IMG/VR virus record: IMGVR_UViG_3300043443_000209 | Location: 1 to 63,968 of that record | From: a virus | Taxonomy: Duplodnaviria > Caudoviricetes | Direction: 5' to 3' (one strand) | DNA: 63,968 nucleotides | In this document: piece after piece, positions 1-63,968 of the stretch | Position numbering within the stretch: position 1 is the first letter of the stretch | Layout of the letters: the number at the start of each line of letters is the position of its first letter | The notes under the pieces: model-generated | Databases searched by the model: none | The model's input: the letters and a program-made list of their open reading frames with translations, nothing else | Told to the model about the DNA's origin: nothing | Position numbers and translations under genes: made by a program

Positions 1-43
1 ATGGAGTGCTTTAATCTATGATGAACACAAACAACAATATGAA

Positions 44-694
44 TTAGATATAACCGTATAACCATTTTCTGCGGGATTCGGCATCTACCACATCGGTTTG
101 ACCCTTAGCAAAGGTTCCTGATAGTGGTTGTACTGAAAGTGCAGTAGTTAGAGTATAAATTGTATAGGTCTTGTTAGCAGCATTAATGTCAGAAATTAAT
201 GCGATTTCTGAACCATGATATGCTGTATCGATGAATAGGTTGTTACCACCAACATTGATAGCTACTGCTAGGTTATTTGGAGCAGCAGAAAGGAAGGTGA
301 TTCCATTGCTTGTTCCATTTGTGGAAAGAACACTTAAGCTAAAGGCTGCAAGGTCTGCCTGTGTAAGATTTTTAACATATGGTTTGGTTACACCAACGGT
401 TGTAAGGAATGGGTTGATGGTGTAGACCGAATATGCTCTGACATTATTATCAAGAGCTTTAACGACTGCCACTTGTTGACCAGCATATGCAGTATCGATT
501 GCAAATCTTGATCCATCAATTGTGTAATAGATCAATGCATCATCTAAAGTTGCAACTGGAGTGAATGCAATACCAACATCGTTGGTTGAAAGAGAAATAA
601 TGTTAACACCTGAACCAGATAATGCAGAACCGATTAGCTGTGGGTTAGAATACTTTGCAGCGGAAAGTAGGGTTGTTGTGAATGCGTATGACAT
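44..694 (-). CDS. Putative capsid decoration or virion protein with an internal two-domain duplication
   Basis: Directly downstream of the major capsid gene, with its own TAAATA-N5-ATG. Two similar halves (..GIAF..FAIDTAYAGQQVAVV..YSVYTI / ..GITF..LFIDTAYHGSEIALI..YTIYTL). Function inferred from position. Confidence 0.55.
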   Translation of the reverse strand: MSYAFTTTLLSAAKYSNPQLIGSALSGSGVNIISLSTNDVGIAFTPVATLDDALIYYTIDGSRFAIDTAYAGQQVAVVKALDNNVRAYSVYTINPFLTTVGVTKPYVKNLTQADLAAFSLSVLSTNGTSNGITFLSAAPNNLAVAINVGGNNLFIDTAYHGSEIALISDINAANKTYTIYTLTTALSVQPLSGTFAKGQTDVVDAESRRKWLYGYI

Positions 695-699
695 ACTAT

Positions 700-705
700 T
701 ATTTA
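700..705 (-). promoter_or_regulatory. T4-type late promoter core TAAATA (representative copy)
   Basis: The same TAAATA-N5/6-start arrangement recurs at 3668, 4345, 4836, 18540, 22387, 23509, 27418, 27859, 36928(+), 39629, 40475, 41448, 42495, 55738, 58386(+) and 63148(+); a gp55 gene is present in the window. Confidence 0.75.
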
Positions 706-751
706 GTATTTGATCTATAAAAAAAGTAAAATAACGTAAAAATAAGCAAAG

Positions 752-782
752 AAAAAGGGAGGGTCTTCGGCCCCTCCCTTTT
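752..782 (-). terminator. Rho-independent terminator after the major capsid gene (possibly bidirectional)
   Basis: aaaaagggagggtc-ttcg-gcccctccctttt: GC-rich hairpin flanked by A and T tracts, about 27 nt past the gp23 stop. Confidence 0.85.
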
Positions 783-808
783 AAAATCGATGCTATTTGC
801 CTTTTTAC

Positions 809-2269
809 TTACAGATAAGTCGAGACTGTACCCGGAGTAAATGCAACACCAAGACCCTTAACGATAATTAAGTGGTAGTATAGATTAGATCCGAATATGT
901 TATTAACGATACCATAACGGGTCATCAGACCAACGCGAGGAGTAAAGTTAACAGGATCGATAGCTCTTTGAACCATGATCGGGATATACGGACAGTAGAT
1001 AATACCTGTATCGTAGTACTCAGATCCCTTATAACCCATCAATGCATACTCAACAGGTTCCGACATAGTGCGGTTTCCAGTGTAGTAGTTATTTGTTGGA
1101 TAGTAAGTGGTATTTTGTACTTCGGTTCTAGTATCACGGTAAACGGTGAATCTTGCTCCTACGGTTCCTACCTTAGCGATACCAACACCAGCAGTCGAGA
1201 CTGTGCCATTGATTTCGTATACTTTGAAGTCAGGAAGCATTTCAAGGATGCTGCAAACGCGAGGAGTTGCAATAATGAAATTGGCAGCACCTCTACGGTT
1301 ACGAGCAGCCATACGGCCTGCTTCGATAATCAGTTTTTGGTAGAAAGTGAGATTTCTCTCAGCAGTCCAACGACCATCAGCACTTACAGGACTCCAGAAG
1401 GAGTATCCTGCTCCATAACCTGCGTTCATAGCAGCTTGGATCATTCTCATCACAACTTCACGGTCAATCTCAGCTTGAATTTCATAAGACATTGCGTTAG
1501 TAAGCTCGCCATCGATGTCGATGCCTTGCATATTCTTAACGTCTTGTTCAAGTTCAATAGACCAACGTGTTGCGAGTCTGCGTGTTCCAGCCTCAACGGA
1601 GGTTTTTTCGAATTTCATCTCAATTTGAGGAATACGGCCAGTGGCTTCATAGTTCTCAAGAAGTTGGGCTACACCCTGATCTTGATGTGAGAAGATCCAT
1701 TGATCGTTACCTGATAATGCACCAGAAGATACACCAGTGAAACGAGTATCAAGTAATTGATATCCGAGTTCATTGGTAACAGCATTGGAGTTACCAGTAT
1801 ATCCAAGACCGGGATTTGTACCACCAGTTGCAGCAGTCTTACCCACACCGTCCACATCACTCAAGTATGTTGATTGATATTGATAGCGGAGAGCAAATGC
1901 TAAACCGACAGGTCCACCCATTGGTTGGACACCGCAAATCTCTTGCGAGACTAATTCGGGGAAAGTACGTCTAATCATCGGAATAAGGATCTTTGGAAGT
2001 CTGGAGTCACCAGCAGCATAATTGTCGCCATTCACTTGAGCTTGCGGACCTGAGCCAGCAGCAGTTGTTGCGCCAAAGACACCACCAGAAGTTCCGGCTT
2101 CGTTAAGACACCATCTCTCTTGGTTCTCCATGAGTATAGCAGTTGTGCGATAAACGTGTTCATTTTGGATTTCAGCCACATCTTTCGAAGTGTAGTCCAG
2201 AATGCCTTTCCATTTTTCGACAATAGCATTTACGCTCTGTGGAGACATGTGTTGAGGGATATTATTCAT
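809..2269 (-). CDS. gp23: Major capsid protein (T4 gp23-like)
   Basis: Motifs EKW..ILD, TAILMENQE, IPMIRRTFPEL...GVQPMGGPVGLAFALR, ELEQDVKNMQGID, EIQAEIDREV, GYKG..YDTGIIYCPYIP, PRVGLMTRYG. Confidence 0.97.
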   Translation of the reverse strand: MNNIPQHMSPQSVNAIVEKWKGILDYTSKDVAEIQNEHVYRTTAILMENQERWCLNEAGTSGGVFGATTAAGSGPQAQVNGDNYAAGDSRLPKILIPMIRRTFPELVSQEICGVQPMGGPVGLAFALRYQYQSTYLSDVDGVGKTAATGGTNPGLGYTGNSNAVTNELGYQLLDTRFTGVSSGALSGNDQWIFSHQDQGVAQLLENYEATGRIPQIEMKFEKTSVEAGTRRLATRWSIELEQDVKNMQGIDIDGELTNAMSYEIQAEIDREVVMRMIQAAMNAGYGAGYSFWSPVSADGRWTAERNLTFYQKLIIEAGRMAARNRRGAANFIIATPRVCSILEMLPDFKVYEINGTVSTAGVGIAKVGTVGARFTVYRDTRTEVQNTTYYPTNNYYTGNRTMSEPVEYALMGYKGSEYYDTGIIYCPYIPIMVQRAIDPVNFTPRVGLMTRYGIVNNIFGSNLYYHLIIVKGLGVAFTPGTVSTYL

Positions 2270-2298
2270 AATAATAGTTTCTTTCTATTTGTTCGTTC

Positions 2299-2312
2299 AG
2301 GTCTTGTGACCT
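2299..2312 (-). promoter_or_regulatory. Small hairpin in the gp22-gp23 intergenic leader
   Basis: AGGTC-ACAA-GACCT on the minus strand, upstream of the gp23 ATG; possible mRNA processing or stabilising element. Confidence 0.35.
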
Positions 2313-2329
2313 CATAGTTCTTGGTGAAA

Positions 2330-3223
2330 TTACATTAATCCTTTACCTTTAGAAAGGACTGATAGATAATCGTTTTCAAGGGGGTTAACGGATTCAGATT
2401 TCTTCTCTTCGATTACTTTCTTATCCACTTTAGATGCAACAAAGTCGGGAACAACTTTTCTGCTCTTGATTGCTTCTTCTTTAAGATTTTCGCGTCTGCT
2501 CTTGTCTTGTTTATCAAACAGACGAGAAACATAGTCGAAGTTTTCTTCAATAAATTTTGGAGACTTATCAGAAAGGGCTTTTCTGACAAACTTTTTCTTG
2601 TCTTCAGAGAATTTTGCAGTCTTCTCTTCAAGAATGGAAGTAACCTTCATCTTTTCGTGTTGTTCAAGAAGGGCTTCATACTTTTTCTTAAGGTCTACAT
2701 TTTCCTTAGCAAGCGTGTCGATTTGTTTCTTACCATCGATCATGGCATCTTTGATAGAATCCTTCATCACAGCAGAATCAACGGCTAGAACACCACGAAG
2801 GTTTTCCAGAACCACATATGCATTCTTATTCTTAACAGCTTCTTCAATACCTAGATTATCTAGAGACTCTTTAAGGTATTCGTCTAAATAGCTGCTGATA
2901 GACTCCACAAGTTGAGCTTTGAACTTTGCGGCTTCTTTTTTATTAGCCTTTTCATAAATCTTGCTAAGAGTTTGTAACTTTTTAGCATTTGACTTATCGA
3001 TTGATTCGGCAATCAATTTCATCTTTGCTGTATGATCCTTATCGATTGACTCGATCAGGTTTGCCAACTTGGTAGCATAGATTTCGTCTTGTTCTAGAAG
3101 AGCAGCTTCAACACTTAAATCAACCTTATGATTAAATGCTTGTTCAATTGCTGCAAGAGTTTCTTCGCTCAATACCTTTTGAACGTCCTCCGAGAATAAT
3201 TGTTTTAATTTGTTTTTGTCCAT
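2330..3223 (-). CDS. gp22: Prohead core scaffolding protein (gp22-like)
   Basis: Coiled-coil E/K-rich protein directly upstream of gp23, with LVESISSYLDEYL resembling gp22. Start moved to MDKNKLKQ (3223). Confidence 0.85.
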   Translation of the reverse strand: MDKNKLKQLFSEDVQKVLSEETLAAIEQAFNHKVDLSVEAALLEQDEIYATKLANLIESIDKDHTAKMKLIAESIDKSNAKKLQTLSKIYEKANKKEAAKFKAQLVESISSYLDEYLKESLDNLGIEEAVKNKNAYVVLENLRGVLAVDSAVMKDSIKDAMIDGKKQIDTLAKENVDLKKKYEALLEQHEKMKVTSILEEKTAKFSEDKKKFVRKALSDKSPKFIEENFDYVSRLFDKQDKSRRENLKEEAIKSRKVVPDFVASKVDKKVIEEKKSESVNPLENDYLSVLSKGKGLM

Positions 3224-3227
3224 GATT

Positions 3228-3662
3228 TTAGAATAGTGGTTTGGCGAATTCTTGTTCAATGCGTTTTTGAACTTTTTTCGCAATTGCGTTATTAATATAT
3301 TTATTCGCAGCAGCATAATTTTTATCGAAAATATGCTTAACAAACTCGTTTATATCGGTATTTTCATCTAAATTCTCATTTCTATCATAAGAACCCTTAC
3401 CTTTTTTGGGTTTATGAGCTTTAGTTAATGGAGCATACTTTTTACGCTCTTTTACCTTTGGACCTTTAAAGGTGGCTTTACCATCCTTTTCAATCTTCTT
3501 AGAAATCTTTTCTTCGTCCTCATCTTTGATGAAGTCGTCAACCTGATCTTCGGTCATTTCTTTTGATGCTTTTTTGGCAGCACCAGATACATTCTTCTGG
3601 CCTTTTTTAGCACCTTTTACAGCACCGAAGAATTTTTTCTGCTTTTCTGATTTAGCTGGCAT
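3228..3662 (-). CDS. Putative prohead core protein (gp67/68-like C-terminus) with a basic N-terminus and an ArfA-like motif
   Basis: Lies between gp21 and gp22. N-terminal MPAKSEKQKKFFGAV, central HKPKKGKGSYDR, C-terminal helical DINEFVKHIFDKNYAAANKYINNAI. Confidence 0.55.
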   Translation of the reverse strand: MPAKSEKQKKFFGAVKGAKKGQKNVSGAAKKASKEMTEDQVDDFIKDEDEEKISKKIEKDGKATFKGPKVKERKKYAPLTKAHKPKKGKGSYDRNENLDENTDINEFVKHIFDKNYAAANKYINNAIAKKVQKRIEQEFAKPLF

Positions 3663-3670
3663 AGTAGTAT

Positions 3671-4339
3671 TTATCCTAATGAGTTAATAAATTTGATAAC
3701 TTGTTCACGAAGAAACGCATCTATGTCCTTTTTTGGCAGTTTTGAGATGGTTTTTTCGAAATCTTCATACAATTCCTCAAATCTTCCGCTTTCGTCTAGG
3801 ACGAAGCTCTTGGATTCTAGAATTCCATTAACAAATGCTTTTGGATAGCTTGGGTCTGCAACTGCATCAATTGCGACTAGGTAAAGGTTCTCAACTAGAT
3901 TATAATCGGCATTTTCCTTTAAAGAACCCAAGGCTCTTGTGGAAACACCCACCTTAACTCCATCATTAATAAGGGATCTTAAAATTTGACCACAGGGAGT
4001 AGATAGCACCTTTGACTTACCGTGGAAACCACCTTCTTCTTCATAAAGCTCTGTAACTAAGTGACATGCTCTTTCAAGATTAACATCAGCAGAACTTGGG
4101 TGATTCAATTCCCCCATTGCTCTTCCCGGTTTAACCATCTCTTCAATGTATCTATTTACATCTTTTCTGGTTTCGTCTAATCCATATAGTCTCTTGTTTT
4201 TGTTAACTATATCACAACCAATGAATGGTCCCTTGATATATAGAGTGGACTGTCCCTTTAGATTAGCTTGTTCTTCAACATATTCATAGTTGTCGAATGC
4301 ATCGGGATTCTCTGCAATTAATTTTAATTTTAGTGCCAT
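3671..4339 (-). CDS. gp21: Prohead protease (gp21-like)
   Basis: LYIKGPF, NKNKRLY, RAMGELNHP, TPCGQI, GVSTRALGSL, DAVADPS. Start moved to MALKLKL. Confidence 0.95.
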   Translation of the reverse strand: MALKLKLIAENPDAFDNYEYVEEQANLKGQSTLYIKGPFIGCDIVNKNKRLYGLDETRKDVNRYIEEMVKPGRAMGELNHPSSADVNLERACHLVTELYEEEGGFHGKSKVLSTPCGQILRSLINDGVKVGVSTRALGSLKENADYNLVENLYLVAIDAVADPSYPKAFVNGILESKSFVLDESGRFEELYEDFEKTISKLPKKDIDAFLREQVIKFINSLG

Positions 4340-4368
4340 GTATATATTTATTGTATTTTTTCTAAATT

Positions 4369-4830
4369 CTATTGATTTAGTTCCTTTTCTGTAATAATAA
4401 TGAACTCCATACCACGTTTTTTGGCAAATTCTCTGGCTGATGGCCATTTATCATTATTATTTGCCCATTGGAGTTGTTCATATAGAACAGTAGACCTCTT
4501 TTTTCTCTTAGACTGTTTGGGTTGAACTGTCTGACTATGCGGCTTAATTTCTATTAAGTACTTCTTAATTTGATTACCTTCTAAGATTTCCACATAATTA
4601 TCCACATAATATGTCCTTTTCTTTTTCTTAACAGAATCATAGTAAGGAATCTTTACGGACTCACTGGACCATTTAAGAATTGTGTCTGTACGGTCACACC
4701 ATAACATGAACTTTAACTCCAGACCTGATCTATACACAATTGGACCTTTACCTAAGTATTTCTCAGGATGAATAGGATTATAGAATCCCTGCTTAAACCT
4801 TTTATCTCTTATTAGTTTTAAGTCCCCCAT
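4369..4830 (-). CDS. gp4: Head completion nuclease (gp4-like)
   Basis: P.KYLG..PIVYRSGLELKFMLWCD, WSSE..KIPY, YYVD, IEIKP, N..KW..A, F.IITE. Confidence 0.92.
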   Translation of the reverse strand: MGDLKLIRDKRFKQGFYNPIHPEKYLGKGPIVYRSGLELKFMLWCDRTDTILKWSSESVKIPYYDSVKKKKRTYYVDNYVEILEGNQIKKYLIEIKPHSQTVQPKQSKRKKRSTVLYEQLQWANNNDKWPSAREFAKKRGMEFIIITEKELNQ

Positions 4831-4834
4831 AAAA

Positions 4835-5065
4835 TTATTTACTATCGGTCTTTATAATAGTAACATCGGACTTGATAGCTTTCATCTGTTCTTCAAGTCT
4901 AGCTATTCTAATTTCAATAGTGAGATTTCTAGTAACTTCCTCTTTAATGCGATTTTCCATGCGGTCTTTCAAGGTTAGCCACATACCAACAGATCCCACC
5001 ACTATTCCTATCAATGTCCCAATTGTTGCTAAAAGTTTACCGTTCATGTTATTATCCTTTGTCAT
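4835..5065 (-). CDS. Small membrane protein (one TM helix plus coiled coil; possibly holin-like)
   Basis: Hydrophobic LLATIGTLIGIVVGSVGMWLTL followed by RIARLEEQM heptads. Confidence 0.5.
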   Translation of the reverse strand: MTKDNNMNGKLLATIGTLIGIVVGSVGMWLTLKDRMENRIKEEVTRNLTIEIRIARLEEQMKAIKSDVTIIKTDSK

Positions 5066-5070
5066 ATTAT

Positions 5071-5376
5071 TTACTCCAAGTTAACTATTTTAAGAGATTC
5101 AAATACTTCAGAAGATACCACTTCTGACTCATCTATACTAGATAGGGTTAATTTAGAGAATGGCTTATGGAATATACCGTTTGGATGTGTTTCAGTGATT
5201 ATATCCGCAGATATAGCATAACGACCATCGCTTAATAATATGGGAGTTACGCGCATATTAGATGTGGGATCTTGAACAGAAAGAATTATATTATTCTGTT
5301 GAGGAGTCAATATAATAAATAATTCCCTCAATTCTGAGTAATCTTTAATAGTTTCTAACAATTCTCTTGTAGTCAT
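5071..5376 (-). CDS. Hypothetical protein
   Basis: 101-aa ORF tightly packed in the structural operon. Confidence 0.7.
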   Translation of the reverse strand: MTTRELLETIKDYSELRELFIILTPQQNNIILSVQDPTSNMRVTPILLSDGRYAISADIITETHPNGIFHKPFSKLTLSSIDESEVVSSEVFESLKIVNLE

Positions 5377-5378
5377 AA

Positions 5379-6179
5379 TTATCTTAATACTGATGAAACG
5401 GAATCGACATAGGTTCTAAATACTGATTCCATTGTCGCTAAATCTATGGAAGACCCTATAGCTCCTCCCCTACCTCTATGGTCTGAATGCTGGAACACGT
5501 TTATTCCATCGTCTTCACCAGTGGCGTAAAAAATTATTTGTTGTGATCCGGGTGCGGCTGATGTTTGGGTATTACTTTGATCCGCTTGACCTCCTCGACT
5601 TATCCATTCAGAAGCTCCAGTTCTTGACATTCCAATTAGCCCAACAGCATTAGCATTAGCATCGGTAGTAACCGCACCAAGACACCTTACTCTCAGAGTG
5701 GTAGCTGTGTCGTAACGCATAGCAAAGTCATCAGTTCCCCCCGCAACTCGCCCACCACCAGCGTAATGACGAACGTTTGAGGAGGCTGTTGCTTGTAAAT
5801 ATTCCCAAATTGATCTATCATTTTGTGGAAGTAGATTATTGGTTATTCCGCTATATAAATATTTGGTTGACCCGTCTCCCAATAGTCCCGTAATTCTATT
5901 ATAATCAGCAGATACAAAATTATTATTAGTCCAAGATTTATTTGGACTTTTAATATCAATTAATGCTCCCGCGAGAGTTCTTGCGCCCATCCTGACAGTC
6001 ATTGATGATGTTTGATACCATAAAGAATAATTCTTCATATCAAGAACTAACTTATTCATGGCTCTCTTCACGTCTTGTTCTAGATATGAACTATCTGCAT
6101 CCTCCACAGCATTTATCCAAGTCTTAGCGTCTGGATCTAAATGTAAAGTTGTAGTATATAAATTTCTAGTTATAAACAT
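5379..6179 (-). CDS. Hypothetical virion or fibre-associated protein
   Basis: 266 aa, G/S/T-rich beta-type sequence after an N-terminal DPDAKTWINAVEDAD helix; follows the fibre gene. Confidence 0.6.
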   Translation of the reverse strand: MFITRNLYTTTLHLDPDAKTWINAVEDADSSYLEQDVKRAMNKLVLDMKNYSLWYQTSSMTVRMGARTLAGALIDIKSPNKSWTNNNFVSADYNRITGLLGDGSTKYLYSGITNNLLPQNDRSIWEYLQATASSNVRHYAGGGRVAGGTDDFAMRYDTATTLRVRCLGAVTTDANANAVGLIGMSRTGASEWISRGGQADQSNTQTSAAPGSQQIIFYATGEDDGINVFQHSDHRGRGGAIGSSIDLATMESVFRTYVDSVSSVLR

Positions 6180-6185
6180 AATGTA

Positions 6186-9100
6186 TTATGGAGTATAATT
6201 TTGTGCTACTGTTCCATACCAATTTCTTCCATCGGCAAAGAATGAAAAAATATCTATTCTAGATGCGGAAATTGATAGGGTTGGTGATGTATTATTTGGC
6301 CATTTAACATTTACGAAGTTGCCTGATAAGTTAGTAGTTCCTGTGCTTAGTAATAGAACAAAAGAGGTTCCCGGTGTTTTTGCTGGCATGTTAAATGCAC
6401 AGTTTGATGTTAGGGTTATTGTTTGGAATGTTCCGTTAGCAAGTGATAATGTTATCGAAGATCCATAGAATCCTAATGTTACTGGTGTTTCTCTATATTC
6501 TTCAACAACTAATTCTGTTGAAGTTAGACTTCCAACTTTCAACCCACCACCACTATCGCTCTTAAGAACACTTAGAGGAGATACAGTAGCATCAGATGTT
6601 GCGCCATTAACTAAGAAGTAAGTGGTGTCCCAATTTGCAGAAGATGCACGAACCTTTGAAGATGCTTGAACATCATCCTGCCATGTAGTAGAGAGATTTG
6701 TTACAGTATTGTAAGTGCTTACCCATGTTCCAGAAAGATTAGTAACAGTATTGTAATTAGACTCCCACTTAGCACTAAGATTGGTAAGTGTATTGTAGGT
6801 AGAATCCCAAACAGCACTACTTGCACGAATCTTGGCAGATGCATATGTATCATCCTGCCATGTGGAGCTTAAGTTGAAAACTGTAAGATTTGTAGAATCC
6901 CAAGCACCACTTCTGGTATTAACAGTGTTGTAAGCACTATTCCAGTTAGTGGAAAGATTAGTGACAGTGTTGTAATTAGACTCCCATTTGTCACTTAGGT
7001 TGAAAACCGTAAGGTTGGTAGAATCCCATGCACCACTTCTAGTATTAACTGTGCTGTATGCACTCTGCCAATTACCTGAAAGATTAGTAACAGTGTTATA
7101 GTTCGATTCCCACTTGTTACTTAAATTGTAAACCGTAAGATTGGTTGAATCCCAAGCACCACTTCTAGTGTTGACAGTGTTATAAGCACTCTGCCAGTTG
7201 CTGCTGAAGCTGTTTACTGTATTATTAGTAGAATCCCATGCCGACATTCTAGCATAGGTATTTTCCCACCCATTGCTCAAATTGTATACAGTAAGATTTG
7301 TAGAATCCCATGCACCACTTCTAGTGTTAGTTGTGTTATAAGCACTATTCCAATTACTACTCAGTGTATTGACAGTATTATATGCACTCTCCCAATTACT
7401 TGAAAGCGATCCTAAATATGCGAGATCGTCAAGAAGAGCAAATGTTCCATCTTTATCAGGAAGTTGATAACCTCTCTTACCTGTTAAGAGATTGTTAGTC
7501 TTAATATTACCCGTAAACCCGCTAGAATCTCGCGCACCTATTGTTAATATTTGACCTACCACAGTATCGCCAGCGGTATAAATCCCTGTTACTGATAATA
7601 GACCAGATCCCGTTGTTGATTTTAGTAATGTATTTGCATATGTGACACCATCCGTTGTTGCGCTTAAGACTTGACTATATGCGGTGTTCCAATTAGAACT
7701 AAAGCTGTTTACTGTATTATTAGTAGCATCCCATGCAGACATTCTAGCATAAGCAGTATCCCAATTAGCACTACTTGCGCGAACTTTGGTAGATACTGCT
7801 GTATCATCCCCATTATCTACTGCCCAAGAAGTACTAAGGGCATTGACAGTAGAGTAGACAGTATTCCAATTTGCAGAAACATTAAATACCGTATTATATG
7901 TAGATTGCCAATTAGATGACAGGGATCTTACACCTATCAAATTATCAGAAATATCCCCAAGTACTGCAATAGACCCATCCCTTACAGGCCAATAAACATT
8001 CACATCAGATAATAATCCACTCGCATGAACAGTAACTTGGTATGGAGATCCACCATCTTTATGCCAAAGTGGATAGTCAATAAATGTACCATTATTTCCA
8101 ATGGTTAAATAACCCAAAGTTATTCCACTAGAACTATCAGATTTGATGAGACTGTTTGGTTGGGATATCGCATTTGGTGTAGCATTAATGGCACTAAGAT
8201 AAGCACTATCCCATAGTGCAGACATATATCTAACTTTAGCAGATGCTTGAGTATCATCCGTGTTGTTCCACGTTGTACTAAGAGCGTTAACAGTAGAATA
8301 TGTTGTATTCCAATTTGCAGAAACATTTGTTACGGTATTGTAATTTGATTCCCATTTTCCACTAAAACTGTTAACAGTGTTGTTAGTAGTATCATATGCA
8401 GACATTCTTGCATAGGTATTATCCCAATTTGCACTACTTGCTCTAACCTTTAATGACGCTTGAGTATCGTCCGTATTATCTACTGCCCAAGAAGTGCTAA
8501 GAGCATTTACTGTAGAGTATACAGTATTCCAATTTGCGGAAACATTCGTTACAGTGTTATAAACACTCACCCATGTTCCAGAAAGATTAGTGGTTGTATT
8601 ATAATTTGATTCCCATTTGTCACTTAAGTTATATACAGTAAGATTAGTAGCATTCCATGCAGACATTCTAGCATAGGTGTTATCCCAATTGGCTGATGAT
8701 GCTCTAACCTTAGCAGAAACCTGTGTATCATCATCGATATTAAACCATTGGCTAGAAATGTTAGTAACAGTGTTATAGGTAGCATCCCAATTTGCAGAAG
8801 ATGAACGAACCTTAGACGAAGCCTGTGTGTCGTCCGCATTATCTACTGCCCAAGAAGTACTAAGGGCATTGACAGTAGAGTAGACAGTATTCCAATTTGC
8901 AGATACATTTGTGACCGTATTGTAGTTTGATTCCCACTTATCACTAAGACTATTAACAGTATTGTTAGTAGAATCCCATGCGGACATTCTAGCATAGGTG
9001 TTATCCCAATTAGCACTACTTGCGCGAACTTTAGACGAAACTTGTGTGTCATCATCTATGTTAAACCACTGACTAGAAATGTTAGTAACGGTGTTATAAG

Positions 9101-9854
9101 TTGAATCCCATTTACTTGAAAGACTATACAGAGAATTATTAGTGGAATCCCATGCAGACATTCTAGCATAAGTATTATCCCAATTTGCGCTACTTGCTCT
9201 AACCTTTAGGGACACTTGGGTATCGTCTCCATTGTCTACTGCCCATGATGTACTAAGAGCATTAACAGTAGAATAAACTGTCTGCCAGTTGGCAGAAATA
9301 TTTGTTACAGTGTTATAATTTGATTCCCACTTATCACTTAAACTATACACTGAGTTGTTAGTAGAATCCCATGCGGACATTCTACTGTATGTGGTATCCC
9401 AATTAGCACTACTTGCTCTTAATTTTGTAGAAGCTCCTACATCATCATCTATGTTAAACCACTGACTAGAAACGTTAGTAACAGTGTTATATGTAGAGTC
9501 CCAGAAGGCACTAGATGCTCTCAACTTGGTAGAGGCTTCCACATCATCCTGTGAGTCTACTCCCCATGCAGCACTATTATTAAGAACTGTGGTGTAAGTG
9601 CTATCCCAAAATGCACTACTTGATCTTAACTTAGTTGATGCTTGAGTATCATCACCCCCTCCGACAATTCCCAAATAATTTGCCGCACTTAAATTTCCAT
9701 AAACAATTAGATTATTTAAAACATCGACAGAACTTACAGTAATAGACCTTGTAGCAGACAGATCAACAGTCAATGTTAATAATCCACTATCATTGATGTT
9801 CTGTTGTGCTGCCCCATCAGCTAGGTAATTACTTGTTACTTTCGTTTTAGACAT
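6186..9854 (-). CDS. Large fibre-like protein with tandem Trp-periodic repeats
   Basis: 1222 aa; many WxSxYNTVTNLSxN-type 14-aa units; phage-fibre-like C-terminus (ITLSLANGTFQTITL...KWPNNTSPTLS...DIFSFFADGRNWYG). Confidence 0.8.
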   Translation of the reverse strand: MSKTKVTSNYLADGAAQQNINDSGLLTLTVDLSATRSITVSSVDVLNNLIVYGNLSAANYLGIVGGGDDTQASTKLRSSSAFWDSTYTTVLNNSAAWGVDSQDDVEASTKLRASSAFWDSTYNTVTNVSSQWFNIDDDVGASTKLRASSANWDTTYSRMSAWDSTNNSVYSLSDKWESNYNTVTNISANWQTVYSTVNALSTSWAVDNGDDTQVSLKVRASSANWDNTYARMSAWDSTNNSLYSLSSKWDSTYNTVTNISSQWFNIDDDTQVSSKVRASSANWDNTYARMSAWDSTNNTVNSLSDKWESNYNTVTNVSANWNTVYSTVNALSTSWAVDNADDTQASSKVRSSSANWDATYNTVTNISSQWFNIDDDTQVSAKVRASSANWDNTYARMSAWNATNLTVYNLSDKWESNYNTTTNLSGTWVSVYNTVTNVSANWNTVYSTVNALSTSWAVDNTDDTQASLKVRASSANWDNTYARMSAYDTTNNTVNSFSGKWESNYNTVTNVSANWNTTYSTVNALSTTWNNTDDTQASAKVRYMSALWDSAYLSAINATPNAISQPNSLIKSDSSSGITLGYLTIGNNGTFIDYPLWHKDGGSPYQVTVHASGLLSDVNVYWPVRDGSIAVLGDISDNLIGVRSLSSNWQSTYNTVFNVSANWNTVYSTVNALSTSWAVDNGDDTAVSTKVRASSANWDTAYARMSAWDATNNTVNSFSSNWNTAYSQVLSATTDGVTYANTLLKSTTGSGLLSVTGIYTAGDTVVGQILTIGARDSSGFTGNIKTNNLLTGKRGYQLPDKDGTFALLDDLAYLGSLSSNWESAYNTVNTLSSNWNSAYNTTNTRSGAWDSTNLTVYNLSNGWENTYARMSAWDSTNNTVNSFSSNWQSAYNTVNTRSGAWDSTNLTVYNLSNKWESNYNTVTNLSGNWQSAYSTVNTRSGAWDSTNLTVFNLSDKWESNYNTVTNLSTNWNSAYNTVNTRSGAWDSTNLTVFNLSSTWQDDTYASAKIRASSAVWDSTYNTLTNLSAKWESNYNTVTNLSGTWVSTYNTVTNLSTTWQDDVQASSKVRASSANWDTTYFLVNGATSDATVSPLSVLKSDSGGGLKVGSLTSTELVVEEYRETPVTLGFYGSSITLSLANGTFQTITLTSNCAFNMPAKTPGTSFVLLLSTGTTNLSGNFVNVKWPNNTSPTLSISASRIDIFSFFADGRNWYGTVAQNYTP
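6630..9650 (-). repeat. Coding tandem repeat array (30- and 42-bp modules)
   Basis: Recurrent blocks such as gaatcccatgc.gacattctagcata and tcccaattagcactacttgc, all in frame within the ORF. Confidence 0.85.
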
Positions 9855-12800
9855 TATGTTAAGTCAGTATTATGAGGAATTAATTTCGATGCTTTCTTAA
9901 TTCCATTATTAATAATTGTTTGATTATTTTGAATTGCAGTAATGGCTGCACTTTCAGATGGAGTAAGACCGCTTGTGCCAGTTTCCACTACGAACACCTT
10001 ATCTCTCCACACAACGTCGATACCACCACCACCTGATGAGTGAACAGGATATGCACCATCAGAACGATAAAGACGAATATTATCTAGTTGTTTGATATTT
10101 GTTGCAGTTGTATTGTCAAGATATAAACTAGCAACATCAACATGATTGATGATATTTGCCGCATCAATAGCCTCGACAGCACCACAGAAATTTCTAATAC
10201 CATCAGCAGTTGTTAATATATATGCACACCAAGAGTAAAGGTCTGCACCATAGAAATCTGAACCAATAATAACATCTACCTCATTATTAACAATGTCTGC
10301 ACTAAATGATGAAATTGTGCTTCCGTCAGTTCCGTATGTTGCATAGACTGTATCATCTTCCTGACTTGCTAGAACAGACCATCCCGCAGCACCTGCAACA
10401 GTGTTTGTTTCGTAACACAATTTGGCAGATAATCCAGATTGATAAGCCAGTCTCACATTAACAACATCTCCTGTAGTGTAATCTGATCCTTCGGTATATG
10501 TTGTAGAATAAGAAGTACCCGGAACAATATCATTATAAACTTCTGTTGCAGTTGTTTCGTTATAAATACGAAGTCTAGAACCAGCGGTAATGTTAGAGAT
10601 TAGAACATCATTAAGAACTGGTGGAGTTCCATATGTACCATCATCAGATTGGAATCTAGTGAAATCTGGGTGAGGAGTTCCTGAGAGATCGATCACGCGA
10701 ACACCACATATTGTGTCTCCTCCAACTTTATGTAAATTACCACGAACTGTTTCATAAGTAGTTCCAACTCTCAACACCATTTCTGGCCAGAAGAAGGGAT
10801 CTTTACCTTGGAATGATGCATCAAGAGATAAATTATAATTCAACCAACGAAGAATTTCTTCCCCACTATTAGAACCTGTATCAGTAATAGTTATGCTATA
10901 ATTTTTAGCACCATCACCAGCATCCCAAGAAATAGGCGCATCGGAATCATCAGTTATAGACACTCCGCTTATTGCGGGATCGCCCAATGTTAGGTTCGAA
11001 ATTTCGACCTCTGGTAGTGCCACCACATAGAATGTTTCTTCAAGAGGACCATAAACATCAACAATACTAGTTTCCGCTTGACGATAACCATTGGTTTGAA
11101 CTTTTAGGTCAAAATAATTTGTATGGTCTATATTACCATGTGATGCGTCCCCGTAGAATTGAACCACTTGGTCAATGTTACCAGTGCTAAGAGCATCTAT
11201 AACTGTCATATTATCGTGATAATACTCCACCTGAGATCCGCCCATAACACCTTGGGATAATACTGCGCAGTATTTTGCAGTAACCACATCACTTGAATTT
11301 AGATACCTAAATCCGTCTCTCTTCAAATATTGAATAGAACCTGATGAAAATTCATGGTCGTGAGTAAGTGTGAATGAGTTTGCACCGAATGGTTCAATTG
11401 GGAATAAAGCGTTTGCGTGTTCGGACTGTGATATCCAAGATTCGATCCAGAATGAATACCAGTTTTGAACTGTTGTTGGAACTGTAACAGTGAATGTTGT
11501 TCCCGACAAACTAGCAGTAGTACCATGAGTCAATCCTGAGGATGTTGCATATGCTCTATCCACGGTTTGTTGAATAGCGACATCAACAGATGTTGTATCA
11601 ATATCTACTCCAGTAACTCTAATCGGCAAATAACCAGTTTTCATTACGGTATAGTCATATGAACCTGCTGCAAGACCGTTTGCGGTTTCTGATGTTCCGC
11701 TAGAGTTTGTTCTAAAGACTTCGGTTTGAGTTCCAGTATTAAACACTACAACTTGAGATCCTGTCACTAAACCAGAGAAATTAAATCCAATCGGGACAAC
11801 ATAATATGTACCATCATCTGCTTGGAATTGAACAAAGTCTGGAACTGCTGTAGTTCCATCGCTTCGAACAACGCGAACACCCTTAGAGGCTGCTCCCGCA
11901 GATCCAAAAAGTCTTCCTCTGGCAGTTTCAAATTGAGAACCGTTGGGAACTATCATTTTAGGCCATGCCATTCCTCTAAATCCGAAGAAAGTATCATTTT
12001 TAGCAATATTCCAATGAATATATTCTGCGATTTGCTCTGCTGTTAAATTATCATTCGATGTTTGAATAGTAATACTAAAATCTTTACCGTTCCATGAAAC
12101 GGGATTTGCCCCATGATTTATTACGGAAATTCCCAAAACACCAAGATCGCCCCCAGAAATAGATGTCCAATCGGTTTGCACTACTGGAATTGTTTGGCTG
12201 GTGTCGGTTATAGTTAATGTGTTTTCGTCTGGTTGATAACCCGCCTTTCGGTGACGAACAACTACACTATAATTACTGCTCCAAGGATTGGTTAAAGTAA
12301 TACTAGTTCCTGTTGATGTTTGATAATCAACTAGATAATCATCACTATCTCTAAAGGAGGCCATTGAAGATCCCGAAACAAGACCAGTATATGTTAATGT
12401 TGGCTCCTCAAGAGGATATTGAACCTGTTGAGAGGATGCATCGGTAAGTGTTGATAACGATATATAAGATATTGCGTTAACTGCTGATGCGGCAATTGTG
12501 GTGGATCTAACTTTTAATTTAAATCCTAAGGTATGATCGATACTAGATTCTGCCGATAGATTTAAAGCATTCAGAGTCTTCCAAGATCCGAACCCACTTC
12601 CATCATTTTTATCTATTTGATACTCATGTGTTAAATTAACACCTGTTCCCACACCACGGACAACTACAGGTAAAGTTGAGAACCCAGTATGACCAATACA
12701 ATAGTATGGAATTGTCCATGTTATTTGATCCCCATAACTAGGCATACTTACTTGACCAGTTGAGGTAAATTTGGGGGTTCCTGATGTTGCAGAGCATTGC

Positions 12801-14752
12801 GTTGAAGTAGAAGATGTTGGTTCATTACAGTGAATTTGTATTCTACCTGTAGTAGATCCTGTAAATGCATCAGTCCAGTGAGTTCCATACACGGCAGTTT
12901 GACCAGCAAGAGAACCTGTCCATCTTCCCCCCTTATGAGTTGTATTTAAAGTTGTAAATGCTTGGGAATCTGCAAAATCTCCCCACACATTTGACACTAC
13001 AAAGTTTGAGTCGGAGTTGGTCTGTGTAAAAGCACCAGTTCTTAAGTTCTGTGCATATAAACGTTGCAGTTTATGACCACTATTATTACCCCCAGAATTT
13101 ACAATTACACCAGTGGGGCTAATTGTTCCAAGATTTATTGGACTTGTAGGTGTTCCCATGTCACGAACAACACAGTTATAACTATCTGTTAAGGATACTA
13201 ATCCGTTATATGGTTGAAGGTTTGCAAGCCCACCATAAGGAAAATAATTATACATTCTGATATTATCACAACCTGCGATAACTCTGTATAAGTATACAGG
13301 GTTGCTTGTTGCAGTATTTCCAGAAATACTATCAGCGTAAGTATTACCAGATAATATAACATTTTGACATTCCGTTAATAGAGTTTCACCGTTTATAAAA
13401 TTGTTACCAATAATTCTAGAATTGTTCGTTCTAACTAAACTCATTGGACCTACTGCTGCGGCTCCTCTAATACCTGCTGCGGTGGAACCAAATAATTCAA
13501 TATTAGTTGAAGAAATGGTAACATTTTCACATGAAGTAATTAATGCACCATATCCGTTGTTGTTTGCAGAAGAATATCTTACTACCCTAGAGTTTACGAT
13601 ATTAGTTCCCGCAAGATTTGAGGTTAGAGTTATTGGATGGGTGGGATCTGTGGTTGAGTTACATCCAATAGCAAAACTATCAATATATATTGGTGTTGCA
13701 CATTCTGAAATGTTAATAGCATGTAGCGTTGATGAGTTAGTAAGTTTTACAGAATATGGTTGTGCAAATGAGTAGTATATATTTGCAGCAGCTTTATCTA
13801 TATCAATAACCCCCGATGATGTTGTTGTGAAATCCCATCTAGTAGCTAGAGTAGCATTGATCGTGTTAGCTTGGAATGAAGATGGAGCAAATGTGTTCGA
13901 AAAATGAACATTTGGACATCTCACTCTTAGTCCAGAAGCAGGTAAATAACCGCAACCGTTAGCTCCTGATGCTGCTATAGTAATCAACCCCGTGGTATTG
14001 CTCATTCCAAAGAACTTACCTCTTATATCATTTGGAACAAATTTACCAGCAACATTCCATCTTGAACCAGCGTTTATCCACCATTCATAAGTATTACTAC
14101 CAACACTAGTCTCAATTTGAATAGCAGGACATGCATCTGCCACATAATATTGAAAAGTTTGGCTACTTAATCCTAAAGTAGTTCCAAGATCAAACCAATC
14201 CCCTGTGACTTTAAATTCTCCAAGACGAGGAACAGTAATCGTGGTGGCTTCCATACCTGTGACATTAAGCCATCCCCTTCGTCCTCCAGTTGGGGAATTT
14301 ACAGTTAAGGATACTCCACCGCTTAGTGTAATAACCTCATTATCGACAAATGGACTTGCTACATTCCTAAGTTTAACAAATCCTGTTGCGGGAACTGCTT
14401 CGCTTGCGGTTAGGGGTCTTGTCGCAAGGGCGGAATAAATACCCAAAAGCTCACCCAATCCCCCAGAAGATCCACTTAGGGTATAAGTTCCCAATGGGGG
14501 AAGAGGGGGGGTAGTTCCTGAACCAGCGTCAAACGGAATCCACCATACAGATGTGCCATCGACAAGGACTTTTCCGCCAGTTGCGGAATCAATTGTAAGG
14601 TTTCCTATTACAGCAGCTTGTTGGCTATACCTATTATCGGAGTTGATTGTAAGGATGGCTCCATTATTAATAGTCACGGTTTCTCCGTGATTCAAAGCTA
14701 AGTTGGCTGTTGAGTCTAAATTGCTAGTTGTTGATACTGTAATGTTAGCCAT
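9854..14752 (-). CDS. Very large virion structural protein (beta-helix-like region plus duplicated C-terminal domains)
   Basis: 1632 aa, S/T/G/N-rich; beta-helix-like stretch (ITSCENVTISS, LTECQNVILSGN); two copies of a GVRV..G..PDF..FQ.DDGTY domain. Confidence 0.75.
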   Translation of the reverse strand: MANITVSTTSNLDSTANLALNHGETVTINNGAILTINSDNRYSQQAAVIGNLTIDSATGGKVLVDGTSVWWIPFDAGSGTTPPLPPLGTYTLSGSSGGLGELLGIYSALATRPLTASEAVPATGFVKLRNVASPFVDNEVITLSGGVSLTVNSPTGGRRGWLNVTGMEATTITVPRLGEFKVTGDWFDLGTTLGLSSQTFQYYVADACPAIQIETSVGSNTYEWWINAGSRWNVAGKFVPNDIRGKFFGMSNTTGLITIAASGANGCGYLPASGLRVRCPNVHFSNTFAPSSFQANTINATLATRWDFTTTSSGVIDIDKAAANIYYSFAQPYSVKLTNSSTLHAINISECATPIYIDSFAIGCNSTTDPTHPITLTSNLAGTNIVNSRVVRYSSANNNGYGALITSCENVTISSTNIELFGSTAAGIRGAAAVGPMSLVRTNNSRIIGNNFINGETLLTECQNVILSGNTYADSISGNTATSNPVYLYRVIAGCDNIRMYNYFPYGGLANLQPYNGLVSLTDSYNCVVRDMGTPTSPINLGTISPTGVIVNSGGNNSGHKLQRLYAQNLRTGAFTQTNSDSNFVVSNVWGDFADSQAFTTLNTTHKGGRWTGSLAGQTAVYGTHWTDAFTGSTTGRIQIHCNEPTSSTSTQCSATSGTPKFTSTGQVSMPSYGDQITWTIPYYCIGHTGFSTLPVVVRGVGTGVNLTHEYQIDKNDGSGFGSWKTLNALNLSAESSIDHTLGFKLKVRSTTIAASAVNAISYISLSTLTDASSQQVQYPLEEPTLTYTGLVSGSSMASFRDSDDYLVDYQTSTGTSITLTNPWSSNYSVVVRHRKAGYQPDENTLTITDTSQTIPVVQTDWTSISGGDLGVLGISVINHGANPVSWNGKDFSITIQTSNDNLTAEQIAEYIHWNIAKNDTFFGFRGMAWPKMIVPNGSQFETARGRLFGSAGAASKGVRVVRSDGTTAVPDFVQFQADDGTYYVVPIGFNFSGLVTGSQVVVFNTGTQTEVFRTNSSGTSETANGLAAGSYDYTVMKTGYLPIRVTGVDIDTTSVDVAIQQTVDRAYATSSGLTHGTTASLSGTTFTVTVPTTVQNWYSFWIESWISQSEHANALFPIEPFGANSFTLTHDHEFSSGSIQYLKRDGFRYLNSSDVVTAKYCAVLSQGVMGGSQVEYYHDNMTVIDALSTGNIDQVVQFYGDASHGNIDHTNYFDLKVQTNGYRQAETSIVDVYGPLEETFYVVALPEVEISNLTLGDPAISGVSITDDSDAPISWDAGDGAKNYSITITDTGSNSGEEILRWLNYNLSLDASFQGKDPFFWPEMVLRVGTTYETVRGNLHKVGGDTICGVRVIDLSGTPHPDFTRFQSDDGTYGTPPVLNDVLISNITAGSRLRIYNETTATEVYNDIVPGTSYSTTYTEGSDYTTGDVVNVRLAYQSGLSAKLCYETNTVAGAAGWSVLASQEDDTVYATYGTDGSTISSFSADIVNNEVDVIIGSDFYGADLYSWCAYILTTADGIRNFCGAVEAIDAANIINHVDVASLYLDNTTATNIKQLDNIRLYRSDGAYPVHSSGGGGIDVVWRDKVFVVETGTSGLTPSESAAITAIQNNQTIINNGIKKASKLIPHNTDLT

Positions 14753-14771
14753 GTGTTATGTGTGTTAATAT

Positions 14772-17700
14772 TTATATAGCCTGTCCTCTTATTGCAACTA
14801 CATTTGACAATACTGGATTGTTGAAAGTAGCATAAAAAATATCTTCTAAACTATTATAAATGTTTGGAACATATCTATAATATATTGTACTGCCATAAAT
14901 GTATCTATAAACATCTCCAGCACTTAAAGAGGCACTTAATGTTGGTTCGGTTGTCCATGAGTTTGCTAAATTGAGCCATGATGCGGGGAACGTTTCTGTT
15001 AAAACTGGTTCAGTGTTTGGAGCTATAATAGTAGCAATTGATCCGTTAGAAATAGCACTAGTAAATGTTATTATATTATTATTAATAGTATAATCAACTT
15101 CTGGGGTCTGAACGACACCATCTATAGATACTCTCAAGGCGGAAGAATTATTCAAATTATCTGCTCCAGAAATTGTAAACACGGTAGTAATACCGTTACC
15201 AACCAAAATAGAGGTTACAGGGTTAGATGCAGCACCCCCCCACAATGCACTATTATTAAGAACTGTAGTATAGGTAGAGTCCCAATTAGCACTACTTGCT
15301 CTAACCTTTAAAGAAGCATAGGTATCATCCCCACCACCAGTCCCCCACGCTGAACTATTAGCAAGAACAGTAGTATAAGTAGATTGCCAGCCCACACTAA
15401 GGGTATTAACTGTAACATATGTAGAGTTCCAGCTTGCACTATTGGGAGCAACATCGGTATAAACATTTTCCCACCTGTTACTTAAATTGTAAACAGTAAG
15501 GTTAGTAGAATCCCAAGCACCACTTCTAGTGTTGGTTGTGCTGTAAGCACTATTCCAATTGGTACTTAAAGAGTTTACTGTATTATTAGTAGCATCCCAT
15601 GCAGACATTCTTGCATAGGTGTTCTCCCAATTGTTACTAAGATTATAAACAGTAAGGTTTGTTGAATCCCATACACCACTTCTAGTGTTGACAGTGTTAT
15701 ATGTGCTATTCCAGTTAGAACTTAAAGCGTTTACGGTATTGTTGGTGGAGTCCCATGCAGATAATCTAGCATAAGCATTTTCCCATCCATTGCTCAAATT
15801 GTATACAGTAAGATTTGTGGAATCCCATGCACCACTTCTAGTATTAACAGTATTATAAGCACTCTGCCAGTTGCTACTAAAGCTGTTTACTGTGTTATTA
15901 GTAGAATCCCATGCCGACATTCTTACATAAGTATTTTCCCATCTGCTACTCAATGTATTAACGGTTACATGAGTGGAGTTCCACTGTGTCGGATGCACAT
16001 TATTCCATGTGCTTAGGGAAGAATTGTAAGATAAAATATCGCCATTTGTTAGTGATGAGAGGCTAACATCATGAAGATATGATAGTCCTTCTCCCGTATC
16101 TACGTGAACCAATAAAATTCCTTGGGTGGCATGATTAGATACAACTTCTCCAATTCTTATACTATGATATGGAGTAGATGGTTCTACATTTGTTAATGTT
16201 CCTGCACTAAGGGCAAGATATAATATGTCACCATCGGCAAATTGACTAAGATTTAAATCACGAACCAATCCGAAAGTGGTCACATAACCATTATTATTAT
16301 TGCCAATATTTTGTGTTGTGACACCGATTGTTTTGTGTACTGCATCAAAGGAGTTGAGGTCTACCACATCAATCGTGGGTCTGTTTCCTTGTGCGCCATT
16401 AATATAAACTACTCTTCCATTTGGAATGTCCGCACCAGTCTTATTAACAACACGGACCCACATCTCTTGACCAATCTGAAGTGCAACTCCTGCTTGATCG
16501 GCATATAAACTAAGGGTCTTATCATCCGAATCGTAGAATAACATCCCCTCTTCATATGTGGGAGCAGATGTAAGAGGATGAAAATGCATGTGATACACAT
16601 GCATTGTGGATACAGGATTAGTATGTGTTCCAATTGTTGGGGTTTGAATTAAATTAGAAACACTTAAATTACCAACGATTGTGGAATCTCCCGTTACAGT
16701 AAACCCAGACAATTCATATTGTTTGATGTCGATTACAGTAATATTTGCTGAAAGAGCATACAGATTGGTAACAGATAGACTATTTGTTACCACCAAATCA
16801 CCAACGATTGTTCCGCCTGATAGTCGAAGATAATCATTTAATCCCCAAGAATCCGAAAGATTATAAACCGTGAGGTTAGTGGAATCCCATGCTGACATTC
16901 TTGCATAGGTGTTATCCCAATTAGCAGAAGATGCTCTAACCTTTAGAGATGCATAGGTATCATCACTACTACCTCCCCACGAAGCACTATTATTAAGAAC
17001 TGTAGTATAAGTTGATTGCCAATCAGAACTCAATGCTCTAACTGTAGCATTAACATTTGCGTCACCACTACCACCACCCCAACCAGAACTTAAATTAAGG
17101 ACTGTAATGTATGTAGAATCCCAATTTGCAGATGATGCACGAATCTTTGTGGTTGCTGCTGTATCTCCACTACCCCCTGCTATACCAAGATATTGTGATG
17201 CACTTATAGAACCAGTGATAACAAGATCACCTTCCATAAGACCACCATTAGCGAACTGTTTAGCATTTGTACCACCACCAGATGAGTAGATGCTGACATA
17301 TTTTCTAAGTCTTACCACTTCATCATCAATCTTAGTTTTGATCTTCTTATCAAAATCCTTAATGAGATCCTCCTCTTTGATGGACTTTGTTTCTCCCTTA
17401 GATTCAACGATGTATTCGATGCTCTTGATTCCATCTTTATAAGATTTAACTTCTTCCAGAAGGGCATCTCTCGTCTCCTGAATCTGATCGGCAATATATT
17501 TTCTAGTTTCTTCAGTAAGTTCTAAAGTCTTTTCTTCCAGATTTTTAAGTTCTTCTGTGTAGAAATCCTTAATCTTCTTTTCTGAACTATTGAGTTTATC
17601 ATACAGTTCGATGTGTCCTTCAACAACCACATCTACTCTATTACCTAAATTTTTACTTACATCCTCAAATCTAGTTCCGATAGTCTTTACCTTATTCCCA

Positions 17701-18533
17701 AAATCCTTTTCAATGTTATCAACTCTATCGATAACACTTTCCTTAATATCCTTAAGTTCTTCCGCGATCTTTGGAGTTAGGCTAGAGTATATACTCTGAA
17801 CTAACTCATCCAATTTTTCTTTGATGATCTTCGATGAATTTCTTAAGTCTCTATCTAAATTTTCCTTTAGGGAGTTTGCGACATCTTCAATCTTATTATC
17901 AATAGTCTTATTAATCTCCTCAAACCTAGAGTCATTAATATTAATAACATCTTTCTTAATTTTATTTGACAGATTAACAAATTCATTAACCAGATTCTCC
18001 TTGGCAGAATTTAATGTCTTCTTAAAGATTCTTACCTTTTCTGCCTTCTCTTCACGCAGAGCATCTAATTTATGCTGTTGCTCTAATTGAATCTGTTTAA
18101 GAGCTTCTTTCTTGGCTTTTTGAATCTGCTCAAGAACCACATCCTTATTATCAACAATGGGAAGAACGGGTTGTCTTTCCTCTTCTTCAACTTTTTTCAG
18201 ACATTCATCCAAAATAGTTGTCTCTTCTTCGATTGTTATCTGTTCGTTGACAATTTCTACATCCCCATCATAAGAATTGTTCTCATTGAAGATTATTGAA
18301 GGGGAACCCTTGGAAAGCACAAATGGGTAGTTTTTCTTAACTTTTCCATTATCAATGGGAACCAAAACTACAGGTTTGCCCTCATATTCGGAAACTTTCT
18401 CCGCTAAATATTTGCCATTATTGAGTTCTATTTCGAAAACGTTAAAAAATACCTCTTCAAAATTCTTAACTGTTAAAAAGTTAATGGGAGAAGTGGTATT
18501 AATTGGGGAAAACTTTTCTTCGAAAATTCTCAT
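14772..18533 (-). CDS. Large virion protein: charged coiled-coil N-terminus plus Trp-periodic repeat fibre
   Basis: 1253 aa; about 410 aa of E/K coiled coil, a GGGTNAKQFANGG hinge, the same repeats as 6186-9854, and a C-terminal GNGITTVFTI..VSIDGVVQTP..DYTI module typical of T4-like fibre proteins. Confidence 0.78.
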   Translation of the reverse strand: MRIFEEKFSPINTTSPINFLTVKNFEEVFFNVFEIELNNGKYLAEKVSEYEGKPVVLVPIDNGKVKKNYPFVLSKGSPSIIFNENNSYDGDVEIVNEQITIEEETTILDECLKKVEEEERQPVLPIVDNKDVVLEQIQKAKKEALKQIQLEQQHKLDALREEKAEKVRIFKKTLNSAKENLVNEFVNLSNKIKKDVININDSRFEEINKTIDNKIEDVANSLKENLDRDLRNSSKIIKEKLDELVQSIYSSLTPKIAEELKDIKESVIDRVDNIEKDFGNKVKTIGTRFEDVSKNLGNRVDVVVEGHIELYDKLNSSEKKIKDFYTEELKNLEEKTLELTEETRKYIADQIQETRDALLEEVKSYKDGIKSIEYIVESKGETKSIKEEDLIKDFDKKIKTKIDDEVVRLRKYVSIYSSGGGTNAKQFANGGLMEGDLVITGSISASQYLGIAGGSGDTAATTKIRASSANWDSTYITVLNLSSGWGGGSGDANVNATVRALSSDWQSTYTTVLNNSASWGGSSDDTYASLKVRASSANWDNTYARMSAWDSTNLTVYNLSDSWGLNDYLRLSGGTIVGDLVVTNSLSVTNLYALSANITVIDIKQYELSGFTVTGDSTIVGNLSVSNLIQTPTIGTHTNPVSTMHVYHMHFHPLTSAPTYEEGMLFYDSDDKTLSLYADQAGVALQIGQEMWVRVVNKTGADIPNGRVVYINGAQGNRPTIDVVDLNSFDAVHKTIGVTTQNIGNNNNGYVTTFGLVRDLNLSQFADGDILYLALSAGTLTNVEPSTPYHSIRIGEVVSNHATQGILLVHVDTGEGLSYLHDVSLSSLTNGDILSYNSSLSTWNNVHPTQWNSTHVTVNTLSSRWENTYVRMSAWDSTNNTVNSFSSNWQSAYNTVNTRSGAWDSTNLTVYNLSNGWENAYARLSAWDSTNNTVNALSSNWNSTYNTVNTRSGVWDSTNLTVYNLSNNWENTYARMSAWDATNNTVNSLSTNWNSAYSTTNTRSGAWDSTNLTVYNLSNRWENVYTDVAPNSASWNSTYVTVNTLSVGWQSTYTTVLANSSAWGTGGGDDTYASLKVRASSANWDSTYTTVLNNSALWGGAASNPVTSILVGNGITTVFTISGADNLNNSSALRVSIDGVVQTPEVDYTINNNIITFTSAISNGSIATIIAPNTEPVLTETFPASWLNLANSWTTEPTLSASLSAGDVYRYIYGSTIYYRYVPNIYNSLEDIFYATFNNPVLSNVVAIRGQAI
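15250..17160 (-). repeat. Second coding array of the same Trp-periodic repeats
   Basis: DNA blocks nearly identical to those at 6630-9650 (e.g. 15781-15940 versus 7140-7340). Confidence 0.8.
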
Positions 18534-18542
18534 TTATCTTAT

Positions 18543-19052
18543 TTACCCCCAAGATTCACAAGTCAACGAAGAATAGGCATCATATTTGTGTCTTGGGAAG
18601 AATTTAGTTCCCAATCTTACCCCAAAATAGTATATTGCTCTCAACGGAAATTTGCTAAGTTTAAGTATTTCTTTGAAAATGTGATCGATTTGATCCCTTT
18701 TTAATGGAAAGTGTTGTGTTTTATGGAATTGTAGAAGTATATCATGAACTAATGAGGCGAAAATTGTTTTCTCAAAATCCGGGGTTCCCCACCAGATTCC
18801 GAACCATATTTTGGGAGAACAACCGTTCCAAGCATATCCCTTTTTAATAGTTATAATGTTGTCAAAAATCATCATCCAACATTTACCCTTAGAGTCTAAA
18901 AAGTAATAATGTTTATTGTCTGTAAACAGGGGAGATTTAAACTTAACTCTGATGGTCCTATTGGTAGCATAACGATACCTATTTCCAGATTTTTCTGGAT
19001 CTAACTCACAAAAATCTATACCTTTTTCGAATTTTGGTAGTCTTGATATCAT
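18543..19052 (-). CDS. DUF1353-like protein
   Basis: ITIKKGYAWNGCS...ASLVHDIL...DHIF..IL...YYFGVRL pattern. Confidence 0.65.
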   Translation of the reverse strand: MISRLPKFEKGIDFCELDPEKSGNRYRYATNRTIRVKFKSPLFTDNKHYYFLDSKGKCWMMIFDNIITIKKGYAWNGCSPKIWFGIWWGTPDFEKTIFASLVHDILLQFHKTQHFPLKRDQIDHIFKEILKLSKFPLRAIYYFGVRLGTKFFPRHKYDAYSSLTCESWG

Positions 19053-20197
19053 TATCTTACAAACATCATTATTGGTTCCACATCACCATAACCACCTTCA
19101 ATTAATCTTGTTTCAAGGGCTTCTTTTTCTGCAAGACCTTCCTGTAGAATTGGTTCACCATTTAAGGTTCCTCCTCCAAGAAGTGTAGTTCCCGTGATCT
19201 TAGTCAGGATTCTTCCCCACATCACTTTAGCTAGGGCTACAGAGTATTCAAGCACCCACTTTTCCTTAATAATGTCTCTTAGTGGTCTTTCAACATAACA
19301 CTCCAATACTCCCACAAAATGATGGGTATCGGTAGGTTGGGGGTAAAATTTTAGATATTGTGTCCTATTATCGAAATGTATATCTCGTCTAATTGCTAGG
19401 AGTTTTTCTCTAGTATTTTGCCAATCTTTGACAACATGCCATGAAAGAAGGTCAAATCCGAAGTTGCCCATTGCGTAGCTATAGAAGGTCTGTTGGGCCA
19501 ATGTCTGTTCCAATGAGAACAAACTATTGATACCTGAACTGGTTCCTTCTTGAAAGTCGATAACATCAACAACCTTACGATAATCCATAATATCATAGTC
19601 AAATGCGTTATTAAACTTAGTAACACCTGTCTGTGGTTGACATTGAATTGTGAAGTTTTGTTTGGCAACTGTTCTAAAGACAGCAGATAATCCAGCATCA
19701 AATGTTGTTAGGGATGCATAAGATGATTTATCAAGAATCTGCATTGCGGTAATTCCCTCTGTGGGAATAGATGCAGATAATGCAGAAGATCCTAAGAAGT
19801 AACTGTAGGATAGGTCTGATAGTAAAATATATTTTGTATCAATCAAATCAACTTCAAAGTCTGGACTTGAGTGGGTAGAAGCTTCAAGTTTTTCAGCAAG
19901 GGTAAATCCAGTATTTACCGCAGTGAATAAGTGATCCAATCTAATCCCCCTATCAGTCTCATAGATGTCAGAATCAAACACCAAATACTCTTTTGTATAT
20001 CCAGCATACTTTGTAAAGAACTCACATGACATTGCAATAGCATCGTAAAGTTGGTCTGGATGGAGTTCCACATTAACCATAGGATGACCCAACATTCGTA
20101 ATACTCTAGCCCCTAACTCTTGAAAACATTGAATTTTTGAATTCAAGTTAGTGGACATAAATGCCGTAATCGGGGTAATTGTGCAAAGCTCTGACAT
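19052..20197 (-). CDS. gp13: Neck protein (gp13-like) with an internal insertion
   Basis: LRMLGHPMVNVEL...QL.DAI, WVLEYSVALAKVMWGRILTK..G.TLLGGGTLNG..ILQEG..E. Confidence 0.9.
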   Translation of the reverse strand: MSELCTITPITAFMSTNLNSKIQCFQELGARVLRMLGHPMVNVELHPDQLYDAIAMSCEFFTKYAGYTKEYLVFDSDIYETDRGIRLDHLFTAVNTGFTLAEKLEASTHSSPDFEVDLIDTKYILLSDLSYSYFLGSSALSASIPTEGITAMQILDKSSYASLTTFDAGLSAVFRTVAKQNFTIQCQPQTGVTKFNNAFDYDIMDYRKVVDVIDFQEGTSSGINSLFSLEQTLAQQTFYSYAMGNFGFDLLSWHVVKDWQNTREKLLAIRRDIHFDNRTQYLKFYPQPTDTHHFVGVLECYVERPLRDIIKEKWVLEYSVALAKVMWGRILTKITGTTLLGGGTLNGEPILQEGLAEKEALETRLIEGGYGDVEPIMMFVR

Positions 20198-20245
20198 AAT
20201 ACTAAAATTATTTAGTCTATTGGTTAAATATATCTGTAAGTAGTT

Positions 20246-20542
20246 ATGAGTTTGACAACCAACGCAGGAACACAGTACTACGGAATATCTTGTAATGTTC
20301 CGTCGGCCTCTGGTATTAATATTAATAGCAATGCTGGTACTAGGTATTATTACCTATCGACAAATGACTATATTTTATGGGGGCAGGAAAATGCCATGTC
20401 ACACCCAACAACCAACATATCAACACAGTATCGTTTCTTACAATGTGATGTTTTAAGCGAATCAGGTCTTAATTTGACAACCAACGCAGGAACGAAGTAT
20501 TACTATAATTCGGCGTTTAACTGTGTAAGTTTTTGTGATTAA
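20246..20542 (+). CDS. Small repeat protein (TTNAGTxYY repeats), opposite strand to its neighbours
   Basis: 98-aa ORF filling the gp13-gp20 gap; duplicated halves; DNA repeat tttgacaaccaacgcaggaac at 20251 and 20473; TAAATA upstream. Confidence 0.7.
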   Translation: MSLTTNAGTQYYGISCNVPSASGININSNAGTRYYYLSTNDYILWGQENAMSHPTTNISTQYRFLQCDVLSESGLNLTTNAGTKYYYNSAFNCVSFCD

Positions 20543-22381
20543 TTAGGCAGGTTGTTCTGGGGGAACAATCGGAGCTTCAGGGGCTACGCCAGCATTAGGT
20601 GGTGGATTTTGTTCCACCCCAACACCCTCTGTAGCGTCTCCTGCACCGAATTCAGGAGGAAGGCCACCACTTGAAGGGACTCCACCGCCAGCACCACCGC
20701 CAAGACCACCCATGTCTCCCGCAGCACCAGCAGCACCAGCATTTGCTTGGGCAATGATTTGTTCTTTCCAGTTAGGACCAAGTGCCATGATCTGTTGAAG
20801 TTCCCACTCCAATTCAGCGTCTTTGCGTCTTAATTCTCTATCGGCAAGAATATCTTTATCCTTCCAACCCATAACCTTTTTCTTAGCATATGTATCAGAA
20901 ACCTTCTGAGTAGACATTAAATTGTTATAAGCATTAACCTTAAGCTCAAGCTTTTGGTTGTTTCTCATATCATAGAAGTTGGATGGGGGATTGAACTGAA
21001 CAATAATATTTTGTTCAGTCAAATCATACTCATCGAACATTCTGCGAAGTTTAAGGTGAGTTATAAATCCTCTCTTAAGACCAGCAGCAAACTTTTTCTG
21101 CTGTCTCATAATCATGGTAGCAAACTTCAACTCTTCTCTTAGAATGTCGGTTCCGTCCCTATAAGAATCTTCTGGGTCTAATCTTGATGTTGGAACATTT
21201 AATGATCTATAAAGTTTCTTAATAAAGAACATTAAATCATGAAGTTCTCCAAGACCCGGAGTTCCCCCGATTTCATCAACAGTAGTGGGTTCTTGTCCTT
21301 GTCTCTTGGCAAACCAGTAGGAGTCAAGAGTTGATTGGGGGCTATACTTTTTGACAATATCACCCTGATCGGCATCAAAGGTCTTAGTAGACCAGTATTG
21401 AGCCTGTAGCTTTCTCAGATAAGCTTCCGCTTGGGGAACAGGCAAACTACCCACATCAACATTGAATACGAATCTAAGGGGAGCATGAACCATTCTGTGA
21501 ATAACCACAGCATCCTCAATCATGGACAATTGGCGATAAGCTCTTCTACAATTTTCGATGAAGGGAATGACAAATTCCTTGGTATCGTTATAAGAAGCAT
21601 TGTTTACATAAACCACTTGATTTTCTTCAAATGGAATGGGTTCATACTTAATAACTCTTTTTGGATCGTTTTGGTCAAAGATTGGCTTATTATAAATAAA
21701 CCCTTTAACAATCATGTTTTGAATATTGGAATAAACTGGATCAATTAAGTCCGCAGGAATATTAATAATACCAAGAACACCCTCATTGGTATACTCTTCA
21801 TGAATAATTTGTTCAAAGAATAATTCCCCTTCTGTCAAAAATTGTCTAAAATATTGCCACCCGTTATCCTCAAAATTATAATGTTCAACATACTTATACC
21901 ACTCTTCTTCAATCTCCCTTTTCTTGTCAGACTCTAATGTGGTGTTCTTAAATTTTAAAAGAGCAACCTCACCATTCTCATCCACATTAATAGTCTCATC
22001 ACAGATTTCGTCTAGGGCATTGGCAATTTCCGAGAATGCTGCCATCGTTCTATAGTCCCTAAGTCTTCCGGGCTTGTCCTCAGAAGCTGTGGCATACATA
22101 ACATCACCGAAGGTCTTGTCTCTCTCAATGGCAGAGAATGCGGTGTTGTTATATGGGTTACTTAAAGTTATAGAGTTCTTAGCTAGTGCTTCAGGTCTAC
22201 GCATTCCCACCTTTTGGAAATACTTATACTTGGTATTTTTGGCCTCATCAGAGTCTAAAACACTGTAATTATAAGGAATACGTTCCTTTAAGTATGATTT
22301 CATTGTTCTATCATACATTCCCGATTTACCATCGCCTGTGGTATTAGCCCTGTTTGCGGGATTATTTATTATACCTGCCAT
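20543..22381 (-). CDS. gp20: Portal vertex protein (gp20-like)
   Basis: YRTMA..EI..ALDEI.DE, QLSMIEDAVVIHRMVHAPLRFVFNVDVGSLP..AE.YL, DSYWFAKR.G, KLYRSLNVP.SR, ILREELKF. Start moved to MAGII. Confidence 0.96.
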   Translation of the reverse strand: MAGIINNPANRANTTGDGKSGMYDRTMKSYLKERIPYNYSVLDSDEAKNTKYKYFQKVGMRRPEALAKNSITLSNPYNNTAFSAIERDKTFGDVMYATASEDKPGRLRDYRTMAAFSEIANALDEICDETINVDENGEVALLKFKNTTLESDKKREIEEEWYKYVEHYNFEDNGWQYFRQFLTEGELFFEQIIHEEYTNEGVLGIINIPADLIDPVYSNIQNMIVKGFIYNKPIFDQNDPKRVIKYEPIPFEENQVVYVNNASYNDTKEFVIPFIENCRRAYRQLSMIEDAVVIHRMVHAPLRFVFNVDVGSLPVPQAEAYLRKLQAQYWSTKTFDADQGDIVKKYSPQSTLDSYWFAKRQGQEPTTVDEIGGTPGLGELHDLMFFIKKLYRSLNVPTSRLDPEDSYRDGTDILREELKFATMIMRQQKKFAAGLKRGFITHLKLRRMFDEYDLTEQNIIVQFNPPSNFYDMRNNQKLELKVNAYNNLMSTQKVSDTYAKKKVMGWKDKDILADRELRRKDAELEWELQQIMALGPNWKEQIIAQANAGAAGAAGDMGGLGGGAGGGVPSSGGLPPEFGAGDATEGVGVEQNPPPNAGVAPEAPIVPPEQPA

Positions 22382-22402
22382 TACTATATTTAGCAATCTT
22401 TA

Positions 22403-23503
22403 TCAAATAACAAGTACCTGTTGCTCTATTTTCGCCCATCCTGCACTATTGGCGGTAACAAATGTGAAGTTACCTGCTGATAAGTAGTCATATTTCATTG
22501 TTATAACGGCAATATTGTCATTATATGTAGAAACCATTGAACTTGGAATTTTATATGCAGAAATAATTGGGGATCTTGCGGTTGTAACCTGTTCAAGATC
22601 CACAGGAATCACCCTCTCACCACTCAGATACCAAATATTATTAAATCCATATCTTTTACCATAGAATGTAAATGTATGGTCTTGTTGGTCTGATATAGTG
22701 GTATCGGAAACCACAGGAACTCCCTTATAGAAGAAATTGGTGAATTCTGGCATTGCAGACACCGAAATTATCTCCATGTTGCCAGATAGATAGGCGAAGT
22801 TGGATAGGGCTGAAAGAGACTGATAAGACTCGTAACCACTTATAGTTGATCCCGAAGAAAGAGTAATGAAGTTATTATTAATAACATAGATGGGAGCAGC
22901 AGGTTCTTGTGCTGGGGGAAACAACCATCCCTTGAGATTGAAAGAGGTATTGCCGATAATTTTATACTTATCACTTTTATCAATTTCTATGGGGGTTTCG
23001 TATTCCACAGAACCAGACCAAGTAACTTCTGTTCTTAACTCGTCCGTGAAATCCAAACCAAATTCGTCTGGAATCTTCCAAGAGATTATAAAGTATGGAT
23101 TACACCAAGGAATGAAATTCGAAACAATCTGGTCAATGTCCTCTTTATACTTTGCGATAATGGACACATTAACATCCATCGTAATCGGAATGGGGGTAGG
23201 GATTTTTATAACAGAACCTCCCGCCCTTTTTGGACGAATTATCTGCTGATCCTTAAATTGAACTCTGGTAGGATCTCTTTTAACATTGGTCTGATCTATG
23301 GCAATGGCAGGTAGGGTAATATTCTTAGCCTGATTAACCATATCGAAGAGAACCCTGTTTTTGGGTCCAAGTATGTATCTAACACCAATCTTTTCCTTTG
23401 GAACGAAGTCTTTGGTATACCTGAACACAAAACACCCATCAAATGCAGCAACGAACTGTGCTAGGGTGTTGTATTGTTCTCTAAAGTATGAGTAGTCTTC
23501 CAC
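22403..23503 (-). CDS. gp15: Tail terminator / sheath stabiliser (gp15-like) with a C-terminal extension
   Basis: QFVAAFD, YILGPK, ITLPAIAI, PTPIPITMDVNVSIIAK..EDIDQIV..FIP, F.LKGWLF. GTG start. Confidence 0.8.
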   Translation of the reverse strand: MEDYSYFREQYNTLAQFVAAFDGCFVFRYTKDFVPKEKIGVRYILGPKNRVLFDMVNQAKNITLPAIAIDQTNVKRDPTRVQFKDQQIIRPKRAGGSVIKIPTPIPITMDVNVSIIAKYKEDIDQIVSNFIPWCNPYFIISWKIPDEFGLDFTDELRTEVTWSGSVEYETPIEIDKSDKYKIIGNTSFNLKGWLFPPAQEPAAPIYVINNNFITLSSGSTISGYESYQSLSALSNFAYLSGNMEIISVSAMPEFTNFFYKGVPVVSDTTISDQQDHTFTFYGKRYGFNNIWYLSGERVIPVDLEQVTTARSPIISAYKIPSSMVSTYNDNIAVITMKYDYLSAGNFTFVTANSAGWAKIEQQVLVI

Positions 23504-23533
23504 ACATTTATTTAGCCCAAGCGGGGATTTTTA

Positions 23534-24817
23534 TCACTCATTAATAAAGCTGAATCCCATACTTCTCTTCTCACTTATATGACTTGCCTTGTTTTCTTCG
23601 GGATTGAAGAGTTCCGCTAGGGTCTTATCCCCCTTGGCAACAATATCATTTCTTCCTAGATAATCTAGGAGTTTTTGACACTCATCTTCCTTCAGCTTGT
23701 CGAACTTGTATTCGTAGTAGAGTCTTCCCTTTCTCATAAGGGCAGCATCAATTTCCCCCACATCACAGTTAAAAGTTGCAATAACTTTAAGTCCCAGAGA
23801 ATCCTTAAGGAAACCGTCTGTCAACCCCAGAAGATTGTTTGTTGCAGAATTTCTATGTGTGGAAAGAACTTCTTCAGCATCTTCGATTAGTAGAATACTA
23901 TTGGCATTCTCCATCATGAAGGTAATAAATCCCGGCGAAGAGATTACTTCCAACATAGATGGCGGAATATAGATGACCTTCTTTTCTGAATTGGTTATCA
24001 GGTGTTTGATGTAGTTAGACTTTCCTGTGCCGGGATCACCGTGTAGAAGCATCAGGTTTTCAGTTTCTCCTGTCACAAACTTCTTTATCTTTTCGTGTGG
24101 AAACTTCGAACCGTAGAACAGATCGAAACGATCATCCTTAACTGGAAGTGCTTTGAAATTTGTTCTCTTCGTAAATAGTCCTTGTCTGTTTTGTGCGATG
24201 ATGAAGAACTTGCTATCTTCTCTTCCAAGGTCTACCAGATTTTTGAAAAGAGTCTTGATGATCTTCTCAATAAATTCACGATTGCTTTTCGTTGGAAGAA
24301 GAGAAATATAAAGATCGTCTGGATCGATTCTTGTTTCACGCATATCATCTTCATCCCCCGGAGAATACTCATCCTTCACTCCTCCAAAATTTTCAATATT
24401 TGATTTTTTGGAATCTTCTGAACAATCACCACTAATCAGAATTCTCTTTTCTTTATGAAAGTATGCATAGCTGTGGTAGGATCTGCGGAAAACTAAGAAA
24501 CCCAAGCTGTCTAGGTATTTTTCAACATCCTTCATCTTAGAAGTTGGAAGTCTCTTATCAACAATTCTCAGAGAGATGTGGGGTGCGCTTCCGAATAAAA
24601 TCTGATATTCCGAAGGATACTCTGGTCTTAGTTCATATTTGGAATACGAAGCACATAGAGCATCTTCGCTTCTATCATACCAATAGAAACTATCTAAATA
24701 TTTTGTTAATCCTTTTTCGGTGTTTTTATTCATATTTTTAATATCGTACTTTTCGTTAAGCTCTTTTGTAACTTCCCTTAGAATTTTATCATAGAAATCT
24801 TCTGGGGTTTTTTTCAT
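23534..24817 (-). CDS. AAA+ ATPase
   Basis: Walker A LHGDPGTGKS, Walker B LLIEDAE, NLLGLTDG, ATFN, IDAALMRKGRL arginine finger. Confidence 0.88.
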   Translation of the reverse strand: MKKTPEDFYDKILREVTKELNEKYDIKNMNKNTEKGLTKYLDSFYWYDRSEDALCASYSKYELRPEYPSEYQILFGSAPHISLRIVDKRLPTSKMKDVEKYLDSLGFLVFRRSYHSYAYFHKEKRILISGDCSEDSKKSNIENFGGVKDEYSPGDEDDMRETRIDPDDLYISLLPTKSNREFIEKIIKTLFKNLVDLGREDSKFFIIAQNRQGLFTKRTNFKALPVKDDRFDLFYGSKFPHEKIKKFVTGETENLMLLHGDPGTGKSNYIKHLITNSEKKVIYIPPSMLEVISSPGFITFMMENANSILLIEDAEEVLSTHRNSATNNLLGLTDGFLKDSLGLKVIATFNCDVGEIDAALMRKGRLYYEYKFDKLKEDECQKLLDYLGRNDIVAKGDKTLAELFNPEENKASHISEKRSMGFSFINE

Positions 24818-26430
24818 TATTCAAACCTTTCGATGAAGTATTTCGGAAGCTTCTTTGTGTTGTCCTTTATAACATCATAAATCGATCCGTCAAGTATATA
24901 TGTCACACATTCGTCATCTAATGATCTAATTCCTCTCCCGCAAGCCTGAATTAATGCACAAAGCATCTTATTTACATACCACTCTCTGTCAATCTCCATC
25001 ATTTTTCCAACCCTTTTATCCTTGGTTGGAAGCCAAGGGGCTTTAAGAACTATCTGAAATTCTGCCAAATCACCCTTCAGGTCAACCCCATAAGTCATGC
25101 TTGGGGACACCAAAACTGTAGGATCTGTTGAATTTTCATGCATCTTAAGTATCTCTTCGTTCTTCACTCCTGCTTCTCTACATAGTAACCTATCATTATC
25201 AACATTATTCCTAATATAATCTGCTATGTATTGTGTATGCGTATGAATAATTCCCTTATGATTTTGGTGGTGTTCAAGTAAATCTTCAACTTGTTCCGCC
25301 AATTTGGGAAGCATAGTGTTTAAATTCTTGTAATTAATTCTCTGTTTAGTATTAATTTTGATGGGTGCTTTTGTGGCATCGAACTCAGTATCAACTTCAA
25401 TATATTCATATTTTTTAATACCCAAACTCTTACAGAAATTTGGAGGATCGATAATTGTTGCAGACATTATAATCACATAATCAGCATGATCGAAAATCTG
25501 TTGTGCCAACACATCAACCTTTAGAGGAGTGAATTTAATCACCTTATCAATTCTTTCGATAATGTATTCGCTATGATAAAAGGTTGCAATAAGAAGTTGA
25601 ATATTTTTCAGTATAGTTGAAAGCTTGGTATAATCCCCCGATACTTTATAAAAGGTAGGCTTACCCTTATGTTCTTTCATCTGTAATTTATGATCCTCAA
25701 TATTTGTAATCAGGTTCAGCATCAGATCATTCAACCATGCCAATACCTTTTTTGGAGATTCTTCCACAGGAAACGACAACATCTTTGTTTTGGTTTTTAC
25801 TAAAAATGCAATATCGATTTCACATGAGAATTGTCCAACAAGTTGTTCTTCCAATTCAGAACCCTCATCACACACAATAATTTTTCTCTGCTTCAAATGT
25901 TCTGGAAGACTGAAGAACATACTATAGTTCAATGTTGAGAATTTCTTTTTCAACATTTCGTTTCTCGCATTATAATAGTAACACTTATTCGATCTACAAC
26001 AATCTGCCTTCAATCCCTGAACATAAACACATGGAGCAACATCAACACTCAATGTTTCATCTAATGCACATTCATAGTTAGATTGACCTTTTAAAATTCC
26101 CGTATTCTTGAATGTAGAGTAATACTGATCTTGAAGGGACTTTGTGATCGTAAGGGTGTAGCACCCAAATCTACCTTGTTCTTCCATAATATCGGGACCA
26201 TCTTCTCCAAAGATAGAATAATTATCAACAGCCTTTATAAACTCATCTGTTGGTTCATTGGTCGAATTCGCCAACGTTTTTGAAATATAAGATTTACCAG
26301 ATCCCGTGGGAGCATTTACTACTATAAATTTTACTCCCTTACTTATAGCTTTCTCAACTTCCTTTAATATTTTTATTTGAGATTTGTTTGGTGTAGCACC
26401 ATCGGGGAAATTTATCAGTAAGTTTGCCAT
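24817..26430 (-). CDS. DinG/XPD-family helicase (Fe-S type)
   Basis: Q motif, APTGSGKS, LQDQY, KG.SNY.C plus a Cys cluster, CDEGS, MSATI, GVDL, QACGRGIRS.DD. Confidence 0.88.
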   Translation of the reverse strand: MANLLINFPDGATPNKSQIKILKEVEKAISKGVKFIVVNAPTGSGKSYISKTLANSTNEPTDEFIKAVDNYSIFGEDGPDIMEEQGRFGCYTLTITKSLQDQYYSTFKNTGILKGQSNYECALDETLSVDVAPCVYVQGLKADCCRSNKCYYYNARNEMLKKKFSTLNYSMFFSLPEHLKQRKIIVCDEGSELEEQLVGQFSCEIDIAFLVKTKTKMLSFPVEESPKKVLAWLNDLMLNLITNIEDHKLQMKEHKGKPTFYKVSGDYTKLSTILKNIQLLIATFYHSEYIIERIDKVIKFTPLKVDVLAQQIFDHADYVIIMSATIIDPPNFCKSLGIKKYEYIEVDTEFDATKAPIKINTKQRINYKNLNTMLPKLAEQVEDLLEHHQNHKGIIHTHTQYIADYIRNNVDNDRLLCREAGVKNEEILKMHENSTDPTVLVSPSMTYGVDLKGDLAEFQIVLKAPWLPTKDKRVGKMMEIDREWYVNKMLCALIQACGRGIRSLDDECVTYILDGSIYDVIKDNTKKLPKYFIERFE

Positions 26431-26436
26431 CAACTA

Positions 26437-26464
26437 AGTATAGTGTATTGGGCAGGGTTGTCAA
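26437..26464 (-). promoter_or_regulatory. Sigma70-type promoter of the helicase/ATPase pair
   Basis: TTGACA-N16-TATACT-N6-ATG on the minus strand. Confidence 0.7.
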
Positions 26465-26808
26465 GACGATAAAGACGATAGGGGGATAATATACAGGTAT
26501 TTTTCGTGAATCTTCGAATTCTTCTCACGGGACACGGTTTTCATCTTCCAGAACACTTCCTCCGTGTTGGGAATGAATGCGGAAAGACAATAATCAAACA
26601 AAAATCCATTTTCCAACCTCTGAACCCTATACGGGTAGGGAATCTCATATTCCTTAATTCCAGAATGTTCTGTCTCTAGCTTAAATTTAATAAAGAATTG
26701 TTTTGTATTAAAAACTTTAATTTTACCCTTGCGTAAGATCTTATTATCGACACGCATCTCGACATTCTTCAACATCAATTCTTTTAACTTATCTTCAATC
26801 TTATACAT
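26461..26808 (-). CDS. Hypothetical protein
   Basis: 115-aa ORF, co-oriented and tightly packed. Confidence 0.7.
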   Translation of the reverse strand: MYKIEDKLKELMLKNVEMRVDNKILRKGKIKVFNTKQFFIKFKLETEHSGIKEYEIPYPYRVQRLENGFLFDYCLSAFIPNTEEVFWKMKTVSREKNSKIHEKYLYIIPLSSLSS

Positions 26809-26841
26809 ATATTAATTACGTGAGAGGTAAAGAAAAATCAA

Positions 26842-27411
26842 CTATCTCCACCCAATAAAACTCATCTTCTGTTCCTGAGACATTTTAGATAGAACATCAT
26901 CATAGTATTTCCAGAAGGTTTCGTCACCGGGAATTACCTGTCGGAGATAACAAGTCATTTTAGATGGTCCCTTGTCCGTATGGGGGGATTCTGGAGTAGA
27001 AATAGATATATTTCTATAACTTTGCATGAAGATATCCCACGCACATGCTAGGTCATGTTTTTGTCTATCTATATTAGTCCCCTTCACAGGAGAAACATAG
27101 TGTAATATGTCTCTGCCCCTATCTGAATTCAGAATAGCATGGGAATTTGTACACAACATTCGCCTCACCTTAAATTTTTCAATCGCCCTTTCTGGTCGTC
27201 TTCGAACAAAAACAATCTCACAAACGTTGTTTTTTAACAGATATTCTAGCTCCATTCTTGAAACTAGTTTTCTGGTTTGTTTAATATTGGACTTATAATT
27301 CTCTACTACTTGAAAAGATTTAACGAACCTATTCCACGCATCTCTAAGATTACCCTTAGCATCAATGGTAATTCTTTCAAATCTTTCCTTCTTTTTATCT
27401 ACGGGTGGCAT
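26842..27411 (-). CDS. WYL_2/DUF2693-like SH3 beta-barrel protein
   Basis: LLKNNVCEIVFVRR...RRMLCT...AWDIFMQSYRNI matches the phage DUF2693 pattern. Confidence 0.6.
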   Translation of the reverse strand: MPPVDKKKERFERITIDAKGNLRDAWNRFVKSFQVVENYKSNIKQTRKLVSRMELEYLLKNNVCEIVFVRRRPERAIEKFKVRRMLCTNSHAILNSDRGRDILHYVSPVKGTNIDRQKHDLACAWDIFMQSYRNISISTPESPHTDKGPSKMTCYLRQVIPGDETFWKYYDDVLSKMSQEQKMSFIGWR

Positions 27412-27423
27412 CAATAATATTTA

Positions 27424-27852
27424 TTAACTATTCTTAGGTTTACAAATTCCAAACATTCTTTGTTCGTTTAAGAAAATTCCTTTATTAACTTTGCCATGAT
27501 TTTCAACCTCAACATTAGTGATTTGAATACCCATATTAGAGGGGAACATTACAATATCTCCAACCTGTGTAAACCGAACATTTGGTCCCTTAAGAATGAC
27601 CCTACCCTTTCTCCACATGTTATTAACCTGTGCGGTAGGGATGAAAATTGCCCCTCTTTGAACGAAATCCTGACCATCCACACTTGCCGCTAGGTCACAG
27701 AATTCAAGCAACATCACATCATCCATTAGGCTTGATAGTAGGTAATCCTCTAATCCGAAATCGGTAGGTAGTCCACCACTAGATAGGTCGATGTGGGATT
27801 TTTGAACTGGAAGGGCTTCAATTGGAACTTTTGGTTGTTCTACAGTATTCAT
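27424..27852 (-). CDS. groES: GroES-like co-chaperonin (functional analogue of T4 gp31)
   Basis: DDVMLLE..., GAIFIP, GRVILKGPNV..TQVGDIVMFP, FLNEQRMFGI. Confidence 0.75.
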   Translation of the reverse strand: MNTVEQPKVPIEALPVQKSHIDLSSGGLPTDFGLEDYLLSSLMDDVMLLEFCDLAASVDGQDFVQRGAIFIPTAQVNNMWRKGRVILKGPNVRFTQVGDIVMFPSNMGIQITNVEVENHGKVNKGIFLNEQRMFGICKPKNS

Positions 27853-27857
27853 ATACC

Positions 27858-28481
27858 CTATTTACTATCAGTCATCGAATATGTCAATACTGCCTTATTA
27901 CTATCTTCTTTGACAGCATTATACAATTCAAAATCTTCCTTATACATACATTTCAGATATTCTATACTTCTTTCACTATATTCAAATGGGACTCTTGGGG
28001 AAGCATTGATTTTTGGAATTTTAATATTTAAGCCTGTCTCTTCATTGAGTTTTTCGATTTCCTGTTCTAAATCATCAAACAATAAAAACTTGTATGGTTT
28101 ATATACCCATAATATTTGTTTAGCAAATACCCAATCAGTATGAACAGGCTTACCATTTATACTATGATAGTGATCCTGTATCTTCATGTAGGATAATGCT
28201 CTAGCATCAAATTCCAGTAGTGATTGAATTAGTTGTTCTGGGTTATTGAGATGGTCGCGCATCTTATTCTTCTCATATCTTTTTAAATAGAAAAACGCAG
28301 ATGTGAATCTATCTACAGGATTCCTAACAACATATATATTCTTCGTCTTATCAAGCCACCAAAACTGAACACCATGTCCACGGTAAATTATATTTGGTTT
28401 ACCAGCCAACGCTTTTTGAAATGACATTCCAGCATTTTTAGGAATGTGTATAAACGAATATTCAACCATTGTAGTATTCAA
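27858..28481 (-). CDS. Sulfotransferase (Sulfotransfer_2 family)
   Basis: PAPS-binding motifs FIHIPKNAGMS and VRNPVDRFTSAFFY; C-terminal Y.EDFELY. Confidence 0.85.
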   Translation of the reverse strand: MNTTMVEYSFIHIPKNAGMSFQKALAGKPNIIYRGHGVQFWWLDKTKNIYVVRNPVDRFTSAFFYLKRYEKNKMRDHLNNPEQLIQSLLEFDARALSYMKIQDHYHSINGKPVHTDWVFAKQILWVYKPYKFLLFDDLEQEIEKLNEETGLNIKIPKINASPRVPFEYSERSIEYLKCMYKEDFELYNAVKEDSNKAVLTYSMTDSK

Positions 28482-28806
28482 ACAATTCCAATTCTCTTCT
28501 GGAGTAAAATTCAGGAACTATGAGAGATTCCTTCTTTTCGTCTTCTCTATTCCTCTTTATGTAATTAACATGTTTCTTCTTCTGAATTGGAATCATGTAT
28601 TCATAAAATCGAAATTGATCTTCTTTACATTTATGAATGTTATCATACATGTTTATCGTATCGTTAATATACGACACCAATTTTCCTTTTTCATAAAAGG
28701 ATAACATCTTTCTCGCCATCCAAGGACTGAATTCCGATAGAAGTTCTCCATCCAATTCCTTCCTTCTTTCCTCAAACATTAGATAATTTGTGGCATTGAA
28801 ACTCAT
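28462..28806 (-). CDS. gp62: Clamp loader small subunit (gp62-like)
   Basis: FSPWMARKMLSF, IN.Y, QFRFYEYMIP..KK...YIK, final S.RE helix. Confidence 0.7.
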   Translation of the reverse strand: MSFNATNYLMFEERRKELDGELLSEFSPWMARKMLSFYEKGKLVSYINDTINMYDNIHKCKEDQFRFYEYMIPIQKKKHVNYIKRNREDEKKESLIVPEFYSRRELELFEYYNG

Positions 28807-29543
28807 ATTTTTATCATTCCATCGTAATATATATCAGAGCAATCCCTATCATGTAGCCATTTACTAGGAACATAAACTTTCTTCTTTGGAACTCCAAGTA
28901 ATGAAGCCCACCAAGAAAATGATGAATTACTACAAACCAGTATCTCATGTTGAGCCAATGCTGTCAAGTCTTTTAATTCAGAATTCGAACTAAAGATATT
29001 AAACTCTCCCTCATTCAAAAATCTATTAACATATTCTGGAGAATCAGTAAAAACATTAATATTATGATCCTTATATTCTCTGAATAATTTTCTAAAGTAT
29101 TCTTCGTTATTACCGAAGATTGTAGGGAATCTTGAATAATCCCCCATTCTAATATGAAATGCAACGGATTTATTTGTGATAAATATTGTGTTGATCTTAG
29201 GAAGAACCAGTTTACTGACGAACTCGTCTTTATAATCCTGAAAGTATTTTAGAGACTGAAAATATCCATTCAATACCACATCTCCATCATAATAGGGTAG
29301 TTCGTTATAATTGAATTCCTTTTCGTCTATGCTATGAACATTCTGCAAAGGTCCATTATGAAATTCGAAATTTTGTAATAGATTATCTGCATAGTTGTTA
29401 GGTTGTTTACCTTGCGATGCAGTCCATTCAGTGACATTGATGAATAATTCCTTTTCATACTTTTTCGAATATGCATATCCCGCAGCTATTTGAAATAACT
29501 GATTTCCAATCCCTCCACATACATTAACATAACATTTACTCAT
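28803..29543 (-). CDS. GT11 alpha-1,2-fucosyltransferase-like glycosyltransferase
   Basis: GGIGNQLFQ, GYFQS, HIRMGDY, NSSFSWWA. Confidence 0.92.
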   Translation of the reverse strand: MSKCYVNVCGGIGNQLFQIAAGYAYSKKYEKELFINVTEWTASQGKQPNNYADNLLQNFEFHNGPLQNVHSIDEKEFNYNELPYYDGDVVLNGYFQSLKYFQDYKDEFVSKLVLPKINTIFITNKSVAFHIRMGDYSRFPTIFGNNEEYFRKLFREYKDHNINVFTDSPEYVNRFLNEGEFNIFSSNSELKDLTALAQHEILVCSNSSFSWWASLLGVPKKKVYVPSKWLHDRDCSDIYYDGMIKI

Positions 29544-30759
29544 TCACTACCTCGATTTTGTATTTATATCCTACATTAACAATACCAGTTCCAGAGTAAT
29601 GTGCAACATCAGAAACTTCCCATTTTTCATATGGAAGACCATTCCACCATTCATTCATGGCTTTTGGATTTGCCCCCGGAATAGCACAAGGCCAATTATC
29701 AAGAACATCATCAAGAATAAGAATTCCCTTCCAACCCACATCCTCCAGAAAGGTCATAAATTCTCTTTCCTTGATACCATCGTGAGGGTCAACATCAATC
29801 ATGATAATATCGACATTCTTCCAATCAATACCATGCTCCATGAAGTTACCTATAACGAATTCGATATTGTCTTTTTTAATTGTTGGTTTCCAGTCAAAAA
29901 TATCAAAGGTTGTAACTTTATTGCTATCATTATATGCCAATGCTAATGCGGAATCCCCGTGTCTGGTTCCAACTTCAACAATATGCCCATTATTGATTAA
30001 TGTGCTGATATACGCATAAAATTTATACGCTTCAACACCTGCTTTAGCATTGAGTGCTTCGTCCGATCCTCCAAATTGCTTCAGGGGACTCAAATCAATA
30101 TTAGCAACATCCTTTTTGTTTATTCTCACAGTCTTAATTTCACTGTTTAGATTTTTTCTAACATAAAGTGCATCTCCCCAACCACATCCAGTATCTTCTT
30201 CCAACACCTTTTCAAATCCCTTTTCAGCCAAGAATGCTGTTATTTCGCTAATGTGTGGGCAACCCTTATACATCTCCTTATAATTAACTTCAGTAAACAC
30301 CGCTTCAATATAATCCCAATTAGTCAGACCCTTCATTGCCTTCAATTCTGCACCCTGAATATCTAAATTTAGAATATTCAAACTCGGAATAAATACATTA
30401 ATTTTCTTTAAAATGGTATCGAGAGTGACCGTTTTCATTTTAACAGAATCAACATTTTTGATGTGGGGATATATTTGAGCATGTTCTCCCAATTCTAAAA
30501 TAGAAGAACTCTCAGAATTGTTAGTAATATGAAACTCTACCTCCTCTACTTTATCAGAAACTGCTGCATGAACAATTATACAACTTTCATCATCAATATT
30601 ACAATTGTAAGCTAATTCTTTATTAGCTTCGATGAATATAATATTATTAACACAAGCCTTTTTATAGATCGGGTATTCCTCTGCTTTATGCATTCCCACA
30701 TGGATTACACCAAATGGGGTTATTCCATATTCTCTAACTTTTTCAAATTGTATCAGCAT
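29536..30759 (-). CDS. Double methyltransferase: FkbM family fused to a class I SAM (Methyltransf_24-like) domain
   Basis: IHVGMH..E, FIEAN, SSSIL, LDIQGAEL, TEV, WGDALY; then VEVGTRHG.S, IDVDPH, ILILDD. Confidence 0.85.
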   Translation of the reverse strand: MLIQFEKVREYGITPFGVIHVGMHKAEEYPIYKKACVNNIIFIEANKELAYNCNIDDESCIIVHAAVSDKVEEVEFHITNNSESSSILELGEHAQIYPHIKNVDSVKMKTVTLDTILKKINVFIPSLNILNLDIQGAELKAMKGLTNWDYIEAVFTEVNYKEMYKGCPHISEITAFLAEKGFEKVLEEDTGCGWGDALYVRKNLNSEIKTVRINKKDVANIDLSPLKQFGGSDEALNAKAGVEAYKFYAYISTLINNGHIVEVGTRHGDSALALAYNDSNKVTTFDIFDWKPTIKKDNIEFVIGNFMEHGIDWKNVDIIMIDVDPHDGIKEREFMTFLEDVGWKGILILDDVLDNWPCAIPGANPKAMNEWWNGLPYEKWEVSDVAHYSGTGIVNVGYKYKIEVVNE

Positions 30760-31564
30760 ATATTTTTTCTATACCCTCTCTCAAGGATGTTTTTGGTTTC
30801 CAGAAATTAAGAATGTAAGGATCTGGCTCATTCATGGCATTTTTCTGCGTCTCATCTTTTCTATTCGCAGGAACCACTTCACAACCACTAATATCCTTTA
30901 AAATATTAGCAACATCGAGAATGGAACTCCATTCAAAACTTGTAATATGATAATTCTTAGTTTTATCAAGTTTATCATATAATTCAGTTAATGTCAAGAA
31001 GCATTCGGCACAATCTCTAGCATATAGAAGTTGGCGAGATTCTGTTCCATCGGTTCTCATGTTGATAACACCATCATGTTTCGCCATTCTACAAAAGTCT
31101 GTAATAACATGGGCTTTATCTTCTTCATGTTCCATACCATAAACATTCCATAAACGAACAACAAGCCCTCCAATATCATTCGTAAGTTTTTCTCCAATCG
31201 ACTTAAGTTGTCCATATGTGGAATAACCCAATTCAGACATTTGTGAAGATGTGAACAAGAAGGGCTTCTTAGTCTCTTTTAATGCAGTAAAAACATTAAT
31301 CATTATTTTCATGTTTTCATCAATAAAAGGGAATGTGTCTTGATGTTTTTCTAGGTATTTTGCTCCTCCCACATTCGATGCAAAGTAGTAAACAAAATCA
31401 CATTCATTCATGTAATTATAAAGGGGATATTTACATTGCCAAGAAAGATCTTGATATGGAGTAATTTTCTTATCATAACGAATTACTTCATGTCCCATTT
31501 CTTCCAAATACTTACAAGTTGGATGCCCAATCTGCCCCTCTGATCCTAATACTAATATTTTCAT
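30743..31564 (-). CDS. NAD-dependent nucleotide-sugar epimerase/dehydratase
   Basis: ILVLGSEGQIG, FTSS, YGQLK (YxxxK), RLWNVYG, DG.ESRQLLY..D. Confidence 0.9.
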   Translation of the reverse strand: MKILVLGSEGQIGHPTCKYLEEMGHEVIRYDKKITPYQDLSWQCKYPLYNYMNECDFVYYFASNVGGAKYLEKHQDTFPFIDENMKIMINVFTALKETKKPFLFTSSQMSELGYSTYGQLKSIGEKLTNDIGGLVVRLWNVYGMEHEEDKAHVITDFCRMAKHDGVINMRTDGTESRQLLYARDCAECFLTLTELYDKLDKTKNYHITSFEWSSILDVANILKDISGCEVVPANRKDETQKNAMNEPDPYILNFWKPKTSLREGIEKIYADTI

Positions 31565-33270
31565 TGATTATAAATTTCTATTGTGTTGTTATTAATTACA
31601 CGACTTGGGTATTTTGTAAATCCCCACCCTTCCCTATTATTATACCCTTCTCTAGAGTATCCACCACTTTTGGCCTGTCTAAGATGAAAAACATGATAGT
31701 ATTCAAGATCCACAAGAACCATCTTTGATCCATTTTTGACTAATTGCCACAGAATTTCCCCATCCATAGATGCTTGTCCAATCGGATTTCTATGTTCAGT
31801 ATTCACTTCATCATATCCTTTGGCAATTTCAACGAATACCTTACGAGGGAATAGTGTAGCATCTCCTGAATAACCACCACAAATCACCCCATCAATATCA
31901 TCAGGAGAATGTAGGTCCAATCTTTCACTAAAATTAGCACCATCTTTGTAATTTTGTCTATATCTAAACCTATAAAAGTTGTTTTCATCTTGTTTATCAG
32001 AGATGGTTTTAATATAGTCCGCTATCTCTTTAGAAATAAAGATATCAGCATTGGTCATGAAGAGAAATTTACCTTTAGATTTTAATGCTGCAATATTTTT
32101 AGCATAATATTCATGAAATGCTCGATCTGGAAGGCCATCGTCAACTAATACGGATCTATCAACAATGATGTTTTTGACTCTTTTATGTGATAGAAGTCTC
32201 TTCATCCTGCTATTATTGATGAGTAGTTTGCCATCAATTGGGTTATAATCCACCACAATAATCTCATATGAAAGACCCGAACTATCTAAAACATCTAAAT
32301 TTTTAGATAAAGCTATTTCAAAACGGTTAATGAAGTCTCCACCATAACCATCATCCCTTCCTGAGAGAATGAAACTAACATCCACTTCTCTATGAGATTC
32401 TAAAATTTCTGATATTGAATCATCAACATTACGATCTTCTATGAGAGATTCTAAAATTCTTGATATATAATCATCCGTGTGGAGGAATTCTTTACATCTA
32501 AAAAAGTTCTCTTTAGCCCCCTTCAAATATTCCTTATATGGTTTCAGGTTCTTAAGAACATATTCCAACTCTTCCAAATTAGAGAATGTTTCCATTCCGC
32601 GAAGATCAAATATATCACCAACATTAGGACATCCCCACAAAATAGGAATTGTCCCCAATCTCATAGGATCGATGAGAATTTCAGTGAAATAATTATCAAT
32701 TCTACCATTTAGAACACAAATACTGAATTGATAGTCGATCAATGGCTCTTTTTTGTGTCCAAAAGGCTTTCCAAGCCCATAACCCCACCCATCGACCCCG
32801 TATTTTCGTGCTACATTATACACATCATCACGGAATCTATGACCTTCACTCATCTTTTTACCTGACGAAATCATCGAAATGTGCTTAGTTTTTTCGTAAA
32901 AATTAGCCAAATCGTCTTCGATTCTACTCTGTCCAACGAAATATTTGATGTATTTTGGTGATCTTTTTAATAAATTTGACTCAAAAGTTAAAATATAATC
33001 AAATTTATCCTCAACCTTTATAATATCCTCATACAACCAAGGATGAATTGCGGGTGGTTCCATTAACCAAGCCACCTTTAACTTACTTTTAACCTGATCT
33101 ACTATGGGATCATTAATAAATCCATCAGTAAAAACAGTAATTCCATCATATTCCATCAATCTATCCAACCATTCAATATTTTTTGGGGGATAGAGATAGG
33201 TTGATGTGTAGACACCGATCATGTCTTTCACATGTCGGAAATTATTATCGAACAAATTAACCTTTATCAT
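31561..33270 (-). CDS. Bifunctional glycosyltransferase (GT10-like fucosyltransferase plus GT-A domain)
   Basis: AWLMEPP, YQFSICVLN..DNYFTE.LID...GTIPILWG; second domain GRDDGYGG, EIIVVDY, AKNIA, TNADIF, GYDE. Confidence 0.8.
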   Translation of the reverse strand: MIKVNLFDNNFRHVKDMIGVYTSTYLYPPKNIEWLDRLMEYDGITVFTDGFINDPIVDQVKSKLKVAWLMEPPAIHPWLYEDIIKVEDKFDYILTFESNLLKRSPKYIKYFVGQSRIEDDLANFYEKTKHISMISSGKKMSEGHRFRDDVYNVARKYGVDGWGYGLGKPFGHKKEPLIDYQFSICVLNGRIDNYFTEILIDPMRLGTIPILWGCPNVGDIFDLRGMETFSNLEELEYVLKNLKPYKEYLKGAKENFFRCKEFLHTDDYISRILESLIEDRNVDDSISEILESHREVDVSFILSGRDDGYGGDFINRFEIALSKNLDVLDSSGLSYEIIVVDYNPIDGKLLINNSRMKRLLSHKRVKNIIVDRSVLVDDGLPDRAFHEYYAKNIAALKSKGKFLFMTNADIFISKEIADYIKTISDKQDENNFYRFRYRQNYKDGANFSERLDLHSPDDIDGVICGGYSGDATLFPRKVFVEIAKGYDEVNTEHRNPIGQASMDGEILWQLVKNGSKMVLVDLEYYHVFHLRQAKSGGYSREGYNNREGWGFTKYPSRVINNNTIEIYNQ

Positions 33271-33988
33271 GCCAAGATTTAATCTCCTCCTTTAAAATTT
33301 CAACAGGGACTCGACAAATATGATTGTAAATTCCCATATTATAGTTGAGATGTGGACTCTTTTCCACGGAAGTTTCCGATCTATAGTGGTCTAAATGTAA
33401 TATTGGACTTGAAGTTCTACCCATTTTGTATCCCAAACGATAGAATCTCATTTGAATTTCGTTATCATCAAACCCAACATTCTTAAAGTTTGGATTGCAC
33501 ATACCACCTTCGATGAATACGCTCTTTTTGAAGATGACACAACCCCCATAAGAGTTTGGATTACATAATTCACACTTAGCTAAATCTATTTTTCTCTCAT
33601 TTAAAAATCCATCGATGAGTGGTTTAGGGATATTATAGAATTCTCCATTATATGGATAGACGAAATCGAATCCATTACTCAACATATCTATACTCTGTTT
33701 CAGATCTTTAGGCAAAACAATAACATCAACATCATAAACAGCCAGATTATCATGAGAACAATCCTTAACCATTTCATTAACACATCTCATCTTGTTGAAA
33801 TTGTCTTCGGTAAGTTCCACACTTGAATACGAACAATTTGATCCGTCATATTTGGGAGAATCTTTATAGTATTCTCTAACATGTATTGATTCAACACCGT
33901 ATTCTCTCAGTGTCTTAATAACATTTTTCAGATTCGTTATTCGATCTTCGTGATCGACATATAGTGGTATTAGTATATCAATATTCAT
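33257..33988 (-). CDS. GT2/GT7-like galactosyltransferase
   Basis: ILIP, DR..NL, FNK...N, YDVDVI, GGCVIF, GG.NPNF..VGFDDNE..R, LHLDH. Confidence 0.82.
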   Translation of the reverse strand: MNIDILIPLYVDHEDRITNLKNVIKTLREYGVESIHVREYYKDSPKYDGSNCSYSSVELTEDNFNKMRCVNEMVKDCSHDNLAVYDVDVIVLPKDLKQSIDMLSNGFDFVYPYNGEFYNIPKPLIDGFLNERKIDLAKCELCNPNSYGGCVIFKKSVFIEGGMCNPNFKNVGFDDNEIQMRFYRLGYKMGRTSSPILHLDHYRSETSVEKSPHLNYNMGIYNHICRVPVEILKEEIKSWHDKG

Positions 33989-34731
33989 TTAAAAATTCCC
34001 TTTATATCTATGGGTTCTAGAATCTTAACATCTTCATCATACTGCGCTTTAACACGCAAACTCAGTTCGTATAATCCCCTGTGAGGATGTGTCCCCCCAA
34101 AATCAATATCAGTATCTTCTTGATTTGGATTAAATTTCTGTCCTCTCCAAGACATTCCACCATAATGTATAAATGTTTTTCCTTCAACGGAAATATCTGC
34201 TATGGAATAACCAATTTTTGTAACATCTTCAAACATGGTTGAACCAATATCGTAGATTCTATCGACATTATAAATATGTCTCAACATATGTCTGTCTCTA
34301 TCAAAGAATTTGATCTTATGATTCTTGAGTTTCTGGTTATCAATAAAGCAGAACCAAGGCTCAACTCTGGGATATAATTTCTTACCAGCACAATCTCCCA
34401 CAACTTTACCCATCAATGCAAATTCATTCATCGACTTAAATTTTTCAAACATCTTCTTAATGTCTTTGAGAAAGATAATATCGCTATCAACAAGTAAAAC
34501 ATATCTAGTCTTAACCTTACTAAGACCAAGATTCACTGCTTCTCCATGAATACCATTTCTAAAATTAAAATATGGTATTTCATTTTCATCCAATAAATCT
34601 GAAGGTGTTTCACTGGAGGTATTCATTACCATAACTTCTGGCAATTCTTCGAATACATTTTTAACTGATTTTAGAAGATTCACAATCAGTTCAGGGGTGT
34701 TATAGTTGCATGTTAAAAGTGTTAAGTCCAT
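33985..34731 (-). CDS. GT2-family glycosyltransferase
   Basis: TCNYNT, HGEAVNLGL, TRYVLLVDSDI, YDIGS, HYGG.SW. Confidence 0.8.
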   Translation of the reverse strand: MDLTLLTCNYNTPELIVNLLKSVKNVFEELPEVMVMNTSSETPSDLLDENEIPYFNFRNGIHGEAVNLGLSKVKTRYVLLVDSDIIFLKDIKKMFEKFKSMNEFALMGKVVGDCAGKKLYPRVEPWFCFIDNQKLKNHKIKFFDRDRHMLRHIYNVDRIYDIGSTMFEDVTKIGYSIADISVEGKTFIHYGGMSWRGQKFNPNQEDTDIDFGGTHPHRGLYELSLRVKAQYDEDVKILEPIDIKGIFK

Positions 34732-35276
34732 AAAATTCCGATTCCCGCCCATTCTTTATTTGTTATAATTTCTTTAAATTCTCCACCATTATATTCTTCC
34801 TTTAAGTCTCTCCAGAACTCTCCAACATAGCATCCATGTGTATGATGAAAATCTGTGATAATAATATCGTGAAATGCTACAGGTGTTTTCTTTTTCAGAT
34901 AAGGCAATACATTATAAAAGTCTGCCTTAACTCCTTCGTATGAATGATCACCATCAATAAAGACAAAATCCCACTCATGTTCTGCGAAAAGTTTTCCCAT
35001 TGCTGGGTCATGACTATCACCAGCAACATATTTGTAATTGGGACATGGTAATTTACTTGGATCAAATCGACATGGATCATTATTATCGATGGTAATCATG
35101 TTCTTAGCAAAGTTGCTGAGATAATAACTCGATCCCCCATCATAACATCCAATCTCAAGAATGTTTAAATCCTTTTTATCACCAATAGCATTTTCAATCA
35201 ACCACTCCCATTCTTCTTGGAGTTGTTGAATTTTATATTGTGACTTTGCTACTTCCCAGATTTTATCCTTGTCCAT
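34722..35276 (-). CDS. Class I SAM-dependent methyltransferase (Methyltransf_24)
   Basis: ILEIGCYDGGS, GDS, FVFIDGDHSYEGVKADF, VAFHDI. Confidence 0.88.
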   Translation of the reverse strand: MDKDKIWEVAKSQYKIQQLQEEWEWLIENAIGDKKDLNILEIGCYDGGSSYYLSNFAKNMITIDNNDPCRFDPSKLPCPNYKYVAGDSHDPAMGKLFAEHEWDFVFIDGDHSYEGVKADFYNVLPYLKKKTPVAFHDIIITDFHHTHGCYVGEFWRDLKEEYNGGEFKEIITNKEWAGIGILWT

Positions 35277-36108
35277 ATTCCTTTTTGATTCTTTTTAGTT
35301 CTTTTGCTGCAACCATAGGGTCAACAAGAGGAATTTGCATAGGTAAACATCCGTGTTTATTAACGAAAATTTTATCAGCATCCTTCATCATTTGTTGATG
35401 GTTGGGTTTAGATGAGATAGTGGACTTCTCAATAGTCCACGGTTCATCACCAAGTAATGTATGACTAAGTGCTAAATCTGCAAAATACCAGAATGGAGGA
35501 TGCATACCAGCCTTAATAACTTCGTAAGTGTGATCCACATGTTCACATGCATTAACATATCTCTCATCAATTATTCCAACTTCCTCCAAACACTTTTTAG
35601 AATAGTATGAAAACGCACCAACGCAATGTGGATATAATGCAATATCTTTACCTTCACCGTAGTTGATGGTAATTCTCGGATTTGGATCTTTATTACCATC
35701 AAAAGTTTTATTCATTATTCCATGTTGAGAATAATTAAAATGTTGAATGCCTGTCAGTTTTGATGCATTGATATATTGGTCAAACACTGACTCAGATTTG
35801 ATAAAAATATCGTCTTCAATAATAAAGATATGATCGCATCCTTTATTCATCAATGCGCGAAAAGCTTTATTCTTTGATCTACCAACGCCAATATTTTCTT
35901 CATTAGTGATCCATTCAGTATGTTCTTTCAACCATTTTTCGGTTAAGAACTCTGATGGACTCAAATTTCCCCCATCATCCACCACTACAATGTGATCTAA
36001 AATAAAATCACATGGTAATAATGACTTTAGGAGTTTGGCTAAGAGGAATGGACGCTTGTAAGTAACGATACCCACTCCGACAGTTTCAGGATTATTCGTA
36101 TGTGTCAT
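35263..36108 (-). CDS. GT2-family glycosyltransferase
   Basis: GIVTYKR, VVVDDG, NIGVGRSKN, FIIEDDI, VG.IDE.Y, EHVD. Confidence 0.88.
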   Translation of the reverse strand: MTHTNNPETVGVGIVTYKRPFLLAKLLKSLLPCDFILDHIVVVDDGGNLSPSEFLTEKWLKEHTEWITNEENIGVGRSKNKAFRALMNKGCDHIFIIEDDIFIKSESVFDQYINASKLTGIQHFNYSQHGIMNKTFDGNKDPNPRITINYGEGKDIALYPHCVGAFSYYSKKCLEEVGIIDERYVNACEHVDHTYEVIKAGMHPPFWYFADLALSHTLLGDEPWTIEKSTISSKPNHQQMMKDADKIFVNKHGCLPMQIPLVDPMVAAKELKRIKKEYGQG

Positions 36109-36878
36109 TATTTTCTACCCTTTTTAGATTTTTTACCATCATTGGCGTATGGATTTTTAAATTCTTGAACTATTTTATCAATTCTTTCCTCATTTTCAAG
36201 TTCATGTTCGTGTTCCTTGAGCATTTTTTCGAACATTTCCATGTTACTTGGGTCAAGAACACTATCACCCTCGATAAGATCACCCCTATAGTCGATAAAT
36301 TCACCAATAAACATAAGTTTATCATCAACACTTGGAAAGCTTTCATCAATACAGACGATTGCAGGACAATCTTCCTTTGGATAGAACACATCACTCTCTA
36401 GATTGTCCATGTATTGTTTAAATAATCCATCAAAGACTGAATCTACCTCCGCAATATACTGTTCATCAGTATCTCTAAGATCATCCTTTATAATTTTGAT
36501 GTGGGGATTTCTTTTTAGCCAGAAAATTATATCAAGATCCTTCATGGATTCTTTTACAAAGGATATGGTGGCTGCTGCAATCTCGTCCGTGACTAATCCC
36601 TTACTGTTGGCATGGAGAGTATATGCTAGATTATCCCACGGACACCTATCATAAATAATTTTAGATCCTTTGGGGTATTTGGCTTGCTCTTCCATCATCC
36701 AGTTCAGAATATGAAGCTGAGTTTCATCACTTGTTTTACTGGAATGATTCAACCCGTTTTCTTTAATAACATCTCTGTAAGTCTTAATAGGAGTGGTATA
36801 CATATTCCACTTATTAAGAAATGCTTTCAATAAAGTCGTCTTTCCCGTATTTGCGGTCCCTGAAATTGCTATCCTCAT
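36108..36878 (-). CDS. P-loop nucleotide kinase-like protein (AAA_28 / dNMP kinase)
   Basis: RIAISGTANTGKTTL, IIYDRCPWD.LAY. Confidence 0.75.
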   Translation of the reverse strand: MRIAISGTANTGKTTLLKAFLNKWNMYTTPIKTYRDVIKENGLNHSSKTSDETQLHILNWMMEEQAKYPKGSKIIYDRCPWDNLAYTLHANSKGLVTDEIAAATISFVKESMKDLDIIFWLKRNPHIKIIKDDLRDTDEQYIAEVDSVFDGLFKQYMDNLESDVFYPKEDCPAIVCIDESFPSVDDKLMFIGEFIDYRGDLIEGDSVLDPSNMEMFEKMLKEHEHELENEERIDKIVQEFKNPYANDGKKSKKGRK

Positions 36879-36884
36879 ATATCT

Positions 36885-36912
36885 AATTTAATATAAGAAT
36901 TCCAATTGTCAA
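36885..36912 (-). promoter_or_regulatory. Sigma70-type promoter of the kinase/glycosyltransferase operon
   Basis: TTGACA-N16-TAAATT-N6-ATG on the minus strand. Confidence 0.6.
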
Positions 36913-36939
36913 ATGACAATCGGGTGATAAATAATATAA

Positions 36940-37677
36940 ATGTCAACTAAAAAAGCACCTCGCAAGAGGAAGGAAGTCGATATCACTAACGAAATGTCTG
37001 AACACATGAAGAAGAATTTCGACTGTGAACACTTGGTTCTCAAAAACCGTTTTCAATTAACATCAAACCAAACAAAGTTTTACTACTTAACACAGAATCC
37101 TAATACTAATATGGTATTTGTTGACGGGGTTGCGGGAACAGCAAAGACATATGTTGCAGTATATGGAGCCTTGGAGTTGCTAAAGGACAGACATGTTGAC
37201 CAAATCATCTACATTAGAACAGTGGTTGAGAGTTCTTCCAAGTCAATTGGTGCATTGCCGGGAGAGTTGGATGATAAATTTTCCCCATATTCCATGCCAT
37301 TGATGGATAAATTGGGGGAAATTCTATCTCTTAATGATTCAAGATGTTTAATTGATAATCATTATATTAAAGCAATACCTGTAAACTTCACTAGAGGTTT
37401 AACATTTAATAACTCTGCGGTCATTCTAGATGAAACACAGAATATGACTAAGAGTGAAATTACAACGATTCTTACCAGATTTGGTAGAAGATCTAAGTAT
37501 TTTGTCTGTGGTGATACTAATCAAACAGACATTAAAGACTCAGGATTTAAGGAAGTATTTAAAGCATTTAATACAGATCATTCTTTTAAGAATAACATAC
37601 ATTGTATTAACTTTGATGCTGATGATATCGTAAGATCACCAATACTCAAACACATCACACAAGTTCTAAAAGTTTAG
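36940..37677 (+). CDS. phoH: PhoH-like ATPase
   Basis: GVAGTAKTY, IGALPGE, RGLTF, ILDETQN, ILTRFG, GD..Q.D, DIVRS. Confidence 0.93.
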   Translation: MSTKKAPRKRKEVDITNEMSEHMKKNFDCEHLVLKNRFQLTSNQTKFYYLTQNPNTNMVFVDGVAGTAKTYVAVYGALELLKDRHVDQIIYIRTVVESSSKSIGALPGELDDKFSPYSMPLMDKLGEILSLNDSRCLIDNHYIKAIPVNFTRGLTFNNSAVILDETQNMTKSEITTILTRFGRRSKYFVCGDTNQTDIKDSGFKEVFKAFNTDHSFKNNIHCINFDADDIVRSPILKHITQVLKV

Positions 37678-37955
37678 AACGGGTTTTTCTTACCAGCCCA
37701 AGAGGTTCCGCCGAAAAGATCAAACGGGTGTCCTTCTCTACTGTTTTCAAGGGGTGCGCCCTTTGGTCCTGCTGGTTGTGGTGCTTCCTCTACGACTTCA
37801 AGAGGTTTAACAAGATTGAAATATTTTTCCCATAGTTGATCTAAGGTATCGGCATTTAAAATGGTCCCATCGGCTAATTTAGTGGCAACCCCACCGAAAA
37901 GTTCTTCGACTTCAATAATTACACCGTTTTTCTCTGCGTTATATGGATTACTCAT
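37674..37955 (-). CDS. Hypothetical protein
   Basis: 93-aa ORF with TAAATT-N5-ATG upstream. Confidence 0.6.
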   Translation of the reverse strand: MSNPYNAEKNGVIIEVEELFGGVATKLADGTILNADTLDQLWEKYFNLVKPLEVVEEAPQPAGPKGAPLENSREGHPFDLFGGTSWAGKKNPF

Positions 37956-37967
37956 ATACTAATTTAC

Positions 37968-38822
37968 TTATTTTGTCCAAAAGTCAAATATTTCTTTGCT
38001 TTTCATAAAGCTTTCGAAATACTTTGCATATCCTTCGTCCTCAGATCCCCCACCATAATCCATACGAGAACGGTCATCATTTGTTGATTTCTTGGTTTTC
38101 TTAATAGGTTTTTTCTTGGCAGGTGCTGCTTTTTTCTTAGTAGTCTTTTTCTTAGTAGTCTTTTTCTTGGCGGGGGCAGCTTTCTTTTTGGGAGACGCTT
38201 TTTTCTTAGTGGGGGCAGGTTTCTTGGTGGTAGGATTTGGTTTGGGTGTAGTTTTTGATGGGGGTGTAGTCGTGGCTGCTGCTGGTTGTGGTTGTGGGTT
38301 AACGGGAGGAGTAGAAACGGCCACAGGATCGGGTTGTGGTTGCTCTTGAGAGAATTGTTGTTCGGCTTCTGGATGATTACGTCTATATGTTCTCCAGTCT
38401 TCTATGCTAATAATATTTGCCTTATCATTAGCTGTTGCCATAACTCTTTCATGTGTCGCATCATCGGTTGCAAGCACAGTATATGCAGGTCTTCCAGTCT
38501 TAGGATCTCTACCAGACTTTCTCATACCGTGTTTGGCAGATATTGTATATCCTTGAGACTTTAATGTTTTCGCTATATTTTTAAATAACCTTTGGTCTTT
38601 AGCTTCCTCATCATCTATTCTGTCTCTACTGTCAACTGGTTCGGGTTGTAAAATATTGTTCAGTTTTGATAGTGGCTCATGAATATCAGGGGCAACGGTT
38701 CTAGATATATTTTTAAGAACACTATATTCCTTACCAATCTGATCTTTAACCTTTCCAGCACCCCATTTAAAGGTATTCCAGAAACCTTCTTCCATTAATT
38801 CTGCTTGTGATCGTTCTTTCAT
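37968..38822 (-). CDS. Hypothetical protein with a Pro/Thr linker and a histone-H1-like Lys/Ala/Pro tail
   Basis: KKKASPKKKAAPAKKKTTKKKTTKKKAAPAKKK; N-terminal ..ELMEEG. Confidence 0.7.
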   Translation of the reverse strand: MKERSQAELMEEGFWNTFKWGAGKVKDQIGKEYSVLKNISRTVAPDIHEPLSKLNNILQPEPVDSRDRIDDEEAKDQRLFKNIAKTLKSQGYTISAKHGMRKSGRDPKTGRPAYTVLATDDATHERVMATANDKANIISIEDWRTYRRNHPEAEQQFSQEQPQPDPVAVSTPPVNPQPQPAAATTTPPSKTTPKPNPTTKKPAPTKKKASPKKKAAPAKKKTTKKKTTKKKAAPAKKKPIKKTKKSTNDDRSRMDYGGGSEDEGYAKYFESFMKSKEIFDFWTK

Positions 38823-39259
38823 ACTGCTACCTCCATGTTTTTATCTGCCACATCCTTAAGACCGACATCTATTAATGCTTCCAACTCATTTTGAATGAAT
38901 AGTTTTCCAATTAAAACTTTATGGGTGTTGCCTGATCTGTTACCAATCGAGAAGGGGATATCTTTAAATACCTTATCCCCCATTTTAACATTTAAGTTTA
39001 CTACAGGTCTGTCTTCTGTGTTACCTGCACCAATATTGATTGTAACGTGGTCTACGATGGGTTTTTCTAAAACTACACCATGTTCAGTAGTGAATCTAAC
39101 GGTCTGTCCATCTATCTGAATGTCTTCACCATGAAGAACATTATATGCACCGTTTCCTGTATCTAACTTTGCTCGTAATTGACCCACCCCATCAATATAG
39201 ATGGTTTCTTCAAGCCCTAAAATGACTTTTTCTAGAAAATATTGCTTGAAGTTTTTCAT
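38819..39259 (-). CDS. Retropepsin-like aspartic protease (RimK-associated protease family)
   Basis: AKLDTGN catalytic motif, EDRPVV, FSIGNRS..HKVLIG; N-terminal MKNFKQYFLE. Confidence 0.82.
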   Translation of the reverse strand: MKNFKQYFLEKVILGLEETIYIDGVGQLRAKLDTGNGAYNVLHGEDIQIDGQTVRFTTEHGVVLEKPIVDHVTINIGAGNTEDRPVVNLNVKMGDKVFKDIPFSIGNRSGNTHKVLIGKLFIQNELEALIDVGLKDVADKNMEVAV

Positions 39260-39263
39260 TCAT

Positions 39264-39623
39264 TTACAGATCAATATTGATAGATTGTTCTACTCCAGTA
39301 TTTGCAAAATCTGCACCAGCATCCAATCTGTGCCAAATCTCTGAAACATAGTCAGATGCTTTAACAATCTTGGTTTTCATCCAAGGCTCAAAGTCATGCT
39401 CATGACATGCCTTTAAAAGTCTGTCGGAGTATTCGGCTAGTTTCTTAAGATCGGAGTAAAGAACTTCATCAACTTCAGGAGTCGGTTCCTCAACAATATC
39501 TAACTCAGTAGAAGGGGAAACCTCCACGACTGATAGTTCATCTGTTGGAGATGGGGAGGGTGCGCTCATGGCACTCTGATAAGATTCCCACATCAATTGA
39601 TTTTCCTGAGTTTTAAATTTCAT
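39264..39623 (-). CDS. Hypothetical, probable internal head protein
   Basis: MKFKTQENQLMWESY N-terminus; EPWMKTKIVKASDYV motif; late promoter motif upstream. Confidence 0.65.
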   Translation of the reverse strand: MKFKTQENQLMWESYQSAMSAPSPSPTDELSVVEVSPSTELDIVEEPTPEVDEVLYSDLKKLAEYSDRLLKACHEHDFEPWMKTKIVKASDYVSEIWHRLDAGADFANTGVEQSINIDL

Positions 39624-39643
39624 AATATTATTTAGTAAAGTTA

Positions 39644-40021
39644 TTAGATTTTATCTAAATTATCCTTCAGTTCGTTACCAGAAGTCTCTGGACGAATCAA
39701 GGCTAAAACTAAGGGAAGGACTTCTTCTCTGGCATTCGTGTAGCTCTTAGACTTGAGAACATTTTGAAGGTTTAAAAGGGTTTTGGCTTCTTCAGAGCTT
39801 GGTTGAAACAATGCAGCATCCACAAGATCTTCAATATATTGGTCCTCTGCTTCAGAAGTTAGAGGCATTTCTTGGTCAAGATTTGAGTCATCTGGTGGTA
39901 AGGGTGCTTGTCCTTGTTGGGCATCCGGTGCAGCCTGTTGATTAAGTTGATCCATCTCTTCCTGACCTTGTTCAAGAAGTTTCTGGTATTTTTCGAATAG
40001 TGCTAAAGTTTTGTATTTCAT
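39644..40021 (-). CDS. Hypothetical acidic/Gln-rich protein
   Basis: Start moved to MKYKTLALFEKY. Confidence 0.65.
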   Translation of the reverse strand: MKYKTLALFEKYQKLLEQGQEEMDQLNQQAAPDAQQGQAPLPPDDSNLDQEMPLTSEAEDQYIEDLVDAALFQPSSEEAKTLLNLQNVLKSKSYTNAREEVLPLVLALIRPETSGNELKDNLDKI

Positions 40022-40022
40022 A

Positions 40023-40469
40023 TTAATATCTGCTTCCAACATTGATGGTGTTAGTTGGTTTGTTTGAAAGTTTGGATTGTTTGAGAGATTGTTCTAATCT
40101 CTTGGTTCCTTGGTCATATACATCAACAGCTTGTTTTGCTAGTTTCTGTCTCTTTTTGACACTAGCCTTAGCTTTTTGAGGAGCAGTACCTAATGCTCTA
40201 GCAGCAAGTCCCTTTACGCCAGAATTGGCTGTAGATGCCAGTTTATCCACTTCATCATCAACACTGTAGCCTGTCTCGGCATCCTCTTCAGGATTCATTA
40301 CAGTGACCGTAATGGCGGTTTCTCCCCCTGTATCAATGTATAACATGTCGGTATCTCTAACTAATGAGACATTGATACCTTTTGACTTTAGAAAATCGAC
40401 TAGCTCCCATTTTGGGTTTTTTGCATTTTCAGGGTGAAATTCTTCACACATATTAAGAAACTTACTCAT
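40023..40469 (-). CDS. Hypothetical protein
   Basis: 148 aa; MSKFLNMCEE N-terminus; TAAATA-N5-ATG. Confidence 0.65.
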   Translation of the reverse strand: MSKFLNMCEEFHPENAKNPKWELVDFLKSKGINVSLVRDTDMLYIDTGGETAITVTVMNPEEDAETGYSVDDEVDKLASTANSGVKGLAARALGTAPQKAKASVKKRQKLAKQAVDVYDQGTKRLEQSLKQSKLSNKPTNTINVGSRY

Positions 40470-40477
40470 GCATATAT

Positions 40478-40978
40478 TTAATAAAGAACAGCTATTTTGT
40501 TCTCAATAGACTCAAAATAATCCTCTACAAGCCTTACAAAACCCTCATCCCTCAACTTTTTCTTAATTAGTTTCAGGGATTTTGGATTAGTGTCGGACAT
40601 GACATAAACCTCAAACTGGTCAATAACCGGAATATCATTATCTGCAAGCTTTTCAAGAAATTCCGTAAGAGGTAGGGGATATAACCATACTCTAAACCCA
40701 AATAGGCTTCTAGTTTTCTTAATAATTTTCTTCTGTAATTCAGTACAATCCCATTGATTGTAATAAAATACAACCCTATACTTAAAAGAGAATGATTTAA
40801 TCAATTCACAGAGATTGGTAGCAAAGAAATGGTAGTAGATCTTTTGTTGGTCCTTACCATCTAAATTGATGGACAATCCCAAAGACGATGCGTATTCATA
40901 GTATTGAATATTGGTCTTTCTGAACAGTGGGGATAAGTCCTCAAAGACAAGATTGGGGTATTTCTTAATGGAAATCAT
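40478..40978 (-). CDS. Hypothetical protein
   Basis: 166-aa ORF coupled to the upstream gene. Confidence 0.65.
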   Translation of the reverse strand: MISIKKYPNLVFEDLSPLFRKTNIQYYEYASSLGLSINLDGKDQQKIYYHFFATNLCELIKSFSFKYRVVFYYNQWDCTELQKKIIKKTRSLFGFRVWLYPLPLTEFLEKLADNDIPVIDQFEVYVMSDTNPKSLKLIKKKLRDEGFVRLVEDYFESIENKIAVLY

Positions 40979-41442
40979 GATAAATCGATCATATCAATGG
41001 ATCTTGGTTTGTCAACATAGTCCTTGGGAACCTTACCAATTCTCACATTAAGAATTCCATTATAGAATCTGTCATCCATTAGAGCATTTGTTAAGATTTG
41101 CCATATCAATTCGGAATATGTCATATGAAACTTGGAATTGCATAATTCTATAACTGTTCTAGTGAAATGCTCTATTCCATACTTTTCAATGTCACTTAGT
41201 AGTTCTTTTGATGATCCCCAATATTCCATTACATTATTGTCTGAAAATGTAATTCTATTCCTTGTCTTACCTTTTAATGGTTTCTTCTTAACTCTTTTTT
41301 GACATTGCTTCTTTCCTATGTAATATCTTTTACCATTATTTTTTATTACATCTGGATGATTACACTTGATAATGTAAACAAACCCAAAAACATCACTATA
41401 GTCCTTTGGTAGATTGATCCATTCCTTATTTGCTTTGTCCAT
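40975..41442 (-). CDS. GIY-YIG-family nuclease-like protein
   Basis: FGFVYII...YYIGKK...YWGSS..L..DI...G...F.R.VI. Confidence 0.75.
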   Translation of the reverse strand: MDKANKEWINLPKDYSDVFGFVYIIKCNHPDVIKNNGKRYYIGKKQCQKRVKKKPLKGKTRNRITFSDNNVMEYWGSSKELLSDIEKYGIEHFTRTVIELCNSKFHMTYSELIWQILTNALMDDRFYNGILNVRIGKVPKDYVDKPRSIDMIDLS

Positions 41443-41459
41443 ATCCCTATTTAGTTTTT

Positions 41460-41625
41460 GTCAATCCCCCCTTGACTCCTTGTTATTGTAGTATATAATT
41501 AAGGGTGGTGGGTGGGTATAGATCCTATATACTTTCCTTATATTTTCCCTAAAACTTTTTTCAATAACCCCCTTGACATTTCCAATTTTCGAATATAATT
41601 ATAGGGAGGGGGGCGGGCTTAGGCT
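41460..41625 (+). promoter_or_regulatory. Two tandem sigma70-type promoters, each followed by a G-tract and no gene (candidate origin or ncRNA)
   Basis: TTGACT(41472)-N16-TATAAT then aagggtggtgggtggg; TTGACA(41573)-N15-TATAAT then atagggaggggggcggg. Each unit is preceded by tcaat..ccccc. Confidence 0.6.
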
Positions 41626-41679
41626 TATTATAATATTATTATATATAGTTAAATATAGTAAAATTTGATCGCAAAAAAT

Positions 41680-42489
41680 TCACCAATCATTACAGGCAGC
41701 TTCTTGAGCAGACCCCTTTTTAGCATTTGAGCAGTTATGTCTAGCCCTAAATGACTTCTTGCGCTTAGTGTCGCCACTTTTACCTGTGACCTTAACCCCC
41801 GCTTGACCCCAATGAATTCTTTTGACACTACCATCAGGCTGTTTGGCACACTTTGTCCATTTTTTACCCTTACGATCTGAGGAAGCCTTTTTGGTAGGTT
41901 TGGTGCATTGACTTTCAGCATCCTCTTCGGAATGGACCCCCTTCAATTTTGAATAGTAATGGGGATCTTCTGCCAAATGTTGTTTAGCAATCATCACAGC
42001 AACCTTCTTATCATTTGTGTGTTCCATTTCAACCATAGCACCCCTTTTGAGTTCTTTTGGGTCATAGTTGATATTTTTATTAATAGGTTTGAAAATTTGA
42101 TTAATAGTTTCTGCTTCACAGTCTTCTTCAGGAACACAATTTGGAACCTGTTTACCATTTTTCTCCTTCATTCCTCTCTGATTGTAACCTTTCCAGCATG
42201 GGTCTTCTTCATCCTCCCAATACATCTTAGACCTTTTCTTGGCCTTTTTGGGTTTAGATGTTGGTTTAATGCCGCCCTGTCTAGTTTGGACCCTTCCAAG
42301 GACTTTTGGTATACGAGTATCCCCCGAAGCATAGTTATCCCCCGTTTCGATAGCTCCCCCTGAAGTTGGAACACCCCCCATCACTCCCCCAGCATCCATC
42401 TCAGTCAACAGAGACTCGTCTTTTTTACCCAAAACGGACTCATTGTAGATTTTTGCAATATTTTTGAAATCTTCTCTTGACAATGGCAT
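41680..42489 (-). CDS. Modular probable internal head protein (MCP N-arm-like segment plus several small phage domains)
   Basis: GDNYASGDTRIPKVL; PCWKGY...VPNCVP; GAMVEMEHT..IAKQHLAEDPHYYSKL (DUF5661-like); KRKKSFRARHNC. Confidence 0.75.
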   Translation of the reverse strand: MPLSREDFKNIAKIYNESVLGKKDESLLTEMDAGGVMGGVPTSGGAIETGDNYASGDTRIPKVLGRVQTRQGGIKPTSKPKKAKKRSKMYWEDEEDPCWKGYNQRGMKEKNGKQVPNCVPEEDCEAETINQIFKPINKNINYDPKELKRGAMVEMEHTNDKKVAVMIAKQHLAEDPHYYSKLKGVHSEEDAESQCTKPTKKASSDRKGKKWTKCAKQPDGSVKRIHWGQAGVKVTGKSGDTKRKKSFRARHNCSNAKKGSAQEAACNDW

Positions 42490-42492
42490 ATC

Positions 42493-42502
42493 ATTATTTA
42501 TA
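42493..42502 (-). promoter_or_regulatory. Late promoter with the full T4 consensus TATAAATA
   Basis: cagTATAAATAatgatATG upstream of 41680-42489; a second full copy lies at about 14768-14775 upstream of the 1632-aa gene. Confidence 0.75.
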
Positions 42503-42518
42503 CTGATGAGTAGGCATT

Positions 42519-42914
42519 ATGGATAAAAGATTCGAAGAATACTCAAAGTTGTATAAAGAGTTCGTCAACATTGACGATTTCAATATGGAGGAACGGGTTA
42601 AACGCATACCTGCGGAGAAACATTTTTGGGTTGCAAGACTTATTGAAGCCAAACAGGAAAGATTGGCACTAAGTCGTAAGAGATACATACTTAAGAAGAA
42701 GAATATCGACAAAGCCAAGGCTGAAGGGATTGTTACCCTATCAAGCAAAACTCTTAATGAGTTGGAGAAGACGAAGGACATAGAGGATATCGATGAGAAG
42801 ATTGAAGATTTGAATCTTTTGATCGAATATCTTGAATTGACGGTAAAGAACATTAGCTTTATCGCAAAGGACATTGAGAATATCATTGACCTACGAAGAC
42901 TTCAGCTTGAATGA
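42519..42914 (+). CDS. uvsY: Recombination mediator (UvsY-like)
   Basis: Helical protein directly before uvsW; ID..N, P..KH.W, IEYLE..VK.I....DI.NIID..R. Confidence 0.75.
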   Translation: MDKRFEEYSKLYKEFVNIDDFNMEERVKRIPAEKHFWVARLIEAKQERLALSRKRYILKKKNIDKAKAEGIVTLSSKTLNELEKTKDIEDIDEKIEDLNLLIEYLELTVKNISFIAKDIENIIDLRRLQLE

Positions 42915-44326
42915 TTAAATTAGATTACATCGATTCATCCAGAAGAGGGAGATTGGTCTGTGAAGAGTCAATTTTTGAAATGGTGCGTAATCATTTCTCC
43001 GAAGCCAACCCAACTGCTTCCTTCGCAAATAAGAAGTTGAAGATGCAGGGATCTAGAAAAAGGATACCTGAGAGAGATTATGCTGTTCATAAGAACGGAA
43101 GCTTTGACTTCGGACTATATAATGAGATAAGAAAATATCTTATTGCTAACAATTTTAATGATGTAGTGATGTCGGAGAGCTTTAAGGCTCAACTTAAGTG
43201 TGGATTTCCTTTTTATGTGTTTCATAACGAACTCCTATTGACCCTGCGAGACTATCAAGAGGATTGTGTGTCGAGTTGTTTGAAGGTTGGTAGAGGAACC
43301 ATTCTTGTTGGAACAGGAGGAGGCAAGTCTCTCATACAAGCATCTCTTTTGGAGAACTGGAAGAGACACAGAGGAAGTCTTAATGCACTTCTAATTGTTC
43401 CCGGTATCGGTCTTGTATCACAACTACTAAAAGACTTCGAAGATTACGGTGTGAAGTTCACTTATTCGGGATGGACAGGGGACATGCCGAAACAGAATAC
43501 GGAAGTTGTTATAGTTAATACGGAACTTCTTTGTTCGCAGTTCGCAGAGTTTCCCGAACTTCTCGATGTTGATCTGGTTCTTGGGGATGAATGTCACAAG
43601 ATTAAAAAGTCCAATCAGATTACCAAACTCATCAATAAAATTCGAACACCGAACAAGTTTGGATTTACAGGAACTCTACCATTGGAGAACATTGAGAAGT
43701 GGAAAGTTCTCGGAACATTTGGTCCTGTCGTTTACAAAAAGAAAGCAGATGAGTTAAGAGAAGAAGATTATCTCACAGATGTAAGAGTGCTATCTCTTAA
43801 AATCAATCATCCTCGTCAAGTTAAGGGATATAAAAAAGAAATTGAGGATATGGTGTCCAATAATGATCGCCATAATGTAATTAAGAAGATGACCAATGGC
43901 ATGAAGAAGAATGTTCTCATTCTTGTTAATAGAATTGAACATGGTTTAAATCTTTTGGAGACACTCGATTTTGATAATAGAAAAGTCTTCTTTATTCATG
44001 GTGAAGTTCCTGTGGAAGAACGAGCCAGAATCATAGACATAATGGAAAATAATGATGATGTTATTACCATTGCCATGTCTTCAATTTTTTCCACAGGAAT
44101 AAATATTAAAAATCTCCACTACATTATATTCGCCGCAGGTAGCAAATCGTTTACTAGAGTAGTTCAGTCCATTGGTCGTGGTCTTCGCTTACATGCTAGT
44201 AAATCCTTACTTTATGTTTTCGATATATACGACAACTATGAGTTCTCGATTAAACACCATGATGAGCGTTTACGATACTATGAGATGGAGGGTATTAAAA
44301 ATACCGAAAAGGAAATAACATTATGA
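42911..44326 (+). CDS. uvsW: SF2 DNA helicase UvsW
   Basis: LRDYQ, GTGGGKSL, DECH, GFTGTL, FSTGINIKNLH, QSIGRGLR. Confidence 0.93.
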   Translation: MIKLDYIDSSRRGRLVCEESIFEMVRNHFSEANPTASFANKKLKMQGSRKRIPERDYAVHKNGSFDFGLYNEIRKYLIANNFNDVVMSESFKAQLKCGFPFYVFHNELLLTLRDYQEDCVSSCLKVGRGTILVGTGGGKSLIQASLLENWKRHRGSLNALLIVPGIGLVSQLLKDFEDYGVKFTYSGWTGDMPKQNTEVVIVNTELLCSQFAEFPELLDVDLVLGDECHKIKKSNQITKLINKIRTPNKFGFTGTLPLENIEKWKVLGTFGPVVYKKKADELREEDYLTDVRVLSLKINHPRQVKGYKKEIEDMVSNNDRHNVIKKMTNGMKKNVLILVNRIEHGLNLLETLDFDNRKVFFIHGEVPVEERARIIDIMENNDDVITIAMSSIFSTGINIKNLHYIIFAAGSKSFTRVVQSIGRGLRLHASKSLLYVFDIYDNYEFSIKHHDERLRYYEMEGIKNTEKEITL

Positions 44327-44775
44327 TAACAAACAAAGCAATTAAAGAGAAATATTATGTATCATCAAAAAAGTTCAGAGAACTACTTGAACAATACTAC
44401 AAGGATGATAAGATGACAAATGAACTCGCAGAGAATATCGTTAAGATCGCAGAGGGTCTTAGCTATAATTGGCGTTTCATCAACTACACTAAGTCTTGGA
44501 AAGAAGAAATGGTGGGGGATGCAATCGTCAAGATGTATTCTGCATTGGAAGATAAAAAGTTTGACATTAAATGTGAATACAATCCGTTTTCATACTTCAA
44601 TCAAATCGCATGGAATGCATTCTCAAACAGAATTAAGAAAGAAAAGAGACAGCATGATGGTTTGGAAGAGTATAAGCAGAGAGTGTATGAAGAAGAAATG
44701 TCAGGTTCTACCAATGGTGGAATCTATATCAAGCCAATGTCGAATAATGATGACGAGGATGGATATTACGAATAA
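44323..44775 (+). CDS. gp55: Late-transcription sigma factor (gp55-like)
   Basis: YYV..K.F, KIAEGLS...FINYT..KEEMVGDA, NPFSYFNQIAWNAF..RIKKEK. Confidence 0.92.
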   Translation: MITNKAIKEKYYVSSKKFRELLEQYYKDDKMTNELAENIVKIAEGLSYNWRFINYTKSWKEEMVGDAIVKMYSALEDKKFDIKCEYNPFSYFNQIAWNAFSNRIKKEKRQHDGLEEYKQRVYEEEMSGSTNGGIYIKPMSNNDDEDGYYE

Positions 44776-44780
44776 ATTAA

Positions 44781-45803
44781 ATGAAAAAATCTAAAGTAGC
44801 AATATTTTCAGATCTACATTTGGGCATCTATGGTAACTCGGAAGAGTGGCATGGTGTCGCATTGAAGTGGGCTGATTGGATGGTGGAAGAGTTGAAGAAG
44901 AAAAACATCAAGGATATTTTATTCTTGGGTGACTTCTTTCATAATCGATCAGAGATTAGTGTTCAAACTATTCATGTGGCATCTCTAATTCTAGATAAGT
45001 TGAAAGATTTCAGCATCATTATGATTGTTGGTAATCATGATGCGTATTATAAGAACAGAGCAGACACACATAGTCTTGCTCTTCTTCGTGGTCATGAGAA
45101 TTTGACAATCGTTGATAGCAATTATGAGGTAGAACAGTTTGATAAGAGGATGTTATTTGTTCCTTGGAATGCAGAGTTACCAGATTCTTCATACGATTAC
45201 ATCTTTGGTCACTTCGAAATCTTAAACTTTAAGATGAATAATCATAAAGTTTGCGAACATGGATTAGATTCTATGAATCTTTTGGAGAAATCTTCCATGA
45301 TTTTCTCTGGACACTTTCATACTAGAAGCCATAAGAAGTATAAACAGGGAGATATTATCTATGTTGGTAACACTTTCCCCCAAGATTTCAACGATTATGG
45401 AGATGTTAAGGGATATTACATTCTAGATTTGGAAGATGGCGCATTGGAGTTCTACGAAAACGAAGTTTCTCCAAGGTTTGTGAAGATTTTTGCATCCAAA
45501 TTGATTCAAAAAGAGTATACATCGGATGATTTTAAGAACAATGTGATAGATTTGATTATTGATACGGAACTTACCGACAAACAAGTTGAAAAAATTCAAA
45601 CTTTGATTGCAAAACACAAACCTTTTAGGTTTTCTACGGTCTACAACACGACTTCCATAACAATTAACGATGTGAAAGAGATAGATTCTCTCAATCTTGA
45701 AGAGGAAATCGATAGTTATGTGGATAATATCAAGCTTGAAGACGAACAACCAAAGAGAGTGAAGGAAATTTTAAAGAAATTATATGAAGGAAATAATCTA
45801 TAA
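44781..45803 (+). CDS. gp47: Recombination nuclease subunit (gp47, Mre11/SbcD-like)
   Basis: SDLHLG, LGDFF, GNHD, GHFE, SGHFH. Confidence 0.93.
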   Translation: MKKSKVAIFSDLHLGIYGNSEEWHGVALKWADWMVEELKKKNIKDILFLGDFFHNRSEISVQTIHVASLILDKLKDFSIIMIVGNHDAYYKNRADTHSLALLRGHENLTIVDSNYEVEQFDKRMLFVPWNAELPDSSYDYIFGHFEILNFKMNNHKVCEHGLDSMNLLEKSSMIFSGHFHTRSHKKYKQGDIIYVGNTFPQDFNDYGDVKGYYILDLEDGALEFYENEVSPRFVKIFASKLIQKEYTSDDFKNNVIDLIIDTELTDKQVEKIQTLIAKHKPFRFSTVYNTTSITINDVKEIDSLNLEEEIDSYVDNIKLEDEQPKRVKEILKKLYEGNNL

Positions 45804-47598
45804 GACCCTAAAGGGACAAAACTTCTTAAGCATTGGTAATGAAGAGATACATATTGACATCAAGAATGGTCTTAATCTCATTACTGGTAGAGATGTGGAC
45901 AACCCTGAACGTAAGAATGGGTGCGGTAAGTCAACTATCTCAGAACTTTTCTATTATGCATTGTATGGCACGACTGTTCGTAACATCAATAAAGAGTTTG
46001 TAATCAACACTGAGACTAAAGGAAAGGGTAATATTGAGCTTGTGTTCGATGTTAAGACCCCAAAAGGAACCAAAACATATAAGATTGTTAGAGTTTTGAA
46101 GCCTTCTTCAGTTGCTTTGTATCAAATTACCGACAAGGAAGAAGATATTTCAAAGGATAGCATCGCAAACACCAACAAATACATATGTGATCTGATTTCT
46201 TCCAATGAAGAGATAAGTAAATCGTGCGATATACTATCATTATCGGATAGTGTGTCGTTTATGGCACAAAAACCAGACAAAAAACGCAAATTTATCGAAG
46301 ATATATTCAGTTTAGAGATACTTGGACTGATGTTGAAGGATTTGAAGGAACTTATTAAGAATAATAAGTCTGAAATCACTATTATTGAGACAAGAATAGC
46401 TGAAATTACCGAAAGCAAGGACACTTTGAAGCGTCAATATGAAAATTTACTCAAACAGAAGGAAGAAAGAGAGACTAAACTCATTAAACGCAAGGAAGAA
46501 CTTGAAAAAGAGATAGAAACACTTAAAAAACAGATAGAAGAGATGGTTATTCCATCAATTGGTGAACTTTTGGATGAGAAGAAGAAGTATGAAACAGCAT
46601 CTACCAAAGTTGATGAAGAAATTACTAAATTAAATGGTGCAATAGCGATATTAAAAAATAAAATTGGAGATAATAAGAAATATATCGAAGATAATAATAA
46701 TATTAAGTTAGGAACTAAATGTGAACATTGTAAACAAGATATTCCAGAGGATTCATCATATCTTAAAGAAATAAATCACAACTGTAGTGAACAAATTAAA
46801 CGCTGGGAGGAGATTTTAATCGAGAAAAATGATGAACTTGTTAGGAAAAAAGATCTTAAATCAAAAATTAAATTAAAAATAGATAAGATTGTAGATGAAG
46901 TATCATCGATAAGGCTTAAAGAGACGGAAAAGAAAACCAATGAAGCTAAATTACACAGAATTTCTGCTGAATTGAGGGGGGTTGAAGAGGATCTTAAGAG
47001 TGAAATTAAGTCTATGGACTCTTTTGATGAGGATATTGCTAATATTGAGAAGAAGTTGAAGGATAATACAGATAAATTAGCCACTTTAAACCAAGAAAAG
47101 AGCGATTTAGAGATTTGTAAGTTCGTTTTAGGAGAGGAAGGCATCAAATCTGTCATCGTTAAGAAGCTTTTAGACCTATTAAATGCCAGTATTCAGAAAT
47201 ATATCACTGGATTGGGTATGAAAATCACTTGTAAGTTCGATGAATACTTCGAAGAACACATTACTAACCCCAAAGGTAAGAAATTATCATACTGGAACCT
47301 GTCCGGTGGAGAAAGAAGAACCGTAGACCTTGCTTGTGCATGGGCATTTAAGGACACCAAGCGTAAAATCTCTGGTGTAACCTCTAATGTGGAGTTTCTG
47401 GATGAGATTTTTGACTCTGCATTCGATGAGAGAGGGTTGGATCTGTTCATTGAGCTATTAAAGGAAAGAATTCATAAGGAAAAACTGTCTTGTTATGCAA
47501 TTTCGCACAGAAAAGAAACACTTAAACACATTGATGGTGAGATAATTGTTCTTGAGAAGGAAAATAGTGTGACCAGAAGAGTAATTGAGGATAATTGA
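45784..47598 (+). CDS. gp46: Recombination ATPase subunit (gp46, Rad50/SbcC-like)
   Basis: NFLSIG, NGCGKS, zinc hook CEHC, LSGGE, LDEIFDS, ISH. Confidence 0.94.
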   Translation: MKEIIYKTLKGQNFLSIGNEEIHIDIKNGLNLITGRDVDNPERKNGCGKSTISELFYYALYGTTVRNINKEFVINTETKGKGNIELVFDVKTPKGTKTYKIVRVLKPSSVALYQITDKEEDISKDSIANTNKYICDLISSNEEISKSCDILSLSDSVSFMAQKPDKKRKFIEDIFSLEILGLMLKDLKELIKNNKSEITIIETRIAEITESKDTLKRQYENLLKQKEERETKLIKRKEELEKEIETLKKQIEEMVIPSIGELLDEKKKYETASTKVDEEITKLNGAIAILKNKIGDNKKYIEDNNNIKLGTKCEHCKQDIPEDSSYLKEINHNCSEQIKRWEEILIEKNDELVRKKDLKSKIKLKIDKIVDEVSSIRLKETEKKTNEAKLHRISAELRGVEEDLKSEIKSMDSFDEDIANIEKKLKDNTDKLATLNQEKSDLEICKFVLGEEGIKSVIVKKLLDLLNASIQKYITGLGMKITCKFDEYFEEHITNPKGKKLSYWNLSGGERRTVDLACAWAFKDTKRKISGVTSNVEFLDEIFDSAFDERGLDLFIELLKERIHKEKLSCYAISHRKETLKHIDGEIIVLEKENSVTRRVIEDN

Positions 47599-47632
47599 TC
47601 TTGACTTGATGACATTACCACTTAATTATTGT

Positions 47633-48871
47633 ATGATATATCCACCAGCACCCTTCGCAGCCCCATTTGCATCACCCTTTGCCGCCCCATTTGCTCCCCC
47701 ACCTATTGCTATGGTGGGTCCACAGCAAACAACCTCCCCTTCTCCTACTCCAGAACCTAACGAGAAGCGTTATATCAACTTTAACGCTGGTAATGATGGG
47801 TGTATGGCATATCGTAGAGGGTTTGTATCTAACCATATTAGACTTTCTGGCTATGGTGATGTGGTAGATCTAACAAAGATGGTCACTGAGAAGAATTTTT
47901 ATCAAAATATTCGTTGTATATCCCTCCAAAGACAGGCTGCACCACACCAAAAGAAGTTTATGGAGTTTTTAAAGTCCATTCAGCCTGAATTTGGCTTCAA
48001 AATGATCTATGAAGTGGACGATGTGGTGTTTAGAGAAGAGATTCCAGACCATAATGCTTCGAAATTTGGCTTTGATAACGATGAAGTGCGCCAAAACTGT
48101 ATTGATATGATTAATATGTGTGATGAAGTCACTGTTACATGTCAATATATGAAGGATTTGTATGCAGAAAAGACAGGCCACAAGCAAATTACAGTAGTTC
48201 CTAACTTTATGCCTCATTGGTGGATAGGACACCAGTATAATTATAAGAGAATTTGTGATAATCTTGAAAAATATGAGCAAAAACCAAGAGTTGTATACGC
48301 TGGATCAGGCGCACACTTCGATGTGAAGAACAATTCGGGAGGTCAAGACGACTTTTCCCATGTAATTAAGTTTATTGTTGATAATAGACATAAATATCAG
48401 TTTGTTTTCATTGGTGCATACCCTCCACCCCTTCATCAATATGTAATTTCTAAGGAAATTGAGTTCCACGGATGGAAAACTTTGATTGATTATCCTAATT
48501 TCTTAGCATCATTGAACGCACAAGTGTTTATTGCACCCTTAATGGACATTCCTTTCAACAGAAGTAAGTCTGATATTAAGTTTATTGAGGCTGCACAGCT
48601 TGGAATTCCATGTCTTTGTCAAGATATGGTGACATATTCATCGGCTCCTGACTTTCTAAAGTTCAAAACTGCTGAAGAATTAGCCGATAAGATCGAAATG
48701 ATTACTAGTTGGAAGAACAGATCCAAGTATTATCAGCTTGTTCCAGATCTTAGAAAGCTCGGAGAGACTAGATTCCTTGAAAGACCTGAAAATATTGGTT
48801 GCTTTCTTGAAGCTTTTGATCTACCATATGGTTCCGATCAACGAAGATACCTCAAGAAATGGAATTCTTGA
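47633..48871 (+). CDS. GT-B-type glycosyltransferase-like protein
   Basis: GC..YR, LQRQ, YEVDD, D.VTVT, VVPNF, YAGS..H, IAPL....FNRSKS.IKFIE...GIP; Pro-rich (PFAA)n N-terminus. Confidence 0.75.
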   Translation: MIYPPAPFAAPFASPFAAPFAPPPIAMVGPQQTTSPSPTPEPNEKRYINFNAGNDGCMAYRRGFVSNHIRLSGYGDVVDLTKMVTEKNFYQNIRCISLQRQAAPHQKKFMEFLKSIQPEFGFKMIYEVDDVVFREEIPDHNASKFGFDNDEVRQNCIDMINMCDEVTVTCQYMKDLYAEKTGHKQITVVPNFMPHWWIGHQYNYKRICDNLEKYEQKPRVVYAGSGAHFDVKNNSGGQDDFSHVIKFIVDNRHKYQFVFIGAYPPPLHQYVISKEIEFHGWKTLIDYPNFLASLNAQVFIAPLMDIPFNRSKSDIKFIEAAQLGIPCLCQDMVTYSSAPDFLKFKTAEELADKIEMITSWKNRSKYYQLVPDLRKLGETRFLERPENIGCFLEAFDLPYGSDQRRYLKKWNS

Positions 48872-48895
48872 CAAATAAGGTTGGTCTGGTATTCT
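48868..48895 (+). promoter_or_regulatory. Sigma70-type promoter of DNA polymerase
   Basis: TTGACA-N16-TATTCT-N7-ATG, with TG in the extended -10 position. Confidence 0.65.
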
Positions 48896-48902
48896 AAATT
48901 CG

Positions 48903-51476
48903 ATGTATAGGAACTGTGTATATAACAACAGGACGAAATCAATTCACCTGTGGACTTGGGATGCTCAAGGAAACCGTTGTTTTCAGGAGTTAGAGTTCAA
49001 TCCATACCTATATTTGGAGGCAAAAGACGGTCCTGCCAAGTCAATTTATGGAACTTCTCTTAAGAAAAAGGAGTTTAATACAAAATGGGATAGAGATAAG
49101 TTTGTTAAAGAGAGTGGAATTAAAAGAATATTTGAAAATCTTCCACCTTATCAACAATTTTTAATTGATAATTACTATCATTGTTCAGAAGATCCTACCT
49201 TTTCACAGTTTCCTCTTAAAATTTTATTCATAGATATTGAATGTCCGGGTATTCCGGGGGGAAAATTCCCAGAAGCGGAGTTGGCAGAGAACGAAATCAA
49301 TCTTTTAACACTATATGATTCTTTAAGTAAGACATATAATGTGTTTGGATTAAAAGAATACACTCCAAAGAACAAAAATGTTAATTATATTCACTGTAAA
49401 AGTGAAATAGACCTGTTGAAGCGTGTTATAATGTTCATTTCATCAGATTATCCTGACTGTTTAGTAGGATTTAACTCTGCAAATTTCGATATTAAGTATC
49501 TTGTTAATCGAATTACCTTCCAATTGGATGAGGATTGGGCAAAAATGTTGTCTCCTCTTGAGAGAATTTACGAAAAGTTTAACAAAACTGGTAAATTCGG
49601 TATGCCAACGAAGGAATATGTTATTGAAGGTATCTCTTGTTTAGATTATTATGTTCTTTATAAGAAGTTTGCGTTGGAACCATTAGAGTCTTACAAGCTA
49701 GACTTCATTGCAGAAGTAGAATTGGATGAAAACAAAGTCGAATATGAAGGAACTCTTGCAGAATTAGCCATTCGTGATTGGGAAACTTATGTTGATTACA
49801 ACATTAAGGATGTAGAAATTCTTGTAAAGCTTGATGATAAGCTGAGATACATTGAGTTGTTGAGATTTATTTCGTATCTTGGACTTTGTAACATGGAAAA
49901 CGCAATCAATACTGTTCCTGTTATTAATGGTGCAGTAGCAATTAGAGCCAGAAATCGTGGTGAGAAGATTCCAACCTTTGTGACTGTTAATGCAGAAGGA
50001 AAAATCCCCGGTGGACACGTTGCAGAACCAAAAATGGGATTTTCAAAGTCGATTGTTAGCTTTGATGCTAACTCTCTGTATCCTAGTGTGATGATTTCTT
50101 TAAATACTTCACCAGAAACCAAGATTGGTAGTGTGGAACACATCGGAGAGAAGTATGTTATCAAGCATGTGTCAGGAAGAACTTTCGAAATGACGAAAGA
50201 AAACTATGCGAAGTATGTGAAGGAAGAGAAATTATCGAAATCTGAAGCAGGAATTCTATTTACGCAAAAGAAAAAGGGAATTATGCCAGAATTCTTGGAG
50301 TTCCTTTACACAAAGCGTAAACAAATGAAGTCTGAGATGTTAAAACTTCAGAAGGAATATGAATCCAAGAAGAAATCTCTACCAAAGGACAAACAAAGTG
50401 AGTGGGAAACTAATATTCAGAAGTTGGACACCTTCCAAAACGCATATAAGATTACTCTTAATTCAACTTACGGATATTGTGTGAATAATTATGCACCATT
50501 GGCCGATAAAGAGATTGGAGCATCCGTTACATTGACTGGCCAATCAGTAATTAAGAAAAGTAATGAACTCTTGATAGAATTTTTGAAGCAAGAGTATCCC
50601 GATCTTGGTGATAGAGCAGAACAAGTAGTAATTTATAATGATACGGACTCTTGTTACATTACATTAGATGTTTTGAAAGATTTTGGCGTAGAATTATTGG
50701 ATGGTGATAAAGTTTCTCAGAAATTTTATGAAGTGTGTGACAAAATCGGAGATTATATTAATGCAGGATGTAATGCATGGGCAAAAAGAAGATTATGGTC
50801 ACAAGATCCTAGGTTTGTATTCAAAAGAGAATCAATTTGCGACTTCGGAATCTTTATTGCGAAGAAATATTACGCACTTCATATTCTAGATAGTGAAGGA
50901 ACTCCTGTAAACAAGTATAAGTATAAGGGAGTGGATGTTGTTAAGTCAACAATGCCTAAAGTTATCAAACCTTATCTGAAAAATGTTATCGAGACAATGA
51001 TTTCAACACAATCATTGAAGGAAACTAATGAAGCCTTTAATAAAGTGTATGATAAGTATGTTGCAATGGGTATCGATGGTGTGTACACTACAGTTTCTCT
51101 TAATACTTTTAATAAGTATGTTAATAAAATTAAAGGATTAGAATGTCCATCAAAAACTCCGGGCCAAGTTGTTGCTGCAAATGCCTACAATGTCCTACTT
51201 GAAAAGTTAAACATCGAGGATAAGTATGAGAAATTCAAAGAAGGGGAGAAAGCAAAACTTCTTTATGTGAAAACACCGAACAGGTATGGAATTAAGAGAA
51301 TTGCTTTCAAAAACAAATATCCTGAAGAATTTGATGAAATTTTTGAGATAGATTATCGACTAATGTTTCATAAAGTAGTTTTTGAAGCCATTGATCGATT
51401 TTATCGAGCAGTTAATTGGAAACTCAGAAAACCAACAGAGAATGTAAAAATAGAATTAGAGGATTTTTTTAGATAA
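48903..51476 (+). CDS. gp43: Family B DNA polymerase (gp43)
   Basis: Exonuclease motifs DIE, FN...FD, YN..D; polymerase motifs SFDANSLYPS, K..LNS.YG, YNDTDS, KKYY. Confidence 0.97.
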   Translation: MYRNCVYNNRTKSIHLWTWDAQGNRCFQELEFNPYLYLEAKDGPAKSIYGTSLKKKEFNTKWDRDKFVKESGIKRIFENLPPYQQFLIDNYYHCSEDPTFSQFPLKILFIDIECPGIPGGKFPEAELAENEINLLTLYDSLSKTYNVFGLKEYTPKNKNVNYIHCKSEIDLLKRVIMFISSDYPDCLVGFNSANFDIKYLVNRITFQLDEDWAKMLSPLERIYEKFNKTGKFGMPTKEYVIEGISCLDYYVLYKKFALEPLESYKLDFIAEVELDENKVEYEGTLAELAIRDWETYVDYNIKDVEILVKLDDKLRYIELLRFISYLGLCNMENAINTVPVINGAVAIRARNRGEKIPTFVTVNAEGKIPGGHVAEPKMGFSKSIVSFDANSLYPSVMISLNTSPETKIGSVEHIGEKYVIKHVSGRTFEMTKENYAKYVKEEKLSKSEAGILFTQKKKGIMPEFLEFLYTKRKQMKSEMLKLQKEYESKKKSLPKDKQSEWETNIQKLDTFQNAYKITLNSTYGYCVNNYAPLADKEIGASVTLTGQSVIKKSNELLIEFLKQEYPDLGDRAEQVVIYNDTDSCYITLDVLKDFGVELLDGDKVSQKFYEVCDKIGDYINAGCNAWAKRRLWSQDPRFVFKRESICDFGIFIAKKYYALHILDSEGTPVNKYKYKGVDVVKSTMPKVIKPYLKNVIETMISTQSLKETNEAFNKVYDKYVAMGIDGVYTTVSLNTFNKYVNKIKGLECPSKTPGQVVAANAYNVLLEKLNIEDKYEKFKEGEKAKLLYVKTPNRYGIKRIAFKNKYPEEFDEIFEIDYRLMFHKVVFEAIDRFYRAVNWKLRKPTENVKIELEDFFR

Positions 51477-51477
51477 T

Positions 51478-51879
51478 ATGAATATACAACAAGCTTATAA
51501 CAAAGGACTAGATGATGCTGAATCAATAGCAGTTGCTAAACTATTAAATGCATTAAATGGTAATGATGATGGACCATTTAATAATCCACAGATGGAGGAG
51601 GTTAGACAGAGAATTTTAGTTAATGGACAACCTAAACCTTTTGATGTTGAGGATATCTTTATTAGTAATAGCGATTTACTGAATGCTATTACTAATACCC
51701 TCCTAGGAAAGACAGTATTTTTAGAAAACCTATCACCAATTGAACGCAGAGTGATTGATATCATGTCGGAAGTTCGTGATATTTCCAAATCAGCGTCAAA
51801 AAGCAAAGTTTCTGTGAAATTTAGAGAATTAATCACGGAATTGGAGATTGACATTATCAAAGAGAAGAGTAAATTATAA
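51478..51879 (+). CDS. Hypothetical protein
   Basis: 133-aa ORF in the operon. Confidence 0.65.
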   Translation: MNIQQAYNKGLDDAESIAVAKLLNALNGNDDGPFNNPQMEEVRQRILVNGQPKPFDVEDIFISNSDLLNAITNTLLGKTVFLENLSPIERRVIDIMSEVRDISKSASKSKVSVKFRELITELEIDIIKEKSKL

Positions 51880-51884
51880 TACAT

Positions 51885-52244
51885 ATGAAAGACAAACACA
51901 AAATCATTATTGACCAAGTTGGTAGAACTGTTCTGGGAACCTTAGTTCATCAGGATGAAAAGACACTAACACTTCACAACCCAACCATTCTACACGTTCA
52001 ACAAACACAGGATGGTCGTTTAACCATGAACTTCTTCCCGGTTCTATTCTTTGAATTTTTGGAAGAAGGTAAGCGTGAGAAAAATGAATGGATCTATGAT
52101 AAGTCCAGCATCACAATCGGTAGCGGAATCGAACTTAAACCCGATCTTATCAATCACTACGAAGAATTTAACAAGCCAAAGGCTCCCGCACCAGCACCTA
52201 CAGGAAATCCAAAGGTGATTTCCTTAGATGATATTGAAGACTAA
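51885..52244 (+). CDS. Hypothetical protein (possible Sm-like beta fold)
   Basis: GRTVLG...LTLHNP..L..Q pattern seen in T4-like phage small proteins. Confidence 0.65.
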   Translation: MKDKHKIIIDQVGRTVLGTLVHQDEKTLTLHNPTILHVQQTQDGRLTMNFFPVLFFEFLEEGKREKNEWIYDKSSITIGSGIELKPDLINHYEEFNKPKAPAPAPTGNPKVISLDDIED

Positions 52245-52245
52245 T

Positions 52246-53499
52246 ATGGATAAAGATATTAAAAAATTATTTGATGAGATTGATGAAGTCAATCCATACG
52301 CAACCTATCTGGCAGACTCCACCCTCTCCAATATTGGAGAGCATGAGTGGATTGATACTGGATCGCTTGCATTAAATGCAATCATCTCTGGATCGATGTA
52401 TAAAGGTATTCCTATGGGAAGAGTGACACAATTTGCTGGACCTTCCATGTCTGGTAAAACATTCTTTGTTCAAAAGATTATTGCCAATGCACAGAAGATG
52501 GGCAAGCATGTCGTTGTGTTCGATAGTGAAAACGCTATCGATGCAGAGGGTGCAGTTGGATTTGGTATCGATCCGTCCAAGATTAAGTATGTCCCTACAA
52601 CTACTATCGAGAATACTAGAAATGCGATCTTTAAATTCTTGAAGAAGGTTGCAGAATCAGGTAGACTCGGAGAGTTTGTTATTGTTGTTGACTCATTAGC
52701 AAACATGGAATCAGAACTTGGAGAATCCAGAATGGAAAAGGATTCAACTTCATCTGACATGGGAACATTTGCGAAGTCTATCAAGAGTTTTCTTAAGACC
52801 TGTGTGAACTGGAGTAAGATTACAAAGACTGCAATTGTCATTACTAATGAAGTGTATGACAACCCTAACGAAATGTATCCTTCTCTTGAGAAGAACATGC
52901 CGGGAGGTAAGGCTGCTGTTTATAAACCATCAGTAACAGTTCAATTGGCAAGACGACCAATGAAAGATGATGAAGGTAAGACAGTTGATAATACTCTTGC
53001 TGCTGGTCAGAAAAATTACTCAGGAGTTATTCTTAGATGTTTGACTGTTAAAAATAGATTCATCAAGCAATTCTTGGAAGCAGAACTCTATCTATCATTT
53101 GCAACAGGACTGGATAAGTATTACGGTCTTCTTAGCATTATGAGAGATATTGGAGTCGTTGAATTGGATGGAAAGACCTACAAGGACTTTGAGGGAAACT
53201 CTTTAGGATTCTATAAATCATGGAGAAAGAAAAAGGATGTTTGGAAAAAACTTTTACCTGAACTTGAGAGAAGAATTCAAGAGGAGTGGAAATATTCTAA
53301 CGAAGAAACACCTATGGACGAAGAAGATGTAAATGACGAAGTGGAAACTGAAACAGAAGAATCTGATGAATCACCTTTGGAAGCATTGAAGAGGGTTAAG
53401 AAGAAAGTTTCTAAGGCTCTTGACGATGCAGAAGCTAAGGACAAGAAGAAAAAGAAAAAGGACGAAGAGGAAGAAACTCCTGACGAAGAAGATGCCTAA
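52246..53499 (+). CDS. uvsX: RecA-like recombinase UvsX
   Basis: IDTGSLALNAIISG, GPSMSGKT, FDSE, VVDSL, PGG..Y, KNRF; charged C-terminal tail. Confidence 0.93.
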   Translation: MDKDIKKLFDEIDEVNPYATYLADSTLSNIGEHEWIDTGSLALNAIISGSMYKGIPMGRVTQFAGPSMSGKTFFVQKIIANAQKMGKHVVVFDSENAIDAEGAVGFGIDPSKIKYVPTTTIENTRNAIFKFLKKVAESGRLGEFVIVVDSLANMESELGESRMEKDSTSSDMGTFAKSIKSFLKTCVNWSKITKTAIVITNEVYDNPNEMYPSLEKNMPGGKAAVYKPSVTVQLARRPMKDDEGKTVDNTLAAGQKNYSGVILRCLTVKNRFIKQFLEAELYLSFATGLDKYYGLLSIMRDIGVVELDGKTYKDFEGNSLGFYKSWRKKKDVWKKLLPELERRIQEEWKYSNEETPMDEEDVNDEVETETEESDESPLEALKRVKKKVSKALDDAEAKDKKKKKKDEEEETPDEEDA

Positions 53500-54232
53500 T
53501 TTCGAATTTATTAATGGTGATTGTTTGGAGGAACTGCCAAAACTAAAAGACAATAGTGTTGATTTTATTTTTTGCGATCCCCCTTATGACCAAAATTATA
53601 GATACGGATGGGATAAAGGTTTAGACTTTTCAAAAGTCTGGATCGAATTAAAAAGAATATTGAAAGAAGATGGGGTTGTTGCTTTAACAGGGCAACAGCC
53701 CTTTACTTCTTATTTGGTCCAATCAAATTTAGATTGGTTTCGTTACGAATGGATATGGGACAAGCAAGTTCCCAAAGGAATGCATAGAGTTAAACAACAA
53801 CCTATGCGAAAACATGAAAATGTTTTGATCTTTTCGAAGAATTACAAACATAATTATTATCCTGTGATGGTTCCTAGAGAAAAACCAGTCACTTCCTACA
53901 ATATCACAAAAAATAATAAGGGTGGAACAGGGTCATATGTGAATAACGATAAGAAAACATTCACATACACTCATAAAAATCCGAATAGCATCATAGTTGG
54001 ATGCTTTGAAGCTAATAGAGGGAATGTTAGGTATCATCCCACACAAAAGCCAGTGTCTTTACTGGAATATCTAATCAAAACTTACACCAAAGAAGGTGAT
54101 ACAGTTTTAGATTTTTGTTATGGCTCCTGTTCAACGGGTGTAGCCTGTAAAAATCTGAATAGAGATTTCATCGGAATAGAATTAGATGAAAAATACTTTA
54201 AGGTTGGAAAAGAAAGAGTGTTAGCTATTTAA
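53492..54232 (+). CDS. DNA methyltransferase (N6-A/N4-C, beta class)
   Basis: GDCLE, DPPY, HPTQKP, VLDFCYGS.STG, FIGIE. Start moved to MPNFEF. Confidence 0.9.
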   Translation: MPNFEFINGDCLEELPKLKDNSVDFIFCDPPYDQNYRYGWDKGLDFSKVWIELKRILKEDGVVALTGQQPFTSYLVQSNLDWFRYEWIWDKQVPKGMHRVKQQPMRKHENVLIFSKNYKHNYYPVMVPREKPVTSYNITKNNKGGTGSYVNNDKKTFTYTHKNPNSIIVGCFEANRGNVRYHPTQKPVSLLEYLIKTYTKEGDTVLDFCYGSCSTGVACKNLNRDFIGIELDEKYFKVGKERVLAI

Positions 54233-55732
54233 ATTTCTTACCAACCATTCGTGAGCAGTTAATTTTCTGACACCACGATCTTTAAATTCTCCTCTTGGCT
54301 TGAATTTATCTTTATTAAGCTGTTCAGTCATGTAGTTCATGACATAGGATTCTTTTTGTGGGTCTAGATCTACATTCTGGTTTTGCATAATAGCATCCTG
54401 AAGTCTAGCTTCTAATCCTTTAAGTTGTTGGATCTTATTATCGGCGTATCTATTAACATTACTTGAAACATCATTACTAAGTGCAAACTCATCTGCCTTA
54501 CTTTGTGATAACTCACGCTTTCTTTGTTGAACTCTAGCAAAATCTGAGAATATTTTCTTTTCTTCTGGGGTGGTGATGTATTTATTGATGATATCCTTAT
54601 CGTAACCGGAGATATCTTCTTGAACATCTGGAAGATCGTGAACTTCATAGGATTTAAGTTCCTTAACTTCTTCAATTAGATAGTCAACAAGGGAAGGGAT
54701 GGTTGCACTCTTGGAGTTTTGTTCTTTGAAACGGGTTATTTTTGCGTAGAAATCGTCAAGATCAATACCTGTATCCTTCAGAGTTAAATAGGTGTCATAC
54801 AATTTCTTATAAAGAGGAATACCACCATAGTATAATGCTTTAATTTTGTTTCTACTAAATGTTCCGAATAGGTCTTCTACCTCATCGAAGGCACTTTCAA
54901 TGGAAATATTTCTATTTCTTGATAAAATACTATCAACCTTTTCTGTAATCGAGGTTGCATCAGCCAAAAGAAGTTCCAATGCATCCAAAACGATCACAAG
55001 ATTGTCTGCATACGAAGATGTATTGTCTCCTGTCGAGATTTCGCTGTGACTGCTTTGATATGGTTTACCTTTTGTGGTATTTGATTTTCTTACAGCTTGC
55101 GCTCTGATAACTAGTTTGATTTTATCATAGATTCCTTTACCAGTTTGAATATCATCAAGCTCTTCATGTCCCATACCGTAAAGTTCTTCTCTTCTTTGGG
55201 CCATTGCTTGTGAATATCTGTTGGTAACTCTATTATCCCTAATATATTCTAGAATATTATTTTTATTAGTTACCTTATTTTTGAATTCATCGGACATCAC
55301 ATAACTCTTTTTGTCATCAACTGCTTTTAGAATGGTTGCACGATACAACTTATCAACATCAGCGTATCCAGCGTTCTTCCATTTTCTATCACTAATTCCC
55401 AAATAATCACAGCAAGCCGAAACTATGAAGTCTTTAGCCTCTTCTTCGGAAATTTCTTCATCAAAATCAATATCTGCGGCATCATAGTCAAACTCTTTAT
55501 CTAATCCTAGAAGAATGTATAGAAAGAATCTTAATTGTCTGTTAGTAAATGATGCCTTACCGGGAATTCTGGTATCCCCTAAGACCCCACCCTCTCTCAT
55601 AACTTTACCTACTTCATTAAAATATTGGGCAGCCTTCTCCCCATGCGGTCCTAAACCAGTCAATGGGCTTGGTCTTCCTTCATTGAGGATATCCATTTGC
55701 TCGGTGAAAAATTCAAAGGTAAAGTTTGTCAT
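54221..55732 (-). CDS. Hypothetical, probable late virion-internal protein
   Basis: 503 aa, opposite strand to its neighbours; TAAATA-N5-ATG; N-terminal ..FTEQMDILNEGR. Confidence 0.7.
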   Translation of the reverse strand: MTNFTFEFFTEQMDILNEGRPSPLTGLGPHGEKAAQYFNEVGKVMREGGVLGDTRIPGKASFTNRQLRFFLYILLGLDKEFDYDAADIDFDEEISEEEAKDFIVSACCDYLGISDRKWKNAGYADVDKLYRATILKAVDDKKSYVMSDEFKNKVTNKNNILEYIRDNRVTNRYSQAMAQRREELYGMGHEELDDIQTGKGIYDKIKLVIRAQAVRKSNTTKGKPYQSSHSEISTGDNTSSYADNLVIVLDALELLLADATSITEKVDSILSRNRNISIESAFDEVEDLFGTFSRNKIKALYYGGIPLYKKLYDTYLTLKDTGIDLDDFYAKITRFKEQNSKSATIPSLVDYLIEEVKELKSYEVHDLPDVQEDISGYDKDIINKYITTPEEKKIFSDFARVQQRKRELSQSKADEFALSNDVSSNVNRYADNKIQQLKGLEARLQDAIMQNQNVDLDPQKESYVMNYMTEQLNKDKFKPRGEFKDRGVRKLTAHEWLVRNLNS

Positions 55733-55748
55733 ATCTATATTTAACTAT

Positions 55749-55776
55749 TTGACAATCAAATCCCTTCTGATACACT
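55749..55776 (+). promoter_or_regulatory. Sigma70-type promoter
   Basis: TTGACA-N16-TACACT-N6-ATG. Confidence 0.7.
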
Positions 55777-55782
55777 AAAAAC

Positions 55783-56532
55783 ATGAAAATAGACAATCCT
55801 GTAATCTTTTCGGCTAGTGCCAATACTGACGAAACCCTTTTGGAGCGGTCAATATCGGACTTAAACCTTGATATTCAACACCATAGAGCGTTCAGCAACA
55901 GAAAATCCCTTCCTGAAGTCTATAATGAGCAAATTGAGAAGGGAATCGCTGAAGGAAGAGACTGCCTTATACTAATTCATGATGATGTTACCCTTGAGGA
56001 AGATCCAATTCCCAAATTAGAGAAGCTTTTTGATGAATTTGATGTGGTTGGGGTTGCGGGAACCTCCAGATGCAAGCTTTCCAGTCCTGCATTGTGGCAT
56101 TTGATGGGGGGAGGGTTTAAATCTGGCTATTTACATGGTTGTGTTCAACATTATCATGAAGGACAGAAGTATCCTTCGAATTTTGGAGAATTCCCAATCA
56201 GAGTTGTTCTCATCGATGGTGTTTTTATGGCAATTAACCTTAAAAAGATTGGTAATGTTCGTTTTGATGAGAAAAATCCTGCGAAGTTTCATTTTTATGA
56301 TTTAATCTTCAGTATGGACTGTGCATTGAACAAAAAGAAGGTTGGAGTTGGTGATATTTTGATTACACATGCATCTCCCGGCTTAAGATCATTCACAGAA
56401 GAATGGAAGTCTGGAGAAAATTACTTTTTTAGTAAATATAACAAGTTTAAAGATACTACACTTCAAACTGGTAAATATATTGTGAATGACGGACAAGAAT
56501 TTCGTACGGAAGGTGGTATCCGAGTTACTTGA
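55783..56532 (+). CDS. GT-A glycosyltransferase-like protein (Glyco_tranf_2_5 type)
   Basis: SL..VYN, LIHDDV, GVAG, IDGVFMA, FDE, FHFYD, H.S.G. Confidence 0.8.
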   Translation: MKIDNPVIFSASANTDETLLERSISDLNLDIQHHRAFSNRKSLPEVYNEQIEKGIAEGRDCLILIHDDVTLEEDPIPKLEKLFDEFDVVGVAGTSRCKLSSPALWHLMGGGFKSGYLHGCVQHYHEGQKYPSNFGEFPIRVVLIDGVFMAINLKKIGNVRFDEKNPAKFHFYDLIFSMDCALNKKKVGVGDILITHASPGLRSFTEEWKSGENYFFSKYNKFKDTTLQTGKYIVNDGQEFRTEGGIRVT

Positions 56533-57079
56533 AAATAACTTTTCCGTACTCTTGTATCAAAGCGACAACGAATCTGCTTATGGGGGATGGGTTGATGTTG
56601 ACAATAGACAACTTGCTGCTACAGTAGGGGGATGGAATGGGTTGGATATTCAAGTTCTTATACACGAATACTCACATTTCCTTCAATGGAAGACTAAAAG
56701 AATTTATTATTTGAATAAAGTAAAACATTGTGGAACCTATTTCAATTGGTTGGAAGGTGAAGATCATAAAGATAGCGTTATTGATAAATCTTTGAAAAAA
56801 GTAATAGAATTAGAGTGGGATTGTGAATGTAATGTCATAAAACTGATTAAAAAATATAAATTGGATATAGATATCACGAATTATATTAAATGTGCCAATT
56901 CCTCTCTTCTTTTTTATCATATTTCCCGTGAAAAGCGTAAATGGTGTGAGTATTCACCCTCCAACAGTGATGTAATAAAAAATATGCCAGAGGACTTGAA
57001 AACTTTGGACTTTTATCTAGATAAAAGCAACATCGATGAACAGCAGAGGAAGAAATACTTAGAAATAGTAGCCAAATGA
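56486..57079 (+). CDS. Putative zinc metallopeptidase (HExxH)
   Basis: LIHEYSHFLQW followed by ELEWDCE (candidate third ligand). Confidence 0.6.
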   Translation: MTDKNFVRKVVSELLENNFSVLLYQSDNESAYGGWVDVDNRQLAATVGGWNGLDIQVLIHEYSHFLQWKTKRIYYLNKVKHCGTYFNWLEGEDHKDSVIDKSLKKVIELEWDCECNVIKLIKKYKLDIDITNYIKCANSSLLFYHISREKRKWCEYSPSNSDVIKNMPEDLKTLDFYLDKSNIDEQQRKKYLEIVAK

Positions 57080-58383
57080 TAGACTTACAGGAATTTGAGA
57101 AGATTATAGCCTTTAAATCAATTACGGATTCAACATATTTGAATTCTATAGTTGACCATGTGAAGCCCCAATACTTCGAAAACGCAAATATTGGAAAATA
57201 TATTGAAATTGTTAAGGATTTTCATGAAAGGCATCATAAATTACCCACCATAACGGAGATTAAGCCGTATTTAACCTCAGATTCGCTCAAGATTGGTTTC
57301 AAATCCTTGGTTGAGTCCTTTAAGGGGATGGATAGCAACCTCGACAGAACCGAACTGTATACTAATACAGAGAAATTCCTTAAGGAACGAGCAACTTGGA
57401 CTAACATTTTGGAGATTGTTGAGAATGCAGAGAAGAAAACCAAGAATCCGTCAGAGGTTTTGGAAGCATTTGAGAAGATTTGTGGTATTTGTCTTGACAC
57501 AGATCATGGAATGGAGCTTTTCGGGGATGCTGATAAGATTGTTGATGACCTTTTGAATGATGAAATCTATATTTCATCGGGTTGGAGATGGGTTGATGAA
57601 CATTTAGGGGGTGGTTATCGTCAAGATGGCAAGGCATTATATATGTTTGCGGGTCAAGCTAACATTGGTAAGAGTATTTTTCTTGGAAATGTCGCTGCAA
57701 ACATTGCAGAACAGGGTAAAAATGTCCTTGTAGTGTCTTTGGAAATGTCTGAGATGCTTTATGCGAAGAGAATTGCCTCAAATGTCACTAAAATTCCCTT
57801 AAGAAACTTCAAAAGTGATACCCACACCCTTAGATATGCTCTAAGGGAGGAAGGAAAGAAGAATGGTAAGATTTTCATCAAGGAATTCCCACCATCAACT
57901 ATAACTGTCAATCAATTATCAGCATTTATTAGAAAATTGCTTGATACTGGCATCAAAATCGATGCTGTGGTCATAGATTACCTCTCATTGCTTCATACAA
58001 ACAAGGGAACTAACTCCTATGAGAGAATTAAGTACATTTGTGAGCAAGTTAGAGCATTATCTTACATTTATGCTTGCCCATTTATCTCTGCTGTGCAATT
58101 ATCAAGAGGTTCTTTCGGTAAAGAGAACCCCGGAATGGAAGGAATCGCTGAATCCATCGGTGTAGCAGCCACAGCAGATGTTATTATGTCAATTTTCCAG
58201 ACAGAAGAGGATATGGAGATGGGATTAATCAAATTAGGTATGATTAAAAACCGATTTGGTCCCCGTGGAATGGTTCAAGCCATGAAAATACTCTATGATA
58301 CTCTAACTATCATGCAATCTGATGAAGAGGAGGAGATTATGGGGGAAGATGATATGTCAATTCTAGAGAAGTTTGCCAATTAA
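57076..58383 (+). CDS. gp41: Replicative DnaB-like helicase (gp41)
   Basis: GQANIGKS, SLEMSE, IKEFP, VIDYL, SAVQLSR, AESIG...TAD, KNRFG. Confidence 0.93.
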   Translation: MIDLQEFEKIIAFKSITDSTYLNSIVDHVKPQYFENANIGKYIEIVKDFHERHHKLPTITEIKPYLTSDSLKIGFKSLVESFKGMDSNLDRTELYTNTEKFLKERATWTNILEIVENAEKKTKNPSEVLEAFEKICGICLDTDHGMELFGDADKIVDDLLNDEIYISSGWRWVDEHLGGGYRQDGKALYMFAGQANIGKSIFLGNVAANIAEQGKNVLVVSLEMSEMLYAKRIASNVTKIPLRNFKSDTHTLRYALREEGKKNGKIFIKEFPPSTITVNQLSAFIRKLLDTGIKIDAVVIDYLSLLHTNKGTNSYERIKYICEQVRALSYIYACPFISAVQLSRGSFGKENPGMEGIAESIGVAATADVIMSIFQTEEDMEMGLIKLGMIKNRFGPRGMVQAMKILYDTLTIMQSDEEEEIMGEDDMSILEKFAN

Positions 58384-58396
58384 ATTAAATAATATC

Positions 58397-58825
58397 ATGA
58401 AAAAGGATGATTTAGAAAAAATGAGTCTTATGTATAAGAATACTATACTAAATGAGGTTCATTATCATCCAAATTTTATTGCGATGGGCATTCCTACTAA
58501 TTTAGAAATTAGTCCAGAGGATAAAGAGCGTATTAATAAGCTTTTGACGAGTTTTCATAAGCTGTTGCGCGGGGTAACACTACCTGCTGGTATATATTTT
58601 GCCGATATTTCTACAGGAAAGCCTATATCCACTCCAGATAGTCCTATTACTAGCGAAATGGTTGAAACTATATTATATTACTTTGTATTTGAACAGTTAG
58701 GGATCGGTTCATCGAAACTAGATTCCTATTCATTGGAAGAAGCAAGCGAAGTTTTATATAGAAACATGGAAAATACTATAAAAATCGCAATGGGGGAGAA
58801 AATTGAGGACGATGACGAGTATTGA
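58397..58825 (+). CDS. Hypothetical, probable late or internal protein
   Basis: TAAATA-N5-ATG; N-terminal MKKDDLEKMSLMY...ILNE. Confidence 0.6.
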   Translation: MKKDDLEKMSLMYKNTILNEVHYHPNFIAMGIPTNLEISPEDKERINKLLTSFHKLLRGVTLPAGIYFADISTGKPISTPDSPITSEMVETILYYFVFEQLGIGSSKLDSYSLEEASEVLYRNMENTIKIAMGEKIEDDDEY

Positions 58826-58855
58826 CTTTTACAATTTATATGTAAATATATAGTA

Positions 58856-59707
58856 ATGTCGAAAATTTTCATATGGGCAAATTCTGATATGGATGGTGCT
58901 GTTAGCACTATTCTATTGGGAAATATGTTTCCAAATATGGAGTATCGGTATGTGTTTTTCGGTAGTTTTTTGGAATCCTACCTTGAATGGGAACACAATT
59001 TAGAGAATTATGATAAAGTGTTCGTTGTTGGCATGGTATTAGACCAATCAATGGTTAATAAGATTGACGATCACAAGCTTGTCTTCATTTCAGACCGGGG
59101 GGAGAAGTTAAAAACATTTGATTCCACGATTATTTCGGAAGTTTATACATCTTGTTCTAAACTAATCTATAAAACATTTAAGAAGAAGTTTGAAATTCCT
59201 GATAATATTAAAAGATTAGTTCTTTATGCTGATGATTATAATGATTATAAACTAAAACATATTGAATCAGAGTATTTAAATGCGGTTTATAGAAAAACCA
59301 CCTATAATAGATTTAAATGGTTCGTAAAAAGATTTTGGAATGGATATGATGGGTTGACTGATGCTGAAATGAAGAAGGCGGAAGAGTTCTTTGCGGAAAT
59401 TGATGCAGAGATTGATGGATTGGAGATTTACAGAGGTCAATATAAAGAATGGGATGTTGTGGCAACATTCTCAAAGTATTCTGTCAATGAAGTTGCAAAG
59501 AAATTAATGGACAAATTCACTCCTCATGTGGTTATCGTTGTTAATACTGATACACAATTCGTTTCATTTAGAAAACCAGAGGGTTCTCCTGCTGATATTG
59601 CTTTCATGGCTGAGAAGTTATGTGAAGGGGGAGGAGGAGAATTTGCCTCTGGAGGTAAAATAACCCAAAAATTCTTAGATTTTACAACACAACTACAACA
59701 ATTATGA
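58856..59707 (+). CDS. DHH/DHHA1 phosphoesterase-like protein (degenerate)
   Basis: SDMDG, TSCSKL, DDY, VSFR, GGGG..ASGG; no intact DHH triad. Confidence 0.65.
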   Translation: MSKIFIWANSDMDGAVSTILLGNMFPNMEYRYVFFGSFLESYLEWEHNLENYDKVFVVGMVLDQSMVNKIDDHKLVFISDRGEKLKTFDSTIISEVYTSCSKLIYKTFKKKFEIPDNIKRLVLYADDYNDYKLKHIESEYLNAVYRKTTYNRFKWFVKRFWNGYDGLTDAEMKKAEEFFAEIDAEIDGLEIYRGQYKEWDVVATFSKYSVNEVAKKLMDKFTPHVVIVVNTDTQFVSFRKPEGSPADIAFMAEKLCEGGGGEFASGGKITQKFLDFTTQLQQL

Positions 59708-59979
59708 GTTTCGATCCAGCATCCAACCTAATAGAAGACGAATCCACACATTTATTCTTGTGCTACTGCACATTTATAATGAACACCAAGGGCAAGAAGC
59801 TCTCAATTCAGAATGTTTTCATTCACACCCTGCAATCGGAGAAGCTGAAAAGTGTTCTTCGTGAGATTTTAAACCTTGACACTGACTTCGAACTTGTTAA
59901 GATGTTTCTAGACTTCGATCCCTCCATAGCGAAATCGAAATATGTCACGAAATATATTAACAATAGCAAGAAGTGGTAA
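59704..59979 (+). CDS. Hypothetical protein
   Basis: 91-aa coupled ORF. Confidence 0.65.
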   Translation: MSFDPASNLIEDESTHLFLCYCTFIMNTKGKKLSIQNVFIHTLQSEKLKSVLREILNLDTDFELVKMFLDFDPSIAKSKYVTKYINNSKKW

Positions 59980-60623
59980 CTGAATTCGAAAAACAGATAT
60001 ACAACAACCATTTGGTTGTGTCCCGAAGAATTAAAGGACAACCTTTTAAGATAAAAAAGGATTTTACTAATTTAGAAGAAGATAAATTAGTTTCATTACA
60101 AAAATTATCTAAACTTTTTAATGATTATCCCAATTTAAAGCAGGAAGAGTTCTTCGAAGCCCCCTATAAGGTGTATCCTGATGAAGATATCTACTATCCG
60201 TTAGACTTTTATACTAGACCAAAGGCAATTAAGTGCTATACTCAGTATATGAAGGAATTGGAAATGACCAATCCAGACTCTGAACAAAGTCTGAAAAGAT
60301 TGATTGCATCTTTATCCTTTGTGGCTAAATATTGTAAGGAAAAGGGTATTGATTTAGATCAGTATGAATCATTTGAAGAAGGAACATTACCGTGTTTCGT
60401 AGAGCATCTGAAACATCACAATATAAATTATTACACGCTTCATGCCTTGACATTCCGAAAACCTGCGATAGAATCACGAATATTGGATTTCGTATTTCCT
60501 GATTTCTACCGCATCTTTCAGATCACTAGGGCATCTTTCTACAATTCTTCCAAAATGAAGGAAGTTTCTAAGAAAGCGATACTAAAAATAACTGAAAAAC
60601 TAAAAGAAACAAAAAATAACTAA
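59973..60623 (+). CDS. Hypothetical protein, possibly a helicase loader (gp59 position)
   Basis: About 216 aa, helical, directly upstream of gp32 as gp59 is in T4. Sequence similarity is not evident by eye. Confidence 0.4.
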   Translation: MVTEFEKQIYNNHLVVSRRIKGQPFKIKKDFTNLEEDKLVSLQKLSKLFNDYPNLKQEEFFEAPYKVYPDEDIYYPLDFYTRPKAIKCYTQYMKELEMTNPDSEQSLKRLIASLSFVAKYCKEKGIDLDQYESFEEGTLPCFVEHLKHHNINYYTLHALTFRKPAIESRILDFVFPDFYRIFQITRASFYNSSKMKEVSKKAILKITEKLKETKNN

Positions 60624-60644
60624 AAATACTAAAAATACTAAAAT
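60581..60644 (+). repeat. ACTAAAAAT-type repeats directly upstream of the gp32 start (candidate translational operator)
   Basis: actaaaaata actgaaaa actaaaag...actaaaaat actaaaaat actaaaat ATG. Confidence 0.65.
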
Positions 60645-61571
60645 ATGAGTAAAAAATACAACGCAAGTATGTTTGACAAAATCAAGGATACTTTACAAAA
60701 GTCGGAAAAGACCAGTAATGGTTCTTTTGCAAACATCATGAAGTTCCCAGCGGGTCATACCTATACACTTAGATTGATTCCAGATGTTGAGGGACTTTCA
60801 GAAGGGGAAGATAAAACATTCTTCCATCACTATGTCCATCAATGGACTTCAAGAAAAGACGGATCATTTGTATCCGCAATTTCTCTGAGAAGTTTCGGAG
60901 AAAGAGATCCAATCAACGAAGCTCGTTGGAGACTTTATAAGGATTGGAAAGATGGTGAACCAGCAGCAGACGAAAAGTTCGAAAATCCTATTAAGGAAAA
61001 GGAACAATGGTTTGTTAATGTTTATGTCGTTGATGATCCGTCAAATCCTGAAAATAATGGTAAGGTTAAGATCCTCTCTATGGGTCCACAACTTAAGGCT
61101 ATTGTTGATGAGGCAATGACTGGTGATAGAGCAGATGAATTTGGTCCTGCCATTTTCGATCTATCAAGCGATGGTGCAGATTTTAAGATCAAGGCTGATA
61201 AGCAAGGTGTCTACACCACTTATATCAAGTCGTTCTTCACTTCTAAGTCTTCTTTGGACTTGTCTGATGAAGAAATTGATGAGATCTATGGAAAGACTCA
61301 TGATCTTACTAAGATCTATCAAGTTAAGACTGCGGAAGAACTGCAAGACTTACTGGATCAACACTTCTTCTGTGGTGAAGATGTGGATGGTGCTCCTAAG
61401 AAGGAAGTTGCTAAGAAGGTGGAACCTAAGAAGGAAGTGGTTAAGAAAACTACTCCCGCTAAGAAACCAGCAGCAAAGCCTGAGAGTGTTATCGAAGAAG
61501 ATGACATTCCAATGTTCCATGATACTGATAGCAATGTCGATGACATTCTTGACGAATTGGATCTTGACTAA
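60645..61571 (+). CDS. gp32: Single-stranded DNA-binding protein (gp32)
   Basis: LRLIP, HYVH.W, DPI.E, NVYVVDDPSNPENNGKVKI, FDLS.DGADFKIK; acidic tail DDILDELDLD. Confidence 0.9.
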   Translation: MSKKYNASMFDKIKDTLQKSEKTSNGSFANIMKFPAGHTYTLRLIPDVEGLSEGEDKTFFHHYVHQWTSRKDGSFVSAISLRSFGERDPINEARWRLYKDWKDGEPAADEKFENPIKEKEQWFVNVYVVDDPSNPENNGKVKILSMGPQLKAIVDEAMTGDRADEFGPAIFDLSSDGADFKIKADKQGVYTTYIKSFFTSKSSLDLSDEEIDEIYGKTHDLTKIYQVKTAEELQDLLDQHFFCGEDVDGAPKKEVAKKVEPKKEVVKKTTPAKKPAAKPESVIEEDDIPMFHDTDSNVDDILDELDLD

Positions 61572-61596
61572 TTAATAGTCTTGACTACATAATACT

Positions 61597-62109
61597 ATGG
61601 ATAATACTATTCCTCCAATGTCGCCGGATGATTTTGCAGCTTTAGCTGGATTAGCTAAAAATCTGTATCAAGAATCTAAACTAGTTGAAAGCTTTGTTTC
61701 AGATAATCCTGTGCATGGAGAAGACCCTCAAGCTGGTTCCAGAATCATTAAAGAGCAACTTGAAAAGGCTCAGAGAATGGCCAGAGAGAATGCCATACGT
61801 ATGCAACAACTAAATACCCCACCACAACCGATAATCAATCCTGCGATTGTTGGTGGGCCATCTGATGTAATACCACCGGAATATTTTAATCCTAATATTC
61901 CATTGCCAAGTGTGGTAACTCCCCCACAATACCCACAACAAGCAATCCAACCACCAGTTGATAATACACAACTTGAATTGAAGTTTGATGCTAGTAAGCA
62001 AGATATAACTAATGATCTATTAAGAGAAATCTCCAAGAAGTTGACGAAAATCTTGGAAAAATTAGAGGAAAGACCAATACCTGAAAAAAAGCATGTCAAG
62101 AAAGATTAA
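61597..62109 (+). CDS. Hypothetical Pro/Gln-rich protein
   Basis: 170-aa ORF with QLELKF and a C-terminal coiled coil. Confidence 0.65.
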   Translation: MDNTIPPMSPDDFAALAGLAKNLYQESKLVESFVSDNPVHGEDPQAGSRIIKEQLEKAQRMARENAIRMQQLNTPPQPIINPAIVGGPSDVIPPEYFNPNIPLPSVVTPPQYPQQAIQPPVDNTQLELKFDASKQDITNDLLREISKKLTKILEKLEERPIPEKKHVKKD

Positions 62110-62809
62110 CTTTAAGAAAGAAGATATCAAATCATTTTTGGAATCTTTGTCAAAAATTTCAGATACGGCAATCGTAAATATTACCTCTGATAATATGTAT
62201 GCTATATCATCGTCTGATGATAGAAGTATGTTTTTGTGGGCCAAGTTGGAATCTGAATTTGAAGAAGAAGCAATTCTCAATCTTCCATCGGTTAAGAAAC
62301 TATCAAAGGCATTGGGATTGGTGGGAGACAATGTGGAGTTTACTCTAAATTCAAACAATTTAGAATATACTGGCGAAAGAATTAAGTTCAAATACCATTT
62401 ATTCGACAATGGTATTTTGGTTGCGCCTAAGCTAACACTATCTAAGATTGAAAGTCTTCAATACGAGTTTGAATTTTCAGTCAATAAATCATTTTTGATT
62501 GGATTGTTAAAACAGGCATCCATCTTTAAGGATACTAACAAATTATACATCTTTACTAATGACGGAAAACTTTATTGGTCACTTGCAGACAAGACTATGA
62601 CCAATAGTGATGTTCTAACTGTCGAAGGTTCCGAAGTTGATTTTGAATTGGAAGAAGACTTTATCATAAACATGGACAATCTACAACTTCTACACTATGG
62701 TAGTTGTGAAACCCTAGATTTCAGTATCAATAAAATGGGTATTGGAAAAATCGGGTTGAAAAATGGCAATGTCGAATTAAATTATATTATATCAAGCTTA
62801 ACAAGATGA
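62093..62809 (+). CDS. gp45: Sliding clamp (gp45-like)
   Basis: 238 aa, two-fold alpha/beta repeat (FLESLSKISD..., LLKQASIF), DFIINMDNL, YII near the C-terminus; replication context. Confidence 0.72.
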   Translation: MSRKINFKKEDIKSFLESLSKISDTAIVNITSDNMYAISSSDDRSMFLWAKLESEFEEEAILNLPSVKKLSKALGLVGDNVEFTLNSNNLEYTGERIKFKYHLFDNGILVAPKLTLSKIESLQYEFEFSVNKSFLIGLLKQASIFKDTNKLYIFTNDGKLYWSLADKTMTNSDVLTVEGSEVDFELEEDFIINMDNLQLLHYGSCETLDFSINKMGIGKIGLKNGNVELNYIISSLTR

Positions 62810-63150
62810 ACAAGAAACCTAAAAAGAACAACATCACCACTGGAGGATATTTTTTAAATAGACTTAAGGATAGTGGATTTATCGCCATTCGTTTATTCAA
62901 CGATTATGGTATGCACGATCCTAGAAAGTGGACAATTATGGTAGATCCTAGTGGTCATTCTCTAATTATTACCTGTTATATCAACAAGGATGATAAGGGG
63001 GATGTGGTATTTGAGCTAAATGATGGTGGAAACCTGTTTCCCAAGAATTATTTCATTAAAACACAGTCTATGGAGATTATTGTTACTACTCTCATCGAAA
63101 GAGGGGTTCCTCAGAAAAAAGAGGACAGTAATTATGTCAAAGAATGTTAA
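62806..63150 (+). CDS. Hypothetical protein
   Basis: 114-aa coupled ORF. Confidence 0.7.
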   Translation: MNKKPKKNNITTGGYFLNRLKDSGFIAIRLFNDYGMHDPRKWTIMVDPSGHSLIITCYINKDDKGDVVFELNDGGNLFPKNYFIKTQSMEIIVTTLIERGVPQKKEDSNYVKEC

Positions 63151-63158
63151 ATATATAC

Positions 63159-63464
63159 ATGGACGACAAAGATCCAAGTAAAGACAAGTATGACGAATTC
63201 AGCGATGAGCAAATTAAGGAAATTCTTAAGGAAGCGTTATACTTAAAAGTTAAAGAGAAGAAGCAATTACCCAAGAGACAAGAGTTAAACAATGCTCTTA
63301 TAGGAACCTTGGGTGAGTTTCTAACCTGTTTCAAGCTAATTGGCTATGATCTACAAGGTAATCCCATCAATATGACTGTATATAAAGAAAACATTGAGAA
63401 ATCCGCATTGGACAATGCCTTTATGGAAGAAATTGGTAGGTTTATGAACAGTAGAATTGGTTGA
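63159..63464 (+). CDS. Hypothetical protein
   Basis: TAAATA-N5-ATG at MDDKD. Confidence 0.65.
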   Translation: MDDKDPSKDKYDEFSDEQIKEILKEALYLKVKEKKQLPKRQELNNALIGTLGEFLTCFKLIGYDLQGNPINMTVYKENIEKSALDNAFMEEIGRFMNSRIG

Positions 63465-63465
63465 T

Positions 63466-63744
63466 ATGGGACTCTTTAGTAAAAAGATTAAATCTGGAAG
63501 TGCTTATGCTTGTCAGGCAGGGGATCATGCGGGTAAAATGCTGATCTATATATCTAAAAAGGGTGAAAAGTATGGTTTTCTATCCATTCCAACGATGGAA
63601 AATCTGTGGATTCCAACAAAAGAGTTTGACAATGGAATAAAAAATAGTATTATTGAGTATGTCGAGCGAGTTCCGAAAGAAGTTAGAAAAGTTACCGAAG
63701 CACAGTTTCTGTCGAATAGTCTAATAGATGAGAAAAAAATATAA
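63466..63744 (+). CDS. Hypothetical protein
   Basis: About 92-aa ORF in the operon. Confidence 0.6.
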   Translation: MGLFSKKIKSGSAYACQAGDHAGKMLIYISKKGEKYGFLSIPTMENLWIPTKEFDNGIKNSIIEYVERVPKEVRKVTEAQFLSNSLIDEKKI

Positions 63745-63968
63745 ATATCCAGATAAAGCAGGTATATATAAATTAACATGTATCATAAACAATAAAATTT
63801 ATATTGGTAAGGCAGTAAATTTTAGAAAAAGGATCGAAAATCATGAAGTTTGTAATGAAAGGACTAAAAATAAGTATGCGTTACAAAGAGCTATTATTAA
63901 ATATGGATGGGATTCCTTCGATGTTGAAATTATAGAAATATTTGAAAATTTTGATAAAAAGAAAGATA
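63728..63968 (+). CDS. GIY-YIG homing endonuclease (truncated by the window end; not in the ORF track)
   Basis: Translated by hand: MRKKYKYPDKAGIYKLTCIINNKIYIGKAVNFRKRIENH...LQRAIIKYGWDSFDVEIIE. Confidence 0.85.
   Translation, partial: MRKKYKYPDKAGIYKLTCIINNKIYIGKAVNFRKRIENHEVCNERTKNKYALQRAIIKYGWDSFDVEIIEIFENFDKKKD

Follow-up and report, generated by a model that had tools for sequence, protein, structure and literature searches.

The sequence analysed here, a 64-kb IMG/VR virus record that is estimated to be ~31% complete and is hereafter called the window, is of distant T4-like myophage origin. Its minus strand encodes a 486-aa major capsid protein gp23 (809-2269; Pfam Gp23, E=5e-83), which shares only ~33% identity with cyanophage gp23, and a gp21-type prohead protease (3671-4447; phrog_207, E=8e-54), which is the presumed processing enzyme. 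The ORF at 2330-3220 on the same strand is a candidate for the scaffold protein (gp22) by virtue of its position between the protease and gp23 only, and a family search with it returned no match. A lysine-rich 144-aa ORF (3228-3662, minus strand) occupies the space between the protease and this scaffold candidate; it has ATAAATA 8 nt upstream, begins with a weakly DUF3008-like stretch (E=0.006) and is, by position, a candidate prohead core protein. T4 has its gp67/gp68-type genes at the equivalent position. Another minus-strand ORF of 1632 aa (9854-14752), with TATATAAATA upstream, is probably a large late (structural) gene. The gene on which we focus, a 269-aa ORF (41680-42489, minus strand), encodes a small protein carrying a copy of the gp23 N-fist, to which three extra domains are joined. 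Its divergent neighbour is a probable UvsY gene (42519-42914, plus strand; Pfam UvsY E=0.0011, below the cut-off), beyond which follow UvsW, a gp55-type late sigma factor (44323-44775, plus strand; E=5e-28) and gp47. Immediately downstream of the 269-aa ORF lies a 155-aa ORF (40975-41442, minus strand) that matches the PHROG family 'NAD synthetase' (E=2e-22) as well as homing-endonuclease families (E ~1e-8).

All parts of the 269-aa ORF are given here on the minus strand. The product starts with a leader (residues 1-30; 42400-42489), with helices predicted at residues 5-19 and 26-33, which ends in L-T-E (residues 28-30; 42400-42408), by its sequence a candidate gp21 cleavage site. Next comes the copy of the mature gp23 N-terminus, equivalent to the N-fist (residues 31-65; 42295-42399) and predicted to be disordered, and then a basic tail (residues 66-88; 42226-42294) that contains 10 K+R and no D/E and has a pI of 12. 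The remainder is made up of a CWKGY beta-hairpin plus helix domain (residues ~92-132; 42094-42216; pLDDT >90; phrog_9737 and others), a DUF5661 domain (PF18905; residues 146-184; 41938-42054; 30.4 bits against a cut-off of 27) and a basic, Cys/His-containing C-terminal domain of the DUF5754 type (residues 186-269; 41683-41934). The last of these scores 20 bits with Pfam DUF5754 (PF19058), below the gathering cut-off of 27.4, and its Atlas structure reaches a TM of 0.86 with a DUF5754 cluster. In an AF2 model of the ORF, the leader is helical, the copy and the tail are disordered and the small domains are confidently predicted; a Foldseek comparison of this model with the PDB retrieved no structure at E<=0.001. 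The mature product has a predicted pI of 9.5. The ORF matched no internal-protein family in PHROG or Pfam, and it shows no homology to the T4 proteins IPI, IPII, IPIII or Alt.

Relationship between the 269-aa ORF and gp23

BLASTP aligns residues 9-64 of the ORF with residues 29-95 of the window gp23 at 36% identity (E=4e-7). The stretch that the two proteins share consists of an L-x-E site (LTE at residues 28-30 of the ORF, LNE at residues 55-57 of gp23) and ~35 residues after it, where both have a GGV stretch followed by GDNYAxGDxRxPKxL. The original of the copy in gene 23 (1985-2107, minus strand) comprises the L-N-E site (2099-2107) and the mature N-terminal 38 residues (1985-2098), directly after which the conserved N-arm stretch begins. 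When 14 relatives of the small protein were compared with 29 relatives of gp23, the profile-profile alignment placed ORF residues 33-65 against gp23 residues 61-95 with 96.4% probability (E=1.3e-9). The likeness in these three elements, which the initial annotation had pointed out from the letters of the DNA, is thus borne out by both comparisons, and the intervals that it had assigned to the two copies also hold: 42296-42410 corresponds within one base to ORF residues 27-65, and 1985-2108 to gp23 residues ~54-95. A six-frame motif scan finds the strict motif in the ORF and in gp23 and nowhere else in the window. The homology is limited to gp23 residues 61-95, and the ORF does not match Pfam Gp23 (PF07068). 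In a HMMER alignment to T4 gp23, the shared stretch falls at the position of the T4 N-fist, and it stops at the start of the conserved N-arm stretch that matches the T4 M-V-R-R-A-I-P-N-L region. The small protein is therefore homologous to gp23 over ~35 residues past the cleavage site, to which some of its relatives add R-R-x-F-P, whereas it lacks the HK97-fold body and carries a poly-lysine tract and cargo instead.

At the DNA level, the ORF and gp23 use the same codon at only 5/12 identical residues, the corresponding figures for three relatives range from 7/13 to 7/16, and the third-base differences are scattered along the ORF-gp23 alignment. Since the synonymous sites have diverged at about half of the identical residues, the likeness is one of protein and does not stem from a recent copying event. 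The codon differences rule out recent recombination or gene conversion between gene 23 and the ORF, and this pattern of substitution indicates that the capsid copy in the ORF is old and maintained by selection on the peptide. It is true that the copied region is Gly-rich and predicted to be disordered, as would suit a chance or low-complexity match. However, given the pairwise and profile-profile E values and the conservation of the copy in hundreds of clusters (below), such a match has, like a scar of recent recombination between the two genes, a negligible probability of explaining the observations.

The small-protein family and its fusions

Among the best 120 homologues of the whole ORF, only two (P0002 and P0003) have the N-terminus in common with it, and the others match its widespread C-terminal domain. 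Searched with a profile of the three N-termini, all 30 related records yielded gp23, and 16 of them yielded a second, small ORF of ~75-95 aa that occurs once per genome and is present in 9 of the 10 related records that are at least 60% complete. With a profile of 122 small proteins, gp23 was recovered from 15/20 additional records (E from 2e-11 to 2e-7), and five further records contained exactly one module gene besides gp23, sometimes in a fused form. On the capsid side, x-D-x-Y-A-x-G-D-x-R-L-P-K-I-L and a W-C-x-x-E site are kept in 80/80 of the gp23 relatives fetched. The small ORFs consist of a ~20-aa leader ending in [LIVF]-x-E, the junction (D)-M-x-A-G-G, an N-fist-like block and a lysine-rich tail, and they end about where the basic tail of the window ORF (residues 66-88) stands. 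In the closest relative, a complete genome whose gp23 is 91% identical, the small gene stands alone and a CWxGY/DUF5754 protein is encoded elsewhere. The stand-alone state of the gene in relatives thus identifies the window ORF as the small protein fused to extra domains, joined at an internal Met that directly follows the basic tail. As in the window, the small gene and a uvsY-like gene diverge in both neighbourhoods checked (L185, L187).

Three further observations concern these and other relatives. Four genomes that are at least 96% complete (G001, G007, G015 and G009) each contain a single full-length gp23 homologue, with no gp24-type paralogue at E<=0.01 in any of the four, and their vertices are presumably built from gp23 or from an unrelated protein. 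One of them (G009, C1:129103-129192, minus strand) has a 61-aa open frame that matches the N-arm proper (gp23 residues 88-117) at 63% identity and is thus a second, different ORF made of a capsid fragment. Lastly, the relatives L018-L062 include stand-alone proteins of the DUF5754 type, ~95-115 aa long, whose leaders span 12-15 residues, close with L/I/V-x-E and resemble T4 capsid-targeting sequences, which suggests that the DUF5754-type domain may itself be loaded into heads.

A profile of the small-protein alignment, searched against 1.84 billion representatives, recovered 307 clusters at E<=1e-3, including 51 with E<=1e-10; most of the clusters are stand-alone proteins of 55-110 aa. In the best 150 of these 307, the core motif is found in 142 and lies within the first 75 residues in 128, a [LIVMFY]-x-E site stands 12-45 aa upstream of the core motif in 135, and a basic tail is present in 142. 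Several members continue, after the basic tract, with I-P-x-I-R-R-x-F-P, a stretch that resembles the gp23 N-arm, and some leaders of the wider family match the targeting sequence MKTYQEFIAE of T4 IPII and IPIII. A DNA-pattern scan of IMG/VR located at least 120 loci; among the matches listed, 40 resemble gp23 and 80 are small ORFs or fusions. The module falls within no Pfam or PHROG family: the N-terminus of the window ORF and those of two relatives gave no PHROG match at E<=1, phrog_1823 and phrog_2086 included, and a tblastn search of cultured phages gave no hit to the version of the module carried by the window's clade. A motif that failed to persist in orthologues had been named in the initial annotation as evidence against its own reading; both in the 30 related records and in the further family, the motif is conserved.

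The domains to which the module is fused differ from member to member, in keeping with the earlier suggestion of swappable cargo. They comprise DUF5661, CWxGY and DUF5754-like domains, a GNAT domain recognised by Pfam at E=5e-15, a domain with a weak ParB likeness (PHROG E=3e-4) and several others. One type of cargo (L295, L280) matches Pfam Exotox-A_cataly below the cut-off (E=0.007). For another fusion type of ~200 aa (L258 group), the predicted fold is unusable (mean pLDDT 38), a PDB profile search and a PHROG scan found nothing meaningful, and an ADP-ribosyltransferase-like domain that had been suspected in it by eye is unsupported. The module is C-terminal, or has no obvious L/I-x-E before it, in some members (GNAT and some DUF5661 fusions among them), and where it is C-terminal, cleavage would split the cargo from the module.

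The commonest form of the family is a cargo-free peptide of 55-100 aa, present in one copy per genome, and its homology to gp23 is centred on the cleavage junction and the P' side. These features would fit a decoy or timer for the protease, a pseudo-substrate that competes for gp21 and so tunes gp23 cutting and shell expansion, with the cargo being secondary; T4 itself has, according to its annotation, a head-borne protease inhibitor, Inh. We nevertheless consider such a role rather improbable, because T4 gp21 is described as needing little beyond L/I-x-E (PMC9026906), because the block that is conserved best, D-x-Y-A-x-G-D-x-R-x-P-K, is 20-30 residues away from the scissile bond, and because the poly-lysine tail and the enzyme fusions would be left unexplained. 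Nor does the small protein show any similarity to T4 Inh by eye. Inh, gp67 and gp68 of T4 were also inspected as possible counterparts and rejected, as no N-fist-like motif was visible in them.

T4 gene 61.1 and covariation with gp23

When residues ~59-105 of T4 gp23 are searched against all six frames of the T4 genome, one other place is found, gene 61.1 (E=1.4e-5), whose 54-aa product is annotated as hypothetical (NP_049649, phrog_1823) and which has been listed as a conserved ORF without function (PMC1524935). Residues 2-38 of gp61.1 align with residues 57-93 of T4 gp23 without gaps and with 46% identity (E=1e-9), over a range that spans the L-T-E cleavage site. The protein starts with MKTFKEFIKE, where IPII and IPIII have MKTYQEFIAE, and it closes with a K-rich tail. 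Like the window family, gp61.1 therefore has a targeting-type leader, an E-D-M-x-A-G junction, a copy of the N-fist of its own gp23 and a K-rich tail; unlike the window ORF, it is encoded beside primase, between the primase and helicase genes, and not beside uvsY, and it has no cargo. Aligned with the window small-protein family by hhalign, gp61.1 reaches 85.8% (E=5e-6) over the leader and junction; its match to the window gp23 (E=0.027) falls at a non-equivalent place, and that of the window N-terminus to T4 gp23 is weak (E=0.010). As each protein matches its own gp23 strongly and the cross comparisons are weak, two deep lineages each appear to copy their own, unlike N-fist, and the central copies in gp61.1 and in the window differ completely because each follows its own gp23. 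These comparisons suggest that T4 gene 61.1 is probably an unrecognised example of the N-fist-copy design. The remark in the initial annotation that no described case was known to it is accordingly right in one respect and needs amending in another: the literature searched contains no description of a function for gene 61.1 or of any N-fist copy, yet T4 itself probably encodes an example.

A total of 1389 phage records contain relatives of gp61.1; Ac42, RB43 and Miro have the module at the end of a longer protein. In the one cyanophage tested, no second N-fist copy was found, and its gp23 lacks the motif. The match of gp61.1 to the PHROG family 'internal virion protein' reaches only E=0.31. 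In some GenBank records, small gp61.1-type ORFs (H100, H107 and H108) are annotated as 'major capsid protein', an artefact of their N-fist likeness.

We asked how closely the copy follows the gp23 of its own genome, by comparing a 16-residue block of each gp23 with that of each small protein and permuting the pairs. For 14 distinct pairs, the mean identity was 9.07 in cognate and 8.70 in non-cognate combinations (permutation p=0.05), and when 22 records provided 19 distinct pairs, the values were 9.37/16 and 8.77/16 (p=0.0046); the rows of this test are related phages, which makes it only moderately strong, and the covariation within the clade is modest. Individual genomes illustrate the trend: gp23 and the small protein share an 8-residue stretch in an otherwise variable part in one (G034), and an S-P-P stretch together with P-K-V-L in another (G033). 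The covariation that the initial annotation had proposed as a check is thus detected within the clade; the stronger test is T4, where the small protein likewise copies the T4 gp23.

The internal proteins of T4 are described as entering the head by means of a 10-residue targeting sequence, being cleaved at L/I-x-E and co-purifying with gp22 (PMC9026906). Within the targeting sequence, which is carried by IPI, IPII, IPIII and Alt (Mullaney and Black 1996, reviewed in PMC9026906 and PMC9958956), positions 4 and 7 are reported to target and positions 8 and 10 to direct cleavage (PMC9026906). In the alignment of gp61.1 with gp23 (T4 NC_000866, 18966-19130 and 104945-106510), positions 4, 7, 8 and 10, the functional ones in IPIII, coincide with gp23 F59, F62, L63 and E65, and the classic T4 targeting sequence may, on this alignment, imitate the end of the gp23 propeptide. 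At 30 residues, the leader of the window ORF is longer than the T4 targeting sequence, unlike it in sequence and outside its pattern of an aromatic residue at positions 4 and 7, I/L at 8 and E at 10, which gp61.1 and some members of the wider family do show. No convincing further leader of the targeting type turned up in a regex scan of the window.

The octamer TATAAATA, which we take to be the T4 late-promoter consensus, is located at 42495-42502 (minus strand), 5 nt upstream of the ATG of the ORF. In the window, it occurs at chance frequency (8 found vs 7.3 expected). Across the family, it lies at most 45 nt upstream of 25/72 distinct genes, against 77/1491 background ORFs (Fisher p=2e-13); T4 gene 61.1 has no TATAAATA in the 120 nt upstream. 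The location of 61.1 between primase and helicase genes, the recombination and replication genes adjoining the window ORF, and the strongly basic character of the tail and the DUF5754 domain would all be expected of a small basic DNA- or RNA-binding factor that is not a head protein, its gp23 likeness letting, for example, one chaperone or regulator recognise both proteins. With a leader that resembles the T4 targeting sequence, a conserved L-x-E and an enriched late-promoter motif, the family makes this quite unlikely.

A proposed prohead-loaded internal protein

On balance, we lean towards the reading that the 269-aa ORF encodes an internal protein which is loaded into the prohead and trimmed by gp21, and whose N-fist copy engages the partner of the gp23 N-terminus. 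The leader and the capsid-like peptide would bring the protein into the assembling prohead via the contacts of the gp23 N-terminus, most likely with the scaffold core; gp21 would then cut off the leader at L-T-E, and the basic mature protein would stay with the DNA, and may exit with it, carrying the fused domains. Under this proposal, the copy changes in step with gp23 because it must keep fitting the same partner. The sequence hallmarks of a gp21-processed head protein, as the initial annotation had envisaged it, are present: a leader, a basic tail and the L-x-E site, the latter in 135 of the 150 best relatives. The presence of gp21, gp23 and gp55 homologues in the window and the enrichment of TATAAATA upstream of family genes count in favour of this reading, and the varied fused cargo resembles, by analogy, the varied proteins that the T4 targeting sequence loads. 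Against an internal-head reading stand the position of T4 61.1 among replication genes with no TATAAATA close by, the chance frequency of TATAAATA in the window, the atypical leader of the window ORF, the members whose module is C-terminal or has no obvious L/I-x-E before it, the cyanophage that has no second N-fist copy and the modest size of the covariation. Moreover, since the T4 targeting sequence alone suffices for loading, targeting alone does not explain the N-fist copy.

Among known systems, T4 IPI, IPII, IPIII and Alt come closest, with a leader ending in L/I-x-E, a phage encoding gp21 and gp23, a basic mature protein and varied cargo. Unlike them, the N-fist-copy family combines a copy of the capsid N-terminus with a poly-lysine tract, and the mature parts of the two groups show no homology. 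The internal head proteins DarA and Hdf of phage P1, which cryo-EM places at fixed inner-wall sites (PMC12810830), are similar in being tied to head morphogenesis and in touching both capsid and DNA; they differ in their unrelated sequence, and capsid-protein mimicry is not among the features for which that account describes them (PMC12810830).

The structural background of T4 bears on where such a peptide could bind. The cleaved N-terminus of T4 gp23 (residues 66-105) is described as a disordered segment in the interior of the unexpanded head, in probable contact with the gp22 core (PMC9546572; PMC9958956). Expansion moves it outside, with the result that the N-fist (residues 66-91; PMC7136217) and the N-arm come to lie on the outer surface (PMC9546572; PMC9958956; PMC7136217). 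Because the mature T4 N-fist is found outside, docking on the inner capsid wall, as the initial annotation had imagined it, is not the natural inference, and by analogy with T4 it would be more natural for the copy to share the partner that gp23 has at the prohead stage. A free N-fist could also act on the capsid lattice, by filling partnerless sites or competing with the gp23 arm, and so affect the size, expansion or stability of the head, or it could dock on the wall. In T4, the N-fist is reported to contact four subunits and to be disordered in the five subunits facing the portal (PMC7136217), and the head-length mutations A66D, A94V and G97S map to the N-terminal N-fist/N-arm region of gp23 (PMC9546572). 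Several family members bear the N-arm-like I-P-x-I-R-R-x-F-P, no gp24 paralogue was detected in 4/4 near-complete relatives, and the P1 proteins DarA and Hdf demonstrate that fixed inner-wall sites are possible for internal proteins. Yet the sites of the N-fist in the mature capsid are external, whereas the leader, the basic tail and the cargo indicate an internal protein, and an action on the lattice seems unlikely to us.

Returning to the prohead-loaded internal protein, it is tempting to speculate about the T4 superfamily as a whole. There, a free-standing maturation site with its N-fist copy could be a dedicated head-assembly peptide that occupies the prohead contacts of the gp23 N-terminus, co-evolves with these contacts and has repeatedly been recruited as an adaptor by which enzymes and DNA-binding domains are loaded, the targeting sequence itself being a copy of the gp23 propeptide end; we offer this generalisation tentatively, as an idea that is somewhat less likely to hold than to fail. 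The means by which T4-type heads select proteins for packaging is described as unresolved (PMC9958956), and a conserved peptide that copies the gp23 cleavage site and N-terminus points to a concrete packaging rule, namely to imitate the prohead contacts of gp23. If true, this rule would explain how such varied cargo enters heads, might link the classic targeting sequence to the gp23 propeptide and could supply a natural adaptor with which to load proteins into capsids of the T4 type. It also offers a testable role for T4 gene 61.1, which has gone unstudied even though T4 is the best-known phage.
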